The notes below the pieces were generated by a model. The model ran no database searches and was not told where the DNA came from. It worked only from the letters and a program-made list of their open reading frames with translations. A stretch of 64,000 nucleotides of DNA from the NCBI GenBank assembly GCA_964491265.1, contig CAZBFP010000010.1, positions 2,233-66,232 on the forward strand, in the 5' to 3' direction. Each line of letters starts with the position of its first letter. Positions within the stretch are counted from its first letter, which is position 1. Positions 1 to 64,000 of this stretch are shown here, piece after piece. The translations under genes and the position numbers were made by a program. The stretch comes from an uncultured Leptospirales bacterium (GTDB lineage Bacteria > Spirochaetota > UBA4802 > UBA5550).

Positions 1-1598
1 AAAGAAGGCTGGTTATAATAAATGATTATGATTCTTATACCGGAAGGAGCGGTTATCCGGAAGGGCATGTGCCGATTACTAATTTTATGGCAGTGCCCAT
101 ATTTGATGGAGACAGAATTACTGCTGTAGGCGCAGTTGCCAACAGCACTATGCCATATGAAATAACGGATGTCCGTTCACTGATATCACTTTATGAAAGA
201 CTCTGGGAAATCATAAGGAGAAAGAAAAATGAAGAAACATTTCGTGAAAATGAAGCATTGCTTAAAAATATAACTGAGAATATGCACAATCTTGTTGCAT
301 TAACTGATATGCAGGGTAATTTTAAATTTGTAGCGAAATCTCACAATATCCTCGGTTATGAGCCTGAATATTTAATTGGGCGTAATGTGATGGAGTTTGT
401 TCACCCTGAAGATATTAGCTATGTTACTGAAGGATTTATTAAATGGTTAACAGAGGGGCAGGAGAGCGCAATAACTGAATACAGATATCGCTGCGCTGAC
501 GGCTCCTATACATGGCTTGAAACAGTGGGAAGATTAATCAGGGATGCTGAAGGTAATGTTAAAGAGCTTATATTCAGTTCCAGGGATGTTACAGAAAAAA
601 GGGAGGTTGAAGCTGATCTTCGAAAACTTGCTATAGCGCTTAACCAGAGCCCTTCCTGTATTGTTATTACCGGAACTGATGGCATTATAGAATATGTGAA
701 TCCAAAATTTGTAGAACTTACTGGATACAGTATTGATGAAGCAATAGGGAGGAATCCTTCAATTCTTCAATCAGGTTATACACCGGTTGCTGTTTACAGT
801 GAATTATGGAATACAATAAACTCGGGAAAAGTATGGCGGGGAAAATTTCAGAATAGAAAGAAGAATGGTGAACTTTATTGGGAATCAGCAATAATTGCCC
901 CTATATTAAATGATCAGGGTAAAGTAATCAATATTATGGCAATAAAAGATGACATCACTGATATGAAAAAATCAGAAGAATCTATCAGTCTTCTGCTAAA
1001 GGAAAAGGAACTTCTTCTAAAAGAGACCCATCACAGAATAAAAAATAACATGAACACAGTATGCGGGCTGCTTTACCTGCAGGCTGAAGAATTATCTGAC
1101 CCGATAAGTAAAGGTATAATAAAAGAAGCTGCATCGCGTGTACAGAGTATGATGGTAATGTATGATAAACTCTATCGATCTGAAAATCATTATGAAATGA
1201 ATGTTAGTGACTATCTCCCTTCTCTGATTGATGAAATAATCAGAATATTTGATTCCCGAATTCCGGTGAAAAAAGATATTCATGTTGATGATGTAGTGTT
1301 AAGCGCTAAAGCTCTTTCATCTCTGGGTATAATAATTAATGAGCTTATTACAAACTCCATGAAGTACGCTTTTGGTAATGTGAGTGAAGGCTTAATCTCT
1401 TTGTCACTGAGAGAGAAAGATGACAAGGTAACTGTTTTTTATAGTGATAACGGCCCCGGGCTTCCTGAATCAGTTAACTTTGATAATTCCACAGGATTCG
1501 GTATGCAGCTGATTGCAATGCTAATAAATCAGCTTGGAGGCGACATCAGAATTGAGCGCGGTGAAGGGGCCATGTTTGTATTCGAGTTTAATGTTTAA
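1..1598 (+). CDS. Sensor histidine kinase, 5'-truncated by the window edge: GAF-like end, PAS/PAC repeats, HisKA_2-type H-box and HATPase_c
   Basis: Frame is open from nt 3 with no upstream stop, so the listed GTG at 69 is probably internal. N-terminal fragment looks like a GAF C-terminus. H-box ETHHRIKNNMNTV is the HisKA_2 signature. C-terminal GFGMQL...IRIERGEG is an HATPase_c G2 region. Confidence 0.85.
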   Translation, partial: RRLVIINDYDSYTGRSGYPEGHVPITNFMAVPIFDGDRITAVGAVANSTMPYEITDVRSLISLYERLWEIIRRKKNEETFRENEALLKNITENMHNLVALTDMQGNFKFVAKSHNILGYEPEYLIGRNVMEFVHPEDISYVTEGFIKWLTEGQESAITEYRYRCADGSYTWLETVGRLIRDAEGNVKELIFSSRDVTEKREVEADLRKLAIALNQSPSCIVITGTDGIIEYVNPKFVELTGYSIDEAIGRNPSILQSGYTPVAVYSELWNTINSGKVWRGKFQNRKKNGELYWESAIIAPILNDQGKVINIMAIKDDITDMKKSEESISLLLKEKELLLKETHHRIKNNMNTVCGLLYLQAEELSDPISKGIIKEAASRVQSMMVMYDKLYRSENHYEMNVSDYLPSLIDEIIRIFDSRIPVKKDIHVDDVVLSAKALSSLGIIINELITNSMKYAFGNVSEGLISLSLREKDDKVTVFYSDNGPGLPESVNFDNSTGFGMQLIAMLINQLGGDIRIERGEGAMFVFEFNV

Positions 1599-1816
1599 TG
1601 TGATTTTTCTGATATTTATTATTAGCAGCCAAGTTGTGTAAACATTTTTGATAATATGTAAATTTTTTAATTCGTAATTGACTCAATTAGATTTTATTCT
1701 TGAAATATATTATTGTGATTTATAAAAAAGACTATCCGGGCTCTTTGGAATAATCATTTTCTGCATGGTTAAATCCGGCAATCGTCTCTTTAATATTATG
1801 TGATAGCGGAAAATAA

Positions 1817-4594
1817 ATGTTGAGTAAAACGATTCTCCTTGTAGAAGATGAAGCTATTATTGCTCTTTTACATAAAAAGAAATTAAATAAATACGGTTTT
1901 GATGTAGTAACTGCTGACACAGGTGAAAAGGCTGTTGAAATTGTCCGTTCAGATGCTCCAGTTGACTTAATATTAATGGACATAAATCTGGGCGATGGAA
2001 TAGACGGGACTGAAGCAGCAGAGATTATTCTAAAAATCCGTAATATTCCCCTTGTTTTTCTCTCCTCTCACACAGAACCGGAAGTTGTTGATAAAACTGA
2101 AGGGATTACATCCTACGGATATATTGTCAAGAATTCAGGGGAAACTGTTTTAATGGCTTCAATAAGGATGGCTTTTAAACTTTTTGATGCACACATAAAA
2201 AATAAAAGCTACAATCAAAATCTTGAAAAGATTAATAAAGAACTTATCCGTTCAGAAAATGAGCTGAAAGAAAGTGAAGAAAGATATAAGTCAATAATAT
2301 CTGTTTCAAATACCGGGGCCTGGGAATATCATTATGATGCCGATTATTTATGGTGCAGCCCGGAGTATTTTACAATGCTCGGCAGAGATCCCGATGATTT
2401 CATGATTGATGGCAGTGCTAATTTACAAGAGGCATGGAAGGATCTTATACATCCGGATGACCGGGGAGCTGTTTTAAAATTATTTTCTGATTACCTTGCA
2501 AACGGATCTAAAGGGATGTATGAGAATTATTTCCGTATGCTGCATAAAAGCGGAGAGTGGGTCTGGATAAGATCAAGAGGCCAGACTTTAAAAAATGTGG
2601 ATGGCAGCTTATCTGATTTAACAGTTGGTACACATATAGATATTACTGAATTGAAAATTGCCGAGAGAATAATAAAGAATAATAATCAGGAATTGGCAGA
2701 GTTAAACAGTGAGCTTCATAAAAAGAATATGCTTCTTCAGGAGCAGGAAAGAGAGTACCGGACTCTTTTTGAAAACACAGGTTCCGGAATTATTGTTATT
2801 GAAGAGGATACAACAATCAGTCTTGCCAATGATATCTTTGCAGCAAGACTTGGTTATACCAGAGATGAAATTGAGAATGTTAAAAAATGGACTGAGCTTG
2901 TTCATGAAGATGATCTTGATAGAATGCTTGAACAGCATAGATTGAGAAGAGATGATCCTGACAAGGCTGATTCAAGTTATGAATTCAGGTTTAAAGCCAG
3001 GTCAGGTGAATATATGGATACGCTATTGTTTATTTCTATGCTTCCGGGAACCAGCAGGAGCATTGCTTCATTAATTGATATTACAGCTAATAAAACTGCT
3101 ATAGAATCCGCAAAAAGGTATAGAATGAAGCTGGAAGGTGCTTATGAAGAACTGGAAGCTGCTTATGAAGAACTGGAAGCGACTAATGAGGAGATTGAAG
3201 CTTCCATGCAGGAACTTGCCAGTACCGCCAGGGATCTGCAGGAGAGTGAGGCTAAATTCCGGAGTCTTGCTGAATCAGTGCCTGTTGCGATAATGATGTA
3301 TCAGGATGATAAATGGATATACGTGAATCCGGCAGCTGAAAAGATGTCCGGTTACTCTAAAGAAGAATTACTGGATATGAAGTTCTGGGATTTTGTCGCT
3401 CCGGAACATCAGAGTAAAGTAAAAGAAACAGGTCAAGGAAGGCAGAGGGATCTGAAATCTGATCCGGATTATGAATTTAAAATTATATCAAAAGATGGAA
3501 TAGAAAAATGGGTACATCTCTATGGATCAACTGTTTTGCATATGGGAAAGCATACAGGCTTGATATCTGTTATTGATATAACTGAAAATAAAGAAATAGC
3601 AGAAAAACTTAAGTTGAGTGAACATAAATATAGAAAAATATTTGAAAATGCTCAGGACGTTTTATATCAGACGGATATTGATGGAACTATTATTGAAATA
3701 AGCCCTTCAATAGAAAAGTATTCCGATTTTACCCGTGAGGATTTAATCGGCACCCCTGTACAAAATGTTTATCAGGATCCGGATGACAGGAATAAACTGA
3801 TTAAGCTTATGCTTGAAAAAGGAGAAGTTGTTGATTACGAGTTAAGACTTAAATCTAAAGATGACCGTTTAATAATTACCGCAATCAGCTCTAACATTGT
3901 GTATGATTCACTAGGTAAGCCTATAAGTATTGAAGGTTCGTTACGTGACATTACAGAGCGAAAAAAGACTGAGGAGAAAATTAGTCTTCTGCTGGCTGAA
4001 AAGGATCTTCTTTTAAAAGAAGTTCACCACCGTATCAAGAATAATATGAATACAATAAAAGGGCTTCTTACTCTGCAGATTCATTCAGAAGATAATCCCC
4101 AGGTTGTAGCATCTCTTCAAAGTGCAGAAAGCCGTGTTCACAGCATGTTGATGCTATATGACAGGCTTTATTCAGCAAATAATTACCGTGAACTTTCTGT
4201 GAAAGAATATCTTGCGCCGTTAGCATCAGAAATTATCGGAAGTTTTCCGTGCAGTAATAAAGTTGCTATTGAAACAGATATCGATGATTTTATATTAAAT
4301 GTAAGGATGCTTTCTCCGCTGGGAATAATAGTAAACGAGCTGCTCACAAATATGATGAAATATGCTTTTGCCGGGAGAGATTCAGGTAAAATATTTTTAT
4401 CAGCTGAAATGGAGAACAACAGGGTAAGGGTTGTGATAGAGGATAATGGATCGGGTCTTCCTGAAGCAGTAAATTTCGGAAGTTCCACAGGTTTCGGCCT
4501 TGATCTGGTTAAAATGCTTACAGATCAGATAGAGGGGAGCATCAGAATTGAGCGTGGTGAAGGGACAAGATTTATACTGGAGTTTGATGTTTAA
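1817..4594 (+). CDS. Hybrid response-regulator receiver / multi-PAS / HisKA_2 sensor histidine kinase (925 aa), paralog of the upstream kinase
   Basis: N-terminal REC domain (LLVEDE...DLILMDINLGDGIDG). Several PAS/PAC blocks and a coiled-coil linker. H-box EVHHRIKNNMNTIKG. HATPase_c tail (GFGLDL...IRIERGEG) about 65% identical to the upstream kinase tail. Confidence 0.85.
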   Translation: MLSKTILLVEDEAIIALLHKKKLNKYGFDVVTADTGEKAVEIVRSDAPVDLILMDINLGDGIDGTEAAEIILKIRNIPLVFLSSHTEPEVVDKTEGITSYGYIVKNSGETVLMASIRMAFKLFDAHIKNKSYNQNLEKINKELIRSENELKESEERYKSIISVSNTGAWEYHYDADYLWCSPEYFTMLGRDPDDFMIDGSANLQEAWKDLIHPDDRGAVLKLFSDYLANGSKGMYENYFRMLHKSGEWVWIRSRGQTLKNVDGSLSDLTVGTHIDITELKIAERIIKNNNQELAELNSELHKKNMLLQEQEREYRTLFENTGSGIIVIEEDTTISLANDIFAARLGYTRDEIENVKKWTELVHEDDLDRMLEQHRLRRDDPDKADSSYEFRFKARSGEYMDTLLFISMLPGTSRSIASLIDITANKTAIESAKRYRMKLEGAYEELEAAYEELEATNEEIEASMQELASTARDLQESEAKFRSLAESVPVAIMMYQDDKWIYVNPAAEKMSGYSKEELLDMKFWDFVAPEHQSKVKETGQGRQRDLKSDPDYEFKIISKDGIEKWVHLYGSTVLHMGKHTGLISVIDITENKEIAEKLKLSEHKYRKIFENAQDVLYQTDIDGTIIEISPSIEKYSDFTREDLIGTPVQNVYQDPDDRNKLIKLMLEKGEVVDYELRLKSKDDRLIITAISSNIVYDSLGKPISIEGSLRDITERKKTEEKISLLLAEKDLLLKEVHHRIKNNMNTIKGLLTLQIHSEDNPQVVASLQSAESRVHSMLMLYDRLYSANNYRELSVKEYLAPLASEIIGSFPCSNKVAIETDIDDFILNVRMLSPLGIIVNELLTNMMKYAFAGRDSGKIFLSAEMENNRVRVVIEDNGSGLPEAVNFGSSTGFGLDLVKMLTDQIEGSIRIERGEGTRFILEFDV
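3140..3181 (+). repeat. Perfect in-frame 21-bp tandem duplication (gcttatgaagaactggaagc x2) encoding AYEELEA-AYEELEA in the coiled-coil linker of the hybrid kinase
   Basis: Direct inspection: units at 3140-3160 and 3161-3181 differ only at the last base. Confidence 0.8.
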
Positions 4595-4977
4595 TGTGAT
4601 TTTTCAGAGAGGGTGTGTGGATGTCAGTGCTTGTTAATTTTAAAAGTGAATATAAAGTGAATTCAGAATATGACTGGTTTAACTTTGAATTCTGCAATTA
4701 ACGTATTGGTAAAAGCCGATGCATAATCTGTTCTAATGAGAATTGCCCCGGCAGATTTATTTAACAGCTGATTGTTATTCATCATGAATTTAAATTTTCT
4801 ACTGTTTTTAATGATGTTTTGTATATAAGACAAATCGCATATACCTGCATATTAATATCTGGAATTGATATTCAGGTCAAAATAAATATATAATCCTGAT
4901 TTATATTTATCTTGATAATAATCCCTCTATCTATAACAGTGATAAAGAATAATCAAATCCAGAGGCAGCAGCAGATA

Positions 4978-5589
4978 ATGATAAATTCCCATGATATTCT
5001 ATTCTTCGTAAACACATCCATTAAATTCTTTTTTCTCCTAACACCATTCTTTGCACTGACCATGTTCCTTGCAATGACCGACGGTATGAATAATTCAGCC
5101 AGGAAAAAGCTATCAGTTAAAATTACTATATCCGTCTATATCTCATGTCTTATACTCTTCCTTTTCGGTTCAGAGATATTCAGCATATTCGGTATTACCA
5201 TTGATGCATTTAGAATAGGAACAGGGTCGCTCCTTTTTATTACCGCAGCAGGTCTGGTTCACTCAAAAGCAGCCCAGACTGCCGTATACAACTTCGAGGA
5301 TGATATTGCAGTTGTCCCTCTTGCGATACCTGTAATTGTAGGCCCCGCTACCATCGGAGCAATCCTGGTTATGGGGGTCGAGATAGAGACTTTCAAACTT
5401 AAATTAATAGGTTTGTCAGCACTCTTTACCTCAATATTTTTTGTCGGGACGATGCTCTATCTGGCCTCCTATCTTGAAAATGTTTTAAAGAGAAAGGGTC
5501 TTATTATCATCAGTAAAATCACCGGGCTTATTCTGTCAGCCCTTGCGGCACAGCTTGTATTCACAGGGATAAAGAATTTCATGAAGTAA
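4978..5589 (+). CDS. marC: MarC-family (UPF0056) integral membrane protein
   Basis: IAVVPLAIPVIVGPATIGA and ISKITGLILSALAAQLVFTGI match the conserved MarC blocks (IAFVPLAMPSTAGPGTIA and [21 protein letters not shown]). ATG at 4978 chosen over the ORF-track start at 4912, which adds a non-conserved leader. Confidence 0.75.
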   Translation: MINSHDILFFVNTSIKFFFLLTPFFALTMFLAMTDGMNNSARKKLSVKITISVYISCLILFLFGSEIFSIFGITIDAFRIGTGSLLFITAAGLVHSKAAQTAVYNFEDDIAVVPLAIPVIVGPATIGAILVMGVEIETFKLKLIGLSALFTSIFFVGTMLYLASYLENVLKRKGLIIISKITGLILSALAAQLVFTGIKNFMK

Positions 5590-6576
5590 CTGCTCAAGTC
5601 CAGCTGCGGGTGGATGTGCTGAGTCTGCGTCGCACTTAGTATGTTGAAGTGTCAGGGGCCGGGAGAGGAATCCTGGGCATAGGTAATCAGCCCCGGGCAG
5701 ATAGCGTCGATATCAGGCTCTATTGCTATACAGGAAAGAGATCCGGTTATTGAAGCATAAAAACTATTTTCGGGCGTTAACAGGCCGGTAAACTCTCCGG
5801 CATTAAAACATACTCCCCTTTGTTGTTATTTTCCAGATGCCCTTTACTTTCTCAGCCATAACCCATTTCTCGGCTTTTGATTTATCTTTATATGTAATAA
5901 CAACAGTAACATTTGAAAGCAGCTTATTTTTTTTATTTATCTTTTCTTTGAGAGAGAGTGAAACTATCTGTCTATTCATGGTGAGGTTACTGTCGCAGTG
6001 CTGCCGGTACTCCTCAATAGTTATCTCTCCGCTGTTCACCGGACGATGGTATCAGTCAAACGGCAGCGGAAGGATCCGTTTTGAGTTTAACAGCGACCTG
6101 TCGGCTTTTACCGGCAAATGGGGCAGGGGTGATGCTGAACCGCGCGCAGCATGGGACGGGACAAAGGTCCAACCCTGAATTGAATTTAAGGCTTTTTGAT
6201 ATTAGTGCAACTAAATCTGTTATGCGAATATATTGGAGTTGACTGAGGACAATTCTCTCCTTAATTATTGTGCATCGTTCCTTTCAGCTTCCCGAATTCT
6301 CCGAGTCAATTTATTTTCAATATAATCGCATATCTACAGAATTATCAATAATTTATAGCAACAACAAGCCTTAACTTCTACTAAATAAAGATTGTAATTT
6401 ATAGTATATGTCTGTATGTTGATAATATTATGTGTCTAAAGGTGTAATATTATCACATTATTCAACTGTTTACATTAAAAACAGGGTGTTTCTGATATTT
6501 TATAATCTTAAGCATGTATGTAGAATATATGCCTTCTGTTGAAAACTCTGTTTAATTTATAGTAAATGAGAAAGAA

Positions 6577-8091
6577 ATGAATGAACGAATAGCAAATGCT
6601 CTTGAAGAAGCGAGGAAAGTAAGTGATGAAGGTATTATTCTTTCAGAACGGCTTTCTCCTAAATCAAGGGAAATACTAATAAATGCAGGATTCCTGGAAC
6701 GGATTGTCCGGGGCTGGTATATGCTTGTTTCTCCGGAATCTTCAGGCAGCAGTACTCCCTGGTTCAGTATGTACTGGCAATTCCTGAAACAGTATCTGGT
6801 TCAGCGTTTTGGTCAGTCAGGGTATTGTCTTTCGCCGCAGTCCTCTCTTGATATTTATACAGGGGAAACAACTGTCCCGGAGCAGATAATTATACTTACA
6901 GATAAAAACAGCAATACTACAGTACAGCTCCCCCGGGGGATATCTCTTCTTCTTTATCAGGATAGTAAATCCATACCTGAAAAACCCGGTAGGATTAACG
7001 GATTAAATCTTATGCCTCTCCCGTACGCAATAGCAAAGGCCTCTCCTGCCTATTATCAGAATAAATCAGATAATATTCAAATAGCTTTATCACTTGTTGA
7101 ATCTGTGTCAGATATCACAAGAGTACTTATTGAAACAGGGAGTATTGCAGCTGCTGAAAGGATTGCAGGAGCATATCTTGAAATTGGCAACAGTTCAGCT
7201 TCACAGACTGTTGTTAAGGATATGAAGCTGGCGGGTTATTCTGTTAAACCTGTAAATCCCTTTATATCAATTGTTCCTTTAATTGGTACAGGCAGGTTCC
7301 GTTCACCATATTCCCCGCGAATCATTGCTATGTGGAACAACTTCAGAGGCCCGGTAATTGATATGTTCCCGGAGCCTGTGATAAAAATAGATAACTCTGA
7401 TCCTGATAATGTAATAAAGAGAATCCGGGAGAATATTACTGAAGACGCATATCACTCCCTCTCTATTGAGGGGTACAGGGTTACAGATGATCTTATCAAA
7501 AGGGTCAGATCCGGGGAATGGAATCCTGATAAAGAAATATCAGACAGTAATCTCCGTGATACTCTTGCGGCTAAGGGGTATTCTCTTGCTTATGATGCAG
7601 TTCTTGACAGTGTAACTGAAGCATTAAAGGGGGGTAATCCCGGAAAGATATTTAAAGAGAGTCTGCCGGACTGGTATCGTCAGCTTTTTTACTCCATGGC
7701 CCAGGCAGGTATATTAAGATCAACAGATCTTATCGGATATAGAAGAAATCAGGTTTATATTAAAGATGCTCATCACATCCCGCCCCCTTATGAATCTGTT
7801 ATTGATGCCATGGATACACTCTTTGATCTGCTTCAGAAAGAGGAGAGCGGAGCTGTAAGGGCTTTACTTGGTCATTACTTTTTTGTATATATTCATCCTT
7901 ATATGGATGGTAATGGCAGACTGGCAAGATTTCTTATGAATTTAATGCTCGTTACTGCCGGATACCCCTGGACCATAATCCGGGTAACTGAAAGAGCAGG
8001 TTACATGAAGTCACTTGATCTGGTGGCCAGAGAGAAAGATATAAGGCCATTTACCAGGTTTATTATTCAGGAGATGATGGTAAATCATTGA
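6577..8091 (+). CDS. Fic/Doc-family protein (504 aa) with long N-terminal extension
   Basis: Canonical Fic motif HPYMDGNGRLARF (HPFx[DE]GNGR) near the C-terminus. Confidence 0.85.
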   Translation: MNERIANALEEARKVSDEGIILSERLSPKSREILINAGFLERIVRGWYMLVSPESSGSSTPWFSMYWQFLKQYLVQRFGQSGYCLSPQSSLDIYTGETTVPEQIIILTDKNSNTTVQLPRGISLLLYQDSKSIPEKPGRINGLNLMPLPYAIAKASPAYYQNKSDNIQIALSLVESVSDITRVLIETGSIAAAERIAGAYLEIGNSSASQTVVKDMKLAGYSVKPVNPFISIVPLIGTGRFRSPYSPRIIAMWNNFRGPVIDMFPEPVIKIDNSDPDNVIKRIRENITEDAYHSLSIEGYRVTDDLIKRVRSGEWNPDKEISDSNLRDTLAAKGYSLAYDAVLDSVTEALKGGNPGKIFKESLPDWYRQLFYSMAQAGILRSTDLIGYRRNQVYIKDAHHIPPPYESVIDAMDTLFDLLQKEESGAVRALLGHYFFVYIHPYMDGNGRLARFLMNLMLVTAGYPWTIIRVTERAGYMKSLDLVAREKDIRPFTRFIIQEMMVNH

Positions 8092-8126
8092 GTTTATAAA
8101 GAGGATATTAGTATCCAGCAGATATT

Positions 8127-8375
8127 TCAAATTCTATCGTCCCACTCTGATCTTATACTTTTCTGCCACTGGACAGGATCATTAATTTTATTTTTTAAAA
8201 TACCTGAAGTACTTTTTAATATACTTTCGTTATTAATCTTTTGTTTATCATCATAATTGTCATCTAAAGGTAATACAAGAATTTCAACCCTTTTGTTCAA
8301 ATACTCTTCAGGAATGCATAGATTATAGTCCCGTTTTTTAGGAATAATTATTTCTCTTAACATCCAGTCCTCCAT
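8127..8375 (-). CDS. Small AbrB/MazE/SpoVT-like DNA-binding protein (putative orphan antitoxin), convergent with the Fic gene
   Basis: REIIIPKKRDYNLCIPEEYLNKRVEILVLP resembles a swapped-hairpin AbrB/MazE fold. Acidic C-terminus DPVQWQKSIRSEWDD is typical of MazE/VapB-type antitoxin tails. No cognate toxin on the same strand. Confidence 0.35.
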   Translation of the reverse strand: MEDWMLREIIIPKKRDYNLCIPEEYLNKRVEILVLPLDDNYDDKQKINNESILKSTSGILKNKINDPVQWQKSIRSEWDDRI

Positions 8376-8686
8376 GCATTAATACACCGGCTGAGTTTAT
8401 CCGGTTTTATTCTCTTAATAAATACTATAATAAGAGCAGGATTAAACTCCGTCAACAAAAAAGATAAATGACTGCGGCAGATTCCAATCGGTGTTGAGAG
8501 ATGATGATGAAAAATAGAGTAATTTTAATCCACGGATTTATCAAGTTAATGAACGTATATAACAATCCTGTGAAAGACTTAATTGGTAGTCTCGGGATTC
8601 AATTATCTGCTTGACTATACAAATATAATATATACTCTAAAATATAGTTTTAAGTGAGCCGATAAATAAAGTAGACTAACGAAAAT

Positions 8687-8791
8687 ATGGCACAGCTCTT
8701 TAATACAACCCAACAGAACATAAGTCAGCATATCCAGAATATATATGAGGAACAGGAGCTGACACCGGAGGGAACTTTAAAAGAGAGGTGA
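8687..8791 (+). pseudogene. 34-codon remnant duplicating the RhuM-family N-terminal motif, ending 3 nt before the DUF2283 start
   Basis: MAQLFNTTQQNISQHIQNIYEEQELTPEGTLKER parallels LATLCDVSVPAINQHIKNIYDDHELDAEATIKK of the RhuM gene at 9236. The stop TGA lies inside aGGTGAattATG, which also serves as the RBS for the next gene. Confidence 0.5.
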
Positions 8792-8794
8792 ATT

Positions 8795-9031
8795 ATGGAA
8801 TTAAGTTATGATTCGAAATTTAATATCGCCTATATAAGGTTAAGAACCGGTGTTGAAGAGGTTGAAACTATTAAGATCAGCGAAGAACTGAATATTGATA
8901 TATCACCTGACGGAAAAGTTTACGGTATAGAATTGCTGAACGCCGGTGATCAGCTGGGAATGCTTGAAGGTAAACCTTTTACATTTATAAATGAAGCTAA
9001 AAACACAAAAACAGAAGTGCAGATTGCCTAA
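8795..9031 (+). CDS. DUF2283-family small protein
   Basis: YDSKFNIAYIRLRTGVEE...DGKVYGIELLNAG follows the DUF2283 pattern (YD.e.D.lYI.l.....GIEIL.A). Confidence 0.65.
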   Translation: MELSYDSKFNIAYIRLRTGVEEVETIKISEELNIDISPDGKVYGIELLNAGDQLGMLEGKPFTFINEAKNTKTEVQIA

Positions 9032-9235
9032 CCTTTTTTCAGGTATAAAATCTGATAATGAATGATTCTTGCGTCAGTGACTGCGATTATATAGTAATTT
9101 TTGATCATACCATGCGTCACCTTTTTTTACAAAGGGGTTAATCCAGTCTCAGGATGTGCAGAAAAGTTCCTGCCTCTTTATATGCAGTGGGCCGGGGGGA
9201 TGGGGTCTGAAGAGTTTACAAATAGAGAGTATTAA

Positions 9236-9958
9236 ATGGTAAAAAAAGATAAGCCGGTCATCACCATACGCAGTTTTGCTGCCGAATATCTGACCTATGT
9301 TGCCTCTGCTGGTGACAGTGAAAATAGTTTTGAAGTCCGCTATGAAGATGAAAATATATGGTTAACTCAAAAAATGCTGGCAACACTTTGTGATGTTTCT
9401 GTTCCGGCAATTAATCAGCACATCAAAAATATTTATGATGACCATGAATTGGATGCAGAGGCAACTATTAAGAAATACTTAACAGTTCAAAATGAGGGCA
9501 ACAGGAGTGTGAGCAGAGAGGTGGCTCATTATAACCTGCAGATGATTATAGCCGTAGGATTTAAAGTGAACTCGGAACGGGCTGTTCAATTCCGGAAATG
9601 GGTTAACCAGATTGCAAAAGATTACACCATTAAGGGCTGGGTTATGGATGATGAGCGTCTTAAAAAAGGAACTTATCTGACTGACAAATATTATGAGGAA
9701 CAGCTTGAACGTATAAGAGAAATCCGTTCAAGTAAGAGAAAATTCTATCAAAAGATTACTGACCTTTATGCAACAGCTTTTGATTATGACAAAACAGCAA
9801 AATCAACATATCGTTTTTATGCCACCGTTCAAAATAAAATGCATTTCGCGGTACATGGGCATACAGCTGCTGAATTGATTACAGAACGTGCGAATAGTGA
9901 AAAGAAATATATGGGGCTTACAACATGGCAGGATGCACCGGAATACGCAATTAAATAG
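9236..9958 (+). CDS. RhuM-family virulence protein (Virulence_RhuM), apparently C-terminally truncated or frameshifted at 240 aa
   Basis: INQHIKNIY and HYNLQMIIAVGFKVNSERAVQFRKWVNQIAKDYTIKGWVMDDERLKKG match the RhuM core (YNLDAIIAVGYRVNS..QFRQWAT). Homologs as recalled are about 330 aa. An out-of-frame ORF (9888-10190) continues after the stop. Confidence 0.65.
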   Translation: MVKKDKPVITIRSFAAEYLTYVASAGDSENSFEVRYEDENIWLTQKMLATLCDVSVPAINQHIKNIYDDHELDAEATIKKYLTVQNEGNRSVSREVAHYNLQMIIAVGFKVNSERAVQFRKWVNQIAKDYTIKGWVMDDERLKKGTYLTDKYYEEQLERIREIRSSKRKFYQKITDLYATAFDYDKTAKSTYRFYATVQNKMHFAVHGHTAAELITERANSEKKYMGLTTWQDAPEYAIK

Positions 9959-10217
9959 GGCTGGTGATGATACTGCTGTTAAAAAGCTGATTGATAATGT
10001 TCAGAGGGCTTATCTTAATAAGTATCTGATTAAACTTAATGATTCATGGCAGAAGGCGGTTGAATCTCATAATTTCAACTCAAGCCCGTTTATAAAGGAG
10101 AATTGTTTCTTTAATAAGAGTCGATTTATTGTATATTTCTGCACTATAATTATCTTTTTCACTTATTTTTGTTTTCTTCTTTACAAATAAAGGATATATT
10201 TTACTTATAAGTAAACA

Positions 10218-10667
10218 TTGATAATGAATGAACCGATAAAAAAGCATGGCGGGTATCTAATAGCTGCAGGTGAGCAGTTTGATATAATCGCAGCTATTAA
10301 TGGTAATGGGAAATCTCCGTTTTGGGAGTATTTTGCTACTTTGAATGAAGAGGTTATAAAAAGACTTCAGAAAGGTTCTAAAAGTAATAAAGATGTAAAA
10401 GATTATAAGACTCTTCAGTTTTATTTTGATAAATTTAGTAATAAAGGAAGGTGGAATAATAAGACTCAGCTGAATTCTCTTGATGATGGATTCTGGGAAT
10501 TCAAGAATGTTGATACAGGATTACGAGTCCCTTTTTATTATGATGAACAGAATAGAAAGGTTATAGTATTAACTCATTATTTTGAGAAGAAGTCTCAGAA
10601 AACTCCGGCTAAAGAAATAGAAAGAATGAAACAGATCAAAAAGGAGTTTGAGAATTACAGGGGGTAG
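10218..10667 (+). CDS. higB: HigB-type / Gp49-like (RelE-ParE superfamily) toxin
   Basis: GNGKSPFWEYF...DGFWEFKNVDTGLRVPFYYDEQNRKVIVLTHYFEKKSQKTPAKEIERMKQIKKEF follows the Gp49/DUF891 HigB pattern (GKSP..EF....G.WELR...RIFY.....IVLLHGF.KKTQKTP..EIE.AK). Confidence 0.8.
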   Translation: MIMNEPIKKHGGYLIAAGEQFDIIAAINGNGKSPFWEYFATLNEEVIKRLQKGSKSNKDVKDYKTLQFYFDKFSNKGRWNNKTQLNSLDDGFWEFKNVDTGLRVPFYYDEQNRKVIVLTHYFEKKSQKTPAKEIERMKQIKKEFENYRG

Positions 10668-10671
10668 TAAC

Positions 10672-10962
10672 ATGAGTGGATACAATATTTTTAACGATTC
10701 AATACCGGTAGAATTAAAAGATTTATATAACGAAGAATATGCACAAACCGAAGCACTCCTGAATGCAGCGAATCTTATCAGTGAAGCTATGGAGGAAAGT
10801 AGAATTAATCAGACTGAACTTGCGGAGCTTCTCGGAGTAAGCAGAGGCTATGTTTCAAGGTTACTCTCCGGGAATGAGAATATGTCAATAAAGAATGTTT
10901 CAAGAGTACTTCATGTTCTTGGTAAAAAATATATACAGACAACCGGGGATATACCTCGATAA
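10672..10962 (+). CDS. higA: XRE-family HTH antitoxin (HigA-like), 96 aa
   Basis: HTH INQTELAELLGVSRGYVSRLLSG. ATG at 10672 lies 8 nt after an AGGGGG RBS and 4 nt after the toxin stop. Order toxin then antitoxin is the HigBA arrangement. Confidence 0.75.
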   Translation: MSGYNIFNDSIPVELKDLYNEEYAQTEALLNAANLISEAMEESRINQTELAELLGVSRGYVSRLLSGNENMSIKNVSRVLHVLGKKYIQTTGDIPR

Positions 10963-11082
10963 AATAGTGGTAAAGTCGTATATTTTAAAGATTATTCGAA
11001 TGTCAATGTTGACAATGAAGATATTAAATGTGTTATACGAACAAATGAAACAGAGTCCAGATGGCTGGGAGCAGTTTAAAAG

Positions 11083-11487
11083 ATGGATATAGCTAAACAG
11101 CCCGGAATAATATGCAATTCAGTAATTCTTGTAGAATCAATCTTTAAGAGAGAACCTGAAATACCTCAGCATGTTAATATGGAAATGCAAATTGAAATAA
11201 ATAATTCAATCGCCCATGATTCATCGGCGTTGTCTTCAGAGGTTATACTTACGGTTAATAAGCCTGAATCCTCTGTATATGCCAAGGTCACTTATGTTGG
11301 TATTTTTACTGTTAATGATTCTCCAAATCTTGATCTTAATGAATTTGCGGACTGTAATGCACCGGCAATTATATTCCCATATATTAGGGAGGAGATCCAT
11401 AACAGAATGATGAAAGCCGGTATTCCCCTTATGATTTTACCTCCAATAAATATTAAAGCACTTGTCGATGCTTCTAAATGTAAATAG
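11083..11487 (+). CDS. SecB-like chaperone (candidate TAC-system chaperone)
   Basis: NAPAIIFPYIREEIHNRMMKAGIPLMILPPINIKALV aligns with the SecB C-terminal block [36 protein letters not shown]. Upstream region is beta-rich and SecB-like. Confidence 0.6.
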   Translation: MDIAKQPGIICNSVILVESIFKREPEIPQHVNMEMQIEINNSIAHDSSALSSEVILTVNKPESSVYAKVTYVGIFTVNDSPNLDLNEFADCNAPAIIFPYIREEIHNRMMKAGIPLMILPPINIKALVDASKCK

Positions 11488-11573
11488 CATTCTGTGTGTT
11501 GTTTATTATTTATGAATAATTGAACTTTCCGGATAATCCCTCTCTTTTCCATAATACTCAGGAGTTCCCGGTA

Positions 11574-12083
11574 TTGTTAACTAAACTCTTCATTAAGCTA
11601 CAGAAACTTGACCGGAATAAATACAGGAAGAGAGCATTGATTTCCGGCATTATACTCTTTATAATATTGGCACTTGACCTTCACAGGTTCGGGGCCTGGT
11701 ACATGGAATCGCGGACTTATGTGAAACCGTACTGGATTCCGGGGATACTTATAGTCAGTTATCCCATGTTTAAATATTCAATCTCGGGCCTGATTCAATA
11801 CCTGTCAGCAAAAGAGATGTTTAAAACTCTACACTTTGCTATGTTCTATATTTCATCTGCTCCCTTTACCTTTCCGGTTGCAGTAGTATATTTACACAGC
11901 TTCTTATTTAAAGATGTATTGCCTTGGTATGAAAAAGATATATTTAATCCCGGGCCTGAATTTTATCTTGCAGTTTTACTGGTGATTCTTTCCCCTCAGC
12001 CTTATATAGCTCTTGCATTATTTGCAGAATTTCACGCAACTTATATATGGCCCTGGCTGGAGAAGAAGATTAGCGGGGATTGA
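11574..12083 (+). CDS. Small polytopic membrane protein, copy A of a paralogous pair flanking the giant helicase gene
   Basis: TTG start 9 nt after an AGGAG RBS (11560-11564). DNA and protein homology with 16992-17507 begins exactly here. About 4 predicted TM segments. Ends ...IWPWLEKKISGD. Confidence 0.6.
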   Translation: MLTKLFIKLQKLDRNKYRKRALISGIILFIILALDLHRFGAWYMESRTYVKPYWIPGILIVSYPMFKYSISGLIQYLSAKEMFKTLHFAMFYISSAPFTFPVAVVYLHSFLFKDVLPWYEKDIFNPGPEFYLAVLLVILSPQPYIALALFAEFHATYIWPWLEKKISGD

Positions 12084-12233
12084 TATAGACATTTTCTGAC
12101 CGACAGAAAGTGGCTATATAAAATTAGAGCAAAAGCCTAAAAGAGCTTGAAGTTATGTTATGATGTGTATCATTGAACTGAGACTTAATATTACGTTATA
12201 TTTAAAATGATTTAATGCGTAAAGAGGAAAGAA

Positions 12234-15200
12234 ATGATTCAAACTACAGTTGCTGAGAAAAACCTTACCGAAGCTCGCCAAAAGCTTCTTGATTTAACAA
12301 TGAGAAATAAATTGTTAAATCATAGAGCATCAAAAAATAAATCTATAAGGGTTGTAGATGAAATTACACGAGAGATATATAACATTCTTGTTATCCAGCA
12401 TAAACAGATGGAGTTCAAATATAATCCTGAAACAGATAAAGTTGATGCATCAGAACTTTTATTTGAAGATGTTTCTCAAAATGAAGTGGACCAGCCCTCT
12501 ATCTGGAGTAATGAATCTAATAATGAAAAAGTTTCATCAAAACATCTTGATAAATATCTGCAAACAAATCTTGGGAATGAGGCATTGCAGAAAACCCTTT
12601 TCTTAATATACAACCAGGCAAAAACAGTAATGGAAGAACAGGGGTATACTGTGCTATTTCTGGCACTTGGATTTTTAGAATGGAAGGAAAGCAGCGATTC
12701 TATAAAACTAAGGCGATCTCCGCTTATATTGATTCCGGTGGAGTTGGAAAGAACTAATGTGCGTTCGGCGTTTAAATTAACTTGGACAGGTGATGAGATA
12801 TATTCTAATATTTCTCTACAGGCAAAACTTTCTGAGCAAAATGTCTCTATACCAAGTTTTGAAATGCCTGATGATAAACAGTATTTAGATCTTTACTTTG
12901 ATGAAATTATAGAAGCTTGTAAAAATCAAAAGGATTGGGGTATCACCCAGGATATTTATCTTGATTTCTTTAGTTTCACTAAATTTGTAATGTATAAAGA
13001 TTTGGACCCGATATCATGGATCGATAATCCTCCGCTTGATAGTCCTTTAATAAAAATGTTATTAGACCCGAACTATGTTCAGGAAGGAGGAGATAACTTT
13101 TTAGAAGAAGAGATTGATATAAAACTCTCTGCAAAGAGCACGTATAATATTATGGATGCAGATCCCTCACAGATTGTCGTTATCGAAAATGTTAAGCAAA
13201 AAATGAATATAGTTGTAGAAGGCCCTCCGGGGACAGGTAAATCTCAAACTATTACAAATTTAATCGCTGATCTTCTGGCAGAGGGAAAAAGTGTTCTTTT
13301 TGTAAGTGAAAAAATGGCGGCATTGGAAGTTGTTAAGAATAGACTTGATCTAGTTGGTTTAGGTGATTTTTGTCTTGAATTACATAGTCGTAAAACAAAT
13401 AAGAAAAATGTATTAGCAGAGTTGGAGCGTACATTCAAAAGACCTGTAGCATCTAAACTTGCCGAAGACACAAAATATCAAGAATTAGATGATATGAAGC
13501 TAAAGCTAAATAATTATGCCAGTGCACTCAAAGCTCAAGTCGGAAAGATAAAATGGACTCCATATAAATTGTTTTCACTGTATGAAGAAGCTGTTTGTTC
13601 TTTTGAAAAAAATGAGAAGGAATTCAAATCTGTGAAGATTGATGAACCTGAAGAAATTACTATAGAGGATTATCAGTCTGCAATTATGGCTTTAAATGAA
13701 TTTATGGATTTATTCGAACTAGTAGCTCCAATAGATTCTAATCCCTGGAAAGCATCTCGTCCCGACATAATATTGCCAGCAGATCAACAAAGAATAAAAG
13801 AAATAATTGATGATATTCAATCAAAGATAAAAGAGTTAAAGAAACAACTTGCGATAGTATCATCTGAATTTGCAATAATTAATCCGCCTAGCTTAAATGA
13901 ATTTGGAAATATTTTAGTACCTATTTTAGATTTATTGTCCAATTTCAAAAAGATTAATATTCAGGTATTGCTAAATAATTATAACGAATATGAGGCTTCA
14001 CAATTAATTCTTAATTTGAGGCAGTATAAAGTTTCTTTAGATAATATTAGAAATAGTTTTAATATAAACAAACTGGATGAAGATATATCAAAAATAGTTG
14101 ATGATTTTAAAACTCTATCAACCAGTTTCACACATCTATTCAAACCTTCCTATTATTGTAAACGAAAAGAATTTATATCATTATTTAGAAATCCTGTTAA
14201 AATTAAAAATGATTTGTTGATTCGAGAATTGGAAGGTGTGGTTTTATTTCAACAAAAGCGTGAAATGATCTACGGATATAAAGGGCTTGGTGATTCTTTG
14301 TTTGGTGAATACTGGAAAGGGATAGACTCTGATATTGATGAATTAGTTAATTTTGTTGCCTGGATTAAAAAATATCAAAATGCTTTAAATAATGGATGGA
14401 TTTTAAAACAAAACGCAGAGATTATGAATAACAATAAGTCAAATATTTCTTTAAATGAAACAGAAATAAATTTAAAAAATATTATCGTTCATATACAATC
14501 ACAATATTCAGAATTATCAGAAATTTTGAAATTGTCTGAATCCACGGAAGATTTTAATTCTATTGAATTTAGTGATCTGGAAAATAAGCTTAGTGATTGG
14601 ACAAGTAATTTGCATAGTTTACAAAAGTGGTCACATTATATAACCAAAAGAAGTGTTGTTTGTTGTAACATAGCGAAAGAATTGGTTCAGGAAATTGAAA
14701 ATGGTAAAATTGAAATTGAAGAAATAATTCCGGCCTTTAAGGGCAGTATTGCCAAAAGCCTGCTAGATTATTCTTTTAACCTTTATCCGGCTTTATCGGG
14801 TTTTCTTGGAGAAATTCATGATAAAAATATCAAACGCTTTTCTGAGTTAGATAATCAAATAATTCGTTTAAATCGACAAAGATTAGTTCATATTTTGTCT
14901 TCAAGAAGACCAACAATTTATAGCGGGAAATCAGATGGATCTGAAATGGGTATTTTGCAAGGGGAGTTTAATCGTAAAAGAGGGCATATGCCTATCCGAA
15001 AACTTCTATCAAATGCTGGTTCAATAATCCGAGGTGCAAAGCCTTGCTTTATGATGAGCCCATTATCTATTGCACAATTTTTATCACCAGCAAGTACACC
15101 TTTTGATGTAATAATTTTTGATGAAGCGAGCCAGGTCAAACCTGAAGATGCGTTAGGTGCTTTGATGCGAGGTCGCCAACTTGTAGTCATGGGAGACACA

Positions 15201-16988
15201 AAACAATTACCGCCTACAAGTTTTTTTGATCATATTGGTGAGGAGCTTGATTTTGATGAAGATGAGATGCTAATAACTGCTACGGAAAGTATACTTCATC
15301 AGTGCAAAAGGTGCTTCCCTGTAAAAATGTTGAAATGGCATTATAGGAGCAAACATGAATCATTAATTGCTGTATCAAATCAAGAATTCTATGAAAATGA
15401 ATTATTGATTTATCCGTCTTCCATAAAAACGGATAAGAATTTAGGCTTGTTTTTTAAATACCTTCCAGATACGATTTACGATCGTGGGAAAAGTTCAATT
15501 AATCGTTTGGAAGCAAGGGCAGTTGCCAAAGCCGCAATAGAGCATTATCAAAATAATCCCGATAAATCACTTGGTATTGGTACATTTAACATGAAACAGC
15601 AACAAGCTGTATTAGAAGAAATAGAACTGCAGCTAAAACATCATCCGGAAATGGAAGATTACTTTAAATCAAATGTCTCTGAGCATTTTTTTGTAAAAAA
15701 CCTAGAAACCATCCAAGGGGATGAACGAGATTTTATCATTATAAGTATCGGATTTGGTTATGATGCTGATAAAAAGTTGTCTGCAAATTTTGGTCCTCTT
15801 AATCACGAAGGCGGTGAAAGACGTTTAAATGTCTTGATAAGTCGTGCGCGGGAATGTTGTATTGTGTATTCAAACTTCAGGGCTGCAGACTTGAGTATAA
15901 GTGCGGAATCGTCAAAAGGTGTTAGATCTTTAAAAGTGTTTATAGATTATGCCGAGTCCCGAAATCTTCGGTCTACTGAACCAGTAAGTGAAGATACTGA
16001 CTCCCCATTTGAGGATTCTGTATATGATTTTCTATCTGATAATGGGCATATTGTTAGGAAACAGGTTGGTTGCGCTGGTTTCAGAATTGATTTAGCCATT
16101 GTTGACGAGAAAAACCCAGGTCGTTATCTACTTGCTATTGAATGTGATGGAGCGAAGTATCATAGCTCTCCTGTTGCAAGAGATCGGGATCGATTAAGAC
16201 AACAGATACTGGAAAAGTTAGGCTGGAATATTTATCGAATCTGGTCAACCGATTGGTATAGAAATAGACATATGGCCAAGCGGGCACTACTTAATTTTAT
16301 AGAGAAAATAAAGGTATCTAATCGATATAATACTTCAATGGATAATCAAACTTTACATGCAAGTGATTGTGAGATTAAATATAATGAACCTTTAATGACA
16401 GAAGATTATATCTCATTGATTGATTCTATACCTGAATATGAAATTTGTAATAGCCTGCTATTAAATACAAGTAGGCAAATACATGAAATAAATAGAACTT
16501 ACTTTTCATCCGCAATTGAAAGTATTGTTAATGTAGAAAGTCCTGTTCATATTGATGAAGTAATTAAAAGAATTCGGACATATTGGGGTTTGCAAAAAAC
16601 AGGGAGTCGTATCCGTGATCATTTGACTTTTGCCATAAAATATGCTACGAGAAATACTTCAATAGAACTTAGAAATAACTTTCTATATCTTAAGGATAAA
16701 CCAGTTATTGTTCGCAAGAGAACAAATGGTGAACCATCGCCGGATATTAACCTGATATGCGATGAAGAGATACAAGAAGCAATTTTACATGTATTAAAGA
16801 ATTTGTTTTCAACAGAGATCGATTCATTAGCTATTCAAGCTTCTCGTCTTTTTGGAATTCAAGCGACAAGAGCTATCACGCATAATCGAATAAAGGAAAA
16901 CATATTTTTACTACAAAAACAACATCGTATAGATATTGATTCAAAAAACACTGTAAGAATAATTTCATTTAGCTCAGGAATGAATTGA
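12234..16988 (+). CDS. 1584-aa multidomain protein: DUF4011-like N-terminus, SF1 Upf1/DNA2-like helicase (AAA_11/AAA_12), PD-(D/E)xK DUF559/Vsr-like nuclease-like domain, DUF3320-like tail; candidate defence helicase-nuclease
   Basis: Strong RBS AGAGGAAAG before the ATG. N-terminus has LLDLTMRNKLLN and FLALGFLEW...SPLILIPVEL (DUF4011 hallmarks as recalled). Walker A VVEGPPGTGKSQTI, Walker B VIIFDEASQ, then HYRS..ESLI..SN, QGDERDFIIIS and ERRLNVLISRARE helicase motifs. C-terminal GFRIDLAIVDE...LAIECDGAKYHSS...WNIYRIWSTDW matches the DUF559 restriction-endonuclease-like fold. Confidence 0.8.
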   Translation: MIQTTVAEKNLTEARQKLLDLTMRNKLLNHRASKNKSIRVVDEITREIYNILVIQHKQMEFKYNPETDKVDASELLFEDVSQNEVDQPSIWSNESNNEKVSSKHLDKYLQTNLGNEALQKTLFLIYNQAKTVMEEQGYTVLFLALGFLEWKESSDSIKLRRSPLILIPVELERTNVRSAFKLTWTGDEIYSNISLQAKLSEQNVSIPSFEMPDDKQYLDLYFDEIIEACKNQKDWGITQDIYLDFFSFTKFVMYKDLDPISWIDNPPLDSPLIKMLLDPNYVQEGGDNFLEEEIDIKLSAKSTYNIMDADPSQIVVIENVKQKMNIVVEGPPGTGKSQTITNLIADLLAEGKSVLFVSEKMAALEVVKNRLDLVGLGDFCLELHSRKTNKKNVLAELERTFKRPVASKLAEDTKYQELDDMKLKLNNYASALKAQVGKIKWTPYKLFSLYEEAVCSFEKNEKEFKSVKIDEPEEITIEDYQSAIMALNEFMDLFELVAPIDSNPWKASRPDIILPADQQRIKEIIDDIQSKIKELKKQLAIVSSEFAIINPPSLNEFGNILVPILDLLSNFKKINIQVLLNNYNEYEASQLILNLRQYKVSLDNIRNSFNINKLDEDISKIVDDFKTLSTSFTHLFKPSYYCKRKEFISLFRNPVKIKNDLLIRELEGVVLFQQKREMIYGYKGLGDSLFGEYWKGIDSDIDELVNFVAWIKKYQNALNNGWILKQNAEIMNNNKSNISLNETEINLKNIIVHIQSQYSELSEILKLSESTEDFNSIEFSDLENKLSDWTSNLHSLQKWSHYITKRSVVCCNIAKELVQEIENGKIEIEEIIPAFKGSIAKSLLDYSFNLYPALSGFLGEIHDKNIKRFSELDNQIIRLNRQRLVHILSSRRPTIYSGKSDGSEMGILQGEFNRKRGHMPIRKLLSNAGSIIRGAKPCFMMSPLSIAQFLSPASTPFDVIIFDEASQVKPEDALGALMRGRQLVVMGDTKQLPPTSFFDHIGEELDFDEDEMLITATESILHQCKRCFPVKMLKWHYRSKHESLIAVSNQEFYENELLIYPSSIKTDKNLGLFFKYLPDTIYDRGKSSINRLEARAVAKAAIEHYQNNPDKSLGIGTFNMKQQQAVLEEIELQLKHHPEMEDYFKSNVSEHFFVKNLETIQGDERDFIIISIGFGYDADKKLSANFGPLNHEGGERRLNVLISRARECCIVYSNFRAADLSISAESSKGVRSLKVFIDYAESRNLRSTEPVSEDTDSPFEDSVYDFLSDNGHIVRKQVGCAGFRIDLAIVDEKNPGRYLLAIECDGAKYHSSPVARDRDRLRQQILEKLGWNIYRIWSTDWYRNRHMAKRALLNFIEKIKVSNRYNTSMDNQTLHASDCEIKYNEPLMTEDYISLIDSIPEYEICNSLLLNTSRQIHEINRTYFSSAIESIVNVESPVHIDEVIKRIRTYWGLQKTGSRIRDHLTFAIKYATRNTSIELRNNFLYLKDKPVIVRKRTNGEPSPDINLICDEEIQEAILHVLKNLFSTEIDSLAIQASRLFGIQATRAITHNRIKENIFLLQKQHRIDIDSKNTVRIISFSSGMN

Positions 16989-16991
16989 TAA

Positions 16992-17507
16992 ATGCTGTTA
17001 ACTAAACTCTTCATTAAACTTCAAAAACTTGACCGGAATAAATACAGAAAACGGGCATTGATTTCTGGTACTATCCTCATTACTATATTGGCACTGGATC
17101 TGCACAGGTTCGGTGCCTGGTACATGGAGTCCCGGACTTATGTGAAACCGTACTGGATTCCGGGGATACTTATAGTCAGTTATCCCATGTTTAAATATTC
17201 CCTGTCCGGTCTTATACAATATCTTGCCTCAAGACAAATGTTTAGAGCTCTTTATTTCCTGATGTTTTTTATAGCTGCATTGCCATTCTCATTCTGTAAT
17301 CCCCAAACCTTGAGAATATTTGCATGGGGAGGGAGACCCTGGTATGAGAAGGATATTTTTAGTTCCGGGGCGGAATTTTATATCGGGCTGGCATGGATTA
17401 TACCTACAGTTTTAATATTTATGGTAATATCTTTAGCGGTAGGATATTATAATGACCATATATGGCCCTGGCTGGAGAAGAAGATCAGCGGGGAGAAAGA
17501 TTCATAA
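16992..17507 (+). CDS. Small polytopic membrane protein, copy B, starting 4 nt after the helicase stop
   Basis: First 65 aa and last 12 aa nearly identical to copy A. Central part about 50% identical. A 66-bp DNA stretch (acttatgtgaaaccgtactgg...gtttaaatattc) is identical between the copies. Confidence 0.65.
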   Translation: MLLTKLFIKLQKLDRNKYRKRALISGTILITILALDLHRFGAWYMESRTYVKPYWIPGILIVSYPMFKYSLSGLIQYLASRQMFRALYFLMFFIAALPFSFCNPQTLRIFAWGGRPWYEKDIFSSGAEFYIGLAWIIPTVLIFMVISLAVGYYNDHIWPWLEKKISGEKDS

Positions 17508-17546
17508 GGCTATACCGGATAGTAAAACTGGAAATTATTATAATTG

Positions 17547-17575
17547 TTGACACATTCGATAGAAATACCTATACT
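17547..17575 (+). promoter_or_regulatory. Near-consensus sigma70-type promoter TTGACA-17-TATACT reading towards the integrase remnant and tRNA
   Basis: TTGACA at 17547-17552, 17-nt spacer, TATACT at 17570-17575. Confidence 0.4.
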
Positions 17576-17810
17576 TGTTTGTAGTTATAGGTAATTTTAT
17601 CAGGACTGAGAAGTAAGCATTTTAATTGTGGTTCTTCACTCTCTGCCATTTACAACCTCGAATTATTCTCAGAATATCACTCAATTAGTAAGAGTCCATA
17701 GATAGCAAGAAGTATCTTCGGGGATGAAGTTTAAAAAGAAATCTCTCAAGTTCTTCATCTGTCATATATTCATAATCCTGAGATTTCTCCGGGTGCATGT
17801 ATACAGTCAG

Positions 17811-17972
17811 TCTCTGCTCAATATGGGTGTCAGCCTGGAGGATATACAGAGCCTTCTTGGACATCAGGATATTACCACAACGCAGAGAAGATATGCGCAA
17901 CATGCCAGGCCTGATCTGCTGGATAAGGGGAGCAAAATTGATAATGTGATTAAAATTCAGCGGTTCGGCTGA
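17811..17972 (+). pseudogene. C-terminal remnant (about 53 aa) of a tyrosine recombinase / phage-type integrase
   Basis: LLNMGVSLEDIQSLLGHQDITTTQRRYAQHARPDLL matches the integrase C-terminal box (LLGHssi.tTq.Y.H) with the catalytic Tyr. Upstream part of the ORF is not integrase-like. Lies directly beside the tRNA 3' end. Confidence 0.7.
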
Positions 17973-18000
17973 AAATCCATGGCAATCCTAAGGCAATCGA

Positions 18001-18048
18001 AAACATGCCCGTTATGCGGAAATAGATAACCCCTGATTAAATCAGGGG
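18001..18048 (-). terminator. Possible intrinsic terminator hairpin for the tRNA transcript
   Basis: cccctga-ttaaa-tcagggg hairpin (18030-18048) follows the tRNA 3' end on the minus strand and is followed by a U-rich tract (uuaucuauuucc). Confidence 0.35.
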
Positions 18049-18053
18049 TTATG

Positions 18054-18127
<74 letters not shown>

Positions 18128-18190
18128 ATTCTATATAGCAGGTATAGTCGTTTATTATACCCGTCCATGTCAATTAAATTAAATAAGAAA

Positions 18191-18970
18191 CTATGGATAA
18201 ACCCTTACAAAATTCTTATCAAAGCTGTTGAAATCAGGTTCATGAAAATTAAGGACCCGGTAGTTCCCTTCTGCTAAACGTTTTATAATCGCCATATTGT
18301 TTTTGTGATTATAAAATGCTCCTATACCGATCTGTTCCTCAACATTTTTTGAGTAAATAACTTCATCGCCGGTAAAGCAGAATTCAACATCATTATGCTT
18401 GAGAAAAACAACAGATGAACCTGCAGAATGACCGCCGACTTTCTCTATTGAAATATTGTCATAGAGCTGTGTTGTGTCCTGAAATGTAATAACCCGGTTG
18501 CTCTTTTTTAAAAAATCTTTTATATCAAGTAGTCCTCTCAAGTTAAAGAACTGCCTGAATTCATCCTTCTGGATATAAATGTTTGCCTGCTTGAATTTAT
18601 GCACAGATCCGATATGATCAAAATGAGCATGTGTAATAATTATATCTGTAATCTCATCAGGATCGATACCGTTTTCTTTTAGAATTTCAGCAGGATCTTT
18701 AAAATTCTGAAGATTATAGAGCTTAATCAGGTTGGGGTTATTGAATCCTGTATCAACAAGAATTTTTATACCCTTATAGTTTATATAATAAAATTTCCAT
18801 GCAAAGGGGATTTTATCCTCCCCTTTGTAATTATGGAAAATATATTTTTTTGGATACATGGAATCCGCGTATTTTATTTCATATATCTGAAGTTCATTAT
18901 CACCGCTTTTACTGCAGTAGAGAATTGAAGCGGCAACAATTAAAATAATCGCGAATAACTTTTTAATCAC
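18191..18970 (-). CDS. MBL-fold metallo-hydrolase, probable lipoprotein
   Basis: HxHxDH zinc motif IITHAHFDHIGS. N-terminal signal with a lipobox-like ILYC. Confidence 0.75.
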   Translation of the reverse strand: MIKKLFAIILIVAASILYCSKSGDNELQIYEIKYADSMYPKKYIFHNYKGEDKIPFAWKFYYINYKGIKILVDTGFNNPNLIKLYNLQNFKDPAEILKENGIDPDEITDIIITHAHFDHIGSVHKFKQANIYIQKDEFRQFFNLRGLLDIKDFLKKSNRVITFQDTTQLYDNISIEKVGGHSAGSSVVFLKHNDVEFCFTGDEVIYSKNVEEQIGIGAFYNHKNNMAIIKRLAEGNYRVLNFHEPDFNSFDKNFVRVYP

Positions 18971-18979
18971 AGCATCCCC

Positions 18980-21694
18980 CTATTTTTTTATTACTACAAA
19001 TAATCCAAGAGCAGCTGCATATGTGGCAAACCCTATGGCAAATGATGTGTTGAGGCCGTATGTAACATTAACAAAAACTGTTAAGACAACAGCCACAGTC
19101 ATTAGAGCGCCATTTATGCCGAACATGAGTGTGGCATATTCATCTGATATATCCTTTTTAATCTGGTCAAGAGCATGGGGGAAGGGGAGACCCATGAGAA
19201 ATGCCAGAGGGAAAATCATGGCTGATGATATAAAGAGCTTTGTAGTAAAAGCATATTTTGCCAGCCCATTGAATATGGCATCAGCAAAAAGAGCCTGGAA
19301 AAGAATAAGAAGAGGAATTGCCGCAATACACGCAATAAGTGTTCTCTTCCTGAAATTTCTGCTGAAGTAGCTTCCCAGTCCGCTGAAGAAAAGGAGCCCC
19401 CCGAGTATTACGATTGTAGAATATACTGGTGAGCCGATAAATCTCTGGTACTTCTGCATAAGAACAATTTCAACCATCATAAAACCGAGTCCCAGAAGTG
19501 AAAAGAAAACTGTATGGAGCGGAAGTTTGAATCCCTGCGATCTGTACCTGAATACAGTAAGGAGTATAACAGGAATAAAAAGAATACCCGCAAGTTTTAC
19601 AATCACATCAAGAAGTACGCGAACCTCTTTTTTGTTTTTATAAACATTGAAAGGGAAGGGCTTGTTGTCCCTTGTGGGTGTCAGGTCCACTTCATAGGGG
19701 AAGTCAATCTGATCCAGTATAGAGTGGACCCTTTCTTTATTGGCATCTGTTATCATATTGCGTTTTATGTAATATCTTTTCTGCTGGCTGCTGAATGTAA
19801 ACAGGCTTTTAAAGAATTCAGCATCTTCAGAATTTTTTATTAGCGGAAGCATATCCTCTTCAAATTCAGCCTGTCTGATTCTGTTTGGATATTCGGTCAT
19901 TTCATAAATAGGCTCAGGAGCATTGAATACTCTTTCAAACATATGTCCGGTTTTTATAGCAGGGTGAAGAGTAATTCCGGAACCGTATCTGGGAGCAATT
20001 ACATTATGATATCTGGCAAATGTGGCCAGTTCAGCCTGAGTAAAGGGGGATTTCTTTACAAGAACTGTCTGAAAGTTCTGGTTTGGTCCCCAGAAATCCC
20101 AGGAGTATATAAGAATATGCTGATCGGGGTTTTTTACACCCATCTCTTCAAGTGTGGCCCTGACAGTGTTGAGAAATTTGTAAAAGGCATATCTTGCCCT
20201 TGGAGTCTCAAGAATCTCCTCATAAACCAGCATCCCCTTGTCTGAAAGCTTATTCAGCATAAGTTTTGTGGCTTCCACAGTATGCAGGTATTCAGGCATA
20301 AGTGTGGCCATGGCCGGGTACTCAGGGTGAAGATTCATGAGTGTAATCATGTCATAAATTTCGGTGTTGCTTGTGAGGAAATATCTCCCCTCAGCTTCGT
20401 ATGCCTCAATACCTTTATAGGGGTAATTGGCAAATCTTGAGAAGTAGCCTTTTCCGTCCTCTTCAGTCATCAGGTTCATCAGCACAGGTGAAAATTCAAC
20501 ACCGCTGACCCTTGATCCGGGCTGTCTCTTAGCTGATTTAACCAGTCCGTCATAGGATAGGCCTATAATAAATATATTGGGGCTTTCAATATGCGGAACA
20601 CGAGGATCCCACAATGTACCGTTTGACTGAAGAGCAGTGTCGAGAGGTATACCGTTTGAACAGTAAATTATTGTTCTATCGTTAATATTGAAAAAGTCGA
20701 TTTTACCCATCAGGTCGTCCTGGGAATAGATGAGTTTCCAGTTGTTACCAGGCATATGTGAGTACCAGGTCTTTCTGCTTTCAACCTTGCTCATCTCCAC
20801 TTTATGGTTATAGGTGGTTACTTCAAGGAGTTTACTCAGCCAGGTAGAACCTTCCTTCTCAGCAGGTTTGTATGTCCTGTTTATATTGTAATTTAAATCA
20901 TAGCTTCTCCAGTGTCCAATATCGTGGAGAATATATTTTGCCCTTTGGATTCCATATTTGTCACCGGAATAGACATAGTTTTCACCATCTTTTTTGTAGC
21001 TTTTCTGCATAAACTGTCTGTCAAAGGTGTTTTTTATCTCTGGAATAACCTGCTGCTCATATTCTGTTTTTGTAAGTACTTCCGGAAGTTTAAGGTTATT
21101 CATCAGAATAACAGAAGTTCCATAGATAAGCACTATGGCTATTACTGCAGTGGCAGCTTTGGCAAGTATATGCCTGAATCCGAATGCAAGTACCAGAATA
21201 AATACCGCAGGGAAAAACATGAGCATAATCATTACGTCTCCCGATTTGTAGGGGTTAACCGCAAAAATCGGGAAAATAACACCAAGTGCTGATGCTGTAA
21301 GATTACCAAAATATATCTTGTATGAATTCGCCTTGGAGAAGAGCAATGAAACAATAATCGCTGCAAACATAAAGGGAAGAATCAGCAGATAGGGGTACTG
21401 AAAATATCCTATATTGATGATATTATAGTAGGATAATGGTATGGTTGCTGTGTAGAGCAGTGCAGCAACAAGCATAATTATATAGCTGTTGAATCGTGCA
21501 AGATAAAAGCTTATAAAACTTCCAAAGGCAATACTTATCATTGCTATTGAAATAACGAAGGTAGCTGTTAAATAGTTTGTTATTATAAGGAGCTTGTGAA
21601 CATAAAGGGTTTCAATTGCCATTATTGAAAATGAAAAAACGAACATGGCAAGATTGAAAATAATGCTTTGACTAAGGCTTTTCTTCTCTGTCAT
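18980..21694 (-). CDS. Large polytopic membrane protein (904 aa) with a central spermidine-synthase-like (class I MTase-fold) soluble domain
   Basis: Many TM helices at both ends. Central IFIIGLSYDGLV...VSGVEFSPVL...YDMITLMN resembles the spermidine synthase GGGDG / VEIDP / YDVII blocks. Weak, motif-level only. Confidence 0.4.
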   Translation of the reverse strand: MTEKKSLSQSIIFNLAMFVFSFSIMAIETLYVHKLLIITNYLTATFVISIAMISIAFGSFISFYLARFNSYIIMLVAALLYTATIPLSYYNIINIGYFQYPYLLILPFMFAAIIVSLLFSKANSYKIYFGNLTASALGVIFPIFAVNPYKSGDVMIMLMFFPAVFILVLAFGFRHILAKAATAVIAIVLIYGTSVILMNNLKLPEVLTKTEYEQQVIPEIKNTFDRQFMQKSYKKDGENYVYSGDKYGIQRAKYILHDIGHWRSYDLNYNINRTYKPAEKEGSTWLSKLLEVTTYNHKVEMSKVESRKTWYSHMPGNNWKLIYSQDDLMGKIDFFNINDRTIIYCSNGIPLDTALQSNGTLWDPRVPHIESPNIFIIGLSYDGLVKSAKRQPGSRVSGVEFSPVLMNLMTEEDGKGYFSRFANYPYKGIEAYEAEGRYFLTSNTEIYDMITLMNLHPEYPAMATLMPEYLHTVEATKLMLNKLSDKGMLVYEEILETPRARYAFYKFLNTVRATLEEMGVKNPDQHILIYSWDFWGPNQNFQTVLVKKSPFTQAELATFARYHNVIAPRYGSGITLHPAIKTGHMFERVFNAPEPIYEMTEYPNRIRQAEFEEDMLPLIKNSEDAEFFKSLFTFSSQQKRYYIKRNMITDANKERVHSILDQIDFPYEVDLTPTRDNKPFPFNVYKNKKEVRVLLDVIVKLAGILFIPVILLTVFRYRSQGFKLPLHTVFFSLLGLGFMMVEIVLMQKYQRFIGSPVYSTIVILGGLLFFSGLGSYFSRNFRKRTLIACIAAIPLLILFQALFADAIFNGLAKYAFTTKLFISSAMIFPLAFLMGLPFPHALDQIKKDISDEYATLMFGINGALMTVAVVLTVFVNVTYGLNTSFAIGFATYAAALGLFVVIKK

Positions 21695-21880
21695 TGGTCT
21701 CTCTTTCTTTTAATTATAAGATTAATGTATAATTTTTCTATTTTTATGCGGATCAAAATCATGCAAAATTATCTGCCATCGATTTTCCAGTCAACTTAAT
21801 TCACATTCCTGAGATTTTTTTTATAAAAACCGGCATTTATTTATGCGGGAATATTTTTTCAATTACCTGTTAATTTTCAA

Positions 21881-21908
21881 TTGACTTTGCATATAGATAT
21901 GATAAAAT
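21881..21908 (+). promoter_or_regulatory. Sigma70-like promoter TTGACT-16-TAAAAT upstream of the Liv operon
   Basis: TTGACT at 21881-21886, TAAAAT at 21903-21908, about 55 nt before the ATG. Confidence 0.45.
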
Positions 21909-21963
21909 TCTAAATTAGCTATTTTATAGTGGTTCGATTAATATTAATAAACAGGAGTATGGG

Positions 21964-23115
21964 ATGAAAAAGTTAATTCTTGCTGTTACAGCACTTCTTG
22001 TCTTTGCTGTAATTCTTACCGGCTGTAAAAAAGACACAGCTCAGCTTGATGACGTTGAAGTTATCAAGATTGGTGTTTTCCAGCCTATGACAGGGGCCAA
22101 TGCTAATGGCGGCGAGCTCGAAGTTGTAGGTATTAAGCTTGCTAATGAAATGTTTCCTGAAGTTCTCGGCAAAAAGATTGAGCTTGTTATTGCTGACAAC
22201 AAGAGCGACAAGGTTGAGGCTGCTAATGCTGCTGAAAGACTTGTAAACAGGGACAAAGTTGTTGCAATTCTTGGAAGCTGGGGAAGCTCCTTCTCTATGG
22301 CTGCAGGTCCTATTGTAAAAGGTAAAATTCCTGCGGTTGCATGTTCTGCTACAAATCCGCTTGTTACTAAAGGTAATGACTGGTATTTCCGCGTATGTTT
22401 TATCGATCCCTTTCAGGGGAAAGTTATGGCAACATATGCTGTTAAAGAACTTGGCGCAAAAACAGCCTGTATAATTCAGGAAATTTCAAATGACTATTCA
22501 GTAGGTCTTGCCAAGTTTTTTATGGATTCATTTAAAGAACTTACAAAAGATGACAAATCTATTCTTGCTGCTCCTTTTAACTATAACACAGGGGACAACG
22601 ATTTTACAGCCCAGGTTACAGCTATTGCTCAGCTTAAGCCTGATGTAATCTTTGCTCCGGGTAACTACACAGAATCAGCTCTTCTTATTAAACAGGCGAG
22701 AGACCAGGGTATAAATATACCTTTCCTCGGCGGCGACACATGGGAAACAGGTCCATTCCTCACTGTTGGAAGAAAAACTGTTGAAGGCGCAACATTCTCT
22801 ACATTCTTTACATCTGAAGTTCCTATTACCAAGATGTCTGAAGAATTCCTTAAGGCTTACAGAGCAAAATATAAGGATGAGCCTGCTGCGGTTACAGCTC
22901 TCGGATTTGATGCATATCTTGTTGTTAGAGCGGCAATTGAAAAAGCCGGCTCAATTGACGGCAAAAAAATCAGAGACGAGATTGCAAAAACCAAAGATTT
23001 TGAGGGTGCTGCAGGTATGATTACCCTTAACAAAGATGGAGATGCTGTTAAAAATGCTGTTATTAAGATAGTAAAAGACGGCAAATTTAAATATCTTACA
23101 ACAGTTCAGCCATAA
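21964..23115 (+). CDS. Branched-chain amino-acid ABC transporter substrate-binding lipoprotein (LivJ/LivK family)
   Basis: Lipoprotein signal (LTGC). Family resemblance across the length to LivJ-type periplasmic binding proteins. First gene of a livHMGF-like operon. Confidence 0.8.
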   Translation: MKKLILAVTALLVFAVILTGCKKDTAQLDDVEVIKIGVFQPMTGANANGGELEVVGIKLANEMFPEVLGKKIELVIADNKSDKVEAANAAERLVNRDKVVAILGSWGSSFSMAAGPIVKGKIPAVACSATNPLVTKGNDWYFRVCFIDPFQGKVMATYAVKELGAKTACIIQEISNDYSVGLAKFFMDSFKELTKDDKSILAAPFNYNTGDNDFTAQVTAIAQLKPDVIFAPGNYTESALLIKQARDQGINIPFLGGDTWETGPFLTVGRKTVEGATFSTFFTSEVPITKMSEEFLKAYRAKYKDEPAAVTALGFDAYLVVRAAIEKAGSIDGKKIRDEIAKTKDFEGAAGMITLNKDGDAVKNAVIKIVKDGKFKYLTTVQP

Positions 23116-23140
23116 AATATTTTTAAAAAACTGTTTTTTC

Positions 23141-23174
23141 AAGAGCCCGGTATATGCCGGGCTCTTCTGTTTTA
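23141..23174 (+). terminator. Rho-independent terminator after the binding-protein gene
   Basis: agagcccgg-tatatg-ccgggctct hairpin followed by tctgtttt. Confidence 0.6.
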
Positions 23175-23253
23175 AATAATTTCTTGACATATATGATTAT
23201 GAGTGGAGTTTTTACTTTGAAAATATTAGCAGTAGAATTATGCGGGAGAAACT

Positions 23254-23340
23254 TGTCATTCCGGCCGAAGTGACAACGCAGTGCCGGAATCTCCTGAAAA
23301 AATCAGGAGTTCTGAGATTTCCGCCTGCGCGGGAATGACA
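23254..23340. repeat. MITE-like intergenic repeat, copy 1 (87 bp): imperfect terminal inverted repeats TGTCATTCCGGCCG / CGCGGGAATGACA and an internal perfect hairpin ctcctga-aaaaa-tcaggag
   Basis: Second, longer copy at 31979-32122 shares the same termini and internal hairpin. Confidence 0.6.
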
Positions 23341-23392
23341 GCACCTGCAAAATCAAACTGCTACCCATTATAACAGATCCCCGGAGTAAAAA

Positions 23393-24286
23393 ATGAGCTT
23401 TGAAATATTTCTCCAGCATTTGATAAACGCCATTTCTCTTGGAAGTCTTTATGCGCTTATTGCAATAGGATATACCATGGTTTATGGTATTTTAAGACTT
23501 ATAAATTTTGCCCATGGTGATATTTTTATGATAGGGGGTTATTTCGCATTTTATGGAATAACCATGTTTTTTCTCCCCTGGTGGGCTGCTTTTATAATTG
23601 CAATCTCTCTCACTGCTCTATTCGGTATGATGATTGAAAAAGCCGCTTACCGTCCATTAAGGGACTCTCCGCGGGTTTCAGTGCTTATTTCTGCAATCGG
23701 TGTATCATTTTTTCTCCAGAGCCTTGGAGTTGTAATATTCGGAGGAATACAAAAGGGCTTCCCCATTCCTGAACTTTTCGGAATAAGAATTATTTTCGGT
23801 AATCTGTCAGTCATGAGTGTTAATCTTTTTATACCTGTTATTGCCGGTATTTTCCTGGCAGGTTTAATGTATCTTGTTCATTTCACAAAAACCGGAATGG
23901 CAATGAGAGCCCTTTCAAAGGACCATGAAACAGCCAGGCTCATGTCAATAGATGTTGATAAAATTATTTCTTATACTTTCGGACTCGGTTCACTCCTTGC
24001 TGCAGTAGGGGGGATAATGTGGGGGATGAAGTATCCTCAGCTCTTCCCTTTAATGGGGCTTATGCCCGGGCTTAAATGCTTTATTGCAGCTGTTGTTGGC
24101 GGCATAGGTAACATTACAGGAGCGGTTATAGGGGGGCTTATAATAGGTATGACAGAGATTATGGCTGTTGCTTTTATGCCTGCCCTTAGCGGATACAGGG
24201 ATGCATTTGCCTTTATTCTTCTTATTGTTATACTTCTGGTGAAACCGAGCGGAATAATGGGTGAAAGTCTTACGGAAAAGGTTTAA
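23393..24286 (+). CDS. livH: Branched-chain amino-acid ABC transporter permease (LivH family)
   Basis: Polytopic membrane protein with LivH-like conserved blocks. Position in operon. Confidence 0.8.
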   Translation: MSFEIFLQHLINAISLGSLYALIAIGYTMVYGILRLINFAHGDIFMIGGYFAFYGITMFFLPWWAAFIIAISLTALFGMMIEKAAYRPLRDSPRVSVLISAIGVSFFLQSLGVVIFGGIQKGFPIPELFGIRIIFGNLSVMSVNLFIPVIAGIFLAGLMYLVHFTKTGMAMRALSKDHETARLMSIDVDKIISYTFGLGSLLAAVGGIMWGMKYPQLFPLMGLMPGLKCFIAAVVGGIGNITGAVIGGLIIGMTEIMAVAFMPALSGYRDAFAFILLIVILLVKPSGIMGESLTEKV

Positions 24287-24291
24287 TAAAG

Positions 24292-25350
24292 ATGGACAAT
24301 AATAAAGATTTAAAAAGAATTCTTACTTTCTCCGCAATTGCTTTAGGGATCGGCCTGCTGATTCTTTTCAATTATATCTTTGATTCCTATCAGCTCCGTA
24401 TACTGAACATGTGCGCAATTTATATAACCCTGGGGCTCAGTCTCAATCTTATATACGGCTTTACTGGGCTTTTTTCACTTGGGCATGCAGGTTTTATGGC
24501 AATAGGTGCCTATACCACAGCACTACTTTCAATGTCTCCTGATTTAAAGGAACTTAATTTTTTTCTTGTACCTATTGTTCCATGGCTTGCCAATACTGAA
24601 TGGAGCTTCTTTTCCGCGCTTCTTGCCGGCGGCTTACTCGCTGCTCTTGCCGGTTTCTTAATAGGTGCTCCTGTTATTAAACTCAGGGATGATTATCTTG
24701 CAATAGCCACACTCGGTTTTGCAGAAATAATCCGTATAGTATTAACAAACACTCAGTCTATAACCAATGGCTCTCTCGGGTTAAAGGGGCTCCCCCCTTA
24801 TACTAATGTATGGTGGACCTGGGGGTTGGCACTGGCATCTATTCTTTTTATGATTTATCTGTTTAAAGGGAGCTACGGCAGGGCTTTTAAGGCTATAAGA
24901 GAGGATCAGGTAGCTGCAGAAGCTATGGGGATCAATCTTTTTAAGCATAAGGTGCTCTCCTTTACAATCGGTTCCTTTATGGCAGGGATTGCCGGGGGGC
25001 TTCTTGCTCACCTTATAGGAACAATTGACCCATTAATGTTCCGTTTTCTTATAACCTTCAATATTCTCCTTATTGTAGTACTTGGCGGTATGGGGTCTAT
25101 TTCAGGTACAATAATTTCTGCAATAGTAGTAACAGTTGCCATGGAGTATATGAGAATACTGGACGGGCCTATGGACTTATATTTCTTTAAAACAGACGGC
25201 ATATCGGGGCTTAGAATGGTAATATTTTCGCTGGCCCTGCTTATTGTTATCCTCTTTTTCCAGCGGGGACTTATGGGGAACAGGGAGCTTTCATGGGACA
25301 TGATCCTCAATCCTCTGAAGAACAGAAAAAAGGGGGTTAAAGGGGAATAA
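24292..25350 (+). CDS. livM: Branched-chain amino-acid ABC transporter permease (LivM family)
   Basis: LivM-like permease, operon context. Confidence 0.8.
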   Translation: MDNNKDLKRILTFSAIALGIGLLILFNYIFDSYQLRILNMCAIYITLGLSLNLIYGFTGLFSLGHAGFMAIGAYTTALLSMSPDLKELNFFLVPIVPWLANTEWSFFSALLAGGLLAALAGFLIGAPVIKLRDDYLAIATLGFAEIIRIVLTNTQSITNGSLGLKGLPPYTNVWWTWGLALASILFMIYLFKGSYGRAFKAIREDQVAAEAMGINLFKHKVLSFTIGSFMAGIAGGLLAHLIGTIDPLMFRFLITFNILLIVVLGGMGSISGTIISAIVVTVAMEYMRILDGPMDLYFFKTDGISGLRMVIFSLALLIVILFFQRGLMGNRELSWDMILNPLKNRKKGVKGE

Positions 25351-25351
25351 G

Positions 25352-26113
25352 ATGTATATATTACGAACAGACAATATAACTATGAAATTCGGCGGCCTTG
25401 TAGCTGTGTCGAATCTCAGCCTTGAATTAAAGCATAATGAAATAGTGGGGCTTATCGGACCAAATGGTGCAGGTAAAACGACTGCTTTTAATATGATAAC
25501 AAGCCAGTACACACCTACTGAAGGTTTTATATATTTTAAAAATCAGGATATTACTCATTTCAGGCCTCATGAAATAACCAGGCTCGGCATAGCACGAACC
25601 TTCCAGAATATTAAACTATTTAAGGAGATGAGCGTTCTTGACAATGTACTTGTGGGGAATCATCTCCGCCTTCGTTCAAAACTTATCGCATCTGTATTAA
25701 GAACACCCTACTATCTGAAGGAAGAGAAGCACATGATAGAGAAGTCGAAACATCTTCTGGAAGATCTGGGGCTGATAGATGTAATGAATGAGAAATCCTA
25801 CTCCCTGCCTTATGGAAAACAGAGAAGACTTGAAATCGCAAGAGCCCTTGCAACGGACCCGAAACTTCTCCTCCTTGATGAGCCTGCAGCCGGGATGAAT
25901 CCCCATGAATCAATAGAGCTCATGGAGTTTATTCATGAAATAAGGGATAAGTTTGATATTACAATCCTCCTTATTGAACATACCATGCAGGTGGTCATGG
26001 GTGTGTGTGAAAGAATTTATGTTCTTGATCATGGAGTTACTATTGCAGAGGGGTCACCCTCGGAAATACAGAATGATCCAAAGGTGATAGAAGCCTATCT
26101 GGGGGTAAGCTGA
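25352..26113 (+). CDS. livG: ABC transporter ATP-binding protein (LivG family)
   Basis: Walker A GPNGAGKTT, ABC signature, Walker B LLLDEPAAG. Confidence 0.85.
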   Translation: MYILRTDNITMKFGGLVAVSNLSLELKHNEIVGLIGPNGAGKTTAFNMITSQYTPTEGFIYFKNQDITHFRPHEITRLGIARTFQNIKLFKEMSVLDNVLVGNHLRLRSKLIASVLRTPYYLKEEKHMIEKSKHLLEDLGLIDVMNEKSYSLPYGKQRRLEIARALATDPKLLLLDEPAAGMNPHESIELMEFIHEIRDKFDITILLIEHTMQVVMGVCERIYVLDHGVTIAEGSPSEIQNDPKVIEAYLGVS

Positions 26114-26820
26114 TGCTGAGCATTAAAGATTTATATGTAAATTACGGCGGTATAAAAGCGCTGCAGGGGATAAATATTGAAGTACCGGAAGGGAAAATAA
26201 TTACACTTATCGGCGGGAACGGTGCAGGTAAAAGCACCACTTTAAGAACCTCAATAGGTCTGGTAAAACCTGCATCAGGCTCTGTTTTATATAATGGTAA
26301 AAATATTACCGGTATAAAAACAATGGATATTGTTAAAAACGGCATGGTTCTTGTTCCTGAAGGGAGAAAGGTTTTCACCAACCTTACGGTACATGAAAAC
26401 CTTGTCCTTGGAGCCTACTCCAGAAAAGATAAAGATGCGGTTGAAAAAGATCAGGAAAAGGTATACGCCATTTTCCCCAGACTCAAGGAGAGGCTTAAGC
26501 AGAAGGCTGGAACCCTTTCCGGCGGTGAGCAGCAGATGCTGGCACTGGGGAGAGCGATTATGACAAAACCGAAGCTCCTTATGATGGATGAACCTTCCCT
26601 GGGGCTTGCCCCCCTTATCGTTAAGGGGATATTTGAAGTAATAAAAGAGATAAATGCACTGGGGGTAACAATTCTCCTTATTGAACAGAATGCCAAGGCT
26701 GCGCTTGAGATTGCCGATTTCGGTTATGTACTTGAAACAGGTAAAATTGTACTTAAAGGGACAGGTAAAGATCTGCTCAATAATGACGATGTTAAGAAAG
26801 CCTATCTGGGAATAGCCTGA
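26113..26820 (+). CDS. livF: ABC transporter ATP-binding protein (LivF family)
   Basis: Walker A GGNGAGKST, signature LSGGEQQML, Walker B LLMMDEPS. Overlaps livG by 1 nt. Confidence 0.85.
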   Translation: MLSIKDLYVNYGGIKALQGINIEVPEGKIITLIGGNGAGKSTTLRTSIGLVKPASGSVLYNGKNITGIKTMDIVKNGMVLVPEGRKVFTNLTVHENLVLGAYSRKDKDAVEKDQEKVYAIFPRLKERLKQKAGTLSGGEQQMLALGRAIMTKPKLLMMDEPSLGLAPLIVKGIFEVIKEINALGVTILLIEQNAKAALEIADFGYVLETGKIVLKGTGKDLLNNDDVKKAYLGIA

Positions 26821-26828
26821 TAATTAAT

Positions 26829-27872
26829 ATGGCCGGCAGGGGAAGATCTGTACTGATTATTTATACCGGCGGAACCATCGGCATGGCCATTGACCGGGAA
26901 ACCGGGGCTTACGAGCCTATCAATTTTCAGAATATCCGGGATGTGGTTCCTGAACTTAAAAGACTGGGGCCGGAAATTGATGTTATCGAGTTTGATGAAC
27001 CTCTTGATTCGTCAGGAATAACACCACCTCTGTGGCTTGAAATTGCAGCGATTATCAGAAATAATTATTCACGATATGACGGTTTTGTTGTACTCCATGG
27101 TACAGATACTATGGCATATACAGCATCAGCTTTAAGTTTTATTTTAAATGATATTTCCAAGCCGGTAATTTTAACCGGTTCACAGCTCCCCATAAATACA
27201 TTGCGCACAGACGGCAGGGAAAATCTTATAACAGCTATAGAAATTGCAGCTGCAGAGAGTGATGGCCTCCCTCTTGTGCCTGAATTGTGTATCTACTTTG
27301 AAAACAAGCTTTATCGTGGGAACAGAACAACAAAAAGAAGCGCCGATCATTTTAACGCTTTTGAGTCTCCGAATTTTCCCCTTCTTGCTGAAGCTGGTAT
27401 AAATATAGTATATAATCATCAGCTTATACGGAAAAATATTGATCCAGGTTTAAAATCCCCGGCAAATCCGGTTATAGACGAAAATGTATTTATACTTAAA
27501 CTCTTCCCCGGAATAACAGCTTCGGCTATTGAGTCTGTGGTGAATATTCCGGGACTAAGGGGGCTTATCCTTGAAACTTACGGTTCCGGTAATGCGCCTG
27601 AGGATGAGTGGCTTATAAAACCGCTGGCTCAAGGTGTAAAAAAAGGGATCGTGACAGCAAATATAACACAGTGTATTTCCGGAACAGTATCGATGAAGAG
27701 GTACAAAACCGGACTTGGTCTTCTTGATGCGGGTGTAATAAGCGGTTACGATATGACAAGTGAGGCTGCTGTTACAAAGTTGATGTATCTGCTGGGACAG
27801 CATAGTGAACAGGAGAGTGTGAGCCGTTTATTCGAGACATCTCTTGCAGGTGAGCTGACATTGAATAATTAA
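26829..27872 (+). CDS. ansA: L-asparaginase (type I-like)
   Basis: LIIYTGGTIGM and VVLHGTDTMAYTASALSF asparaginase signature blocks. Confidence 0.8.
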   Translation: MAGRGRSVLIIYTGGTIGMAIDRETGAYEPINFQNIRDVVPELKRLGPEIDVIEFDEPLDSSGITPPLWLEIAAIIRNNYSRYDGFVVLHGTDTMAYTASALSFILNDISKPVILTGSQLPINTLRTDGRENLITAIEIAAAESDGLPLVPELCIYFENKLYRGNRTTKRSADHFNAFESPNFPLLAEAGINIVYNHQLIRKNIDPGLKSPANPVIDENVFILKLFPGITASAIESVVNIPGLRGLILETYGSGNAPEDEWLIKPLAQGVKKGIVTANITQCISGTVSMKRYKTGLGLLDAGVISGYDMTSEAAVTKLMYLLGQHSEQESVSRLFETSLAGELTLNN

Positions 27873-27890
27873 CTCCATCTGAAAAGTTTT

Positions 27891-28607
27891 TTAATCTATC
27901 CCTCCATTAAGTTTAAGATGATTCACAACCTCTTCCCCTGTTTTAAATGAACTGAAAAATTTTAGCGTGCTGATTGTAGGAGTTACCATTTTTATCTCCT
28001 TACTTTTATACCCTGCAAGTGCCTCAGCCGGTGTCATCCATCTTGTTTCAACCAGTTCAATGCCGTCATGGATAATGTATTGATCCTCCGGAGCCAGTGC
28101 GGCAAAAAATCTTGTGTCGTATCTTATGGGGGAGAAAACCGGGGTTATCCATCTTGATATATAGTGTATTGCATCAAATGCAGGCTCAAGTTTCTCACGT
28201 TTAAGCATTTCCCGGAAGCTTAGACGGTTTTCATAAACCATGGATCTGTACTTGGAATATTTTCTGATGTCATCATCATTAATAATAGAGACAAATTTCC
28301 CCTTCCGGTCCCTGGCAAGGAGAAAGCCCGATTCTTCAAAGGTTTCCCTTATCGCACCCATTGCATAAAGCGTTATGTCAAATTCCCTATCTTCCTTTCT
28401 GCTGCAGTTTTGGTTGAAGCTGCAATCATCAGGGGAATCGTCATGAATGTCCTGATCATCAATGGCGCCGCCGGGGAATACATAATATGAGGGGAGGAAT
28501 CTGTCTTTAGCATGCCTTTTTAAAAGGAGTACCTGGAAACTGTTTTCATCATCATGCCTGTTTTTTAATATTGCTATAGTGGAGGCTTTTCGCGGTTTTG
28601 CAAACAT
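27891..28607 (-). CDS. NUDIX hydrolase
   Basis: Nudix box GAIRETFEESGFLL (GX5EX7REUXEEXGU). Confidence 0.7.
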   Translation of the reverse strand: MFAKPRKASTIAILKNRHDDENSFQVLLLKRHAKDRFLPSYYVFPGGAIDDQDIHDDSPDDCSFNQNCSRKEDREFDITLYAMGAIRETFEESGFLLARDRKGKFVSIINDDDIRKYSKYRSMVYENRLSFREMLKREKLEPAFDAIHYISRWITPVFSPIRYDTRFFAALAPEDQYIIHDGIELVETRWMTPAEALAGYKSKEIKMVTPTISTLKFFSSFKTGEEVVNHLKLNGGID

Positions 28608-28626
28608 TTCTCTATTCCGTCATTAT

Positions 28627-29529
28627 TTAAACTATCCTAAGCTCCTGAAGAAGTGAATCAAAGTCAAGTTTATATTTTTCAAAAATATAGCGGTTAAGGG
28701 CATCCCCTTTCTGCAGCCGCCGCGCCGCCTTGTATGAATTATCTATTATATTTTTTATACTTTCACTGCTGCATAGATCATTGTATGTCTGGTAAAAGCG
28801 GATAGTATAATCGCATACTGATAGTACACGGTTAAGCTGTTTTTTCTTCATGTAAATATCGGACAGTTCATTGCAGGTCTTGATAATGCTGCTTACGTTT
28901 ACCGATTCCGACTCAGTAGTATCCTGGAAAGGGTCAATCTTAACAGCTCTAAGATAATATTTTAGTGCTTTCTCTGTATCATTCAGGTTATGATGATAAA
29001 TATATCCAATGCGGTAAAGAGCCAGTATGTAGTCGGGATTGAGGGCAAGGGCATTTTCAAATGCATCAATTACAAAAAAAGGATCTTTTCTTACAGAAAA
29101 ATTAGCTCCCAGCATAAACCATGATTTTGCAGACCTGGGGTTATTCACCTGCAGCTCGCGGGCTTTTTCATGGGCCTTGTATTCATTTGCATTTAAAATA
29201 GAAATTCTTTTAGCAAGAGAGTTTTGAAGCTTTATTGCCTTCTTTTTGTATTTTCTGGCTGTGGAGTAGTTGATAATTTCATCATACTCCTCCAGCGCAA
29301 TATCCTCGTACTCCTTGTCGCCGGAAAGGTAGGCCAGTTTGTCATATGCCATTGCAAGGGTTAAAGAGGTGAGGGGGAGATCATAACCATGATGTTTTAA
29401 CCGCACAAGTATAGCTATTGCTTCATGAAGCCGGTTCTTTTTGTAAAATTTTTTTGCCTGTTTAAATGACTCCTTATAGTCAGTAACAGGTTTATTTGTA
29501 TCGAAAAATTTCATCATAGCAGGTGACAT
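28627..29529 (-). CDS. Tetratricopeptide-repeat protein
   Basis: Repeated TPR-like helical hairpins (AxxYxxxG patterns). Confidence 0.55.
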   Translation of the reverse strand: MSPAMMKFFDTNKPVTDYKESFKQAKKFYKKNRLHEAIAILVRLKHHGYDLPLTSLTLAMAYDKLAYLSGDKEYEDIALEEYDEIINYSTARKYKKKAIKLQNSLAKRISILNANEYKAHEKARELQVNNPRSAKSWFMLGANFSVRKDPFFVIDAFENALALNPDYILALYRIGYIYHHNLNDTEKALKYYLRAVKIDPFQDTTESESVNVSSIIKTCNELSDIYMKKKQLNRVLSVCDYTIRFYQTYNDLCSSESIKNIIDNSYKAARRLQKGDALNRYIFEKYKLDFDSLLQELRIV

Positions 29530-29620
29530 AATACCTTTTTAATAATTTTTCGGTATTCCATGCCTTTAAGTTAAGAATTTATTGAGAATATACAGATTAA
29601 TTCAGAAATTATTTCTAAAT

Positions 29621-29690
29621 ATGTTTTTTAGTGCAATAATGATGTTTTCCATATCCCCGCCGTCTACGACGGCGGGGACAATAGATCATT
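29621..29690. repeat. GC-rich palindromic REP-like element B1 (core hairpin tccccgccgtc-tac-gacggcgggga at 29654-29678) with a conserved AT-rich leader
   Basis: Leader ttttttagtgcaataatgatgttt(t/c)ccatatccc is shared with the copy at 31080-31113. Confidence 0.6.
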
Positions 29691-29771
29691 GCCTGACAGT
29701 AATAAGTTTAGGAATAAATACTGCATTATTCTATTATTTTAAAGTAAAAAAAGCTTTGTCATTGAACAATT

Positions 29772-30101
29772 TTATTCAACTATGAGCTTCCCCGGTATCC
29801 CCGATAAGGTCAATTCCCTGAAAACAAAAAAAAGTTTTTTGACCCCTATCTTTATTTCCGGGATTTCATCGGTTTTAATCGCTTTTGATATCCACAATGT
29901 TATCGTCCCTGATTCAAATTTTATGTATTGTCCTATAACTTCGTCTATCGGCTTTCCCATGCATACTGCAGGGTTCCGGCTTGTAATCTGCCGGGATGGG
30001 CATCACCCTCCCGAGGAGCAGACAGATTCTATGTATATTGTGATATTTGAATCACCTTCCATAATGTAGGCAGCTGCGTCTTTTTCTATAGTAATTTTCA
30101 A
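29772..30101 (-). CDS. HesB/IscA-like small protein with an in-frame UGA (candidate selenoprotein), 110 codons
   Basis: Perfect SD GGAGGA 6 nt before a TTG start at 30101. N-terminus KITIEKDAAAYI and IYIESVCSSGG are IscA-like (ITLTDSAA..., GCSG). TGA at 30003-30005 lies between GG and CPS, giving C-x4-U-C. The frame stays open 44 codons past the UGA to a TAA stop. Confidence 0.45.
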
Positions 30102-30163
30102 AATAGATCCTCCTGGTAATCATTTCAGTTTTATTAAATGAATAGGCAATATTAACAACTTCA

Positions 30164-30470
30164 GCTCATTCCGGATTTTTGGGATACTAAGAAAGTACTT
30201 TTTTTACTTTTCCCCCCTGTCCCCCAAAGGGGGCACGAGTTATCTATTATTACTCTGAAAATATAATTGTTGCCACTTTGATAACTAATCCCTTTACATT
30301 GTTCCGCATATCTTTTGCAAGCTCAACAATATAAAGGATTTTTTAATACTTTGATTCACCAACTTGCTCAAGTTTTTATTTTACGTGCCCCCTTTGGGGG
30401 ACAGGGGGCTTACTCCAGAATATGTGGAAACAAACAATATTATTACTTTTCCCAAAAATCCGGAATGAGC
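30164..30470. mobile_element. 307-bp element with nested inverted repeats: perfect 21-bp outer IRs and 26-bp inner IRs. MITE-like or invertible segment
   Basis: Outer IRs gctcattccggatttttggga (30164-30184) and its reverse complement (30450-30470). Inner IRs cccccctgtcccccaaagggggcacg (30212-30237) and cgtgccccctttgggggacagggggc (30384-30409). Sits in the divergent promoter region between the UGA-containing gene and the Yippee-like gene. Confidence 0.55.
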
Positions 30471-30633
30471 CACAACTTTTATACTTTCAATATAATATTA
30501 GTAACAAATGATCTGTAAAAGTTTATTTTAATACCGGATATTTTTTTTAAAGTTATTTTTTATTGTATATATTCTATTATAGCAGAATAGTAATTATCTG
30601 CCGGAGCAGGTTAATCCCTCATGGAGTAATATT

Positions 30634-31005
30634 TTGAATTATCAGCATAAGGAAAATCCCCTGGCCGGGATAGGTGATTCACCGGAACTGGCTGAAAAAG
30701 AGGATGAAAAAGTTATCTGCCGTAATTGTGCAGCCCCTATTACGGATAGAAATGAGATAATAGAGATTGAAGGTGCTGCATTCCATTATAAAAGAAATCC
30801 TGCAGGTATTTATTTCAGCATTGTCTGTTTCAGGTCTGCCAGGGGGTGCAGGAATGTGGGTTACTACACGTCAGAGTATTCCTGGTTCCCCGGTTATAAA
30901 TGGTGCATAGTAATATGCGGAGCCTGCTCAAGTCACCTGGGTTGGCAATATTCCGGTGCCGGTAATTTTTACGGATTAATTGCAGATCGCATTACCGGTT
31001 TTTAA
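30634..31005 (+). CDS. Yippee/CULT-like zinc-ribbon protein
   Basis: CRNCAAP...CGACSSHLGWQY resembles the Yippee/Mis18 and CULT pattern (CxxC...CxxCxxHLGW.Y) with aromatic residues nearby. Confidence 0.4.
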   Translation: MNYQHKENPLAGIGDSPELAEKEDEKVICRNCAAPITDRNEIIEIEGAAFHYKRNPAGIYFSIVCFRSARGCRNVGYYTSEYSWFPGYKWCIVICGACSSHLGWQYSGAGNFYGLIADRITGF

Positions 31006-31025
31006 AAAAGACTTTACTTGCTGAT

Positions 31026-31136
31026 GAATTACTGTAATTTCTGAAATATAAAAAATTACAGTAATTACTCCTGAAGATATTTTTTAGTGCAATAATGATG
31101 TTTCCCATATCCCAGCCGTCTACTGGTCGGGGATAT
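31026..31136. repeat. REP-like element B2: 14-bp inverted repeat (aattactgtaattt / aaattacagtaatt), the shared leader, and a degenerate GC hairpin (atatcccagccgtctactggtcggggatat)
   Basis: Leader 31080-31113 is nearly identical to B1 29625-29658. The hairpin carries substitutions that break complementarity. Confidence 0.5.
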
Positions 31137-31220
31137 TAGAGCATTTTGTTTAAAATAAAAGTTAAGTAATTAACACTGAAAAAATTGAGTAAAATATTTT
31201 AATTTCCGGATGAAGAAAAG

Positions 31221-31871
31221 ATGAAATCCAATATAGGACTGGTAACAAGAAATCAGGAGATCGCAGAAGATCTGAAGTCCAATCTTCCCGGATTTGATAT
31301 AACAATCTACCGGAGCATTGAATCAATACATCGTGAATCAGATTCCGCCTTTTTTGTTGATTATGAGGAGGTTGCAGATTCCGATTCCACCCAGTTTTAT
31401 CTTTCCAGATTAAGAAAAAAAATTCTTGATGTCCCTGTTATTCTTGTTCTGCGGGTGAGCACTGTTGCCGAGCTTGATGCAACATGGTTTTTTGATGATT
31501 TTATTCTTTATCCTTTCCGCAAAGGTGAAACTCCGGCGAGGCTTACCCGTATCCTGGGTGTGCAGGCTGAAGATGATGATGAAATATCGATAGGGCAGCT
31601 CCGGATTAACATGAAAGAGTATGCTGTATATCTTGATAATGAAAAAATTGAACTTACCTACAAGGAGTTTGAGCTTCTGAGACTTTTTATTCTAAACAGG
31701 GGTACAGTTTTTTCCAGAAAAGATGTATTGAGCCGCATATGGGGTATGGAATATATCGGCGGTACCAGAACTGTTGATGTTCATATCCGGAGACTCCGGA
31801 GCAAGCTGGGGGATGATTTTAATTCTATAATCGAAACTGTCCGTAATGTGGGATACAAGTGCAGGGATTAG
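31221..31871 (+). CDS. OmpR-family winged-helix transcriptional regulator with an atypical, probably non-phosphorylatable receiver domain
   Basis: C-terminal trans_reg_C (LTYKEFELLRLF...RTVDVHIRRLRSKL...VRNVGYK). The N-terminal domain lacks the usual acidic pocket. Confidence 0.65.
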   Translation: MKSNIGLVTRNQEIAEDLKSNLPGFDITIYRSIESIHRESDSAFFVDYEEVADSDSTQFYLSRLRKKILDVPVILVLRVSTVAELDATWFFDDFILYPFRKGETPARLTRILGVQAEDDDEISIGQLRINMKEYAVYLDNEKIELTYKEFELLRLFILNRGTVFSRKDVLSRIWGMEYIGGTRTVDVHIRRLRSKLGDDFNSIIETVRNVGYKCRD

Positions 31872-31978
31872 GCTTAATACCGGTTATATAACACGCCCAA
31901 AAATTTTTATGAAACCATTTACAACTTAAGTCTACAGAGTACTAGTATTATGGTAGTAGTAGAATTTATGGGAAAGTC

Positions 31979-32122
31979 TGTCGTTCCGGCCGAAGTGATT
32001 AACGTAGGCAAGCAATATAGAAACATCCTGTTTCGTGCTTGCAGACAACCATCGTGGCTGTACTGCCGGAATCATCCGAAAAAATCAGGAGTTATGAGAT
32101 TCCCGCATGCGCGGGAATGACA
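31979..32122. repeat. MITE-like intergenic repeat, copy 2 (144 bp), with an extra palindromic insert of about 65 bp (gcaagca...tgcttgc)
   Basis: Shares termini TGTCGTTCCGGCCGAAGTGA ... GCGCGGGAATGACA and the internal hairpin ccgaaaaaatcagg with the copy at 23254-23340. Lies upstream of the Opp-like operon. Confidence 0.6.
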
Positions 32123-32285
32123 ATACCTCCAAAATACTACAGCTACCTGTAGTATAGAAAATATTGTATGCTATTTATATTTGACAAAGGATTTTAATCA
32201 CGATATTATGTCTTATCAGCACTGTATGCTGAATCCGGTTTATTGATGCTTAACTTACTTCCAAAGGATTAGAATAGCTGAATAA

Positions 32286-33296
32286 ATGAAAGATTATGTA
32301 CTGAGAAGACTTCTCCTTGTTATTCCCACATTTATAGGGATTACCTTAATGGTCTTTATAATGACCCGTTTTGTTCCAGGCGGTCCTATTGAAAGGATGA
32401 TAGCCCAGGCTCAGGAGGCATCTGCTGCTCAAGGTTATCACAGGATGAATGAGGTACCTCTTTCAGCTGAGCAGCTCCAGGAGCTGAAGAGCTTCTACGG
32501 TTTTGATAAGCCTGTTATAGTAAGTTATATATACTGGCTTAAAAATGTGCTCATTCTTGATCTGGGAACATCAACACGCTACTATGAACCAGTGTGGGAG
32601 ATTATTAAAAGCAAATTACCGGTTTCCCTTTTTTATGGAATTATGGCAATGCTCCTTACATATTCTGTCTGTATCCCTCTGGGTGTGCTTAAAGCCCTTA
32701 AGCATCGTACTCATCTTGATAATGCAACCTCTGTTCTTGTTTTTACCGGCTATGCCATACCTAACTATGTTGTTGCAATCATACTTCTACTTGTATTCTC
32801 ATCCTGGCTCGATATTTTTCCCCTTGGCGGTTTTGTAGGGAACAATTTCCATGAGCTTTCATTTTTCGGTAAAATAGGTGATATCTTCTACCATGCCGCG
32901 CTCCCCTTAGTTGCATATATGGCAGGGAGTTTTGCAATAATGACCTTTCTTATGAAAAATTCACTCATGGAGCATCTTGCATCTGACTTTGTACGTACAG
33001 CTGTAGCAAAGGGGCAGAATTTCAGGGGCGCTGTTTTAAAGCATGCTTTCAGAAACAGTCTTATCCCCCTTGCCACACACTTCGGCAATAATATTTCTCT
33101 TATTCTTACAGGATCCTATCTTATTGAAAAAATATTTAATATTGACGGCATAGGACTCCTGGGCCTTGAGTCGGTTATTGAAAGGGATTACCCTGTTGTA
33201 ATGGGGATACTTGTCATATCTTCATTACTTTTTATGATCGGGAATATCCTTTCAGATATATGTGTTGCTATTGTTGATCCCAGAGTAAAATTTTAA
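32286..33296 (+). CDS. Peptide/opine-type ABC transporter permease (OppB/YejB-like)
   Basis: Polytopic membrane protein, binding-protein-dependent transport EAA-region fold, operon context. Confidence 0.75.
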   Translation: MKDYVLRRLLLVIPTFIGITLMVFIMTRFVPGGPIERMIAQAQEASAAQGYHRMNEVPLSAEQLQELKSFYGFDKPVIVSYIYWLKNVLILDLGTSTRYYEPVWEIIKSKLPVSLFYGIMAMLLTYSVCIPLGVLKALKHRTHLDNATSVLVFTGYAIPNYVVAIILLLVFSSWLDIFPLGGFVGNNFHELSFFGKIGDIFYHAALPLVAYMAGSFAIMTFLMKNSLMEHLASDFVRTAVAKGQNFRGAVLKHAFRNSLIPLATHFGNNISLILTGSYLIEKIFNIDGIGLLGLESVIERDYPVVMGILVISSLLFMIGNILSDICVAIVDPRVKF

Positions 33297-33308
33297 AGGT
33301 TAATTATT

Positions 33309-34358
33309 GTGATTAAATTTAATCCTCTTACTATTGAGAAAATTAACCGCTTTAAAACAATAAAGAGGGGGTATTATTCCCTATTGACTATAGCTATTCT
33401 TATTCTGCTCTCTCTTTTTGCGGAAATATTTGTAAACAGCAGGGCTCTGGTGGTACGATATGAGGGGAGCTACTATTTCCCTGTATACGGCTCAATGATA
33501 CCTGGAGCAGAATTCGGTCTCGGCTATGAATACGAAACCAGCTACAGGGATCTGAAGGAGAAATTTGAACAGGAAGGGGGGGGCAATTTTGTAATAATGC
33601 CCCCGGTTCCCTATAATGCTTTTGAAACAAATTTCAGGGAGGGGAGATTCCCCCCTTTGCCGCCTTCGTTAAAGGATCGTCATTTCCTTGGTACAGATAA
33701 AACCGGGAGGGATGTAACAGCGCGGCTTGTATACGGTTTCAGAATAGCCATATTTTTTTCTCTTATTCTTATGGTCATCAATTATATAATAGGAATTACT
33801 ATCGGCTGTTTTATGGGATATCTGGGGGGTAAGTTCGATCTCTTTTTTCAGCGTATTATAGAGATATGGAATAATATCCCCTATCTTTACGCTATAATAA
33901 TTATTTCATCAATTGTTATTCCCGATTTTTTTTCACTCCTTGGCATAATGGTCTTTTTCGGATGGATAGGGATGACCTGGTATATGCGGACTGCAACATA
34001 TAAGGAGCGGGAGAGGGATTATGTAATGGCAGCAAAGGTTACCGGTGCATCTACAATAAGGATAATATTCAGCCACATTCTTCCTAATACGGTTTCAGTA
34101 ATAATAACATTCGCACCCTTTGCAATAGCTGCAGGTATAACTGCGCTTACTGCCCTTGATTTTTTAGGTTTCGGCATGCCTCCCCCCACACCGAGCTGGG
34201 GGCAGCTTCTCTCTGAGGCTTCTGAGTATAATATAAGCGCTCCATGGCTCGGGATTTCTGTAATCAGCGCCCTCATCATTGTATTAACCATGGTAACATT
34301 TATTGGTGAGGCAGTAAGGGAGTCATTTGACCCCAAAAGATTTATATCTTATGAATAG
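33309..34358 (+). CDS. Peptide-type ABC transporter permease (OppC/YejE-like)
   Basis: N-terminal extension plus permease core. Operon context. Confidence 0.75.
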   Translation: MIKFNPLTIEKINRFKTIKRGYYSLLTIAILILLSLFAEIFVNSRALVVRYEGSYYFPVYGSMIPGAEFGLGYEYETSYRDLKEKFEQEGGGNFVIMPPVPYNAFETNFREGRFPPLPPSLKDRHFLGTDKTGRDVTARLVYGFRIAIFFSLILMVINYIIGITIGCFMGYLGGKFDLFFQRIIEIWNNIPYLYAIIIISSIVIPDFFSLLGIMVFFGWIGMTWYMRTATYKERERDYVMAAKVTGASTIRIIFSHILPNTVSVIITFAPFAIAAGITALTALDFLGFGMPPPTPSWGQLLSEASEYNISAPWLGISVISALIIVLTMVTFIGEAVRESFDPKRFISYE

Positions 34359-34410
34359 TATAACAGTGTTAATGCTTCAACTTTTATTTTAACTAAAAAA
34401 AAGCATTATT

Positions 34411-34440
34411 ACACTAAAATATATCTTCAGGAATAATTAC
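34411..34440 (+). promoter_or_regulatory. Conserved upstream motif ACACTAAAATATATCTTCAGGAATAATTAC (copy 1 of 3)
   Basis: Near-identical motifs at 63049-63076 and 63710-63738. Each lies 30-70 nt upstream of a gene encoding a secreted or membrane-anchored protein. Confidence 0.4.
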
Positions 34441-34469
34441 TGACAGTATGAATAGATGGAGGAGTAAAG

Positions 34470-36338
34470 ATGTTCAGATATAAGACAGGGGTGATTCCTT
34501 TCTTTTTAACACTATTGCTGACTTTCGCATTGGTCTTTTTTATATCATGCAAAAGCGGGGATGACGATGAAAACTTCCCCGATGATATTGAGGAGATTGT
34601 ACTCGATTATTCTGTTCAGAGTCTCGGTGAGGATCTTAAGTGGATAACAAACGACAGGGAGCCTCTTATCGCCTCCTCTAAGGCTAAGAAAGGTGGTACC
34701 TTTAATCTCTATATACTCACATTCCCTTTAACTTTCAGGGTTGTAGGTCCCGATTCCAATAACTTTACAAGATCATATTTTCTTAATAATCAGCTTTCAC
34801 TTGTGGGATTTCATCCTGATACAGAGAAAATTCTTCCTGAACTTGCTACTCACTGGGCATATGGTAAAGACGGGAGAACAATGTATTTCAAGCTTCATCC
34901 TGATGCAAAATGGTCAGACGGCGAGCCGGTAAAGCCTGAAGATTTTGTTTATACTCTTGAGTTTATGAGGTCCAGATATATCAGGGCTCCATGGTATAAT
35001 GATTACTACACAAAAGAGATTGAAAGCGTAAAAATATATAGTGACAATATCATATCAGTAACAGCTGCAAAAAAGAGTCCCGACCTGTGGCTTACAACAA
35101 ATCTTTCACCCACACCGAAACATTTTTACGGTAAATTGAATAAGAGTTTTGTAAGGGATTATAACTGGAAGATAGAACCTAATACAGGCCCCTATGTTTT
35201 AAAAGATTATTCAAAGGGGAAATACCTTTTATTTGAAAGGAAGAAGGACTGGTGGGCAGCTGATTTAAGATATTATAAAAACAGGTATAATGTTGATTAT
35301 TTTAAACTCAATGTTATCAGGGACGTTAATGTTGCCTACGAGCATTTCCGTAAAGGACAGCTCGATACTTTCGGCGCAACCAGGCCTTCAATCTGGCATG
35401 AAAAAGCCCAGGGTGAAATATTCAACAAGGGGTATGCTCACAGGCTTTGGTTTTATAATGATACAAGGCGGCCCACATGGGGCTTATATCTTAATTTTGA
35501 AAAGGAGATATTTAAAGATCTCAATCTCAGGTACGCCCTTGCTCACGCGATAAATTTTGATAAGGTTAACCGGCAGATTTTAAGGGGTGAGGCAGTCAGG
35601 CTTCATACTTTCTATTCCGGTTATGGCGCATACACAAACAGCAGAATAAAAGCCAGGGAGTTTAACATCAGCCGTGTTGAAAAATATATGAGGGGTGCCG
35701 GATGGGAAAGGGGATCTGACGGTATATGGGAAAAGGATGGAAGCAGGTATTCTGTTACACTCACCTATGGTCAGGAACTTTTCACTCCCAGGGTTGTTGT
35801 AATGAAAGAGGAGGCAAAAAAAGCTGGTATTGAGCTTAATCTGGAATTACTCGACGCAAGCACATCATATAAAAAAATAATGGAGAAGATGCACGATATT
35901 GCATATATGGGCTGGTCTACAAGCTTCAGGCCTTCGCCATGGCAGTCCTTTCATTCTGAAAACGCCAATAAACCTCAGACAAACAATATTAATAATATGA
36001 ATGATCCTGAAATGGACACCCTTATACAGCAGTACCGCGATTCCATTGATGAAAAGGAGCTGATAAGACTTTCCCACAGAATACAGGAGAAGATACATGA
36101 ACTGGGCGGCTGGATACCTCTTGACACAGTCCCCTTTTTCAGGTCTGTATACTGGAGATGGATAGAGATACCGGATGTGCCCGGTTATAAAACCACCTCT
36201 GATATTTTTGATGATCCTTCAGCAGGGGGCTATTTCTGGATTGATGAGGATATTAAACGGGAAACCCTGGAGGCAATGAGAACAGGGAAGTCCTTTCAGC
36301 CGGTTACCAGAGTAATAACTAAATATAAGAGAAAATGA
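34470..36338 (+). CDS. ABC transporter substrate-binding protein, family 5 (OppA/YejA-like, 622 aa)
   Basis: Signal peptide plus lipobox (FFISC). SBP_bac_5-like length and composition. Embedded in the Opp-like operon between permeases and ATPases. Confidence 0.7.
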   Translation: MFRYKTGVIPFFLTLLLTFALVFFISCKSGDDDENFPDDIEEIVLDYSVQSLGEDLKWITNDREPLIASSKAKKGGTFNLYILTFPLTFRVVGPDSNNFTRSYFLNNQLSLVGFHPDTEKILPELATHWAYGKDGRTMYFKLHPDAKWSDGEPVKPEDFVYTLEFMRSRYIRAPWYNDYYTKEIESVKIYSDNIISVTAAKKSPDLWLTTNLSPTPKHFYGKLNKSFVRDYNWKIEPNTGPYVLKDYSKGKYLLFERKKDWWAADLRYYKNRYNVDYFKLNVIRDVNVAYEHFRKGQLDTFGATRPSIWHEKAQGEIFNKGYAHRLWFYNDTRRPTWGLYLNFEKEIFKDLNLRYALAHAINFDKVNRQILRGEAVRLHTFYSGYGAYTNSRIKAREFNISRVEKYMRGAGWERGSDGIWEKDGSRYSVTLTYGQELFTPRVVVMKEEAKKAGIELNLELLDASTSYKKIMEKMHDIAYMGWSTSFRPSPWQSFHSENANKPQTNNINNMNDPEMDTLIQQYRDSIDEKELIRLSHRIQEKIHELGGWIPLDTVPFFRSVYWRWIEIPDVPGYKTTSDIFDDPSAGGYFWIDEDIKRETLEAMRTGKSFQPVTRVITKYKRK

Positions 36339-36345
36339 AACAGGA

Positions 36346-37344
36346 ATGACTTACAGGAAAGGTGAAATAATACTCAGGGTGAAAGATTTTTCCGCCGGGT
36401 TCAGTACAGATAAAGGTCTTTTGCAGGCTATTGATAATATGAGCTTTAATCTTCACGGCGGCGAAACCCTGGGTATAGTGGGGGAGTCGGGCTGCGGCAA
36501 AAGCGTAACTGCCTTATCTATAATGAAGCTTCTCCCTGTGCCTGCGGGGAAATATCTTTCAGGGGAAATACTTTTTAAAGAGCGGGACATTCTGAAGATT
36601 GATAAGGATGAGCTCTCCAGCATCAGGGGGAGCAGAATCGCAATGATTTTCCAGGAACCGATGACAGCCCTTAACCCTGTTCAGAATATAGGTAAGCAGA
36701 TTGCAGAAGTATTTCATCTTCACATGAAATGGATGAAAGCTGCAGAGATCAGAGACGAATCTGTAAGCCTTCTAAAGCGGGTGGGTATACCTGAGCCGGA
36801 ACAGAGGCTGAGGGAATATCCGCACCAGCTCTCAGGGGGGATGAGACAGCGGGTAATGATAGCAATGGCGCTGGCCTGCAAACCTGATATCCTTATTGCA
36901 GATGAACCAACCACAGCCCTTGATGTGACAATACAGGCTCAGATCCTCGATCTTATTAAGGGGCTACAGGATGAAACAGGTATGTCTGTTATTTTTATTA
37001 CACACGATCTGGGGGTAATAGCCCAGCTTTGCGACAATGTAATTGTAATGTATGCAGGCAGAATCGCAGAGGAGGGGAGTGCGCTTTCTCTTTTCTCAAA
37101 TCCCCGTCACCCCTACACAAGGGGGCTTCTCGATTCAATACCGAAATTTGAGTATAAAAGAAAATCCAGGCTCAAATCTATTGAAGGGATGGTGCCATCC
37201 CTGGCTGAATATCCCTCAGGGTGCCGTTTCCAAAACAGGTGCCCCCTGGTTTTTGACAGGTGCTATGAAAGACATCCCGGTGTAACAGCTGTCGGTGAGA
37301 ATCATTCAGTATATTGTTATAAAAGCGGTATGAATAATGAATGA
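36346..37344 (+). CDS. Oligopeptide-type ABC ATP-binding protein (OppD-like)
   Basis: Walker A GESGCGKS, signature LSGGMRQR, Walker [10 protein letters not shown]-terminal oligopeptide-ABC extension with Cys cluster. Confidence 0.85.
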
Positions 37345-38326
37345 TACAATACTCTCAGTTGAAGATTTGAAAACCCATTTCCCTGTACGGGCAGGGCTTT
37401 TCAGCAAAAGCAGAAAAAGCGTATTTGCCCTTGATGGTGTAACTTTTGATGTTGCCCGTGGTGAAACCCTTGGTATAGTGGGTGAGTCGGGTTGCGGTAA
37501 AACCACTCTGGGACGCACAATTGTAAATGTTTACAAACCTACTGCAGGGAGGGTAATTTTTAAGGATATTGTGATTTCCGGCCTGGGCAGCAGGGAGATG
37601 AGGCCATTAAGAAAAAATATCCAGATGATTTTTCAGGATCCCTTTGAATCATTGAATTCAAGGCATACTGTAAGATATATCCTTGAAGAGCCTTATATAA
37701 TACATAAAATCTGCGATAGAAAAGAGAGAGAGCGAAGAGTAAAGAAGCTTCTTGAGATTGTAGGTCTCCCTGAAAGCTCCCTTGACAGGTTCCCCCATGA
37801 GTTTTCAGGTGGACAGAGGCAGCGAATAGGTATAGCAAGAGCCGTATCACTTAATCCTGAACTTATTGTGTGTGATGAGCCTGTATCAGCACTGGATGTT
37901 TCGATTCAGTCGCAGATTTTAAATTTACTCATGGATCTTCAGAGCGAATTTAAGCTTACATATATATTTATTTCACATGACCTTACTGTAGTGCGCCATG
38001 TTTCCGACAGGATAGGGGTTATGTATCTTGGCCGCATAGTAGAGTTAACCGATGGGGATACTATTTATTCCGGTCCGCTTCATCCATATACACAGGCGCT
38101 TATTTCCGCAATCCCTGTGCCTTCGCCCGGGAAAGGGGATAAGCGTATTATTCTGGAAGGCTCTGTCCCTTCACCCATATCACCTCCATCCGGATGTCAC
38201 TTCAGAACCAGGTGTCCTATAGCCAGGGACATATGTTCAGTTGAATATCCCGAGCTGAAAAATTATGATGGAGGAAAGGGCGGCCATTTTGTTGCATGCC
38301 ATTTTGCAGGGGAGAAGATAATCTGA
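37337..38326 (+). CDS. Oligopeptide-type ABC ATP-binding protein (OppF-like)
   Basis: Walker [10 protein letters not shown], signature FSGGQRQR, Walker [10 protein letters not shown]. Confidence 0.85.
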
Positions 38327-39228
38327 TGTCAATTTCCCGAAACATTTATATAATAATTATTCTGTTTATATTCACTTCATGTGCAGTTTTTCAGAAAGGT
38401 GAACTTAAAAGTGAATATCTGCTCCCTTCAGAATCAGATACACCAGGCTGGATTAGAGCCGGTGATCATGTGAGTAAAAAAAAGTATTCTGCAGCAGAGC
38501 GTGAAACCCTTTTTTATGATGCGGATATTGTTCATTCTATATTGTCAAGATACACCTCTATTGATGACAGGGATGTTCATATCGACCTTTCTATTCACCG
38601 TTTTTCTTCACCGCTTGATGCATATACCTTTTTTTCATCACGGTTAAAATTCATGGAATGGATTTCAGATGATAATACCGATGAATATAATGATGACTCA
38701 ATTTTTATCCGGAGAAAGGGTAATTTTGTGATAATGGCCGAAAATGACACCTCTTCACCATTTTTACGAGGGGCTATGGCTCAGCTTGTAAAAACTGCGG
38801 ATTTCAATATTGGAGATAATTATTCCTCTGTCATGCTTCCTCTGTGGAGAAATTTATTAAAAGATTTTTCAGGAAACAATGCTGTTTTCAGCAGGAAAGA
38901 GATCGATTATTTCAGGGGGATTGATAATGTTTTTTACAGCAGAATCAGCAGCGGCAAAGAGGAATGTTTTATTTTCATAAGCGAAAAATCCTCATTTGAT
39001 CATGCTTTCAGGCTTTACCGGTCAATTATTGAACGTGAAAATTATTTAACAATAGAGGCTTTGAACAGGCATTCTGCAATTTTAAAAATAAAAGAAAAAA
39101 ACTATAGATTTATTTCTATCAATGATAATATAATAACCGGATTATGGGGATGCGGTGAGATAGCTGATGGTGAGGCTCTGCTTCAGAAGTTGAATGATAT
39201 GATAGAAAAATCGGGACCGGGGAAATAA
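38326..39228 (+). CDS. Hypothetical lipoprotein, translationally coupled (tgATGtca overlap) to the Opp-like operon
   Basis: ATG at 38326 overlaps the OppF-like stop. Signal with lipobox FTSC. Confidence 0.55.
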   Translation: MSISRNIYIIIILFIFTSCAVFQKGELKSEYLLPSESDTPGWIRAGDHVSKKKYSAAERETLFYDADIVHSILSRYTSIDDRDVHIDLSIHRFSSPLDAYTFFSSRLKFMEWISDDNTDEYNDDSIFIRRKGNFVIMAENDTSSPFLRGAMAQLVKTADFNIGDNYSSVMLPLWRNLLKDFSGNNAVFSRKEIDYFRGIDNVFYSRISSGKEECFIFISEKSSFDHAFRLYRSIIERENYLTIEALNRHSAILKIKEKNYRFISINDNIITGLWGCGEIADGEALLQKLNDMIEKSGPGK

Positions 39229-39234
39229 TCTTTT

Positions 39235-40335
39235 ATGAGTATTGATTATGACAGCATAATAAAAAAATCTCTTGAACAGATATTTCACAATATAGATCAG
39301 GAGCGGACTACTGTAGTTAATGCCGTTACCGGTAATGTTGATATACTCGTGAAAAAGGCTGATGAATGGTTCGGTGCGGATGCTCCTGAAGAATATCTCC
39401 GGGTTATACGTTCATTATTTACACTATCTACGTTTCTTGTTGAAAAACAGAGAAATAATGATGAACTTTCCATAATTAAAATTAAGGATAAAATCAAACT
39501 TTCCCTGGTGATAAAACAGATAATCAGGGAGCTGATGGAGATTTTTGATTATGGTGCACTAAATATTGCTCCAGATTTTGAGGGTGAAGAGCCTTTCATC
39601 CTCACATCAGAGCAGGTTCTTAAAGAATCAATCTACAGTATTTTCTTTTCCCTTTACCCTTTTATGAAGAAGGAATCATCATGTGATATTAAAATCAGAA
39701 AAGAAAATAATAATATAATCGCCGGATTTCATTTTAAAAAACTGACCGAATCCTTTCCAGGGCATTCAGAGATCAAGAAGAGGATTTTTTCTTATAATCA
39801 GAATAATGTGGAGAAAATCGGTATCGGCATTGACAGCGCAATAAACACCCTTAGATCTATCGGTTCTATTATTAAAACAGACTCGTTGAGCATATCCACG
39901 CTCTTTTCTATGAGTATTACCTTTCCTACAGTTGACTTCATGGACCAGGTGGAAAAGATAAGAGAATTAAACAGCAGCAAAATAGCTGCCATGGGAAAGG
40001 GGGCTGTTCTTGCAATAGTTAATGATCCAATGATGAGGCTCCTTCTTAATGATCTTATCGGGGAGAACGGCTATAGTCTGAATATTGTTTCTGTTGATGA
40101 CTTTAAATCAATTACAGGTCTTTCACAATATAAAACATTAATTTTTGATCTCTGCAGTGAATTATATTCCGCTTCTGATTTAATTAAAAAAATTAATCCG
40201 GCTAATTTTAATCTGATCCTTATTCATGGTGCAAAAGATGACAGCGCTGATGATGAAATTTTCAGTTCTTTTAGAAAATTTAAAAAACCTTTCAATGTCG
40301 ATGACATTATAGATTATATTAAATCACAAAATTAA
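39235..40335 (+). CDS. Hypothetical protein (366 aa)
   Basis: Long ORF with coding-like composition. No recognisable motif. Confidence 0.45.
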   Translation: MSIDYDSIIKKSLEQIFHNIDQERTTVVNAVTGNVDILVKKADEWFGADAPEEYLRVIRSLFTLSTFLVEKQRNNDELSIIKIKDKIKLSLVIKQIIRELMEIFDYGALNIAPDFEGEEPFILTSEQVLKESIYSIFFSLYPFMKKESSCDIKIRKENNNIIAGFHFKKLTESFPGHSEIKKRIFSYNQNNVEKIGIGIDSAINTLRSIGSIIKTDSLSISTLFSMSITFPTVDFMDQVEKIRELNSSKIAAMGKGAVLAIVNDPMMRLLLNDLIGENGYSLNIVSVDDFKSITGLSQYKTLIFDLCSELYSASDLIKKINPANFNLILIHGAKDDSADDEIFSSFRKFKKPFNVDDIIDYIKSQN

Positions 40336-40336
40336 T

Positions 40337-40993
40337 ATGTACTATATAATCGGGGACATTCACGGACAATTCCTTAAGCTGCAAAAGCTGATAGATCTTA
40401 TAGCGGTGCATGTAACCGCAGATGATACAATTATTTTTCTTGGAGACTACATTGACAGAGGGAGCAGTTCCTTTGAAGTAATTGAATTTCTCTCCGGCTT
40501 GTCAGATATTTATAATACCTGCTTTCTCAAGGGTAATCATGAGGAGATGTTTCTTGATTATTATAATACAGGGAATAACCTTGAATTGTATTTGCGAAAC
40601 GGCGGTGAGGCAACCATTTCAAGCTATAAAGAGAATACCGGTGAGATGAAGCTTCCTGAAAAGCACAAGATTTTTTTCAGCAATCTGAAGCTTTATTATG
40701 AGGGGGAGGATTTTATTGCGGTACATGCAGGGTTGAATCCCGAAATCGGAGATCCGGGAAAACACAATAGTGATGAGCTCCTCTGGATAAGAGAGAAATT
40801 TTTCCGTGCGGGCCACAAGTGGGGGAAAACTGTAATTTTCGGACATACCCCTACAGCGCTATTGCATAACAGCAGCAGCATTTTTTATGATCCGGGCCGG
40901 AATATTATCGGGCTTGATACTGGAGCAATGTATGATGGTTCACCCCTCACATGTCTCCGCTGGCCGGATAAAGAAATACTAAGAGCGGTTTAA
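40337..40993 (+). CDS. Calcineurin-like metallophosphoesterase (PPP-family Ser/Thr phosphatase / ApaH-like)
   Basis: GDIHG, GDYIDRG, GNHE motifs. Confidence 0.75.
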   Translation: MYYIIGDIHGQFLKLQKLIDLIAVHVTADDTIIFLGDYIDRGSSSFEVIEFLSGLSDIYNTCFLKGNHEEMFLDYYNTGNNLELYLRNGGEATISSYKENTGEMKLPEKHKIFFSNLKLYYEGEDFIAVHAGLNPEIGDPGKHNSDELLWIREKFFRAGHKWGKTVIFGHTPTALLHNSSSIFYDPGRNIIGLDTGAMYDGSPLTCLRWPDKEILRAV

Positions 40994-41029
40994 TGAATTT
41001 AATGAAATTATACAGGGCAGAAAAAAGGT

Positions 41030-42229
41030 ATGAAACTCTATAAGATAATATCAGCCTCTCTCATCCTTTTTCTTCTTTTTGTTCCGGAATTAAAATCGAG
41101 AGACTACATTAGAACCGGTACTGTTGAAGGGGTCAGGGAAAATAATTATATAACACTGATTTTTAAAGAAAAGCCTGAATTTGAATCATACTATATTTTA
41201 TTGGACGGGAATCGTCTCGGCACTGCCTTAATAACAGCAAGGATCGAAGATAATAAAGCACAATTCCGCTATCTTGCCCTATTCAGAGCTGCGGATAAAG
41301 AATCGGTCAAATTATTAAGGCCTGGCCTTGCAGCAGCTGTAATAAAGCCTGATAAAAGCATTGACAACAGGTATGAGAAAAAACCATATATTGAAAGAAT
41401 CGAATATAAAACAGTAATAATAAGTGCTGTTGATAAAAGAGAAATGGTGCTCATACCGGCCGGCAGATTTATTATGGGATCTTCAAAAGGGGATAAAGAT
41501 GAAGGACCGGAGAACAGCCATTTCCTTCCCGACTACTATATAGACAAATACGAGGTTTCAAATCGTGATTTCAAGGCCTTCCTTGATGATACAGCTGGTG
41601 AATATCCACCATACTGGGGGGAACACCTTGATTTGCAGAGGAATTTCAGGACTGAATTTTTCGCAGATCTTCCTGTGATTGTAACATATTATGAAGCGCT
41701 TGAGTATGCTTCATGGTGCGGCAAACGGCTTCCTCTGGAAAATGAGTGGGAAAAGGCTGCCAGGTTCCCGCTGCATCGTGATAAAAATAATATGGATGCA
41801 GTATATACATGGGGATATGAATTTCGTGAAGGTATTTCAAATAGTGCAGAATTATGGATGAATGAGGAAACAGGTGAAAACCTTAAAGAGCTGATAAAAA
41901 ACAAATATAGACTTGAAAAAATAGATAAAGGGTATATACCTGTAAATGTTCATGAGCCTGCTGCGGCTTCCTATTACGGAGTGGTACATATGGACGGCAA
42001 TGCTCTTGAATGGACCGACAGCTGGTATAGTGCTTATAAAAACAGTTATGTGAAAAATAAAAAATACGGAACACAGTATAAGGTAATCCGCGGGGGGAGT
42101 TACTTCCATTCTGCCGGAGAATCAAGGGTTACTGACAGAAAAATAGGCGGTATTCCTAATCTTAAAAGAGACAGGGTTGCCGGATTCAGATGTGTGAAAG
42201 ATGTGTCTGCTCAGGACAGATTAAATTAG
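41030..42229 (+). CDS. Formylglycine-generating-enzyme (SUMF1/FGE-sulfatase) domain protein, secreted
   Basis: Signal peptide. RFIMGS...YEVSNRDF...EWTDSWY...IRGGSYF pattern of the FGE-sulfatase domain. Confidence 0.65.
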   Translation: MKLYKIISASLILFLLFVPELKSRDYIRTGTVEGVRENNYITLIFKEKPEFESYYILLDGNRLGTALITARIEDNKAQFRYLALFRAADKESVKLLRPGLAAAVIKPDKSIDNRYEKKPYIERIEYKTVIISAVDKREMVLIPAGRFIMGSSKGDKDEGPENSHFLPDYYIDKYEVSNRDFKAFLDDTAGEYPPYWGEHLDLQRNFRTEFFADLPVIVTYYEALEYASWCGKRLPLENEWEKAARFPLHRDKNNMDAVYTWGYEFREGISNSAELWMNEETGENLKELIKNKYRLEKIDKGYIPVNVHEPAAASYYGVVHMDGNALEWTDSWYSAYKNSYVKNKKYGTQYKVIRGGSYFHSAGESRVTDRKIGGIPNLKRDRVAGFRCVKDVSAQDRLN

Positions 42230-42245
42230 GAACAATGGAGTAAGT

Positions 42246-44465
42246 ATGAAATTATTCTATTTTTTATCAAGAAATATAAGCTATACTTTTTCGGTGGCTT
42301 TTTTTACCAATATATTCGGGTGGCTTGCAATTATCTTCTCCTATTTTCTGGCCAGTTCATTTCTTCTTATATCTTATGATAAAATCACAAATCATTTTTT
42401 TCAATGGCTCCCGCTGATCTTTCTCTCTTTTTCGTTTATTTACTTTGTATTTTTCGGATTCTTTACACCGGTTAAAATACCGGCTCTTATGAAAAGACAT
42501 AGACGAATAAATACCCTCTTCAGCAGAAATTTAAAAGCGGAAGATGCCTACATGAAAAATTCATATGGAGATTTTTCAGACCTTGTAATGAATAACACCT
42601 CCTCCTCTGTAATAATAATTGTTGCAACAGGGGCTGCAATGACTGTGATGGCATTTAATAATTTTTTTATAGCAGGGAATTTTACGCTTATTGAGTTTAA
42701 ATCTACTGTTAAGGTAATTGCACTTGCTTCAGTTGTTGCCACTCTTCTTCTTGGTATGGCAACTCATCTTCTTACTGAAAATCTTACCAATAATGAACGT
42801 GCGGAATTGTACAACGAATTGCTGAAAAAAGGGGTGAAGATTAAACCACATTCACTGATAGGTGTAAATGTCAATTTCTACTTTTTTGTTATAATAATGT
42901 TTATAATACTTTTTTCGTTTGTAGCTCTCCTGGAAAGACTTCGGATGGATGCTCCCGGGAATATCCTGATTCTCGCGGTTTATCTTGCAGGCTCCATACT
43001 TCTGGGGCTTATTCTTGCCAGGGTAAATGCCAATTCTATTCTTAAAATTCTAAACGATATGTCCAGGGTTACAAGGGAGATTGCATCAGGGAAAAGAGCC
43101 GGATTCCAGGTCTTGTCACTGGGTAAGGAGTTTTCATCTATCGAGTTTGCCCTTATGGAGATGGCCTGGGAAATTGAAGAGCATAGAAGAAATCTTGAAT
43201 TAAAGGTACAGGAGCGGACTGATGACCTGGAAAAGGCAATGACAAGTCTGCGGATCAGGGATGATCAGATTCAGAAGCAGCTGGACATGGCCAGTGTGAT
43301 TCAGCGGAGTATGCTCCCTGACAGGCTCGATGACTGGAATGAGATAAAGTTTTCTGTACGATATAATGCCATGGAGAAAATCGGTGGTGACTTTTATGAT
43401 ATTTTCCAGCTTAAGGATAACAAAATAGGTGTAATTATAGCAGACGTTTCAGGGCATGGTATCCCAGCGGCTCTTGTTACTGCAATGGCGAAGATTTCAT
43501 TTGGAAATGCAGGTGTTCTATATGATTCACCACGGAGAATTTATCAGGAAGTAAATAAAAATATTATTGAGCACATGAAAACACAGGATTATCTTACCTG
43601 TTTTATGGTGGCCATTGATGATGACTACAACGTAACTTATTCAAATGCCAGTCACCAGAAAGCGGTACTGTTAAGATCGGAAAGCGGAGAGGTGGAGTAT
43701 CTCGATACAGGGGGACTATTTATAGGTGCGCTTGAAGAAGCCAGAGACACATACGAGGAAAAATTCACCACACTGAACTATGGGGACAGGATAATTCTTT
43801 ATACAGATGGTATTCCTGAAGCTCAGAATATTGAGAAGAAAGAATATTCCAACGATGGTTTTGAAAAATCAATTCTTGCTCACAAAGATAAAGATCTTGA
43901 GGAATATACAGAATCTCTCATTGCAGATGTACGGGATTATATGGGGGAAATGGGATCTATCGATGATATTACACTCCTTGTAATAGAGCTTGTCTGGGAT
44001 GAAGCTGTTGATGTTGTTAAAAGCTCAAGGAAAATGGTTGCAGCACATAAGTATCTTGAAGCTATTGAGGTTCTTGAAAACGGACTGGAAAGATTTCCAG
44101 GTAACCAGAAAATCCTGTACAACCTGGCCAAAAACTATTTCAGGGTAAACAATTACAGTAAAGCTGTGCAGACAATTGAAAAATATATTGAGAAAGACAG
44201 AAAAAATAAATTTGCATATTATATCAACGGTGCCTCCTATTACCAGATGATGGATTATAAAGCTGCCGTTGATCAGTTCAATATGGCTGTTGCCATTGAT
44301 CAGAATATGGTTAACTCCCTTTTTGCACTTGCCATGTCATATAAAAACCTTGGTGATTATGATTCGGCAGTACAGATATTTGAGCGGGTAATAAATATTG
44401 ACTCTGATAATAAAATGGCACTTTTCGAAATCAGGCAGATCGAAAAAATGAAAAATGGCATCTGA
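42246..44465 (+). CDS. Membrane-anchored PP2C/SpoIIE-type Ser/Thr phosphatase with HAMP-like linker and C-terminal TPR repeats
   Basis: GGDFYDIF...IADVSGHGIPAALVTAM (SpoIIE/PP2C metal site). N-terminal TM helices. TPR motifs at the C-terminus. Confidence 0.7.
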   Translation: MKLFYFLSRNISYTFSVAFFTNIFGWLAIIFSYFLASSFLLISYDKITNHFFQWLPLIFLSFSFIYFVFFGFFTPVKIPALMKRHRRINTLFSRNLKAEDAYMKNSYGDFSDLVMNNTSSSVIIIVATGAAMTVMAFNNFFIAGNFTLIEFKSTVKVIALASVVATLLLGMATHLLTENLTNNERAELYNELLKKGVKIKPHSLIGVNVNFYFFVIIMFIILFSFVALLERLRMDAPGNILILAVYLAGSILLGLILARVNANSILKILNDMSRVTREIASGKRAGFQVLSLGKEFSSIEFALMEMAWEIEEHRRNLELKVQERTDDLEKAMTSLRIRDDQIQKQLDMASVIQRSMLPDRLDDWNEIKFSVRYNAMEKIGGDFYDIFQLKDNKIGVIIADVSGHGIPAALVTAMAKISFGNAGVLYDSPRRIYQEVNKNIIEHMKTQDYLTCFMVAIDDDYNVTYSNASHQKAVLLRSESGEVEYLDTGGLFIGALEEARDTYEEKFTTLNYGDRIILYTDGIPEAQNIEKKEYSNDGFEKSILAHKDKDLEEYTESLIADVRDYMGEMGSIDDITLLVIELVWDEAVDVVKSSRKMVAAHKYLEAIEVLENGLERFPGNQKILYNLAKNYFRVNNYSKAVQTIEKYIEKDRKNKFAYYINGASYYQMMDYKAAVDQFNMAVAIDQNMVNSLFALAMSYKNLGDYDSAVQIFERVINIDSDNKMALFEIRQIEKMKNGI

Positions 44466-44501
44466 TTTCCGCAGAACCTATAATTTTATTTAAGCGCTTA
44501 C

Positions 44502-45572
44502 ATGATGAAACGAACTATTAAAGACCTTGATTTTAATGAAGCATTAACTCTATTCAGGGAGCTGGGGGAAAAGGAATTCAGGGCTGCACAGCTATTTAAC
44601 TGGCTCTATGAAAAAAATGTCCCCTCTTTCAGTGAGATGACTAATTTTTCTAAAAATCTCCGGGGAATTCTTGATGCTGAATTTGAAGTTTCCCCCCTCA
44701 CACTGGAAGATAAGCAAATATCCCGAATTGATGGTACTGTTAAGTACCTTTTTAAGACTCATGACGGCCACTATATTGAATCTGTTTTAATAAAAACTGA
44801 TATGCACGGTGAAGGGCGTATTACTATCTGTATCTCTTCACAGGTGGGGTGTTTTATGGGTTGCGGTTTTTGTGAAACTGCTAAAATCGGATTTAAGAGA
44901 AATCTTACACCGGGGGAGATACTTGACCAGATCTGTCAGGTTCGAAGGGATTCAGCTTTAAGAAATAATAATATTGTTTTTATGGGAATGGGTGAGCCTT
45001 TTCTGAATTATGATAATGTTCTTAAGGCTGCAGATATAATGAACTATACTTTCGGATTCCATCTTTCAGTGAGGAAGATTACTATTTCCACATGCGGTAT
45101 ACATCCGGCCATAGAACGGTTTATTGATGAGAACAGGCCTTACAATCTTGCTCTTTCGCTGAATGATACTGATCCAACCAAAAGAATAGTAAATATGCCT
45201 GTGGAAAAAAAATACCCTTTTGAGAAAATAGCACGAATGCTTAATCATAAGTTCCCTGTTTCAAGAAACAGGCTTACAATCGAATATGTAATGAGGAAGG
45301 ATAATATCTCTTCTGTTGATGTAAAAAGGCTGAAGCAGATGTTCAGATTTTCCCGGATAAAGCTTAATCTTATTCCGCTTAATCCGGGGGAGCATACTCT
45401 GCCTGTTCCGGATGAAAATGAGATAAACAGGTTCATCGAAGAACTTCAGATGATGAATATTCCGGTTTCCATAAGGAAAAGTATGGGACAGGATATTTCA
45501 GGCGCATGCGGGCAACTATCAGGACGAAAATATTCAGAAAAACATGTTTCAGAAGAGGTTATTGAAAAATGA
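44502..45572 (+). CDS. rlmN: Radical-SAM 23S rRNA/tRNA adenine-C2 methyltransferase (RlmN/Cfr family)
   Basis: CxxxCxxC (GCFMGCGFC), GMGEP, conserved downstream Cys. RlmN-like length. Confidence 0.8.
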   Translation: MMKRTIKDLDFNEALTLFRELGEKEFRAAQLFNWLYEKNVPSFSEMTNFSKNLRGILDAEFEVSPLTLEDKQISRIDGTVKYLFKTHDGHYIESVLIKTDMHGEGRITICISSQVGCFMGCGFCETAKIGFKRNLTPGEILDQICQVRRDSALRNNNIVFMGMGEPFLNYDNVLKAADIMNYTFGFHLSVRKITISTCGIHPAIERFIDENRPYNLALSLNDTDPTKRIVNMPVEKKYPFEKIARMLNHKFPVSRNRLTIEYVMRKDNISSVDVKRLKQMFRFSRIKLNLIPLNPGEHTLPVPDENEINRFIEELQMMNIPVSIRKSMGQDISGACGQLSGRKYSEKHVSEEVIEK

Positions 45573-47818
45573 TTTATTTCAACTGGATACTGTCGCGCTG
45601 GAAGATCTTTTTGATCTATATCCCTATAACAGCTGTTATTGTTGTTATACTATATGCAGGTTATATATATATTGAATGGATTTCCCAGAGAGAGATAGCT
45701 TTAAAAAAATTATCCGGATATAAACTTCTCATTGATAGAACTGAAGAGATGCAGAAGGGATACCCTTACACCAGAAGTGATGTGGAGGTAGGGGCTAAAG
45801 TCGTTGATATACCTACAAGAATTTATGACAGAAATAATGAAATTATAGGCGAGTTTTTCGAAGAGAAGAGAGAGATTGTTCCATTCGATTATATTCCCAA
45901 GTGGTTAATTAATGGAGTAATAGCAAGCGAGGACCGTGAGTTTTACAACCATAAAGGTATAAGTTATTCAGGGATTATAAGGGCATTTTTTAAAAATCTT
46001 ATCAATTTCAGGGTTGTTCAGGGGGGGAGTACAATAACCCAGCAGCTTGCCAAGGTCCTTTTTACTGATATGGAGAGAAATCTTAAAAGAAAAATTTATG
46101 AAGCCTACTGCGCTCTTGAGATTGAAAAGCATTATGATAAGCAGGACATTCTTTCAATGTATCTTAACCTTATATATTTCGGTAATGGTTCATATGGTGT
46201 TGAGTCCACATCAAAAATGTTCTTTGGTACATCAGTGAGAGAGCTGGATATAGTTGAATGTGCAATGATTGTTTCAACAATATCTAATCCTCTTGTTTAC
46301 TCACCTCTGTCCAATCTTGGTAATTCAGTCAGCAAAACAGGAAGAATTCTTCAGTCTCTCAGTGATGCCGGTTTTCTCACTAAAGAGCAGATTGATCCAC
46401 TTTATAAGGATTTTATAAAAAGATGGGATATAGAAGTCAGCGCTGACCAGAAGAGTGTAACTTCCAGAATCGGCAGTTTTTTATACAGTTCCTACAGGAT
46501 TAACAGGGCTCCTTTTTTTAATGAATCAATAAGAAGACTTCTTGTGGATAAATTTGGTGACGAAGCTGTAAAAAAAGGGGGCCTTTCAGTTTATACAACA
46601 ATTGACGCATCAAGTCAGGAGCTGGCAATGAAAAGCCTGCGTAATGGAATATCCTCTCAAAGAGATTATCATAAAAATTATGCAAAGAGAATTAAGAATA
46701 AAGCCGCTGCAGAAGCAGAGGAGGCTAAGGCTTCCGATATTGAAGGGGGTATGATTTCAATAAATCCCCATACTGGAGAAATATTATCCTACGCGGGTGG
46801 ATTTCAGTTTACTACCACTTCCCAGGTAGATAATGTCAGTCAGATCAGGAGGCAGCCCGGATCATCTATCAAGCCTCTTGTCTATGCATCTGCAATTGAG
46901 ACAAAAAAAATTACTCCATCTACCATGTTTGATGACAGGCCTGTAACTTTTGAAAAAGGTTATGCACCGCAGAATTATGACAAAAAATTTTACGGGAAAA
47001 TAATTGCTCGCCAGGCACTTGTGAAATCGCTTAACACTATTGCTGTAACAGTTCTGAATATTACCGGATATGACAAGGTCTTTTCCTATCTCCAGAAGGG
47101 TCTGGATATGAATGACAGTGATTTTAACAGAAGATTTATGAAAACATTATCCTTTGCACTTGGATCTTACGAGTTATCACCCTTTGAAAATGTGCAGATC
47201 CATGCGATGCTGATAAATCAGGGGAATTTTGTTATACCCTACGGGATAAAATATATTAAAGACTATAACGGTAATACTATATGGGATAATGAAAAGGAGA
47301 TACAGGAGCGGATCAATTCTAATAGAAGAAAATATAATAATATAATAGACCCGGCAGCTGCACGAATTTCATTGTCCATGCTTGAGGGCGTGAGAGAGCC
47401 TGGATCATCAATTCATTGGCTTCTTCGAAAATACGGCATTACTTTCCCCTGTGCAGGTAAAACAGGTACATCTTCCGATTTTATCGACGCCTGGTTTGTA
47501 GGTTATACAAGCGATCGTGTTACATCCGTATGGATTGGAAACAGGGCCGGGTCAGTATCATTAGGGCAGGGAAGGTCTGCAAGCGCTGTTTCCGCACCTG
47601 TGTGGGCCGAATACATTTCCGGGGTTTATAGAGAGGAAAAACCTGCTGGTTTTAATTCAGACATAGAGGGTATCACTTCAGAAACAATCTGTATGGAGTC
47701 GGGGAATGTAGCCGGACGCAACGGGGAGTGCCCGTCAAGCGCTGTGCAGTTTTTTTATTCAGGAACAGAACCGGGGAGGTTCTGTGAAATTCATGTTAAC
47801 AATCAGGGGAGTTTATGA
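45569..47818 (+). CDS. Class A penicillin-binding protein (PBP1A-like; glycosyltransferase plus transpeptidase)
   Basis: GT51 motifs EDREFYNHKGI and GGSTITQQLAK. Transpeptidase SxxK (GSSIKP) and KTGTS. Confidence 0.85.
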   Translation: MIYFNWILSRWKIFLIYIPITAVIVVILYAGYIYIEWISQREIALKKLSGYKLLIDRTEEMQKGYPYTRSDVEVGAKVVDIPTRIYDRNNEIIGEFFEEKREIVPFDYIPKWLINGVIASEDREFYNHKGISYSGIIRAFFKNLINFRVVQGGSTITQQLAKVLFTDMERNLKRKIYEAYCALEIEKHYDKQDILSMYLNLIYFGNGSYGVESTSKMFFGTSVRELDIVECAMIVSTISNPLVYSPLSNLGNSVSKTGRILQSLSDAGFLTKEQIDPLYKDFIKRWDIEVSADQKSVTSRIGSFLYSSYRINRAPFFNESIRRLLVDKFGDEAVKKGGLSVYTTIDASSQELAMKSLRNGISSQRDYHKNYAKRIKNKAAAEAEEAKASDIEGGMISINPHTGEILSYAGGFQFTTTSQVDNVSQIRRQPGSSIKPLVYASAIETKKITPSTMFDDRPVTFEKGYAPQNYDKKFYGKIIARQALVKSLNTIAVTVLNITGYDKVFSYLQKGLDMNDSDFNRRFMKTLSFALGSYELSPFENVQIHAMLINQGNFVIPYGIKYIKDYNGNTIWDNEKEIQERINSNRRKYNNIIDPAAARISLSMLEGVREPGSSIHWLLRKYGITFPCAGKTGTSSDFIDAWFVGYTSDRVTSVWIGNRAGSVSLGQGRSASAVSAPVWAEYISGVYREEKPAGFNSDIEGITSETICMESGNVAGRNGECPSSAVQFFYSGTEPGRFCEIHVNNQGSL

Positions 47819-48675
47819 TCCGCAACATATTAGTCTGTTTTTCTCTTGCTGTTCTGGCACTGTCCAATGTTTCATTCAGGTGGCCGCTGAATAATCCGGT
47901 TCTAACCTCAACATTCGGTGAGTCAAGGGGTGACCATTTCCATGACGGTATGGATTTTACAAGCTCCGACAGCCGGATTTTCCCTGTAAAAGATGGGAAG
48001 CTCCTTTATGCCTGGAACAGATCCCTTTTCCCTCTTGAAAATTACCGGGGTGGAGGAAATTATAAAGTAATTAAACATGATGATGACTATGTGTCTGTTT
48101 ATATGCATCTACAGGATGGAGAATCCCTTCAGAAAGAATATACTGAAAATGACGTAATCGGACATGCGGGTAATACAGGGCGATCCTACGGGAGCCATCT
48201 CCATTTTTCAATCTTAAACTGGAAACTCCGTTACTCGATCAATTCTTTTAAAGTAATGCCTGAATATGCTGATATAAAGGCTCCTGAAATATTATATTTT
48301 TATATAAGAATTGATGATCGCTATGTGAGGATAAATCCCGATTCCAGTATCCGTCTTACGCAGCATTATCCCCTGCTGGTGGAAATAAGAGATTCTGCCT
48401 CAGGAAGGGAGCGGCTCGGGATTTACAAAATGAAGGTTCAGTTTAACGGGAAGGAAATTCTTAATACGGAATATGACAGAATTGATTATTCAGAAAATGG
48501 TTTTACAGTAAGCGGAAGAGTCTTTGATGATCTTTTTGATGAGAGGGGTTACTATAAAATACCAGATTTAAAGTATCAGGAAGGGCTTAATACATTTATT
48601 GTGACAGCCCGTGATTTTAGTGGTAATACTGGAGAAAGAATTTTTAAAATCAATGTGAGCCTTGATACTGATTGA
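47815..48675 (+). CDS. M23-family peptidoglycan metalloendopeptidase
   Basis: HxxxD (HFHDGMDF) and HLHF (GSHLHFSI) zinc ligand motifs. Confidence 0.75.
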   Translation: MIRNILVCFSLAVLALSNVSFRWPLNNPVLTSTFGESRGDHFHDGMDFTSSDSRIFPVKDGKLLYAWNRSLFPLENYRGGGNYKVIKHDDDYVSVYMHLQDGESLQKEYTENDVIGHAGNTGRSYGSHLHFSILNWKLRYSINSFKVMPEYADIKAPEILYFYIRIDDRYVRINPDSSIRLTQHYPLLVEIRDSASGRERLGIYKMKVQFNGKEILNTEYDRIDYSENGFTVSGRVFDDLFDERGYYKIPDLKYQEGLNTFIVTARDFSGNTGERIFKINVSLDTD

Positions 48676-48711
48676 AAGATAAGAGCTGTTATAATTTCCG
48701 GAGGCCAGGTT

Positions 48712-49128
48712 TTGAATAATATATTGCCTTTATTAAGAAGAAAAAATAAAATAAAACAGAGAGAACTTGCAGTTGTTCTTGAAGTATCTCCTTCATATCT
48801 CTGTAAAGTGGAAAAGGGGCTGGTGGACCCTACTGATTCATTCAGGCAGTCATGTGCGGAATATTTTAATGAACAGATTTGCACCCTTTTTCCGGAAGAG
48901 GTGAAGAAAAAAAATGATATCTATCCTGATGAACAATCTGCTAACAATGTCTGGTCAGCAAGAAGAAGAAAAAATATAAAGCAGAACAAACTGGCAGAGC
49001 TTGTAGGGTGTTCCCCATCCTATCTCTCAAAAATTGAAAAGGGGAAACAGGTGCCAAATGAGAAGTTTAAAAAAAAATGCGCCAAGGTGCTGAAAATTAA
49101 AGAAGCGGAATTATTCCCGGAGAAATAA
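48712..49128 (+). CDS. Tandem double XRE-type HTH protein
   Basis: Two HTH_XRE repeats (KQRELAVVLEVSPSYLCKVEKG and KQNKLAELVGCSPSYLSKIEKG). Confidence 0.65.
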   Translation: MNNILPLLRRKNKIKQRELAVVLEVSPSYLCKVEKGLVDPTDSFRQSCAEYFNEQICTLFPEEVKKKNDIYPDEQSANNVWSARRRKNIKQNKLAELVGCSPSYLSKIEKGKQVPNEKFKKKCAKVLKIKEAELFPEK

Positions 49129-49138
49129 ATCTTAAGAA

Positions 49139-50395
49139 ATGGATTATCTGATATTTAACATTTTAATGATTCTGCTTCTTATGGTATTTTCAGGTTTTTT
49201 TTCCGGTACAGAAACAGCGTTGTTTTCATTAAAGAAGGCTGATCTTCATCGGTTTGCCCTGTCGCATAAGTATACTGAACGGGCCATAGCAGCTTCAATG
49301 ACCGAGCCTGATAAAATATTGATTACAATTCTTCTGGGTAATCTTTTTGTTAATATTACTCTTTCATCATTAACAACATCAATGATGCTTAAATATTTCA
49401 GCAATTACGGACATATTATCTCTATAATAATTATTACTCCACTGGTGATCGTTTTTTGCGAAATAACTCCGAAAATCGCTGCAATTTATTTTCATGTGGG
49501 TTTCAGTAAAGTTGCCTTTCCAATTCTTGATTTCTTTCATAAGCTCATCACCCCCTTCCGTAAAATAATTATGTTTTTTACAGATATTTTTATTAGAGGG
49601 TTCAATCTTAAACTCCAGCACAGCAGTATCACAGAGGATGAGCTTGGCCATGTTGTCAGTAAGGGGGAAGAGCAGGGCATAATTGATAAAAAAGAGAGTG
49701 ATATTATTAAAAATGTTATGAGGTTTTCCAAAAGGGAGGCGTCTAATATAATGTATCCCAGAAATCACTCTATATTTATTCCTGAAGGCTGCAGTATTAA
49801 AAATGCCATGAAAATAATCAATGAAAATGATATTGTAAGGGTTCCTGTATATAGAAATGATCTTGATAATATAATAGGTGTTATAGATGCAAGAGATATT
49901 ATCTCGCCATATTTGGGGTACAAAAAAACCCGTACAATTGATAAATTTATAAAGCCTATCGATTTTTTCCCTTTTTCTAAAGATCTCAACGAGCTTCTCA
50001 ATGATTTTTTATCAAAGAAAATACAGATAGCAATTATCGTTGATGAATACGGCGGTACTGCCGGCATTGTTACACTAAACTCTATTTTGTCCGCTATTCT
50101 TGGTAAGGAGTTCGGGAAGTGGGAAACATACAAAAAAAACGAAGTCAGAACTATTGGTGAGGATCATTTTCTTGCATATGGAGAGATGCAGTTAGATGAA
50201 TTTAATTCATTTTTCAATGTTGAATTTCAAAGCAGCAATTCCGATACAATTGGGGGCTATCTGATTGAAAAGTTTGAAAATTTTCCTGACAAGGGTGAAA
50301 TTATTAGTTTTAATGATCTTGTTATTAAGATCAGAAGCATAAGGAAAAGAAAAATTGAGTTAATAGAAATTTATACTTCAGAAAAGGGAATATAG
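49139..50395 (+). CDS. CNNM/CorC-HlyC-family transporter-associated protein (DUF21-CBS-CorC_HlyC)
   Basis: N-terminal DUF21 TM helices, CBS pair, C-terminal CorC_HlyC-like region. Confidence 0.75.
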   Translation: MDYLIFNILMILLLMVFSGFFSGTETALFSLKKADLHRFALSHKYTERAIAASMTEPDKILITILLGNLFVNITLSSLTTSMMLKYFSNYGHIISIIIITPLVIVFCEITPKIAAIYFHVGFSKVAFPILDFFHKLITPFRKIIMFFTDIFIRGFNLKLQHSSITEDELGHVVSKGEEQGIIDKKESDIIKNVMRFSKREASNIMYPRNHSIFIPEGCSIKNAMKIINENDIVRVPVYRNDLDNIIGVIDARDIISPYLGYKKTRTIDKFIKPIDFFPFSKDLNELLNDFLSKKIQIAIIVDEYGGTAGIVTLNSILSAILGKEFGKWETYKKNEVRTIGEDHFLAYGEMQLDEFNSFFNVEFQSSNSDTIGGYLIEKFENFPDKGEIISFNDLVIKIRSIRKRKIELIEIYTSEKGI

Positions 50396-51669
50396 TGGAT
50401 TCACCTTATTTTATATATTATCTGATTATTATATTTTTTACTTTTTTCTCTGCATTTTTTTCAGGGGTTGAAACAGCGATTGTATCTTCAAGAAGAATCC
50501 CCATTGAAACACTTTCAATAAAGGGGAGCAAGGGTGCTGAGAGAAGTTTGAGGATTCTTGATGATATAGAAAGCGCCATAGGCATGGTTCTTATTGGTAA
50601 TAACATTGTAAATATTGGGGCAACTGCCTTTATCACTTATATTGCCACAAAGGCTTTTTATTATAATGATACTCAACTCTTTATTGTAACTGTTGTACAG
50701 ACTGTTATTTTTCTTTTCTTTTGTGAAATTATCCCCAAAATAATTGCTAAGGCTAAAGCCGAAAGCCTTCTCATATTTCTTTCTTTCCCTATATCATTTT
50801 TACTTATAATCTTCCGGCCTATGATATGGCTCTCATTAATGTTTAATGAATTTATAAAAAAGCAGTTTCGCATCAGTGAGAGAAATATTACCCCTGTTAA
50901 ATCAAGGGATGATATATCAACCTTTTTCCTGATCGGTAAAAACGAGGGTGTAATAGATGATGATAAGCACAACTATGTTTCAGATATACTTTCTTTCAAG
51001 TATATTCAGGCTGAAGAGGTGATGACACCCCTGGTTGATGTAATTTCTATTGATAAAACCAAAGGGATAAAAGAACTTGTTGGACTGATAGAGAAAACAA
51101 AGTTTTCCAGAATTCCGGTGTTTGAACATACACGGGATAATATAACTGGTTATGTTCATTATAAGGATATAATCAAAAATAGAAGTATACAGAGTTTTGA
51201 TGAGATAATTTTAAACCCGGTTTTTACACCTTCAACAAAGAATATTTTTGAACTCTACCATGAAATGCATAAAAATAAAACCCCTTTTCTATTTGTTGTA
51301 AATGAGTACGGAGATATTATAGGTATCCTTACTTTTGAGGATATTGCTGAGGAAATTGTAGGTGAAATACATACAGATGATCATCCTGATGAAAATCTTA
51401 TTCTAAGAGAATCAGACAGAAAATTTCTGGTAAACGGAAGGATTGATATTGAGTATTTTCAGGAGTATTTTCTGGTAAACATAGAGAAAAGAAATTTTGA
51501 AACACTTGCAGGTTTTCTTAATTATATTGCCGGTGAAATCCCGGAAAAAGGGGATAAGCTGAAATATGAGGATATTGAATTTATAATTGAAGAAACAGGT
51601 TTACGGACAGTAGAAAAGGTATATGTAATACTCCCGCCGAAAAAGAGAAAAAAAACTACTCAACCCTGA
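50395..51669 (+). CDS. Second CNNM/CorC-HlyC-family protein (paralog)
   Basis: Same architecture. Stop/start overlap with the previous gene. Confidence 0.75.
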   Translation: MDSPYFIYYLIIIFFTFFSAFFSGVETAIVSSRRIPIETLSIKGSKGAERSLRILDDIESAIGMVLIGNNIVNIGATAFITYIATKAFYYNDTQLFIVTVVQTVIFLFFCEIIPKIIAKAKAESLLIFLSFPISFLLIIFRPMIWLSLMFNEFIKKQFRISERNITPVKSRDDISTFFLIGKNEGVIDDDKHNYVSDILSFKYIQAEEVMTPLVDVISIDKTKGIKELVGLIEKTKFSRIPVFEHTRDNITGYVHYKDIIKNRSIQSFDEIILNPVFTPSTKNIFELYHEMHKNKTPFLFVVNEYGDIIGILTFEDIAEEIVGEIHTDDHPDENLILRESDRKFLVNGRIDIEYFQEYFLVNIEKRNFETLAGFLNYIAGEIPEKGDKLKYEDIEFIIEETGLRTVEKVYVILPPKKRKKTTQP

Positions 51670-52015
51670 TCTTCCCGATCATGGGACCCAGGTTCTCTCT
51701 TCCGCCGATAATATGCATGTGAAGATGAAAAACCATCTGTCCAGCTGCTTTCCCGTTATTAACAATAAGTCTGTAGCCAAGTCTGCTCAGATCTTTCAGT
51801 TCTGCTATTTTACGCGCAGCTATAAACATATCTGAAAGATAAGCGCTGTGACTTTCCTCTATCGTATCAACACCTTCAATGTGTATTTTCGGTATTATCA
51901 GTATATGTTCCTCTGCAGCAGGGTTAATATCTTTAAATGCAAGTATTGTTTCTGTTTCGAAGACTTTTTCACAAGGTATTTCACCTGCAATAATTTTACA
52001 GAATATACAATCCAT
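51656..52015 (-). CDS. HIT-family (histidine triad) protein
   Basis: HIT motif HLHMHIIGG. Convergent 14-nt overlap with the CNNM gene. Confidence 0.85.
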   Translation of the reverse strand: MDCIFCKIIAGEIPCEKVFETETILAFKDINPAAEEHILIIPKIHIEGVDTIEESHSAYLSDMFIAARKIAELKDLSRLGYRLIVNNGKAAGQMVFHLHMHIIGGRENLGPMIGKIRVE

Positions 52016-52030
52016 TTTTTCCTCCTCTGC

Positions 52031-52765
52031 TTATTCAGTAACCTTATATATAAAATCGAGCATCTCATGCCTGAACTTTGCTTTCTCATCTTTATCCATA
52101 TCTATTGTATGGTCTTTAATTAGAGTCTTTATCGCGGTTTTTTTATCTTCACTGCCGGGTTTACCCGCTTCAGATCCTTTTGCTGATAAATATTCAATAA
52201 GTCCCGCTACAGGAACTGCAGTTTCGTAACCCATTTTTTCATATTCTTTAATACCTTCACTTGCGGTGGCAAAAGATCCGGCCAGTCGTTTGAAGATATA
52301 ATCATAGTTGTCATAATCAGTCTGAAGAATCTCTATTCTACGGTTACCGTGAATCAGGGATATCTTTATCTCCGGATTTTTCTGCTCAAAGTAGTCTCTC
52401 TGGTGGTGAATTATAATTCTGTTTTCAGTTTCTATTTTATTATCCCAGCTGAAGTGTTCCTTGCGGAAACCTTTTTTTACATTTATCTGACTAAAATCAT
52501 CACTTCCAATAAATCTCTGGAACTCAGATATATCTATCGTGAGATTATGCTCCTTAGCAAGAAGAAACATTATTTTCTTTAGAGGGAATTCTTTGTAAAA
52601 CTTATAGGCCTTTTCCTCTTCAGATCCAAGGTGACTATGGTAAAAATTAGTGAAAATGAAATTTCTGTCTTCGATTTTCGACATCTGCCGCCGCACAAGA
52701 TGAGTGCAGCTGGAAATAATTGAAAGCATAAGTAAAAAGGTAATGAGTGTAAAAATTTTTTTCAT
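52031..52765 (-). CDS. Hypothetical lipoprotein
   Basis: Signal peptide with lipobox (IISSC). No other motif. Confidence 0.5.
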   Translation of the reverse strand: MKKIFTLITFLLMLSIISSCTHLVRRQMSKIEDRNFIFTNFYHSHLGSEEEKAYKFYKEFPLKKIMFLLAKEHNLTIDISEFQRFIGSDDFSQINVKKGFRKEHFSWDNKIETENRIIIHHQRDYFEQKNPEIKISLIHGNRRIEILQTDYDNYDYIFKRLAGSFATASEGIKEYEKMGYETAVPVAGLIEYLSAKGSEAGKPGSEDKKTAIKTLIKDHTIDMDKDEKAKFRHEMLDFIYKVTE

Positions 52766-52778
52766 ATGAAGTTCCCTA

Positions 52779-53972
52779 TTAATAAAAGAATTTTCTCAAT
52801 GCAGGTAATGCTACAAATGTTCCTATTGAAGAACCTATAGAGGAAAGGATAAATACAAGGAATATCTTTGTCACTCTGTTTTTCCACCACTCCCTGATTT
52901 TAAGGGTTTTGCTGTTAATCTGTTCAAAATCGGAAATCCTGGGTTTTACAAGAACAGACTGGACAATTGCTGTGACAAAACCGGCTCCAATAGTAGGATT
53001 AAGGCTTGTAATCGGTGCTGCAATAAAACCTGCAACAACAGTAACAGGATGAGCCAGTGCAAGAATACAGCCTATAGAAGTGAGTATACCGTTTGCCAGT
53101 ATCCAGTATAGTGCAACCTCTCCGGCAATATCTTTTCGCCCGGATGTAAAGCCCCATATGAACAGGCCTGCAACAATTGCCGGTATAAGCCAGGGGATAA
53201 TTTTAGATGCAAGTGAAACAGGCGGTATAAAATCAAGGTCAGCCCTGACCGATTCTTCAACAGGGGTATGAATGCGTGACAGTATGCCGGGAACATGGCC
53301 AGCGCCGACAACTGCAACCGTTACAATGCCGGAGTTCTGCTGTATACCGTAGGTCAGGTATGTATCCCTTTCATCTATGAGTACTATCTTGGTAACGGGA
53401 AGATCATCGGAAAATGCCTTTACCATCTCTTCAATAGCATCCTTCTTTTTCAGTTCCTCAATGTCAATATTGTCGAGTTCATCTTTATCCTCAAAAAGAA
53501 GTGCACCAAGAAATTTCATTTTGTGCCTGAATGGCGTAAGACGCCAGGCCCTTTTTAAAGTAGTGCCGATATTGCGATCAATAAGTTTTAGTTCAATCCC
53601 GCTTTCTTCACAGACTTTAATAGCCCTTAAAAATTCCTCTCCAGGTTTGCTTCCGGTTTTTTCAGATATTTTTTTCTGAAAAGAAGCCATTATAAACTGT
53701 CCGATAAAAAAGAAGAGCTGCTTATTCTTTATTATCTGGAAAATATCTAAATCATCATACCTGTTTTTTTTTGTAATAGCGCCAAATCTCTGGCTGTCCA
53801 GCTCAATACAAACAGTGTCCGGCATTATATCTCTGATGGTATTTTCTACAAGAAGTGCAGAATTTTCTGAAACATGGGCAGTACCGATTAGATATAGAGT
53901 CCGGCCGTCATTGAAATCGATACGGGTAAGTTCTTCAGATAAGGGCGTAAAGGAGTGTGAATTGATATTCAT
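52779..53972 (-). CDS. TraB/GumN-family protein with C-terminal membrane domain
   Basis: LYLIGTAHVSENS...DTVCIELD TraB family N-terminal signature. C-terminal TM helices. Confidence 0.7.
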   Translation of the reverse strand: MNINSHSFTPLSEELTRIDFNDGRTLYLIGTAHVSENSALLVENTIRDIMPDTVCIELDSQRFGAITKKNRYDDLDIFQIIKNKQLFFFIGQFIMASFQKKISEKTGSKPGEEFLRAIKVCEESGIELKLIDRNIGTTLKRAWRLTPFRHKMKFLGALLFEDKDELDNIDIEELKKKDAIEEMVKAFSDDLPVTKIVLIDERDTYLTYGIQQNSGIVTVAVVGAGHVPGILSRIHTPVEESVRADLDFIPPVSLASKIIPWLIPAIVAGLFIWGFTSGRKDIAGEVALYWILANGILTSIGCILALAHPVTVVAGFIAAPITSLNPTIGAGFVTAIVQSVLVKPRISDFEQINSKTLKIREWWKNRVTKIFLVFILSSIGSSIGTFVALPALRKFFY

Positions 53973-54315
53973 TGATTATCCTGTTTTAGCTTATTTATTA
54001 GTAACTGCTCGTAAAATTAGCGGTTAAATTCCTCTTCCCGCCACCTCTGGTGCGGTGAATATAAATTGAATTGAATGCAGTTTTTGTTCAGTTATTATTA
54101 CATTAAAAAATTAAATAAATTAAAGGAAATTTAAAAAATTGTTTTAATTTTTCATATACTGTGATTTAATACAAATATTGGCAATTAAAAAAAATGTAAT
54201 ATAAATTTAATCCTCAACTTATCTATTGCTAATACTTAAATTGATTATTAAAGGTATAATAGTCCGTTTGTTTTGCTTGTTTGATAGCATAAAATCTGGA
54301 TTCTGGAGAAAGAAA

Positions 54316-54702
54316 ATGACAAATTCTGCGATTTTTGAGAGTAAATATCTGGAAGATGATAAGATCTTAATAACCACTATATTATCCAATACACTGGACA
54401 AGGATGGAGCAAAGCTGGTTTTTGAAGGGGTCAATAAAGCTATTGAATTAAATAGCGGCTATAAGGATTTTATCCTTGATGCGGGTATGGTAAATGATGT
54501 AACAATTGCTTCTTTTGGTTACCTAATGAAAGCATTTGGCGTGATAAATAAAACTGCAGGTTATATGATTGTAGTGATGCCTGAGGATATAGTGCAGACT
54601 TTTATGATTTCAAATCCGGAAATGTTTGATTTCCTGGCGGTATTTTTTAATAATGACGAAGCTATTGAGTTCATTAGATCAAAGAGAAGCGGGAATGAAT
54701 AA
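54316..54702 (+). CDS. STAS-domain protein (anti-sigma-factor-antagonist-like)
   Basis: STAS-like alpha/beta pattern (GYLMKAFGVINKTAGYMIVVMPEDIVQTFMISN...). ATG at 54316 with GGAGAAAG RBS. Confidence 0.5.
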   Translation: MTNSAIFESKYLEDDKILITTILSNTLDKDGAKLVFEGVNKAIELNSGYKDFILDAGMVNDVTIASFGYLMKAFGVINKTAGYMIVVMPEDIVQTFMISNPEMFDFLAVFFNNDEAIEFIRSKRSGNE

Positions 54703-56077
54703 GAATACTGAATATATTACTCTGAATTTTGATGAATTAAAAGCAAATCTTTACGAAATTAAAAAAAACAGGATTCCAATCTGGAGAAAAAAGAAATCGG
54801 GGGAACTTGTTATTCTCCCCATTGAGAAGATTGATCTTTTCTTCGGTACAGCTGATATCAATGAAGTGAGTTTTTATATAGAAAACAGATGGCGGGACTC
54901 AATAAAAATTGATTTTGCCCCGGTGAAAAATCAAAAAAATGAGAGCACTAAAGTTTTCCTGAAAGATAACAGTGAACTCCTTGATCCTTATCTTTCCAAA
55001 AGAGAGGAGGTCCGTTCCTTAAGTATAAAGGAGCGGGAGGATGAATACGACTATATTCTTGAAATGATTTCGAAGATTGAGACACCGGATAAAATGATCG
55101 GTTCCGGAAATATTGTTGATTTAATTGACGCAATTTCAGGCGCATTTGTTATAAGCAAAACCTCAATTGAAGAAGGTTTTAATGATGATTCTGCAGTTTA
55201 TCATGAACATCTTAAAAAAGTGGCTCAAAAAACAACTGCAATGGTCCAGACATTTATGGATATTCTTTCTAAGAATGAAGCAGCCAGTAATTTTATAAAT
55301 CTTCTTGGAGAAAAGTCTACCGGATCAACAGTAGACCATATGAACGGGGTATTTCTTACCTTCATATCCTTCTGTTTTTATTATAATTCATATTTTGCAA
55401 AGGGGAAAATAGCAAAGCTCAGGCCGGAATTCAGGTCGAAATTTATTAAAATGTATGAGCATATTCTTCCGGATAATCCGCCGGAGACGCTTGAGGATGT
55501 ATTCAAGGGGGGGATGCGTGGTTTTACAGGTGAAGAGATGCTGCAATTCGGCCTTGGTGCTCTGTTTCACGATATAGGGAAAGTGGATAATATTGATTAT
55601 TTTGAAGGATCAGATAAATTTGATAGAAAAATAATCATGAAGCATGCTCCATTAAGTTATAACATGATAGTAAAATCGAGGGAATTTGAACCTGAAGTTG
55701 CTCTCCTCTCAGCGCTCCACCATGAGTATTATAATCATCATTCAGGCTATGGTATTTCAAAAATTCTTTTCCCTGAAAAAAATAGAAAATTCAGGGCACC
55801 ATCATACGCATTATCTTACGACATAGGGGACGTGAAAAAAGGTAGTGCCCTTGCTTATGTTCCGGCTAAAATTCTTGAGATTGTTGATGTATTTGATGCC
55901 CTAACTGATAAAAAAAGAAAATACCGGGAGAGGGAGTTTACAGTAGATGAAGCCCTTATTATAATGAAAGAGGACTTTATTGAAAAAGATGTAAAACTGG
56001 ATCCTGTTCTTTTTTCTATCTTCCTTGATTTCATAAGAAACCATGCAATTTTAAAAAATAAAGATATTGTCCGTTGA
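54695..56077 (+). CDS. HD-GYP-like (HD domain) protein
   Basis: HD motif LFHDIGK and HHEYYNHHSGYG (degenerate HHE...GYP). Start overlaps the STAS stop (ATGAATAA). Confidence 0.5.
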   Translation: MNKNTEYITLNFDELKANLYEIKKNRIPIWRKKKSGELVILPIEKIDLFFGTADINEVSFYIENRWRDSIKIDFAPVKNQKNESTKVFLKDNSELLDPYLSKREEVRSLSIKEREDEYDYILEMISKIETPDKMIGSGNIVDLIDAISGAFVISKTSIEEGFNDDSAVYHEHLKKVAQKTTAMVQTFMDILSKNEAASNFINLLGEKSTGSTVDHMNGVFLTFISFCFYYNSYFAKGKIAKLRPEFRSKFIKMYEHILPDNPPETLEDVFKGGMRGFTGEEMLQFGLGALFHDIGKVDNIDYFEGSDKFDRKIIMKHAPLSYNMIVKSREFEPEVALLSALHHEYYNHHSGYGISKILFPEKNRKFRAPSYALSYDIGDVKKGSALAYVPAKILEIVDVFDALTDKKRKYREREFTVDEALIIMKEDFIEKDVKLDPVLFSIFLDFIRNHAILKNKDIVR

Positions 56078-56106
56078 AATTCGGACTACTAAAGAGAATA
56101 GCCTGA

Positions 56107-57243
56107 TTGAAGAAATTTTCCGACATACAGCTTGTATTATATTCAATTGAAGATGAGCCCGCGCCTTTATCTGCTGTAATTGTTGAAGCTGCTGAAAGTC
56201 AGGGGAAAAAGCTTATTCCTTTCAGAAATGATAGTGAGCTTGGTTTATTGATCGAAGATTTGAAGCATGATTATGATTCAAAAGAAGTTCTTATTCTGAA
56301 AAAATTTCTCGGGAGAAAGTTTCAGAAATGCCCCGGCTCTTCCGGTGTTATATGCTGTAACTACTATCTTCTTAACACCTGTTTCAATTGTCTCTATGAC
56401 TGTACATACTGCTTTTTGAATTCCTATCTTAATTCCTATGGCATAATTCAGTTTACAAATCTTGAAGAGCTGATCCCTGCAATTGAGGAGTTCACTTCTG
56501 CATCAGATAAAATAATCCGTATAGGCACAGGTGAATTTACCGATTCTCTCATGTTTGATGAAATTACCGGTATCAGTAATAACCTTGTCACCGGAACTGC
56601 TCATATAAAGAATCTTTTCCTGGAGTTTAAAACTAAATCTGGTAATATTGATCATCTTCTTAATATAGAAAATAAGGGTAATGCGGTTCTTGCCTGGTCT
56701 CTTAATACAGAAAAAAATATTGCGGAATATGAACCTGGAGCAGCCTCACTCGATGAAAGGCTTGATGCAGCATTAAAGGCGCAAAGAAGCGGATATTACA
56801 CCGCGTTTCATTTTGACCCTATTATCAAATATGATGGGTGTTTGGATGATTACATTGCTGTTGTTGACACGATTTTTGGAAACCTTGATCCTGAAAAAAT
56901 AATATGGATATCCCTGGGGTGTTTCAGGTACAGCAGCGGCTTTAAGGATATAATAAAGCACAAATATCCACCTGAAAGGCTCACAGTGGAGGAGATGTTC
57001 CCCGGAATAGACGGGAAGTACCGCTACTTAAAACATGAAAGAACTGCAATTTTTTCCGCAATGAAAAACCGGATAGACAAGTATTCTGCAAGACCCTTTG
57101 TTTACATGTGCATGGAAGGGGAGGAGATGTGGAAGGATGTTTTTAATGTTAATTATAAAACATCAGATGATCTTGAGCTTGCCTTTTCCGACCACCTGAA
57201 ATTAAATTTTTCTGATAATATCAGAAAAATTCAGCGCTTTTGA
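56107..57243 (+). CDS. Radical-SAM protein, possibly spore-photoproduct-lyase/DNA-photolyase-like family
   Basis: CxxxCxxC (CLYDCTYC) preceded by a Cys pair. Length and spacing compatible with SplB-like enzymes. Family assignment is weak. Confidence 0.45.
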   Translation: MKKFSDIQLVLYSIEDEPAPLSAVIVEAAESQGKKLIPFRNDSELGLLIEDLKHDYDSKEVLILKKFLGRKFQKCPGSSGVICCNYYLLNTCFNCLYDCTYCFLNSYLNSYGIIQFTNLEELIPAIEEFTSASDKIIRIGTGEFTDSLMFDEITGISNNLVTGTAHIKNLFLEFKTKSGNIDHLLNIENKGNAVLAWSLNTEKNIAEYEPGAASLDERLDAALKAQRSGYYTAFHFDPIIKYDGCLDDYIAVVDTIFGNLDPEKIIWISLGCFRYSSGFKDIIKHKYPPERLTVEEMFPGIDGKYRYLKHERTAIFSAMKNRIDKYSARPFVYMCMEGEEMWKDVFNVNYKTSDDLELAFSDHLKLNFSDNIRKIQRF

Positions 57244-57322
57244 AAAATTTTTCAATATACAATGAAATTTATTTTAACGATATTTTCTGGTTGTTTTGTA
57301 GGAATCTATTTGAAATTATTGT

Positions 57323-57352
57323 CAGTAATTATTCCTGAAGATATTTTTAGTG
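57323..57352. repeat. Partial copy of the B-family repeat leader (cagtaattattcctgaagatatttttagtg) without the GC hairpin
   Basis: Matches 31059-31090 with 2 differences. Confidence 0.45.
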
Positions 57353-57446
57353 AAATAAGAGATTGGGAATTGATACTGAATTATTTTTAATAAAAAGAAA
57401 GTTTTTATTCAGCCCTTAAAGGGAGTAACAGATAGGAGATTGTATT

Positions 57447-58559
57447 TTGCAGATTACAGATTTAAAAGAATGTCTCAGGGAAATGGTTTTTCTCAGGAAA
57501 AGGGCATCTGAAATGCTCGAATCAATGGGGATAGTTAAAATCAGGAAAAAACTCCATGAGCTTGAGCAGGAGATTCAGAAAGATGATATCTGGAAAGATC
57601 AGGCTACATTTACAAAGATTAACCAGGAGATCAGCGGAATTAAACGTAAGATCGAACCATGGGATACAATAATATCGGATATAACTGAATCTGTTGAACT
57701 CCTTGAAATGGCAATAGAGGAAGGGGATTCATCTATTGCTGAGGAAATTGCTAAAAACAGGGTTCTCTTTCAGGAGCGATTTGATGAACTTGAAACAAGA
57801 GAGCTTCTCTCCGGTAAAGATGATATCTGCAATGCATTTCTTACCATTCATCCAGGTGCAGGGGGGACAGAATCTCAGGACTGGGCAAGTATGATTTTAA
57901 GGATGTATACCAGGTGGTCAGAAAAAAATAATTATGCTGTTGATATTATTGATTATTCACCTGGTGATGAGGCTGGAATAAAGGATGCAACAATTTTAAT
58001 CAAGGGTGAGTATGCTTTTGGTTATCTTAAAGGTGAAACCGGTGTGCATAGACTTGTAAGAATATCACCTTTTGATTCAAATAAACGAAGGCATACATCT
58101 TTTGCTTCAGTTGAGGTAATACCTGAGCTCGAAGAGGATATCGAAATTGAGATTAATGAAAACGATTTGAAAATTGATACATATAGAGCATCGGGAGCCG
58201 GCGGTCAGCATATTAATAAAACAGATTCTGCTGTTAGAATAACCCATCTCCCCACAGGTATAGTAGTTCAGTGCCAGAATGAGCGATCGCAGCATAAAAA
58301 TAAAGCATTTGCCATGAAAGTACTCAAATCACGGCTTTATGAACTACAGAAAGAGCAGATGGATGAGAAAAAACAGGAGCTCAATGCAGAGAAAAAAGAT
58401 ATATCCTGGGGTAACCAGATCAGGTCCTATGTGTTCCAGCCCTATACCCTGGTAAAAGATCACAGAACCGGGGAGGAGACAGGGAGTGTTGATTATGTTT
58501 TTGATGGGGAATTGAACAGGTTCCTTTACGCTTACCTTAAAAACAGGAAGATGTCCTGA
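57447..58559 (+). CDS. prfB: Peptide chain release factor 2, encoded in a single frame
   Basis: SPF motif (VRISPFDS), GGQ motif (SGAGGQHINKT). N-terminus is contiguous with no programmed +1 frameshift site. TTG start after GGAG. Confidence 0.85.
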   Translation: MQITDLKECLREMVFLRKRASEMLESMGIVKIRKKLHELEQEIQKDDIWKDQATFTKINQEISGIKRKIEPWDTIISDITESVELLEMAIEEGDSSIAEEIAKNRVLFQERFDELETRELLSGKDDICNAFLTIHPGAGGTESQDWASMILRMYTRWSEKNNYAVDIIDYSPGDEAGIKDATILIKGEYAFGYLKGETGVHRLVRISPFDSNKRRHTSFASVEVIPELEEDIEIEINENDLKIDTYRASGAGGQHINKTDSAVRITHLPTGIVVQCQNERSQHKNKAFAMKVLKSRLYELQKEQMDEKKQELNAEKKDISWGNQIRSYVFQPYTLVKDHRTGEETGSVDYVFDGELNRFLYAYLKNRKMS

Positions 58560-58572
58560 AGGGGAGGAGGCG

Positions 58573-59502
58573 ATGTCAGATCCGGTTGATAAGAAGAATA
58601 AGCTTAAGAACTTTGCAAAATCGGGGATGGGATTGAGTAATCCCCTGGATATAGATTTTAAAAATTTTGATTTAAGCGGCACCCTTAATAATTTCCACGG
58701 TTTATCAGGATCAAAAAAGCTTTTTCTCGGGCAATATAATGAAAATGATCTGATGGATATAATCGGCTCTATAGGCCTGTCCGCACATCTTCAGGCAATG
58801 GGGTTTGATGATATTATTATAGATATAGATAAAGATGAAAACTATATCTATTACTTAAAACTTTACTGGAAAGAGAAAGAGCCGGATAGGCAGCTCCTGG
58901 ATTTGAGGGTCAGTGACAATACCTTTGTTCCTGATAAAAGATTTTTTTACGGGGAAGAACTGCCGCTCCCTTACGATATGATAACAATTGAATGGCTTTC
59001 AGCAAAAAATCCACTAAAAAATTTTGATAATGAAAAACCTCAATTGCCGGGGCAGACAAATCCCGGTCTTGGCGTGTTAAAATACTGCTTCAGCCTTTTA
59101 TACATTGTGGCAAAGAATATATATAAAGATGGATTTCTTGATATACCTGATCATATGCATGGTGCGATTATGTATTCAAAAAAATTCAAATTCTTCGATC
59201 CTGTTCATGAGGCTATTCTCAGGGCAGTGATGCGGGATCTTAAAGATTATTCACTTGCTGATATCTCATGGGGTGTTATTACAGAAACTATAATAGAGAA
59301 ATATAAGAATATGCCTGCTGTCTATGATCCTGGTGAGCAGATTCATTATGTATCAAATAGAATGAGAAAGTATTTTAAGTCCCGCAAATATATTGAAACT
59401 TTTAATAAATATTACAAAAGAAAAAAATATTATCTCGATTATAATGAAATGGTAAGAAAAAGGGAATTGATCCTTCAATCTAAGAGTATTTCTGATCTTT
59501 AG
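58573..59502 (+). CDS. Hypothetical protein (309 aa)
   Basis: Long ORF 13 nt after prfB. No recognisable motif. Confidence 0.45.
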   Translation: MSDPVDKKNKLKNFAKSGMGLSNPLDIDFKNFDLSGTLNNFHGLSGSKKLFLGQYNENDLMDIIGSIGLSAHLQAMGFDDIIIDIDKDENYIYYLKLYWKEKEPDRQLLDLRVSDNTFVPDKRFFYGEELPLPYDMITIEWLSAKNPLKNFDNEKPQLPGQTNPGLGVLKYCFSLLYIVAKNIYKDGFLDIPDHMHGAIMYSKKFKFFDPVHEAILRAVMRDLKDYSLADISWGVITETIIEKYKNMPAVYDPGEQIHYVSNRMRKYFKSRKYIETFNKYYKRKKYYLDYNEMVRKRELILQSKSISDL

Positions 59503-60001
59503 GGGGGATAATTGTAAGCCTGTTCATAATCTCAAGCTCCTTGACCTGCCGTGATAAATCTTCAGCATGGTTAAGAAGCAGATTCATGTTTATTTTTTTT
59601 AAACGTGATATTTTTTTAATTCTTTCAACTGCATCCTGAATTGATATTTTAATTTCATCTTTTATATGATTATACTGTGAAAGGCCGGATTCTAAAAGTA
59701 GATTAAAATCCTTACCTGTTTGACCTCTGATGTAATCTTTTTTACCTGCAATATCGTATTCAATGACATTTATCAGTTCCAGCAGATTTGACTGTTCAGA
59801 AGTTAAAACAGATAAGTCATCCTCTTTGCTTCGGTCAAGAATTTCCTTGATTTTTAATTCTATTGAAAGGAATTTTTCAAGAAGCTCATTTTTTTCATTT
59901 AGTTTTGTATTAATGAAAATTAAGGCAGAGCTTATATCATCCCTCAATACTGAAACTCCCTTTTGATCCGATATTGATATTTTTGTCCGATTTTGTTTCA
60001 T
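59480..60001 (-). CDS. Hypothetical coiled-coil protein downstream of fliS (FliT/FlgN-like position)
   Basis: Helical, heptad-rich. Overlaps the fliS 3' end by 65 nt, so the true start may be further downstream. Confidence 0.4.
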   Translation of the reverse strand: MKQNRTKISISDQKGVSVLRDDISSALIFINTKLNEKNELLEKFLSIELKIKEILDRSKEDDLSVLTSEQSNLLELINVIEYDIAGKKDYIRGQTGKDFNLLLESGLSQYNHIKDEIKISIQDAVERIKKISRLKKINMNLLLNHAEDLSRQVKELEIMNRLTIIPPKDQKYS

Positions 60002-60368
60002 TTGCAGAAATCTGATCCCAGGCTTCCCGCATCTCCTTAAGGAGTTTGATTGTATGAGTAATAATTACCGGGTCTTTTTTAATATTAGCTTCAAGGAGCT
60101 GCTTTTTAAAATACATATAAAGGCTGAAAAGGTTTCTGGAAATTTCACCCCCCTCATCCATATTAAGAGAGAGAAGGAGTTCAGTGATTATATCCTGTGC
60201 TTTGATAATGTTATTGTTAACAATATCATATTTCTTAGGCTCTATGTTTTCAAGAGCAATAGTAAGAAATTTTATGGCACCATCGTAGAGCATTACAATC
60301 AGTTTACCCTGGTTAGCAGTAGTAATCTGAGTTGTTTTATATTGATTATATGGATTTTTGTTTAACAC
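59937..60368 (-). CDS. fliS: Flagellar export chaperone FliS
   Basis: LIVMLYDGAIKFL...KAQDIITELLLSLNMDEGGEISRNLFSLYMYF...REAW matches the FliS family consensus. Confidence 0.85.
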   Translation of the reverse strand: MLNKNPYNQYKTTQITTANQGKLIVMLYDGAIKFLTIALENIEPKKYDIVNNNIIKAQDIITELLLSLNMDEGGEISRNLFSLYMYFKKQLLEANIKKDPVIITHTIKLLKEMREAWDQISANETKSDKNINIGSKGSFSIEG

Positions 60369-60512
60369 CTATTCAACCCCATGACTCGTTATTTAATATC
60401 TCTTATGTTAAATATATTATCGTATATTAAACATAACAACTTTACCTGATAAATCGATTAAAAGATAAGCTGAAAAAATAATTTCCACCAGTCCATATTT
60501 TATGATGCGGAA

Positions 60513-61400
60513 TCACTTAGACAGCACTTTTTGAATTTTTGAGAGAATTTCATTATATTTCGCCAGGGTTCCTTCAACAATGTCTGATGGAAGCGGAGGC
60601 GGAGGGGAGTTTTTGTCCCATGATGTGGTTTCAAGGTAATCTCTGATATACTGTTTATCATAACTTACAGGGGATTCTCCGGTTTGATATTGTGTTAAAT
60701 CCCAGAATCTGGAGCTGTCAGGCGTAAGTATTTCGTCAATTAAGATGATCTCATTGTTGAGATAGCCGAATTCAAGCTTTGTATCAGCAAGAATAATCCC
60801 AGCTTCTTTCATAACTTTTTCACCAGATTCATAAATCTCAATTGTTACTCTTTTCAGAAGTTCAGCATCCTCTCTTCCGATAGACTCTATTACTTTATCA
60901 AAAGAGATGTTTATATCATGCCCATGATCCTCTTTTGTTGCAGGGGTAAAGAACGGTTTCTCAAATTTTTCCGCAAGCATTAGACCGGGGGGGAGTTTAA
61001 TACCGGAGATTTCACCCTTTTCACTATATTCTTTCCATCCTCCGCCTATGATGTATCCTCTGGCAACGCATTCAAAATCGATACGCTTTGTTTTTTTAAC
61101 AATAACAGACCTGTCTTTAAAGAATTCCGGGTAATCTGAATATGGTTTAGGGAATGAACTGAAATTATCCTCAACAATATGGTTTTTAATCACTTTCAGA
61201 TTTTTGAACCATAGATTTGAAATTGAATTGAGCACTATCCCTTTGCCGGGAATACCATTTGGGAAAATGTAATCAAAAGCGGAAATACGGTCTGTGGAAA
61301 CAATAAGCATATGTTCATCATCTACAGGATAAAGATCCCTTACCTTTCCGCTGTATATTTTTTTAACTTCCGGAATCTCAATGTGCGTTAGTGGTGTCAT
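60513..61400 (-). CDS. purC: Phosphoribosylaminoimidazole-succinocarboxamide synthase (SAICAR synthetase)
   Basis: SAICAR synthetase blocks (LYPVDDEHMLIVSTDRISAFD, LADTKLEFG). Confidence 0.85.
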   Translation of the reverse strand: MTPLTHIEIPEVKKIYSGKVRDLYPVDDEHMLIVSTDRISAFDYIFPNGIPGKGIVLNSISNLWFKNLKVIKNHIVEDNFSSFPKPYSDYPEFFKDRSVIVKKTKRIDFECVARGYIIGGGWKEYSEKGEISGIKLPPGLMLAEKFEKPFFTPATKEDHGHDINISFDKVIESIGREDAELLKRVTIEIYESGEKVMKEAGIILADTKLEFGYLNNEIILIDEILTPDSSRFWDLTQYQTGESPVSYDKQYIRDYLETTSWDKNSPPPPLPSDIVEGTLAKYNEILSKIQKVLSK

Positions 61401-61407
61401 TTATTAT

Positions 61408-62847
61408 TTACCCATTTAATTTTTTTATGAGAATTTCATTAACAATCTGCGGGTTAGCTTTCCCTTTCGATTCTTTCATTACCTGACCCACAAGAAACCC
61501 GAGAGCCTTCGATTTACCGCTTCTGAAATCTTCAACTGACTGTGCATTAGAATCTAAAACTGAATCAATTATTTTTTCAATTTCACCGCTGTCTGATACC
61601 TGGCGAAGACCTTTTTTTTCTATTATTTCATCAGGACTTAACCCTGTTTCAATCATATCTTTGAAAACAGTTTTTGCAATTTTACCATTGATTGTATTGT
61701 TCTCAACAAGCTGAAGTAAAGATGCCAGCTTCTCTGCAGTAACAGGGAAATTATCAATTTCTTCAAGTTCTTCAATCTGCCCAAGGAGTTCACTCATAAT
61801 CCAGTTTGATGCTTTCTTTGGATCAATTTTGAGATTAACTACCTTTTCATAATATTCAGCCAGCTGTCTTACTGATGTGAGCACTGCAGCATCATATTCA
61901 GGTATTACATACTCTGAAATAAAGCGTTCCTTTTTTGCATCAGGGAGTTCAGGGAGTCCTGCTTTCAGTTCACTGATATATGCATCATCTATTATTATCG
62001 GCGGAAGATCAGGGTCGGGGAAATATCTGTAATCGTGTGCATCCTCCTTTGACCTCATGCTGTAGGTTTTCATAAGGTCCGCATTCCAGAGTCGTGTTTC
62101 CTGTATAATGCTTTTGATTTCACCCGCTTCAGCAAGATCCACCTGTCTGGCAAACTCATAATCAATGGCAGCCTTTACAAATTTAAAGGAGTTGAGATTT
62201 TTTATCTCCACTTTTTCACCAAGCTTTGTTTCACCTTTCTCGCGGATGGAAATATTAACATCGCATCTGAGGCTCCCTTCCTCCATGTTAACGTCAGATA
62301 CATCAGTATATTTCATAATAGTTTTAATTTTCTGCAGGTATTCATAGGCTTCATCAGCGCTCCGCATATCAGGATCGGATACTATTTCCGCCAGGGGCAC
62401 GCCTGTTCGGTTAAGGTCAACATAGGAATTGGGATCTGAGCTGTCTTCGCTGTGAACCAGTTTACCAGCATCCTCTTCAAGGTGAAGCCTGGTAATTCCG
62501 ATACGTTTTTTTTCACCCTTATTTTCAATATCAACATATCCCTGCAGGCATACAGGGCGGTCATACTGGGATATCTGGTATGCCTTGGGAAGATCGGGGT
62601 AAAAATAATTTTTTCTATCAAATTTGCTGTAATGTGCAATATCACAATTCAGGGCTAATCCGGCAGTAATACCTTTTTTTAATACATCATTATTCAGTAC
62701 AGGAAGAACACCGGGAAGCCCCAGGCACACAGGGCATGTCTGGCTGTTGGGCGGGGAGCCGAATCTGGTAGAACATCCGCAGAAAATTTTAGTGTCGGTT
62801 TTAAGCTGGACATGAACTTCAAGTCCTATTACAGGTTCAAACTCCAT
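61408..62847 (-). CDS. gatB: Asp-tRNA(Asn)/Glu-tRNA(Gln) amidotransferase subunit B
   Basis: N-terminal IGLEVHVQL...CGC...CPVCLGLPG GatB signature. Full-length similarity. Confidence 0.9.
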   Translation of the reverse strand: MEFEPVIGLEVHVQLKTDTKIFCGCSTRFGSPPNSQTCPVCLGLPGVLPVLNNDVLKKGITAGLALNCDIAHYSKFDRKNYFYPDLPKAYQISQYDRPVCLQGYVDIENKGEKKRIGITRLHLEEDAGKLVHSEDSSDPNSYVDLNRTGVPLAEIVSDPDMRSADEAYEYLQKIKTIMKYTDVSDVNMEEGSLRCDVNISIREKGETKLGEKVEIKNLNSFKFVKAAIDYEFARQVDLAEAGEIKSIIQETRLWNADLMKTYSMRSKEDAHDYRYFPDPDLPPIIIDDAYISELKAGLPELPDAKKERFISEYVIPEYDAAVLTSVRQLAEYYEKVVNLKIDPKKASNWIMSELLGQIEELEEIDNFPVTAEKLASLLQLVENNTINGKIAKTVFKDMIETGLSPDEIIEKKGLRQVSDSGEIEKIIDSVLDSNAQSVEDFRSGKSKALGFLVGQVMKESKGKANPQIVNEILIKKLNG

Positions 62848-63003
62848 ATTATCCTCATTTTTTATTATACTTGATTTTATTTAAGGAACAAATATTGACT
62901 CTTTTTGTCAAGTAAAGTAAAGGGAAGATATAAATCAAAAATATAATTTCAATTAATTTTGGTATTTATTCCTAAACTTATTATTGTGAAGAAATGCTCT
63001 ATT

Positions 63004-63030
63004 ATCCCCGCCGCCGAATGCGGCGGGGAT
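63004..63030. repeat. GC-rich palindromic REP-like hairpin B3 (atccccgccgc-cgaat-gcggcggggat)
   Basis: Perfect 11-bp stem. Preceded by aaatgctct, as is B4. Confidence 0.65.
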
Positions 63031-63140
63031 ATAAAATAGTCCATTTTTACACTAAAATATATTTTCAGGAATTAACATTGATTAATTTTAAATGTTTGAT
63101 ATTTTCAAATCGATATTCATTTTTAAGGTAGAAATATATT

Positions 63141-63608
63141 ATGCTCAAAGAGCTTAAAGTCAGTACTTTTGTTTTTATTATCGCAGCTCTATTTGCTTCA
63201 GGTTTAGCAATTGGCGGATTTCTGGGGAGAACTTCTCTGAAGAAGGTAGCATCAGGTGAAATAACTGCAGCACTGGTTCTCTTTAATCCTTCATCAGTAT
63301 ATATTGATACTGTAAAACTTTTAAACAGCAGGGACCCGTTTAAGCGGTTAAGCGGATATTACGCCTATGCTGATACCAGGCTTATTGACCTGGATTATTT
63401 ATACAAACGGTTTACTGAAGAGGAGTCTCCTGTTATTAAAAATACAATTATCTGGGCAGCGTCACGAAGTGAGAAAACCGATGATGTTATAATTTTTTTT
63501 AAAAAAGTATATAAAATTGGGAGTAAAAGAAATCAGGAATTCATATTAAATTATATTGAAACTATAGACGCTGAATTATATAATGATTTTATTGAAAAAG
63601 TGAAGTAA
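63141..63608 (+). CDS. Hypothetical membrane-anchored protein (155 aa)
   Basis: N-terminal TM helix. Preceded by the conserved upstream motif at 63049-63076. Confidence 0.45.
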   Translation: MLKELKVSTFVFIIAALFASGLAIGGFLGRTSLKKVASGEITAALVLFNPSSVYIDTVKLLNSRDPFKRLSGYYAYADTRLIDLDYLYKRFTEEESPVIKNTIIWAASRSEKTDDVIIFFKKVYKIGSKRNQEFILNYIETIDAELYNDFIEKVK

Positions 63609-63663
63609 TCATTTTAAATCAGTCTTAAATTTTTAATTTTTATTTTAATTAAAATGCTCTAAT

Positions 63664-63690
63664 ATCCCCGCCGCCGAAGGCGGCGGGGAT
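63664..63690. repeat. GC-rich palindromic REP-like hairpin B4 (atccccgccgcc-gaa-ggcggcggggat)
   Basis: Perfect 12-bp stem. Same aaatgctcta leader as B3. Confidence 0.65.
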
Positions 63691-63771
63691 ATGGGAAACA
63701 TCATTATTGAACTAAAAAATATCTTTAGGAATAATTACTTATTTTAAATATATAATTCTACAGGAGATCAT

Positions 63772-64000
63772 ATGAAAAAAATTATATCATTGATGGTAGT
63801 TTCTTTACTGCTTTTAATAGCAGCCTGTTCCTCGAAACCTGAAGGGATGGTTACATCTGTACCCTCTTTAATTAAAGAGGGGTTTATCAGCAATACAGAA
63901 TATGAAATAATCTGCCGCGGCTTCCCGAAAGAAGGGCTTGAAGGGGTACAGAAGGATGAGTCCGCTAAAAGGGCCGCTCTTCTTAATGCCTATTATTTTA
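63772..64000 (+). CDS. Lipoprotein, 3'-truncated by the window edge
   Basis: AGGAG RBS then ATG. Signal peptide with lipobox LIAAC. Preceded by the conserved upstream motif at 63710-63738. Confidence 0.55.
   Translation, partial: MKKIISLMVVSLLLLIAACSSKPEGMVTSVPSLIKEGFISNTEYEIICRGFPKEGLEGVQKDESAKRAALLNAYYF

Follow-up and report, generated by a model that had tools for sequence, protein, structure and literature searches.

The window, by which we mean the whole 64,000-nt stretch of DNA that was analysed, appears to carry a single-gene helicase-nuclease of the Hhe/PDC-S37 class between two ancient, recombining paralogues of a rare orphan membrane-protein gene that are not dedicated partners of it. 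We give this reading as a whole a probability of about 0.6. The helicase and the membrane-protein genes on either side of it had been put forward in an earlier note as an undescribed three-gene defence module, a proposal that the comparisons below do not support.

The helicase-nuclease and its known relatives

The central gene of the locus is the following.
12234..16988, forward strand: helicase-nuclease, 1584 aa; DUF4011 / SF1 helicase / MTES_1575 (Vsr-like PD-(D/E)xK) / DUF3320; PDC-S37 class

Pfam matches of the protein were DUF4011 (PF13195), AAA_11/12 (PF13086/PF13087), MTES_1575 (PF18741) and DUF3320, and its helicase and nuclease motifs are intact (GPPGTGKS, DEASQ, GDTKQLPP, QGDERD and ECDG). 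The PADLOC model of PDC-S37 (PDLC05009) matched over the full length (1679.7 bits, E 0), residues 7-1568 aligning with positions 6-1540 of a profile of 1550, and has the identical domain order of DUF4011, SF1 helicase, MTES_1575 nuclease and DUF3320. The definition of PDC-S37 includes no membrane partner. In the search of all three proteins against named systems, proposed earlier, the helicase alone had a full-length match and the membrane genes had none. PDC systems in PADLOC are single- or multi-gene phage-defence candidates (bioRxiv 10.1101/2024.01.29.577857).

The protein also resembles the anti-phage system Hhe, in which a DUF4011 N-terminus, an SF1 helicase core and a Vsr-like nuclease likewise share one polypeptide in an island context. 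However, the NCBIfam model Hhe_antiphage (NF042953) gave 983 bits against a cut-off of 2000 bits, in three stretches (best 729-1373), and the PADLOC Hhe model gave 678 bits for the whole protein, also in three stretches (best residues 828-1360). These scores indicate a relative of Hhe outside Hhe membership. Hhe was reportedly first described by Gao et al. in 2020. Against the NCBIfam model of the anti-phage protein ProA (NF058533), likewise a relative, residues 7-1543 scored 1336.9 bits, which is below the cut-off of 1500 bits; the match spans profile positions 356-1902 of 1903, and the helicase is without the N-terminal region of ProA. In the literature collection searched, no paper described ProA or PDC-S37.

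The closest sequence relatives of the helicase are only ~50% identical to it, and with a threshold of E≤1e-50 its family runs to at least 7,941 clusters. Its profile matches identify the helicase as a predicted ordinary, stand-alone member of a known candidate anti-phage helicase-nuclease class that current defence catalogues already cover, and they support its defence-type nature. Given its domain content and current knowledge of such proteins, the SF1 motor would translocate on invading DNA and the Vsr-like PD-(D/E)xK nuclease would cut it.

The island setting

The earlier note had placed the three genes in a tRNA-anchored island, next to a toxin-antitoxin module, and called them more AT-rich than the core; the surroundings of the locus correspond to that description.
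10218..10667, forward strand: Gp49/HigB-like toxin gene, first of a toxin-antitoxin-chaperone set (Pfam PF05973 Gp49, E 3.7e-9)
10672..10962, forward strand: HTH_3 (HigA-like) antitoxin gene (Pfam HTH_3 PF01381, E 8e-9), corresponding to the gene call at 3681-3971 in L001
11083..11487, forward strand: SecB-like chaperone gene, TAC-type third component (Pfam SecB PF02556, E 3.7e-14; PADLOC PD-T4-9_C, E 1.8e-11)
17724..17972, forward strand: C-terminal remnant of a tyrosine recombinase, the island integrase (partial NCBIfam XerD/XerA/integron-integrase matches, residues 22-59 only)
18053..18127, reverse strand: tRNA-Arg(TCG), island anchor (Rfam)

GC content is 0.29-0.37 over 12-17 kb, compared with ~0.38-0.43 in most of the window. 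An Rfam search of the whole window returned the tRNA only; a second tRNA-Arg-derived att repeat was not found in the window, nor was the left island border located. The Gp49, HTH_3 and SecB-like genes stand in series at 10218-11487, immediately upstream of the first membrane-protein gene, as in HigB-HigA-SecB-like TAC modules. Of PD-T4-9, in contrast, a model is matched by the SecB-like gene alone. To our knowledge, no described TAC system has a fourth, membrane-protein gene among its components. Our data support the placement of the helicase and its flanking genes in a decayed tRNA-Arg island with a defence-island context.

Two old paralogues of an orphan membrane-protein gene

The flanking genes, copies A and B, and their shared segments are as follows.
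11574..12083, forward strand: membrane-protein copy A, 169 aa, TTG start after AGGAG, A-type body, tail ...ISGD
16992..17507, forward strand: membrane-protein copy B, 171 aa, ATG start, B-type body, tail ...ISGEKDS
11712..11779, forward strand: 68-nt exact block, copy A side, identical to 17133-17200; read as a recent conversion tract and recombination junction
17133..17200, forward strand: 68-nt exact block, copy B partner of 11712-11779
12043..12079, forward strand: 3' conserved block, copy A side, 97% to 17458-17494 with 28 nt exact; second recombination junction
17458..17494, forward strand: 3' conserved block, copy B partner, pairing with 12043-12079
12084..12233, forward strand: spacer from copy A to the helicase, 150 nt, containing the helicase ribosome-binding site
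17508..17617, forward strand: conserved block downstream of B-type genes

The two copies are direct repeats, as had been claimed: 109/169 residues of their proteins are identical (64%; BLASTP, E 5e-78). Their DNA homology also has the extent that the earlier note gave it, from the start codon to 1-4 codons short of the stops, in a 5' segment (11575-11851 / 16996-17272, 83%) and a 3' segment (12043-12079 / 17458-17494, 97%). At the protein level, the N-terminal 75 residues are 93% and the tails 90% identical; the central part (alignment columns 76-160) measured 37%, not the ~50% suggested for the central third. In the first 50 codons pS was ~0.5 and pN ~0.02, so the amino acid identity there is due to purifying selection, and DNA-level homogenisation is absent from these codons. 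Synonymous sites in the centre are saturated (pS 0.7-1.0), which led us to reject a recent tandem duplication as the origin of the pair. Copy A has an orthologue of 91% DNA identity in contig L008 and copy B one of 87% in L006. We conclude that A and B are old direct-repeat paralogues of a rare orphan gene.

The ATG of copy B begins at the fourth base past the helicase stop (a 3-nt gap), and 150 nt separate the end of copy A from the helicase start, which is preceded by a GAGGA ribosome-binding site; both spacings had been read correctly before. A pattern scan found no terminator-like site among the three genes. Because of the 3-nt gap and the lack of a terminator, copy B is likely co-transcribed with the helicase, as the earlier note had supposed. 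The first 40 nt of the 150-nt spacer are conserved behind the A-type gene of L008. The block downstream of copy B contains a promoter-like TTGACA-17-TATACT (17547-17575), and its equivalent in L006 stands before AbiEi.

Proteins of this membrane family (DxHRxGAW) have 3-4 transmembrane helices, the first of which is followed by an invariant D-x-H-[RK]-x-G-A-W motif. Clustering of the family gave 9-22 groups when the identity level was 90% and 19 when it was 50%, overall about 20-40. Orthologues show dN/dS of 0.05-0.2, which points to a functional gene under purifying selection. Copies A and B had no match in Pfam, PADLOC, NCBIfam or PHROGs, in keeping with the earlier view that the protein belongs to no named system, and a sequence profile search of the PDB gave nothing. 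An AF2 model reached pLDDT 84, also in line with a functional gene, and the best Foldseek hit of the fold in the PDB and BFVD had E about 1. A profile scan of genome contigs with the family alignment found no relative; neither did scans of viral contigs with two family alignments, or tblastn searches in collections of phages and plasmids. The protein is a sequence and fold orphan in the collections searched.

Where the family does occur, nearly always on short metagenome contigs, its neighbours are of a recurring kind. The gene follows HigB-HTH after a 3-nt gap in L012, which like the window has the gene in a tRNA-Arg-targeting island, and MNT-HEPN in L010; it precedes AbiEi/AbiEii in L006; in L008 it lies between HicA, at some distance, and Cas6/Cmr type III genes. 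In three further contigs (L004, L005 and L009) it is convergent with a large serine recombinase gene 5-9 nt away, and in L021 it has a WYL-regulator neighbourhood. The helicase was absent from each of these contexts. Three more occurrences lay on contigs shorter than 1 kb and showed no neighbours. Where the upstream gene is visible, the membrane gene is usually the last on the same strand, after a toxin-antitoxin or defence operon. We conclude that this very rare, fold-orphan family rides in mobile and defence regions, often behind such operons. As a best guess, itself rather unlikely to be right, the protein might be a stand-alone exclusion or abortive-infection-type membrane protein in which the variable TM3-loop-TM4 part sets specificity.

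Is there a three-gene module?

If the trio were a defence system of two or three components confined to this lineage, the helicase-nuclease would sense or process phage DNA and the membrane protein (B, perhaps A) would act as effector, anchor or regulator. The 3-nt spacing and likely shared transcript, the identical arrangement in two strains, the purifying selection on the membrane gene, and the tendency of the family to stand 3'-most in toxin or defence operons, as might be expected of an accessory effector, are all consistent with such a system. However, a profile search found a membrane-family gene in 0/9 loci of helicase homologues (Poribacteria, Methanobacteriaceae and Nitrospirales), and these nine loci had no flanking same-strand small transmembrane gene. 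Conversely, the helicase was present in 0/~12 of the other contexts of the membrane gene. The neighbourhood comparison suggested earlier thus revealed no co-occurrence with DUF4011-type helicases outside this one strain cluster. The two families differ in size more than 200-fold, the helicase family being the larger, and contig L023 keeps an intact membrane gene in a helicase-less arrangement. The relatives of the helicase also count against a partnership: PDC-S37 is catalogued as a single-gene system, as is Hhe (PMC11232893). We regard the multi-component system as improbable. The membrane/helicase/membrane module is unsupported, and copies A and B are no dedicated partners of the helicase; the trio is a false lead removed rather than a new three-gene defence system.

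Speaking against our reading, the 3-nt gap, the lack of a terminator and the retention of the trio in both strains seen may reflect a local functional coupling.

Recombination between copies A and B

The sister strain L007 matches the window at 98.7% over 20.5 kb; the two copies have 25 and 23 mismatches in their 5' 250 nt, and the 4.5 kb between them only ~7. Codons 1-50 of its copy A equal copy B of the window with 1 difference, and codons 51-169 equal copy A of the window with 0 differences. In L007 the copy B version has taken the place of the initial 150 nt of copy A, and the same configuration is present in an independent ENA assembly (P0041, P0051). The window itself carries a long exact run shared by A and B, correctly noticed before but given as 66 bp; it is 68 nt long (11712-11779 = 17133-17200), a length reached in 2/100,000 codon-column shuffles. 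Nucleotide-level constraint, for example an att site, was rejected as its cause, since the L008 and L007-B orthologues vary inside the block.

Alleles that join an A body to a B tail were found in P0004/L023, P0043 and P0046. In L023 the allele is followed by the B-type flank, and upstream of it the helicase 3' end is missing, a helicase-less arrangement on one contig. P0039 is a perfect fusion, matching the ORF at 11520-11780 over its first 87 aa and copy B over its last 140 aa. Its junction lies within the 68-nt block, the only repeat able to mislead an assembler with k≤55, and this deletion allele may for that reason be an assembly chimera. An excised circle or an empty site was not seen directly at the DNA level in the same strain. 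Taken together, these observations support ectopic exchange between A and B. Of the idea that gene conversion homogenises the ends, the exchange itself is retained (68-nt block, L007), whereas most of the 5' identity reflects selection on the protein.

Site-specific integration offers a different account, in which the membrane gene is a preferred, att-bearing target and the helicase arrived on an element with its own replacement copy, creating the duplication. It would fit the large serine recombinase genes 5-9 nt from the 3' end of the membrane gene in three contigs, the homology breakpoints at the gene ends, and the tRNA-Arg-targeting islands of both the window and L012. However, there is no recombinase inside or adjoining the 5.4-kb cassette, and the saturated centre (pS 0.7-1.0) means that the duplication was not recent. 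The junctions, moreover, vary in position (in L023 ~30 nt inside the gene, in other cases in the 68-nt block or the 3' block), which fits homologous rather than site-specific recombination. We consider integration at an att site very unlikely.

A model for movement of the helicase cassette

We propose instead that copies A and B serve as direct-repeat homology. Copy A follows HigB-HigA-SecB and copy B the helicase, as is usual in the family. Ordinary homologous recombination between the conserved 5' and 3' blocks would swap segments and yield chimeric genes, which agrees with the tracts and chimeric alleles that we observed. The same recombination would be expected to remove the 5.4-kb helicase cassette or put it back, and may be the way in which the cassette moves; helicase-less arrangements were seen in part. 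The locus would then be a natural example of a defence gene gained, lost and reshuffled via diverged direct-repeat paralogues.

Defence cassettes are swapped by homologous recombination at conserved flanking genes in, for example, the P. aeruginosa hotspot cDHS1 (PMC10250203). Hotspots of the cDHS1 type resemble our locus in having variable cargo (helicase, type III CRISPR-Cas, AbiE) beside a conserved flanking gene with breakpoints inside it. They differ in being bounded by a pair of different core genes, whereas here one cassette has on both sides diverged direct paralogues of a single tiny accessory gene, an orphan that itself travels with mobile elements.

A bolder extension, and a long shot, is that DxHRxGAW genes and the conserved promoter-bearing block behind them are dedicated portable 'homology handles' for defence and toxin cassettes (helicase, AbiE, type III CRISPR-Cas, toxin-antitoxin), forming a RecA-driven exchangeable array, a protein-coding analogue of the integron that works by homologous recombination. 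If so, the excised 5,421-nt circle would be represented by the 5,562-nt contig on which P0050, the reciprocal chimera, lies.

That the mosaic and chimeric alleles are artefacts of assembling repeated genes from mixed strains, and that the helicase landed between the paralogues by chance, is extremely unlikely. In favour of this reading, the comparison draws on metagenome contigs throughout, the junction of P0039 falls exactly in the 68-nt repeat, and the P0050 contig (5,562 = 5,421 + 141) could be an assembly-graph cycle. Against it, assemblies made independently at JGI and ENA both show the L007 configuration, on contigs 364 kb and 276 kb long, the left exact matches of the exchanged tract (22-23 nt) are expected to be too short for a large final k-mer, if such a k was used, the A-body/B-tail alleles carry private substitutions on several contigs, and the window, whose sequence is reproduced by three other contigs at 99.9-100% identity, contains the 68-nt block itself.

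A helicase-nuclease of a known single-gene class

The helicase-nuclease gene and the two paralogous membrane-protein genes that bracket it, copy A and copy B, were placed by an ORF map of the window.

11574-12083: copy A; TTG start preceded by AGGAG, with a further TTG upstream at 11520
12234-16988: helicase-nuclease ORF, 1584 aa
16992-17507: copy B

The helicase-nuclease belongs to a known class of single-gene proteins, of which it is a new and diverged representative. Pfam detected DUF4011, AAA_11/AAA_12 (SF1), MTES_1575 (a Vsr-like PD-(D/E)xK nuclease) and DUF3320; the Walker A, DEASQ, GDTKQLPP and QGDERD motifs and the nuclease motif ECDG are intact. The PADLOC model PDC-S37 matched end to end (1679.7 bits). 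The PADLOC model for Hhe fitted less well, at 678 bits, and aligned best over residues 828-1360. Both NCBIfam models stayed below their cut-offs, with 1337 of the required 1500 bits for ProA, whose N-terminal 355 profile positions were absent, and 983 of 2000 bits for Hhe. Catalogues list Hhe as a system of one gene (PMC11232893), whereas the PDC entries are untested candidates made up of one gene or several (bioRxiv 10.1101/2024.01.29.577857). The helicase family runs to no fewer than 7,941 clusters (E≤1e-50), with one common architecture throughout bacteria and archaea, and the nearest relatives are ~50% identical.

Recombination between the two copies

The paralogue bracket is a local arrangement that supplies direct-repeat homology and demonstrably recombines. 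The earlier note had described the small genes as direct repeats around the helicase and suggested that gene conversion homogenizes their ends. The repeats were borne out: the proteins are 64% identical (E 5e-78), and DNA homology extends from 1 base inside the start codon to 1-4 codons short of the stops, with 83% identity in a 5' stretch of 277 nt and 97% in a 3' stretch of 37 nt. The longest exact block is 68 nt (11712-11779 = 17133-17200), and a run as long as this arose in only 2 of 100,000 codon-column shuffles. At the protein level, the first 75 residues are 93% identical, the centre 37% and the tail 90%. Synonymous sites in the centre are saturated (pS 0.7-1.0); the paralogues are therefore old, with exchange confined to the ends. 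The suggestion of gene conversion was thus right in part.

The sister strain (L007) is 98.7% identical to the window over 20.5 kb, with 25 mismatches in 11500-11750, 23 in 17000-17250 and ~7 in the 4.5 kb between. Its copy A matches window copy B in codons 1-50 (1 difference) and is identical to window copy A in codons 51-169. The 5' segment of its copy B is a fine mosaic of window-A-like sequence and sequence like that of L008, a contig with an A-type orthologue from the same metagenome, and has lost the ATG in favour of TTG. Proteins of the sister-strain type recur in an independent ENA assembly on a 276-kb contig (P0041, P0051).

An A-type body joined to a B-type tail, the tail lying beyond the homology, was found in L023/P0004, P0043 and P0046. 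L023 has the B-type downstream flank with the helicase 3' end absent upstream, and therefore represents a helicase-less arrangement. The chimera P0039 fuses the two copies perfectly. Over its first 87 residues it equals the ORF that opens at 11520, down to the N-terminal extension peculiar to the sequence upstream of copy A, and over its last 140 it equals copy B. Such a fusion is what a helicase-deleting crossover in the 68-nt block would be expected to yield; a small-k assembly mis-join at this repeat is also possible. P0050 is the reciprocal product, with the start and 5' end of B and the body and tail of A. Its contig of 5,562 nt equals the repeat spacing of 5,421 nt (11575 to 16996) plus 141, a length that would fit either a helicase cassette in circular or tandem form, assembled at k=141, or an assembly-graph cycle. 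A 751-aa helicase fragment (P0053) was found on a 5,538-nt contig. By inference, recombination between the paralogues would most likely allow loss, gain and exchange of the 5.4-kb helicase cassette.

Helicase and membrane gene apart

An undescribed three-gene defence module, as proposed in the earlier note, is not supported by the comparison. We compared nine helicase-homologue loci (43-47% identity; seven Poribacteria, one Methanobacteriaceae, one Nitrospirales). When all their six-frame ORFs were searched with a profile, the membrane family turned up in 0/9, and none was flanked by a small membrane gene on the same strand. In the seven Poribacteria genomes among L024-L032, the neighbourhood is conserved: the homologue follows an enolase-superfamily-like gene starting MKITNIETF and has the look of a core gene, not of one carried on an island. 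In P. aeruginosa, a conserved DUF4011 gene flanks a defence hotspot (PMC10250203). Conversely, the membrane gene was found without the helicase.

L012: 3-nt gap after HigB-HTH
L010: after MNT-HEPN
L006 (B-type orthologue): ahead of AbiEi/AbiEii
L008 (A-type orthologue, 91% DNA identity): after HicA, directly upstream of type III-B CRISPR-Cas (10001-17025: Cas6, RAMP, Cmr2, Cmr3)
L004, L005, L009: converging with a large serine recombinase, 5-9 nt between stop codons (L004 1336-1345; L009 672-678)
L021: adjoining a WYL regulator
L017-L020: regions of small variable genes

Given these varied contexts, the membrane family is accessory cargo, carried in mobile and defence regions and lacking a fixed partner. 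Where the upstream gene is visible, the membrane gene usually closes a same-strand operon. Within the window, copy A goes by position with the toxin-antitoxin-chaperone (TAC)-like operon, and copy B with the transcript of the helicase. The helicase and copy B may be functionally coupled at this locus, but the comparison lends this no support. Turnover of a defence gene through recombination is neatly illustrated here, and an orphan, island-associated membrane family is exposed.

Members of the serine-recombinase subfamily lack the tail IWPWLEKKISG, which makes the 3' end of their membrane gene a possible attachment site. The recombinase gene adjoins a lysogeny module of prophage type (HTH repressor, pRha). 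In L012, a tRNA-Arg 3' fragment (~45 nt) with a terminator hairpin (8765-8841) lies 260 nt past the HigB-HigA-membrane operon and is 82% identical to window 18020-18095; ARAGORN found no full tRNA there. The fragment probably represents what remains of the distal att site in an island that shares its target tRNA with the window island. In L008, an 83-nt remnant of a SecB-like gene 3' end (8658-8740) lies 1.3 kb upstream of the A-type copy, with a HicA gene and a 111-aa ORF between. Given their shared metagenome, L008 and L007 could represent one genome with a third paralogue.

The membrane protein

The membrane protein had no match in Pfam, PADLOC, NCBIfam, PHROGs or among PDB sequences, and fold searches returned nothing meaningful. 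In the AF2 model (pLDDT 84), a short helix at the N-terminus precedes four long ones, three of which were strongly hydrophobic in a hydropathy scan. Since the N-terminus is highly basic, with 8 K/R among 22 residues, it is probably cytoplasmic. The family is tiny, with 9 clusters in 5.8 billion proteins and 19 representatives in 1.84 billion; a broader profile gave 22 clusters. D36, H38, G41, A42 and W43 are invariant and R39 nearly so. The gene is under purifying selection: orthologues gave dN/dS of 0.05-0.2, and codons 1-50 gave pS ~0.5 and pN ~0.02 between A and B. An exclusion or abortive-infection type role is suggested by the conservation of the N-terminal half, which holds the DxHRxGAW motif, by the fast-diverging TM3-loop-TM4 half and by the island position, but this is a guess of low probability.

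Island surroundings

The island setting was confirmed as first described, with tRNA-Arg, recombinase remnant, Gp49/HTH/SecB-like genes and reduced GC across the helicase cassette all present.

6577-8091: Fic-domain protein, 504 aa (PADLOC SoFic, E 8.5e-26)
8795-9031: DUF2283 gene, same island
9236-10190: RhuM-family gene (PADLOC PDC-S05, profile positions 1-158 of 252 only)
10218-11487: Gp49 (HigB-like)/HTH_3/SecB-like trio, resembling toxin-antitoxin-chaperone systems; PADLOC PD-T4-9_C matched the SecB-like gene only
17724-17972: tyrosine-recombinase C-terminal remnant
18053-18127: tRNA-Arg(TCG)

The partial profile cover and an overlapping ORF at 9888-10190 indicate that the RhuM-family gene may be frameshifted or truncated. 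Neither a second att repeat nor the border of the island on its left side was found in the window. Just past the tRNA, a metallo-beta-lactamase-fold gene (18191-18970, minus strand) has a weak precomputed Pfam match to Anti-Pycsar Apyc1 (L001 annotation). A 110-nt block following B-type genes is 87% conserved between the window (17508-17617) and L006 (416-524) and contains a promoter-like TTGACA-17-TATACT (window 17547-17575). In L006 the block lies ~45 nt ahead of AbiEi; in the window it faces the integrase remnant only.

Follow-up and report, generated by a model that had tools for sequence, protein, structure and literature searches.

The window, that is, the whole stretch of 64,000 nucleotides analysed here, carries an intact open reading frame (12234..16988, + strand, ATG start) whose product of 1,584 amino acids belongs, with near certainty, to the PDC-S37 subtype of a family of stand-alone proteins joining DUF4011, an Upf1-like SF1B helicase, a Vsr-type (MTES_1575) nuclease and DUF3320. 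The sister relation of this subtype to Hhe, an anti-phage protein validated by experiment, and to NCBI's ProA is equally near certain. The gene is most likely horizontally acquired cargo of a decayed tRNA-Arg defence island in an uncultured Spirochaetota-like bacterium, and a single-protein, PDC-S37-type helicase-nuclease defence enzyme gained by such transfer is the explanation that we consider probable. The open reading frame can confidently be annotated as a helicase-nuclease of the PDC-S37 type, related to Hhe and ProA, within a small defence island.

Domain architecture of the helicase-nuclease

A GAGGA Shine-Dalgarno sequence precedes the start codon at a distance of 7 nt, and the identical protein is carried by 14 metagenome contigs. 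Against a sister strain (99.7% identity) the codon differences number just 4 synonymous and 9 non-synonymous (pN/pS ~0.58), which is not enough for a conclusion on selection. An earlier, sequence-only reading of this DNA had reported the open reading frame, which is exactly as it described, and a series of motifs, all of which are present. The N-terminal region shows LLDLTMRNKLLN (aa 18-29), GFLEW (aa 146-150) and SPLILIPVEL (aa 162-171). The helicase motifs are GPPGTGKSQTI (Walker A, aa 330-340), FDEASQ (aa 962-967), HYRS (aa 1036-1039), ESLI (aa 1042-1045), QGDERD (aa 1161-1166), RRLNV (aa 1196-1200) and SRAR (aa 1203-1206), and those of the nuclease are IDLAIVDE (aa 1285-1292), ECDGAKYH (aa 1303-1310) and RIWSTDW (aa 1335-1341). 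In an alignment of 43 diverse homologues (43-49% identical), the Walker A K336, D963/E964, QGDERD, R1196/R1197 and D1305 are invariant, and D1286, E1303 and H1310 are kept in at least 90%. The quoted motifs, with this invariance or near-invariance across the aligned homologues, lie far beyond chance level.

HMM searches gave the domain order DUF4011, split SF1B Upf1/Dna2-like helicase, Vsr-type nuclease (MTES_1575) and DUF3320, all encoded on the + strand. The names DUF4011 and DUF3320 of the earlier reading were confirmed by Pfam (E 7e-43 for the first; E 3.5e-13, aa 1415-1462, for the second). According to the AlphaFold secondary structure the DUF4011 region (12282..12830; aa 17-199) is an alpha/beta domain, with an acidic disordered loop at aa 63-107; a profile search of this domain against the PDB retrieved no relative. 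The SF1 Upf1/DNA2 assignment of the helicase was borne out by AAA_11/AAA_12 (SF1 Upf1-like) Pfam matches at aa 311-372 plus 954-1214, and the Walker A, motif II (DExx), motifs III to VI and two-RecA fold identify the core as SF1B Upf1/Dna2-like. The first part of RecA1 (13146..13403; aa 305-390) holds the Walker A GPPGTGKS with K336 and motif Ia, and the remainder of RecA1 plus RecA2 (15039..15878; aa 936-1215) holds motif II DEASQ (D963/E964), HYRS, QGDERD and RRLNV..SRAR. RecA1 is interrupted by an insertion (13404..15038; aa 391-935) that is all-helical in the AlphaFold model and matches no Pfam family, the distance from Walker A to DEASQ being 633 aa. This is the short form of the insertion, with ~300 aa more in Hhe and some other relatives. 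A coiled-coil insertion of about 500 aa had been proposed at this place; the helical insertion is there, at about 545 aa, but its coiled-coil nature is plausible at most.

The nuclease domain (16008..16301; aa 1259-1356) had been described as a DUF559/Vsr-like PD-(D/E)xK enzyme. Of the two labels the Vsr-type one holds, the Pfam MTES_1575 match reaching 125.7 bits vs a 38.2-bit gathering cutoff, but the DUF559 model stayed below threshold (18.5 bits vs 20.6). The domain has the Vsr-type fold and a conserved acidic and histidine catalytic set (D1286, E1303, D1305, H1310), as a PD-(D/E)xK nuclease should. In the predicted structure the DUF3320 tail is a pair of winged-helix domains, the first of which (16494..16691; aa ~1421-1486) holds the Pfam DUF3320 match and the second of which occupies 16761..16961 (aa ~1510-1576). 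An annotation from the Aravind laboratory likewise has a wHTH overlapping DUF3320 (PMC3710099).

The tRNA-Arg island and the flanking membrane-protein genes

The GC content is 0.31-0.33 across the helicase-nuclease gene vs 0.37-0.42 in the core genome. Island cargo on the same strand includes a SoFic-like Fic protein gene (6577-8091), a RhuM/PDC-S05 gene (9236-9958) and a Gp49/HigB - HTH/HigA - SecB-like trio (10218-11487) whose SecB-like protein matches PD-T4-9_C. Past the helicase-nuclease gene lie a C-terminal remnant of a tyrosine integrase (17724..17972, + strand), which covers only positions 134-169 of the 172 of Phage_integrase, and a tRNA-Arg(TCG) gene (18053..18127, - strand) that forms the right-hand island end. 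The 3' end of the tRNA had no second copy with at most 3 mismatches, and the left border region shared no exact repeat of at least 12 nt with the tRNA side, so the left island border is undefined. Promoter-like sites did not exceed the shuffled expectation, and the scan gave no terminator-like site downstream of the open reading frame.

Two genes for small four-segment membrane proteins flank the helicase-nuclease on the + strand: an upstream copy (11520..12083; 169 aa with start at 11574 in the JGI call) and a downstream copy (16992..17507; 171 aa, with 65% identity to the other). The family is rare, with 9 clusters among 5.8 billion proteins. Elsewhere its neighbours are AbiEi/AbiEii (locus L021), Cas6/RAMP CRISPR genes (L029) and a serine recombinase (L019).

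The downstream copy starts 3 nt past the stop codon of the helicase-nuclease and, because of this spacing, is probably co-transcribed with it. That arrangement, the paralogues on both sides and the company that the family keeps elsewhere would suit a multi-gene system in which the downstream membrane protein, possibly with its upstream paralogue, acts as effector or anchor. However, the membrane gene was absent within 10 kb at all nine homologue loci from other genomes, and was rejected as a conserved partner; the six annotated homologue neighbourhoods share none either, the 9 clusters of the membrane family compare with over 8,000 of the helicase-nuclease, and Hhe is active as a single gene. 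We regard such a multi-gene system as extremely improbable. The membrane gene might instead mark a cargo slot for swapped immune genes on mobile elements of the spirochaete lineage at hand, or act with them, which we think decidedly doubtful; if it were so, the two diverged copies would be recombination arms delivering the helicase-nuclease, or a shared membrane partner.

Immunity, genome maintenance and the nucleic acid target

The defence role fits the best PADLOC and NCBIfam matches and the defence-type neighbour genes. Counting against it, the protein falls below the curated cutoffs of ProA and Hhe, and four of six homologue neighbourhoods are purely housekeeping or metabolic (of the other two, one is defence-like and one adjoins a ParE/Phd toxin-antitoxin pair). 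The housekeeping neighbourhoods would suit an enzyme of genome maintenance, acting at stalled forks, flaps, R-loops or mismatches in the manner of Dna2, Sen1 and Vsr, with its island location incidental. So would a helicase core closest to Dna2, Upf1 and SETX, a nuclease closest to the Vsr repair nuclease, and the extremely wide spread of the family, whose homologue clusters in bacteria and archaea number over 8,000, most of them ~1,580 aa long and with the full DUF4011/helicase/MTES_1575/DUF3320 set. In P. aeruginosa, moreover, a DUF4011 gene is core and present in every isolate (PMC10250203), a better fit to a housekeeping than to an accessory role.

The position of the gene under study argues the other way: it is AT-rich relative to its flanks, and its companions in the tRNA/integrase island are SoFic-like, RhuM and toxin-antitoxin-chaperone genes. 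The GatB of the host points to Spirochaetota, yet no related taxon has a close relative of the protein; its nearest relatives, at most 50% identical, are from Methanolobus, Thermodesulfobacteriota, Planctomycetota and Poribacteria. Relatives also occur on 571 plasmid records, and the two nearest characterised families are anti-phage. A maintenance role is in our judgement fairly unlikely. A phage origin of the gene was rejected, any match being found in only 5 of 50,697 phage records.

For the favoured defence enzyme, we infer substrate, polarity, trigger and phenotype from the domains and from published work on Hhe. The SF1B motor would load on a single strand of nucleic acid, most likely on ssDNA in the intermediates of phage replication or recombination, and would move 5'->3' with ATP, the helical insertion and DUF4011 perhaps being regulatory, sensing or oligomerisation modules. 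Duplex nucleic acid would be held by the two C-terminal winged helices, and the Vsr-like nuclease, through D1286, E1303, D1305 and H1310, would nick or cut the target and so stop phage propagation.

RNA is a frequent substrate of Upf1-like helicases, so the DNA substrate named above is tentative. Most of the solved helicases that come closest are RNA helicases (Upf1, IGHMBP2, SETX/Sen1, Aquarius, ZNFX1), and two RNA-helicase proteins of Mokosh, MkoA and MkoC, gave partial PADLOC matches. With the architecture and predicted RNA targeting of CoCoNuT III-B (PMC11090510), these matches are consistent with an Upf1-like motor that works on phage transcripts and a Vsr/RAP-like domain that cuts RNA, as predicted for CnuH. 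However, neither McrB-like GTPase (CnuB) nor McrC-like (CnuC) partner genes were found within 10 kb on either side of the open reading frame, the nuclease retains in full the D...ExDG...H set that DNA-cutting Vsr/DUF559/I-Bth0305I enzymes typically have, and the triggers of Hhe are phage DNA-metabolism genes. We consider RNA targeting very unlikely.

Comparison with named families

The best PADLOC match was PDC-S37 (PDLC05009; 1,679.7 bits, E = 0, aa 7-1568 vs positions 6-1540 of 1,550), followed by a partial match to Hhe (PDLC02194; 678.5 bits); five homologues tested scored 1,789-1,899 bits with the PDC-S37 profile. Strong NCBIfam matches were limited to two anti-phage proteins, ProA (NF058533; 1,336.9 bits vs a 1,500-bit equivalog cutoff, which none of five relatives reached) and Hhe (NF042953; 983 bits in 3 stretches vs a 2,000-bit equivalog cutoff). 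Together with the defence-type neighbours, these matches agree with the initial idea of a single-polypeptide helicase-nuclease of defence. The comparators then suggested, Nhi and Hna, proved inappropriate: PADLOC gave no match to either at E <= 0.01, which rules out membership, and the likeness is that of the general idea alone, a helicase/ATPase and a nuclease in a single polypeptide, the domain families and their order being different.

PDC-S37 proteins are of the same length class and domain set as the protein in the window, and structurally nothing differs. No gene is common to the six homologue neighbourhoods, as befits a single-gene system. PDC-S37 is itself a candidate that was put forward by computation, on the guilt-by-embedding principle, from its defence loci, and PDCs are mostly unvalidated; our literature search retrieved no experiment on PDC-S37 and no paper naming it, nor any paper defining ProA or a 'PLuB' system. 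ProA is collinear with the protein in the window from DUF4011 to the DUF3320 tail, aa 7-1543 matching positions 356-1902 of its 1,903 unbroken, whereas its profile positions 1-355 have no counterpart here.

The sequence-only reading had taken the domain order to be unusual, which it is not, since the validated Hhe shows the same succession of DUF4011, split Upf1-like helicase with a helical insertion and MTES_1575 nuclease, and the large family described above carries the full set. A Hhe from a Klebsiella plasmid (named by PGAP) is 37% identical from DUF4011 to Walker A and 42% identical over the C-terminal half of the helicase and the nuclease, with identical IECDGAxYH and RIWSTDW motifs. The two proteins differ in size. 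The Klebsiella Hhe has 1,911 aa, a gap between Walker A and DEASQ of 940 vs 633 aa here (~300 longer) and an N-terminus longer by ~115 aa, whereas its post-nuclease tail is ~100 aa shorter and lacks a DUF3320 Pfam match. Hhe needs no second gene, and the phages against which it protects are lambda, T3, T7 and PhiV-1. Its triggers are T7 DNA-metabolism genes and Bas63 g40, and its defence is lost in the nuclease point mutant E1731A. The glutamate of IECDGAxYH is E1303 here and E1727 in the Klebsiella protein, and the residue mutated in E. coli Hhe is probably the same one.

Other likenesses are partial. MTES_1575-type proteins, in which the HEPN survey of Anantharaman et al. (2013; PMC3710099) described an SF1 helicase, a novel Vsr REase and two wHTH overlapping DUF3320, share this module with the protein in the window, but MTES_1575 itself also has transglutaminase and HEPN domains, both absent here. 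By description, CnuH of CoCoNuT Type III-B is of the same design, with an Upf1-clade motor that has a helical (coiled-coil) insertion and to which a Vsr-like nuclease is fused directly (PMC11090510); CoCoNuTs, however, are operons of the McrBC type that include the GTPase partners CnuB/CnuC, and neither DUF4011 nor DUF3320 figures in the description of CnuH. The eukaryotic and archaeal SF1B helicases (Dna2, Upf1, IGHMBP2, SETX/Sen1, ZNFX1) are only 11-20% identical to the protein in the window and have other accessory domains, without DUF4011, the Vsr-type nuclease or the 545-aa insertion.

The helicase-nuclease is an ordinary new member of a very large catalogued family, for whose homologues NCBI already uses the name 'DUF3320 domain-containing protein', and it opens no new system category; PDC-S37 is one of many widespread candidate defence systems. 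Within the family the compact form of 1,584 aa, in which the insertion is short and two winged helices are present, is the architecture that occurs most often, and it would therefore serve reasonably well as a construct for studies of infection sensing by Hhe-like enzymes.

Domain anatomy of the helicase-nuclease

The window contains an uninterrupted ORF of 1,584 aa (window 12234-16988, plus strand) that starts with ATG and is preceded by a GAGGA ribosome-binding site. An identical protein with unchanged neighbours is encoded in 14 metagenome contigs (JGI and ENA samples), and the sister-strain copy is 99.7% identical, so the ORF is not an assembly artefact. All 13 motifs quoted in the sequence-only reading were found in the protein, each where expected. 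Based on Pfam searches, the ORF product carries DUF4011 at aa 17-199 (E 7e-43), AAA_19/AAA_30/AAA_11 around Walker A at aa 311-372, AAA_11/AAA_12 at aa 954-1214, the restriction-endonuclease-like domain MTES_1575 at aa 1259-1356 (E 8e-37) and DUF3320 at aa 1415-1462 (E 3.5e-13). These matches, together with the intact ORF and the motifs, bear out what had been observed; the names DUF4011 and DUF3320 are correct, as Pfam matched both. The nuclease had been assigned to a DUF559/Vsr-like domain. The Vsr/DUF559 neighbourhood was right, but according to the Pfam scores the proper family is MTES_1575, the sub-threshold DUF559 match (18.5 bits against a 20.6-bit cutoff) being an echo of it.

An alignment with 42 homologues (43-49% identical) showed as invariant the Walker A segment G330-T339, including K336, motif II (D963, E964, A965, S966 and Q967) and the segments W1035-S1039 (WHYRS), Q1161-D1166 (QGDERD) and R1196-L1201. 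The nuclease residues D1305, G1306 and Y1309 were also invariant, and D1286, E1303 and H1310 were kept in at least 90% of the sequences. In a structure model covering aa 1-1200 (pLDDT 80.2), the N-terminal domain is alpha/beta and contains an acidic loop that is disordered (aa 63-107). The second part, RecA1, is split after motif Ia by about 545 aa of entirely helical structure (aa 391-935), and the remainder of the helicase forms the third part. Six of the nine amino-acid differences from the sister-strain protein (locus L026) fall within aa 1389-1421 (window 16398-16496), a 33-residue stretch joining the nuclease with winged helix one.

The protein resembles Upf1 and also CnuH of Type III-B CoCoNuTs. 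CnuH combines a Upf1-like helicase, a coiled-coil insertion and a fused Vsr-like nuclease, and its predicted target is RNA (PMC11090510). By this likeness the window protein might target RNA, but this locus lacks the McrBC-like partners by which CoCoNuTs are defined, and we regard RNA targeting as improbable.

Genomic setting and flanking genes

The host is an uncultured bacterium; the named relatives of its GatB, about 70% identical, belong to Spirochaetes/Spirochaetota MAGs. GC content is 0.31-0.33 across the helicase-nuclease (window 12000-16000) versus 0.37-0.42 in the flanking core genes, which is consistent with a foreign origin. Apart from the protein itself, its closest relatives share no more than 50% identity with it and belong to unrelated phyla, which points to horizontal acquisition.

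The gene lies at the right-hand end of an island block. The block includes a 504-aa Fic protein at window 6577-8091 (SoFic match, 8.5e-26) and a RhuM-family protein at window 9236-9958 (PDC-S05 match, 8e-102), and on the basis of these matches the island holds several defence or candidate-defence genes. At window 10218-11487, a Gp49/HigB-like toxin, an HTH/HigA antitoxin and a SecB-like chaperone (PD-T4-9_C match to the chaperone, 1.8e-11) follow one another, apparently as a PD-T4-9-type toxin-antitoxin-chaperone (TAC) module. Window 17724-18127 contains an 82-aa ORF that is the C-terminal remnant of a tyrosine integrase, adjoined by a tRNA-Arg(TCG) on the minus strand. A search of the whole window for att-like copies of the tRNA end found none, so the island looks old and decayed. 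Beyond the tRNA and just outside the island, window 18191-21694 (minus strand) encodes a metallo-beta-lactamase-fold protein, with a weak precomputed Pfam match to Anti-Pycsar Apyc1, and then a 904-aa ORF for which Pfam, NCBIfam and PADLOC gave no match.

The neighbourhoods of six homologues elsewhere shared no common gene and were mostly housekeeping; Mrr and HEPN_Apea occurred in one and a ParE/Phd pair in one. A role in genome maintenance, which we consider unlikely, would agree with these housekeeping contexts and with the DUF4011 gene of P. aeruginosa, a core gene that flanks the defence hotspot cDHS1 (PMC10250203).

Two paralogous genes for proteins of about 170 aa, with four hydrophobic segments discerned by eye, bracket the ORF (window 11520-12083 and 16992-17507), the downstream copy beginning 3 nt past its stop codon. 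The copies are 65% identical as proteins; their DNA is 83% identical across the initial 277 nt and 97% identical across the final 37 nt. This pair is mildly unusual, and nothing else at the locus is. The family is very rare, with only 9 clusters across the entire protein database, and was absent at the other helicase-nuclease homologue loci examined; we give very little credence to a multi-gene system that would include the adjacent membrane protein. Other homologues of the membrane protein adjoin AbiEi/AbiEii (locus L021, 47-415), a large serine recombinase accompanied by phage genes (locus L019, 866-1336), and Cas6 and RAMP CRISPR genes plus HicA and HigBA (locus L029, 4825-5334, a further contig in the sample of the sister strain). 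These defence and mobile neighbours suggest that, within mobile elements, the gene is a companion of defence cargo specific to the lineage; it may mark a slot for such cargo.

Family assignment

PADLOC matched the protein end to end with PDC-S37 (1,679.7 bits, with aa 7-1568 aligned to profile positions 6-1540 of 1,550) and, second, partially with Hhe (678.5 bits); Mokosh helicase proteins matched the core helicase only. Nhi and Hna, which the sequence-only reading had offered as comparators, were absent among the PADLOC-library matches. Those comparators were wrong, PDC-S37 and Hhe being the nearer ones, and the implied novelty was also wrong in view of the full-length PDC-S37 match and a family of at least 7,998 clusters (90% identity, E <= 1e-10); the proposed architecture and the guess at defence stand. 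NCBIfam gave two strong matches, both to anti-phage proteins: 'anti-phage protein ProA' (1,336.9 bits, below the 1,500-bit cutoff) and 'DUF4011 domain-containing anti-phage protein Hhe' (983 bits, below the 2,000-bit cutoff). The protein is collinear with ProA profile positions 356-1902, whereas the first 355 or so are missing here. Five relatives showed the same PADLOC and NCBIfam pattern. PDCs are 'putative defence candidates' from a guilt-by-embedding approach, most of them lacking experimental validation (PMC12988326); our literature search found no paper naming PDC-S37 or defining ProA.

The best 120 of the at least 7,998 clusters come from bacteria and archaea, nearly all with the same Pfam set, and where annotated by NCBI they are named 'DUF3320 domain-containing protein'. 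The C-terminal nuclease and winged-helix module alone retrieved 2,157 representatives (50% identity clusters, E <= 1e-30), most of them 1,550-1,620 aa long, where the module occupies roughly residues 1215-1575, as it does in the window protein. Relatives occurred in 571 plasmid records and in only 5 of 50,697 phage records. One plasmid homologue, on a Ralstonia solanacearum megaplasmid (CP059490.1, 1967944-1975299), is apparently interrupted by a group II intron: it matched in three pieces, and the annotated feature beneath is an ltrA reverse transcriptase/maturase.

Proposed action and comparison with Hhe

With the domains, folds, intact catalytic residues, family membership and island context established here, the best-supported reading, which we hold to be probable, is a Hhe-type single-protein immune enzyme that combines a motor, winged helices, a nuclease and regulatory parts. 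As for substrate, polarity, trigger and phenotype, which we infer, the SF1B motor would translocate along single-stranded nucleic acid. Its track is probably ssDNA in intermediates of phage replication or recombination, as the triggers of Hhe suggest: several DNA-metabolism genes of T7 (class II) behave as triggers, and so does Bas63 g40, which is toxic only with Hhe present (bioRxiv 10.1101/2024.10.10.617714). The winged helices would bind duplex nucleic acid and the Vsr-like nuclease would cut the target, while DUF4011 and the helical insertion may regulate or sense. Hhe protects against lambda, T3, T7 (weakly in one study) and PhiV-1, and the nuclease mutant E1731A is no longer active (bioRxiv 10.1101/2022.06.16.496414); that preprint attributes the discovery of Hhe to earlier work. 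A Hhe-counteracting phage gene is also on record in the literature; structure and literature searches returned no Hhe structure or biochemical mechanism. The value of the window protein lies in the candidate status of the PDC-S37 subtype and in the question of the Hhe-family mechanism.

As comparator we took a Klebsiella plasmid gene annotated hhe by PGAP (1,911 aa). Hhe itself was reportedly discovered by Gao et al. in 2020. The Klebsiella protein is 37% identical to ours over aa 92-448 and 42% over aa 796-1344, including IECDGAxYH and RIWSTDW; its Pfam order is DUF4011, helicase and MTES_1575, and a DUF3320 match is absent. The distance from Walker A to DEASQ separates two length classes in the family: 633-640 aa in the class that includes the window protein versus 890-942 aa in Hhe and relatives of about 1,850-1,900 aa. 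The window protein is a new member of a known and very common PDC-S37-type family, related to Hhe and ProA.

What the first reader, a model, noticed from the sequence alone, without database searches (positions are those of the whole stretch)
29772..30101. HesB/IscA-like gene with in-frame UGA, perfect Shine-Dalgarno site and downstream hairpin: candidate selenoprotein
On the minus strand, GGAGGA plus 6 nt precedes a TTG start. Translation gives MKITIEKDAAAYIMEGDSNITIYIESVCSSGG-[UGA]-CPSRQITSRNPAVCMGKP... and the frame then continues a further 44 codons to a TAA stop.

The N-terminus matches the IscA/HesB pattern (ITLTDSAA...GCSG). The UGA falls in a Cys-rich active-site-like context, C-x4-U-C.

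Immediately 3' of the UGA the mRNA can form gcccau-cccggc-agauuacaa-gccgg-aacccugcaguaugc-auggga. This is a GC-rich hairpin in an otherwise AT-rich genome and is SECIS-like in position.

HesB-like selenoproteins have been reported in anaerobes (from memory). Other genes in the window use TGA as a stop, so this is not global recoding.
Basis: partly seen in the sequence, partly recalled or inferred. Interest (0 to 1): 0.6.

Follow-up and report, generated by a model that had tools for sequence, protein, structure and literature searches.

The report
Unannotated CC/Se-family selenoprotein gene
This is very probably a real but unannotated selenoprotein gene, in which an in-frame UGA is read as selenocysteine, in an uncultured spirochaete; it belongs to a small selenoprotein family that is catalogued but functionally uncharacterised, so the find is correct and useful for annotation but not a new kind of thing.

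Summary
On the minus strand, 30101..29772 is one 109-codon frame (GGAGGA, 6 nt, TTG start) with a single in-frame TGA at 30005..30003.

Evidence that the TGA is a selenocysteine codon:
- Twelve diverged lineages carry TGA at exactly this codon. They include four Spirochaetota/Leptospirales genomes and a deltaproteobacterial MAG.
- Substitutions on both sides of the TGA are concentrated at third codon positions.
- One homolog (P0010) has TGT (Cys) at that codon.
- The protein passes NCBIfam NF041239, the "CC/Se motif family (seleno)protein", also Pfam PF28096. This family is listed among predicted prokaryotic selenoproteins.

Two conserved hairpins follow the UGA. The second (29973..29956, CCCUGCA-GUA-UGCA-U-GGG) is present in all 12 lineages, shows compensatory changes and meets the published bacterial SECIS criteria.

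UGA is otherwise a normal stop here: RF2 is encoded in the window and many genes end in TGA.

It is not a member of the classical HesB-like selenoprotein family (TIGR01911) or of Pfam IscA. However, AlphaFold models of two family members match only IscA/SufA structures, so "HesB-like" holds for the predicted fold only.

The Sec machinery could not be checked. Verdict: new member of a known kind.

The parts
30108..30113 (-). Shine-Dalgarno sequence GGAGGA, 6 nt upstream of the start codon
   Evidence: A purine-rich GAGG-type site at the same distance is kept in the orthologs.
29772..30101 (-). Complete coding sequence of a 109-residue CC/Se motif family selenoprotein (TTG start, U33, TAA stop)
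   Evidence: NF041239 scores 41.2 bits against a cutoff of 40, and all 8 aligned relatives hit it. Substitutions are third-position biased on both sides of the TGA.
30003..30005 (-). In-frame TGA, inferred selenocysteine codon (residue 33) in the motif G-G-U-C
   Evidence: TGA sits at the homologous codon in L009, L010, L015, L021-L024, L013, L014, L017 and L018/L020. The Cys form P0010 has TGT there.
29976..29994 (-). Hairpin 1: CCGGC, 9-nt loop AGAUUACAA, GCCGG (nt 12-30 counted from the U of UGA)
   Evidence: 92.7% of cells pair; the outer pair is C-G in 4 sequences, A-U in 3 and G-C in 1. It is absent in L014, which has a 4-codon deletion. Only 13 nt lie between the UGA and its loop, outside the 16-37 nt of the SECIS model.
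29956..29973 (-). Hairpin 2, the best SECIS candidate: CCCUGCA, loop GUA, UGCA, bulged U, GGG (nt 33-50 from the U of UGA; loop at 29964..29966)
   Evidence: Present in all 12 lineages. 96.4% of cells pair, two pairs show compensatory changes, and loop bases G and U are invariant. MFE is -7.7 kcal/mol. 36 nt lie between the UGA and the loop. It meets the criteria in the Fig. 2 legend of PMC13188914.
29772..29960 (-). The 62-aa fragment (MGKP...LIVE) that public gene calls report in place of the full gene
   Evidence: P0001 is 100% identical and is the only form of this protein in the 5.8-billion protein set.

Best explanation
The region encodes one 109-residue protein of the CC/Se motif family (NCBIfam NF041239, Pfam PF28096). 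Codon 33 (UGA) is decoded as selenocysteine.

Shown here: the UGA and the reading frame on both sides are conserved and under purifying selection across distant lineages. A homolog carries Cys at that codon. The mRNA just downstream carries two conserved hairpins.

Inferred: the second hairpin (7 bp with a bulged U and a 3-nt loop G-U-N, starting 36 nt after the UGA) is the SECIS. It would recruit SelB carrying Sec-tRNA(Sec) to the ribosome paused at the UGA. Hairpin 1 may act as a spacer or an auxiliary element.

Also inferred: the product is a small single-domain protein with an IscA/SufA-like fold. The Sec-Cys dyad (G-G-U-C) sits in the flexible loop after the second beta-strand. From memory, this is the loop that holds the first cluster-ligand Cys in A-type carriers. 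The protein lacks the C-terminal Cys-x-Cys ligands of those carriers.

The most likely chemistry is a vicinal selenenylsulfide/selenolate-thiol redox or chalcogen/metal-handling site. Its physiological partner is unknown.
For: - Anatomy of the gene.
- Family: NF041239 scores 41.2 bits against a cutoff of 40. All 8 relatives hit it, best E = 1.4e-20. PF28096 CC_Se_fam is precomputed on P0005, P0008, P0007 and P0010. The family is listed as a predicted selenoprotein in PMC13188914.
- UGA at the same codon in 12 lineages. Four are GTDB genomes labelled Leptospirales or Spirochaetota.
- The Cys form P0010 has TGT at that codon.
- Codon-position differences against L009 are 4/2/14 upstream of the UGA and 5/4/21 downstream. 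Only 3 of 17 third positions differ in the SECIS stretch.
- Hairpin covariation.
- SECIS criteria: applied to the folds.
- RF2 is present and TGA is used as a stop.
- The TGA is identical in 8 assemblies.
- Fold: AlphaFold models of P0010 (pLDDT 86.6) and P0005 (pLDDT 82.1) match only IscA/SufA/HesB-type entries with Foldseek probability near 1 and TM about 0.5.
Against: - No selA, selB, selD or tRNA-Sec was found in the 64-kb window, the adjacent 10 kb or any fetched locus. The rest of the genome could not be read, so the organism's ability to decode Sec is unproven.
- Hairpin stability is not better than shuffles.
- Covariation rests on two variable pairs among related sequences.
- Hairpin 2 lies near the upper limit of the allowed UGA-to-loop spacing (36 nt, within 16-37).
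- The Cys form keeps a similar lower stem (-9.9 kcal/mol), so loss of the SECIS in the Cys form could not be shown.
- The NF041239 score is only just above its cutoff, and was obtained with C substituted for U.
- The fold assignment rests on models of two relatives built from a 9-row alignment, not on the window protein itself. There is no sequence-profile link to IscA.
Confidence: 0.88

Rival explanations
1. The UGA is read through without selenocysteine. A near-cognate or suppressor tRNA would insert Trp, Cys or Gly, or the organism would recode UGA more widely. The conserved hairpins would then stimulate read-through rather than bind SelB.
For: Sec machinery was not found in any sequence available. 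Two public gene calls translate the homologous TGA as W.
Against: Those W residues come from contigs translated with code 4; the DNA has TGA. The window encodes RF2 (516 bits) and 18 of 50 long ORFs end in TGA, so UGA is a stop in this genome. The aligned residue in the non-UGA homolog is Cys, the classical Sec/Cys pair. The family is catalogued as a selenoprotein family. Hairpin 2 fits the SECIS loop rule G-[G/U].
Confidence: 0.06
2. There are two separate small genes, as public gene callers have it: a 32-codon upstream ORF ending at TGA, and an independent 62-residue protein starting at ATG 29960.
For: All databases hold only the 62-aa (or 57-71-aa) C-terminal fragment.
Against: The 15 codons between the TGA and that ATG (CPSRQITSRNPAVC) are the most conserved part of the protein in all lineages, and no Shine-Dalgarno site precedes the ATG. 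In L015/L021 that Met is Arg and in L013 it is Thr, so those lineages have no start there. The Cys form P0010 is one continuous 108-aa ORF. The NF041239 profile aligns across residues 1-101.
Confidence: 0.03
3. It is a decaying pseudogene of a Cys-containing gene, inactivated by a TGT/TGC to TGA nonsense mutation.
For: A single base change converts Cys TGT/TGC to TGA, and a Cys form exists.
Against: The same TGA is kept in 12 lineages down to about 35% protein identity. There are no frameshifts or further stops, and substitutions are third-position biased both before and after it. The start codon and RBS are conserved.
Confidence: 0.02

Closest known systems
CC/Se motif family (seleno)protein: NCBIfam NF041239 'Moor_selen_rel', Pfam PF28096 CC_Se_fam. 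First listed as a hypothetical selenoprotein predicted in Moorella thermoacetica (table in PMC13188914).
   Same: The profile match passes the curated cutoff and spans residues 1-101. The protein is about 100-110 aa with a single domain. An adjacent Sec/Cys-Cys dyad sits near residue 33, and both Sec and Cys forms exist. Function is unknown in both cases.
   Different: The window protein scores only just above the cutoff and comes from a Leptospirales-like spirochaete lineage. Its dyad order is U-C, and relatives show U-A and U-U. The review table gives the family motif as CxxU, whereas here the upstream Cys is C-x4-U. In public data this ortholog exists only as a truncated 62-aa call.
HesB-like selenoprotein (TIGR01911, motif UxGP) and A-type Fe-S carriers IscA/SufA/HesB (Pfam PF01521)
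   Same: Small size. The N-terminal beta-alpha start (M-K-I-T-I-x-x-x-A) is similar. The predicted fold of two family members matches IscA/SufA crystal structures only (TM about 0.5, Foldseek probability about 1). Sec lies in a Gly-rich loop after the second beta-strand; from memory, this is where the first cluster-ligand Cys of IscA lies, and it was not shown by a residue-level superposition.
   Different: No match to TIGR01911 or PF01521 at E<=1. There is no UxGP motif (here U-C-P-S) and no C-terminal C-x-C cluster ligands.
Bacterial SECIS elements (consensus model of Zhang and Gladyshev 2005, as summarised in PMC13188914; E. coli fdhF as prototype)
   Same: A stem-loop lies inside the coding sequence just 3' of the UGA. 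It has a 3-nt apical loop starting with G-U, a 7-bp stem with a bulged U, a spacing of 36 nt (allowed 16-37) and an MFE of -7.7 kcal/mol (limit -7.5). From memory, the upper stem UGC(A/G)-GU(A/C)-UGCA resembles the fdhF apical stem UGCAGGUCUGCA.
   Different: An extra conserved hairpin sits between the UGA and the SECIS-like hairpin. The bulged U is on the 3' side. Spacing is at the long end of the range. SelB binding is untested.

Membership tests
CC/Se motif family (NF041239 / PF28096) | Whole-protein score at or above the curated NCBIfam cutoff | tested here: met
   41.2 bits against a cutoff of 40, E = 1.3e-10, profile positions 1-90 of 91, with C substituted for U. All 8 aligned relatives match, best E = 1.4e-20. 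The margin for the window protein is small.
CC/Se motif family (NF041239 / PF28096) | Adjacent Cys-Cys dyad in which one position can be Sec | tested here: met
   G-G-U-C in the window. Relatives show U-C, U-A and U-U, and C-C in P0010.
CC/Se motif family (NF041239 / PF28096) | Pfam PF28096 match | not testable with these tools
   The local Pfam copy lacks PF28096: P0005 and P0010, which carry it as a precomputed hit, gave no hit. The precomputed hits are on relatives only.
Bacterial selenoprotein gene (Sec-UGA recoding) | In-frame UGA conserved among orthologs, with coding constraint on both sides | tested here: met
   12 lineages. Third-position bias is seen upstream and downstream of the UGA.
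Bacterial selenoprotein gene (Sec-UGA recoding) | A homolog with Cys aligned to the UGA | tested here: met
   P0010 / L025 has TGT at the homologous codon. Only one Cys form was found.
Bacterial selenoprotein gene (Sec-UGA recoding) | [quoted passage not shown] | tested here: met
   Hairpin 2 has loop GUA, 7 bp, 36 nt spacing and -7.7 kcal/mol. It is conserved in 12 of 12 lineages with compensatory changes. The criteria were applied by hand; bSECISearch itself was not run.
Bacterial selenoprotein gene (Sec-UGA recoding) | selA, selB, selC (tRNA-Sec) and selD present in the same genome | not testable with these tools
   None in the window, in 10 kb beyond it, or in the fetched loci.
Bacterial selenoprotein gene (Sec-UGA recoding) | Selenium actually incorporated at the UGA position | not testable with these tools
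   Needs 75Se labelling or mass spectrometry.
HesB-like selenoprotein (TIGR01911) | Match to the TIGR01911 profile and the UxGP motif | tested here: not met
   No TIGR01911 hit at E<=1. The motif here is U-C-P-S. The UxGP motif is taken from PMC13188914.
A-type Fe-S carrier (IscA/SufA/HesB, PF01521) | Sequence-profile match and the three Cys ligands, including the C-terminal C-x-C | tested here: not met
   No Pfam hit at E<=1. No PDB sequence hit at E<=10. No C-terminal C-x-C in any member.
A-type Fe-S carrier (IscA/SufA/HesB, PF01521) | IscA/SufA three-dimensional fold | tested here: inconclusive

The most novel reading that the evidence does not exclude
The CC/Se motif family may be a very diverged branch of the HesB/IscA/SufA fold. 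It would have dropped the C-terminal cluster ligands and kept only a Sec(Cys)-Cys dyad in the loop that, from memory, holds the first cluster-ligand Cys of IscA. That would make it a second, independent HesB-type selenoprotein lineage with a different chemistry: a vicinal selenenylsulfide, or selenium/sulfur or metal relay. Its presence in several Leptospirales-like and other uncultured Spirochaetota would mean the Sec-decoding trait is more widespread in free-living spirochaetes than the classical Treponema denticola case.
Probability: 0.4. Interest if true: 0.4.

Novelty: new member of a known kind. Interest (0 to 1): 0.3.

Why it matters
Practically, every public gene call for this protein and most of its relatives is wrong. 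They are truncated to a 57-71-aa C-terminal fragment, or translated with code 4 to give Trp. The family is therefore almost invisible in protein databases: only 6 significant hits among 1.84 billion representatives.

Correct annotation does three things:
- it adds a selenoprotein to an uncultured spirochaete lineage;
- it implies a Sec-decoding trait in that lineage;
- it supplies a set of 12 aligned UGA/SECIS contexts for a family known only from lists.

The predicted IscA/SufA-like fold gives a first testable idea for the function of the CC/Se family. None of this changes what is known about how Sec recoding works.

Tried and rejected
- Rfam. Nothing at gathering threshold except tRNA-Arg. 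In 29700-30300 only chance-level hits (E>3) appeared. No SECIS family matched.
- Second selenoprotein in the window. A scan for TAA/TAG-delimited frames containing TGA gave one candidate, 47815..49128. It proved to be two separate genes, an M23 peptidase ending in TGA and an HTH protein starting at 48712.
I searched with the 76 residues after the UGA instead.
- The search for related loci with the 8-sequence alignment failed for lack of a conserved stretch. The post-UGA alignment A4 worked.
- Sequence link to IscA/HesB. The PDB profile search and hhalign were both negative.
- Loss of the SECIS in the Cys form is inconclusive. Two upper-stem pairs are broken, but a hairpin of -9.9 kcal/mol remains.
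- Sec machinery. ARAGORN on the window and 13 loci, NCBIfam on 27 window ORFs, and 10 kb beyond the window end found nothing. This is uninformative for a genome of several Mb.
- The weak 'SenA selenoneine synthase' hit of ORF 41030..42229 (60.8 bits against a cutoff of 420) overlaps stronger partial hits to EgtB and GldK, all far below cutoff, so it looks like shared-domain similarity, not evidence of selenium metabolism.
- No conserved gene neighbourhood across distant lineages. Synteny holds only within the Leptospirales-like group.

Full report
**1. The observation**

Read on the minus strand, the window has:
- GGAGGA at 30113..30108, a 6-nt spacer and TTG at 30101..30099;
- 32 sense codons (MKITIEKDAAAYIMEGDSNITIYIESVCSSGG);
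- TGA at 30005..30003;
- 76 further sense codons (CPSRQITSRNPAVCMGKPIDEV...GKLIVE);
- TAA at 29774..29772.

The one slip is the count of codons after '...MGKP', which is 58, not 44.

The 47 nt after the TGA are 59.6% G+C. The rest of the gene and the window are about 37%.

The identical 330-nt gene, TGA included, occurs in seven independent metagenome assemblies. An eighth encodes the same protein with the TGA intact. The stop codon is therefore not an assembly or sequencing error.

**2. Is the TGA a stop, a lesion or a sense codon?**

Public protein sets hold only the C-terminal fragment that starts at the ATG downstream of the TGA (P0001-P0003). I fetched the DNA around these fragments and around more distant relatives. 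Those relatives came from an exhaustive HMMER search with the post-UGA part and from a scan of 185,579 species genomes.

In every case the frame is open upstream to a start codon preceded by a purine-rich (GAGG-type) ribosome-binding site. In every case a TGA sits at exactly the homologous codon:
- L009, L010/11/12 and L015;
- L021, an uncultured Leptospirales MAG;
- L022, the 4.9-Mb metagenome chromosome OW818666.1;
- L023, Spirochaetae bacterium HGW-Spirochaetae-5;
- L024, a Spirochaetota MAG (for L021-L024);
- L013, L014 and L017;
- L018/L020, whose protein P0007 is named as from a Deltaproteobacteria bacterium.

That makes twelve lineages, down to about 35% protein identity.

Two database proteins, P0005 and P0008, show W at this position. 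Their DNA has TGA, so those contigs were translated with code 4.

One homolog, P0010, is a continuous 108-aa ORF with GG-C-C. Its DNA has TGT at that codon. This is the classical Sec/Cys pair.

Differences between the window and L009 fall 4/2/14 on codon positions 1/2/3 in the 32 codons before the TGA, and 5/4/21 in codons 51-92. Both halves are therefore translated and under purifying selection.

These results exclude a pseudogene. They also exclude the two-gene reading. The stretch between the TGA and the annotated ATG (CPSRQITSRNPAVC) is the best-conserved part of the protein. In L015/L021 the 'start' Met is Arg, and in L013 it is Thr.

**3. Not global recoding**

The window encodes release factor 2 (57447..58559; TIGR00020, 516 bits). 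Of the 50 long ORFs, 18 end in TGA.

**4. Family**

With C substituted for U, the protein passes NCBIfam NF041239 'CC/Se motif family (seleno)protein'. It scores 41.2 bits against a cutoff of 40 across residues 1-101. All eight aligned relatives match, the best at E = 1.4e-20.

Relatives carry the precomputed Pfam family PF28096 CC_Se_fam. The local Pfam copy lacks that model.

[quoted passage not shown] It is the only paper in the library that names the family. No function is known.

The classical HesB-like selenoprotein (TIGR01911, motif UxGP) and Pfam HesB/IscA do not match at E<=1.

**5. The RNA element**

RNAfold and RNAalifold give two adjacent hairpins after the UGA.

*Hairpin 1* (nt 12-30 counted from the U of UGA; window 29994..29976) is CCGGC, a 9-nt loop, then GCCGG.
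- It is kept in 11 of 12 lineages.
- Its outer pair is C-G in 4 sequences, A-U in 3, G-C in 1 and mismatched in 3.
- It is deleted in L014.
- Its loop starts only 13 nt after the UGA.

*Hairpin 2* (nt 33-50; window 29973..29956) is CCCUGCA, loop GUA, UGCA, a bulged U, then GGG.
- It is present in all 12 lineages, and 96.4% of cells pair.
- The loop-closing pair is A-U in 5 sequences, G-U in 3 and G-C in 3.
- One U-A pair has become G-C in L014.
- Loop bases G and U are invariant.
- Some of these changes alter the amino acid (Cys to Arg, Met to Arg in L015) while keeping the pairing.

Hairpin 2 meets every criterion of the published bacterial SECIS model: a loop of 3-9 nt with G then G/U at its start, a stem of 4-16 bp, 16-37 nt between the UGA and the loop (here 36), and MFE <= -7.5 (here -7.7). 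The criteria come from PMC13188914 and the fold.

Third-position divergence in codons 34-50 is 3 of 17. It is 14 of 32 and 21 of 42 in the flanking parts. That is the pattern expected for an RNA constraint overlapping the coding sequence.

Caveats:
- The folding energy of the 65-nt stretch is not better than shuffles (z = -1.28).
- Covariation rests on few variable pairs among related sequences.
- The single Cys form still folds into a similar lower stem.

It pairs in 83.6% of cells, shows no compensatory change, and has one pair broken in 6 of 11 sequences.

**6. Fold and likely chemistry**

I therefore modelled two relatives from a 9-row alignment that included both window fragments:
- P0010, the Cys form: pLDDT 86.6, pTM 0.74;
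- P0005, a Sec form: pLDDT 82.1.

Foldseek against the PDB returned, for both models, only A-type Fe-S carrier structures at probability 0.97-1.0 and TM 0.4-0.54. These are SufA 2d2a, IscA 1r94/1x0g/1s98, HI1723 2apn and AQ_1857 1nwb. Probability then drops sharply (0.85 for one unrelated entry and 0.44 for 2p2e, then 0.07 or less).

No sequence-level link exists.

The U-C dyad lies in the low-confidence Gly-rich loop after the second beta-strand. From my knowledge of IscA, this is the loop that holds its first cluster ligand (Cys35). That correspondence is an inference, not a measured superposition.

The C-terminal C-x-C ligands of A-type carriers are absent. Across the family only G32, U/C33, P44-A45-V46, P51 and a few others are invariant.

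I therefore propose a redox or chalcogen/metal-handling site formed by the vicinal Sec-Cys pair on an IscA-like scaffold. The chemistry is inferred only.

**7. Context**

In the Leptospirales-like group the neighbourhood is conserved. The gene sits between:
- a divergently oriented 123-aa Yippee/Mis18-like zinc-finger protein and an OmpR-type regulator on one side;
- a TPR protein, a NUDIX hydrolase and an asparaginase on the other.

More distant members have unrelated neighbours. Gene context therefore does not point to a pathway.

**8. What could not be done**

No selA, selB, selD or tRNA-Sec lies in the window, in the next 10 kb or in any fetched locus. This says nothing about a genome of several Mb that the tools cannot read.

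**9. Verdict**

This is a genuine but mis-annotated selenoprotein gene of the known, uncharacterised CC/Se motif family, in an uncultured spirochaete, with a conserved SECIS-like hairpin.

The family assignment needs refining (CC/Se, not TIGR01911 HesB-like; HesB-like only in predicted fold). The SECIS also needs re-drawing around hairpin 2.

Novelty: new member of a known kind. Interest is modest.

Noticed in passing
window 30634..31005 (+): A 123-aa protein with two CxxC pairs and a weak Yippee/Mis18 match (PF03226, 22 bits, below cutoff). It is transcribed divergently from the selenoprotein gene. It is a conserved neighbour in the same-species contigs and in L015 (57% ortholog). NCBIfam has no family for it.
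   Followed up: partly
window 29590..29667, 31046..31123 and 63696..63719 (-): A dispersed repeat of about 78 nt (82% identity between the first two copies; a core of 24 nt is found three times, against 0 expected). The first copy adjoins a G+C-rich palindrome (CCCCGCCGTC-GTAG-ACGGCGGGG). Two copies bracket the selenoprotein and Yippee-like gene pair. It is possibly a REP/MITE-like element.
   Followed up: partly
window 30164..30237 and 30384..30470: Perfect inverted repeats (25-nt and 21-nt arms) in the 530-nt intergenic region upstream of the selenoprotein gene. In L002 the second arm has no exact match (one copy by exact search). Function unknown.
   Followed up: partly
L014 5184..5189: A distant family member has two adjacent TGA codons (…SIQG-U-U-SG…), followed 21-24 nt later by the same hairpin 2 with a compensatory U-A to G-C change. 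It is a possible Sec-Sec (UU) form of the CC/Se dyad. The gene call in the database reads both codons as W.
   Followed up: partly
P0005 (L013) and P0008 (L014): Public protein records of family members carry Trp where the DNA has TGA, because the contigs were translated with genetic code 4. Most other members exist only as 57-71-aa C-terminal fragments. Database annotation of this family is systematically wrong.
   Followed up: yes
window 12234..16988 (+): A 1584-aa protein combining DUF4011, SF1 helicase domains (AAA_11/AAA_12), an MTES_1575 restriction-endonuclease-like domain and DUF3320. This is a large helicase-nuclease of defence-like architecture.
   Followed up: no
window 57447..58559 (+): prfB (release factor 2) is encoded as a single uninterrupted ORF with a TTG start. 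No +1 frameshift site is needed to read it.
   Followed up: no
window 41030..42229 (+): A 399-aa protein with partial hits, all far below cutoff, to EgtB, SenA (selenoneine synthase, 60.8 bits against a cutoff of 420) and GldK. This looks like shared-domain similarity (probably an FGE-sulfatase-type domain, from memory) and gives no evidence of a selenium link.
   Followed up: no
window 18980..21694 (-): A 904-aa ORF with no Pfam or NCBIfam match at all. It is conserved next to the branched-chain amino-acid ABC transporter genes in the related contigs.
   Followed up: no
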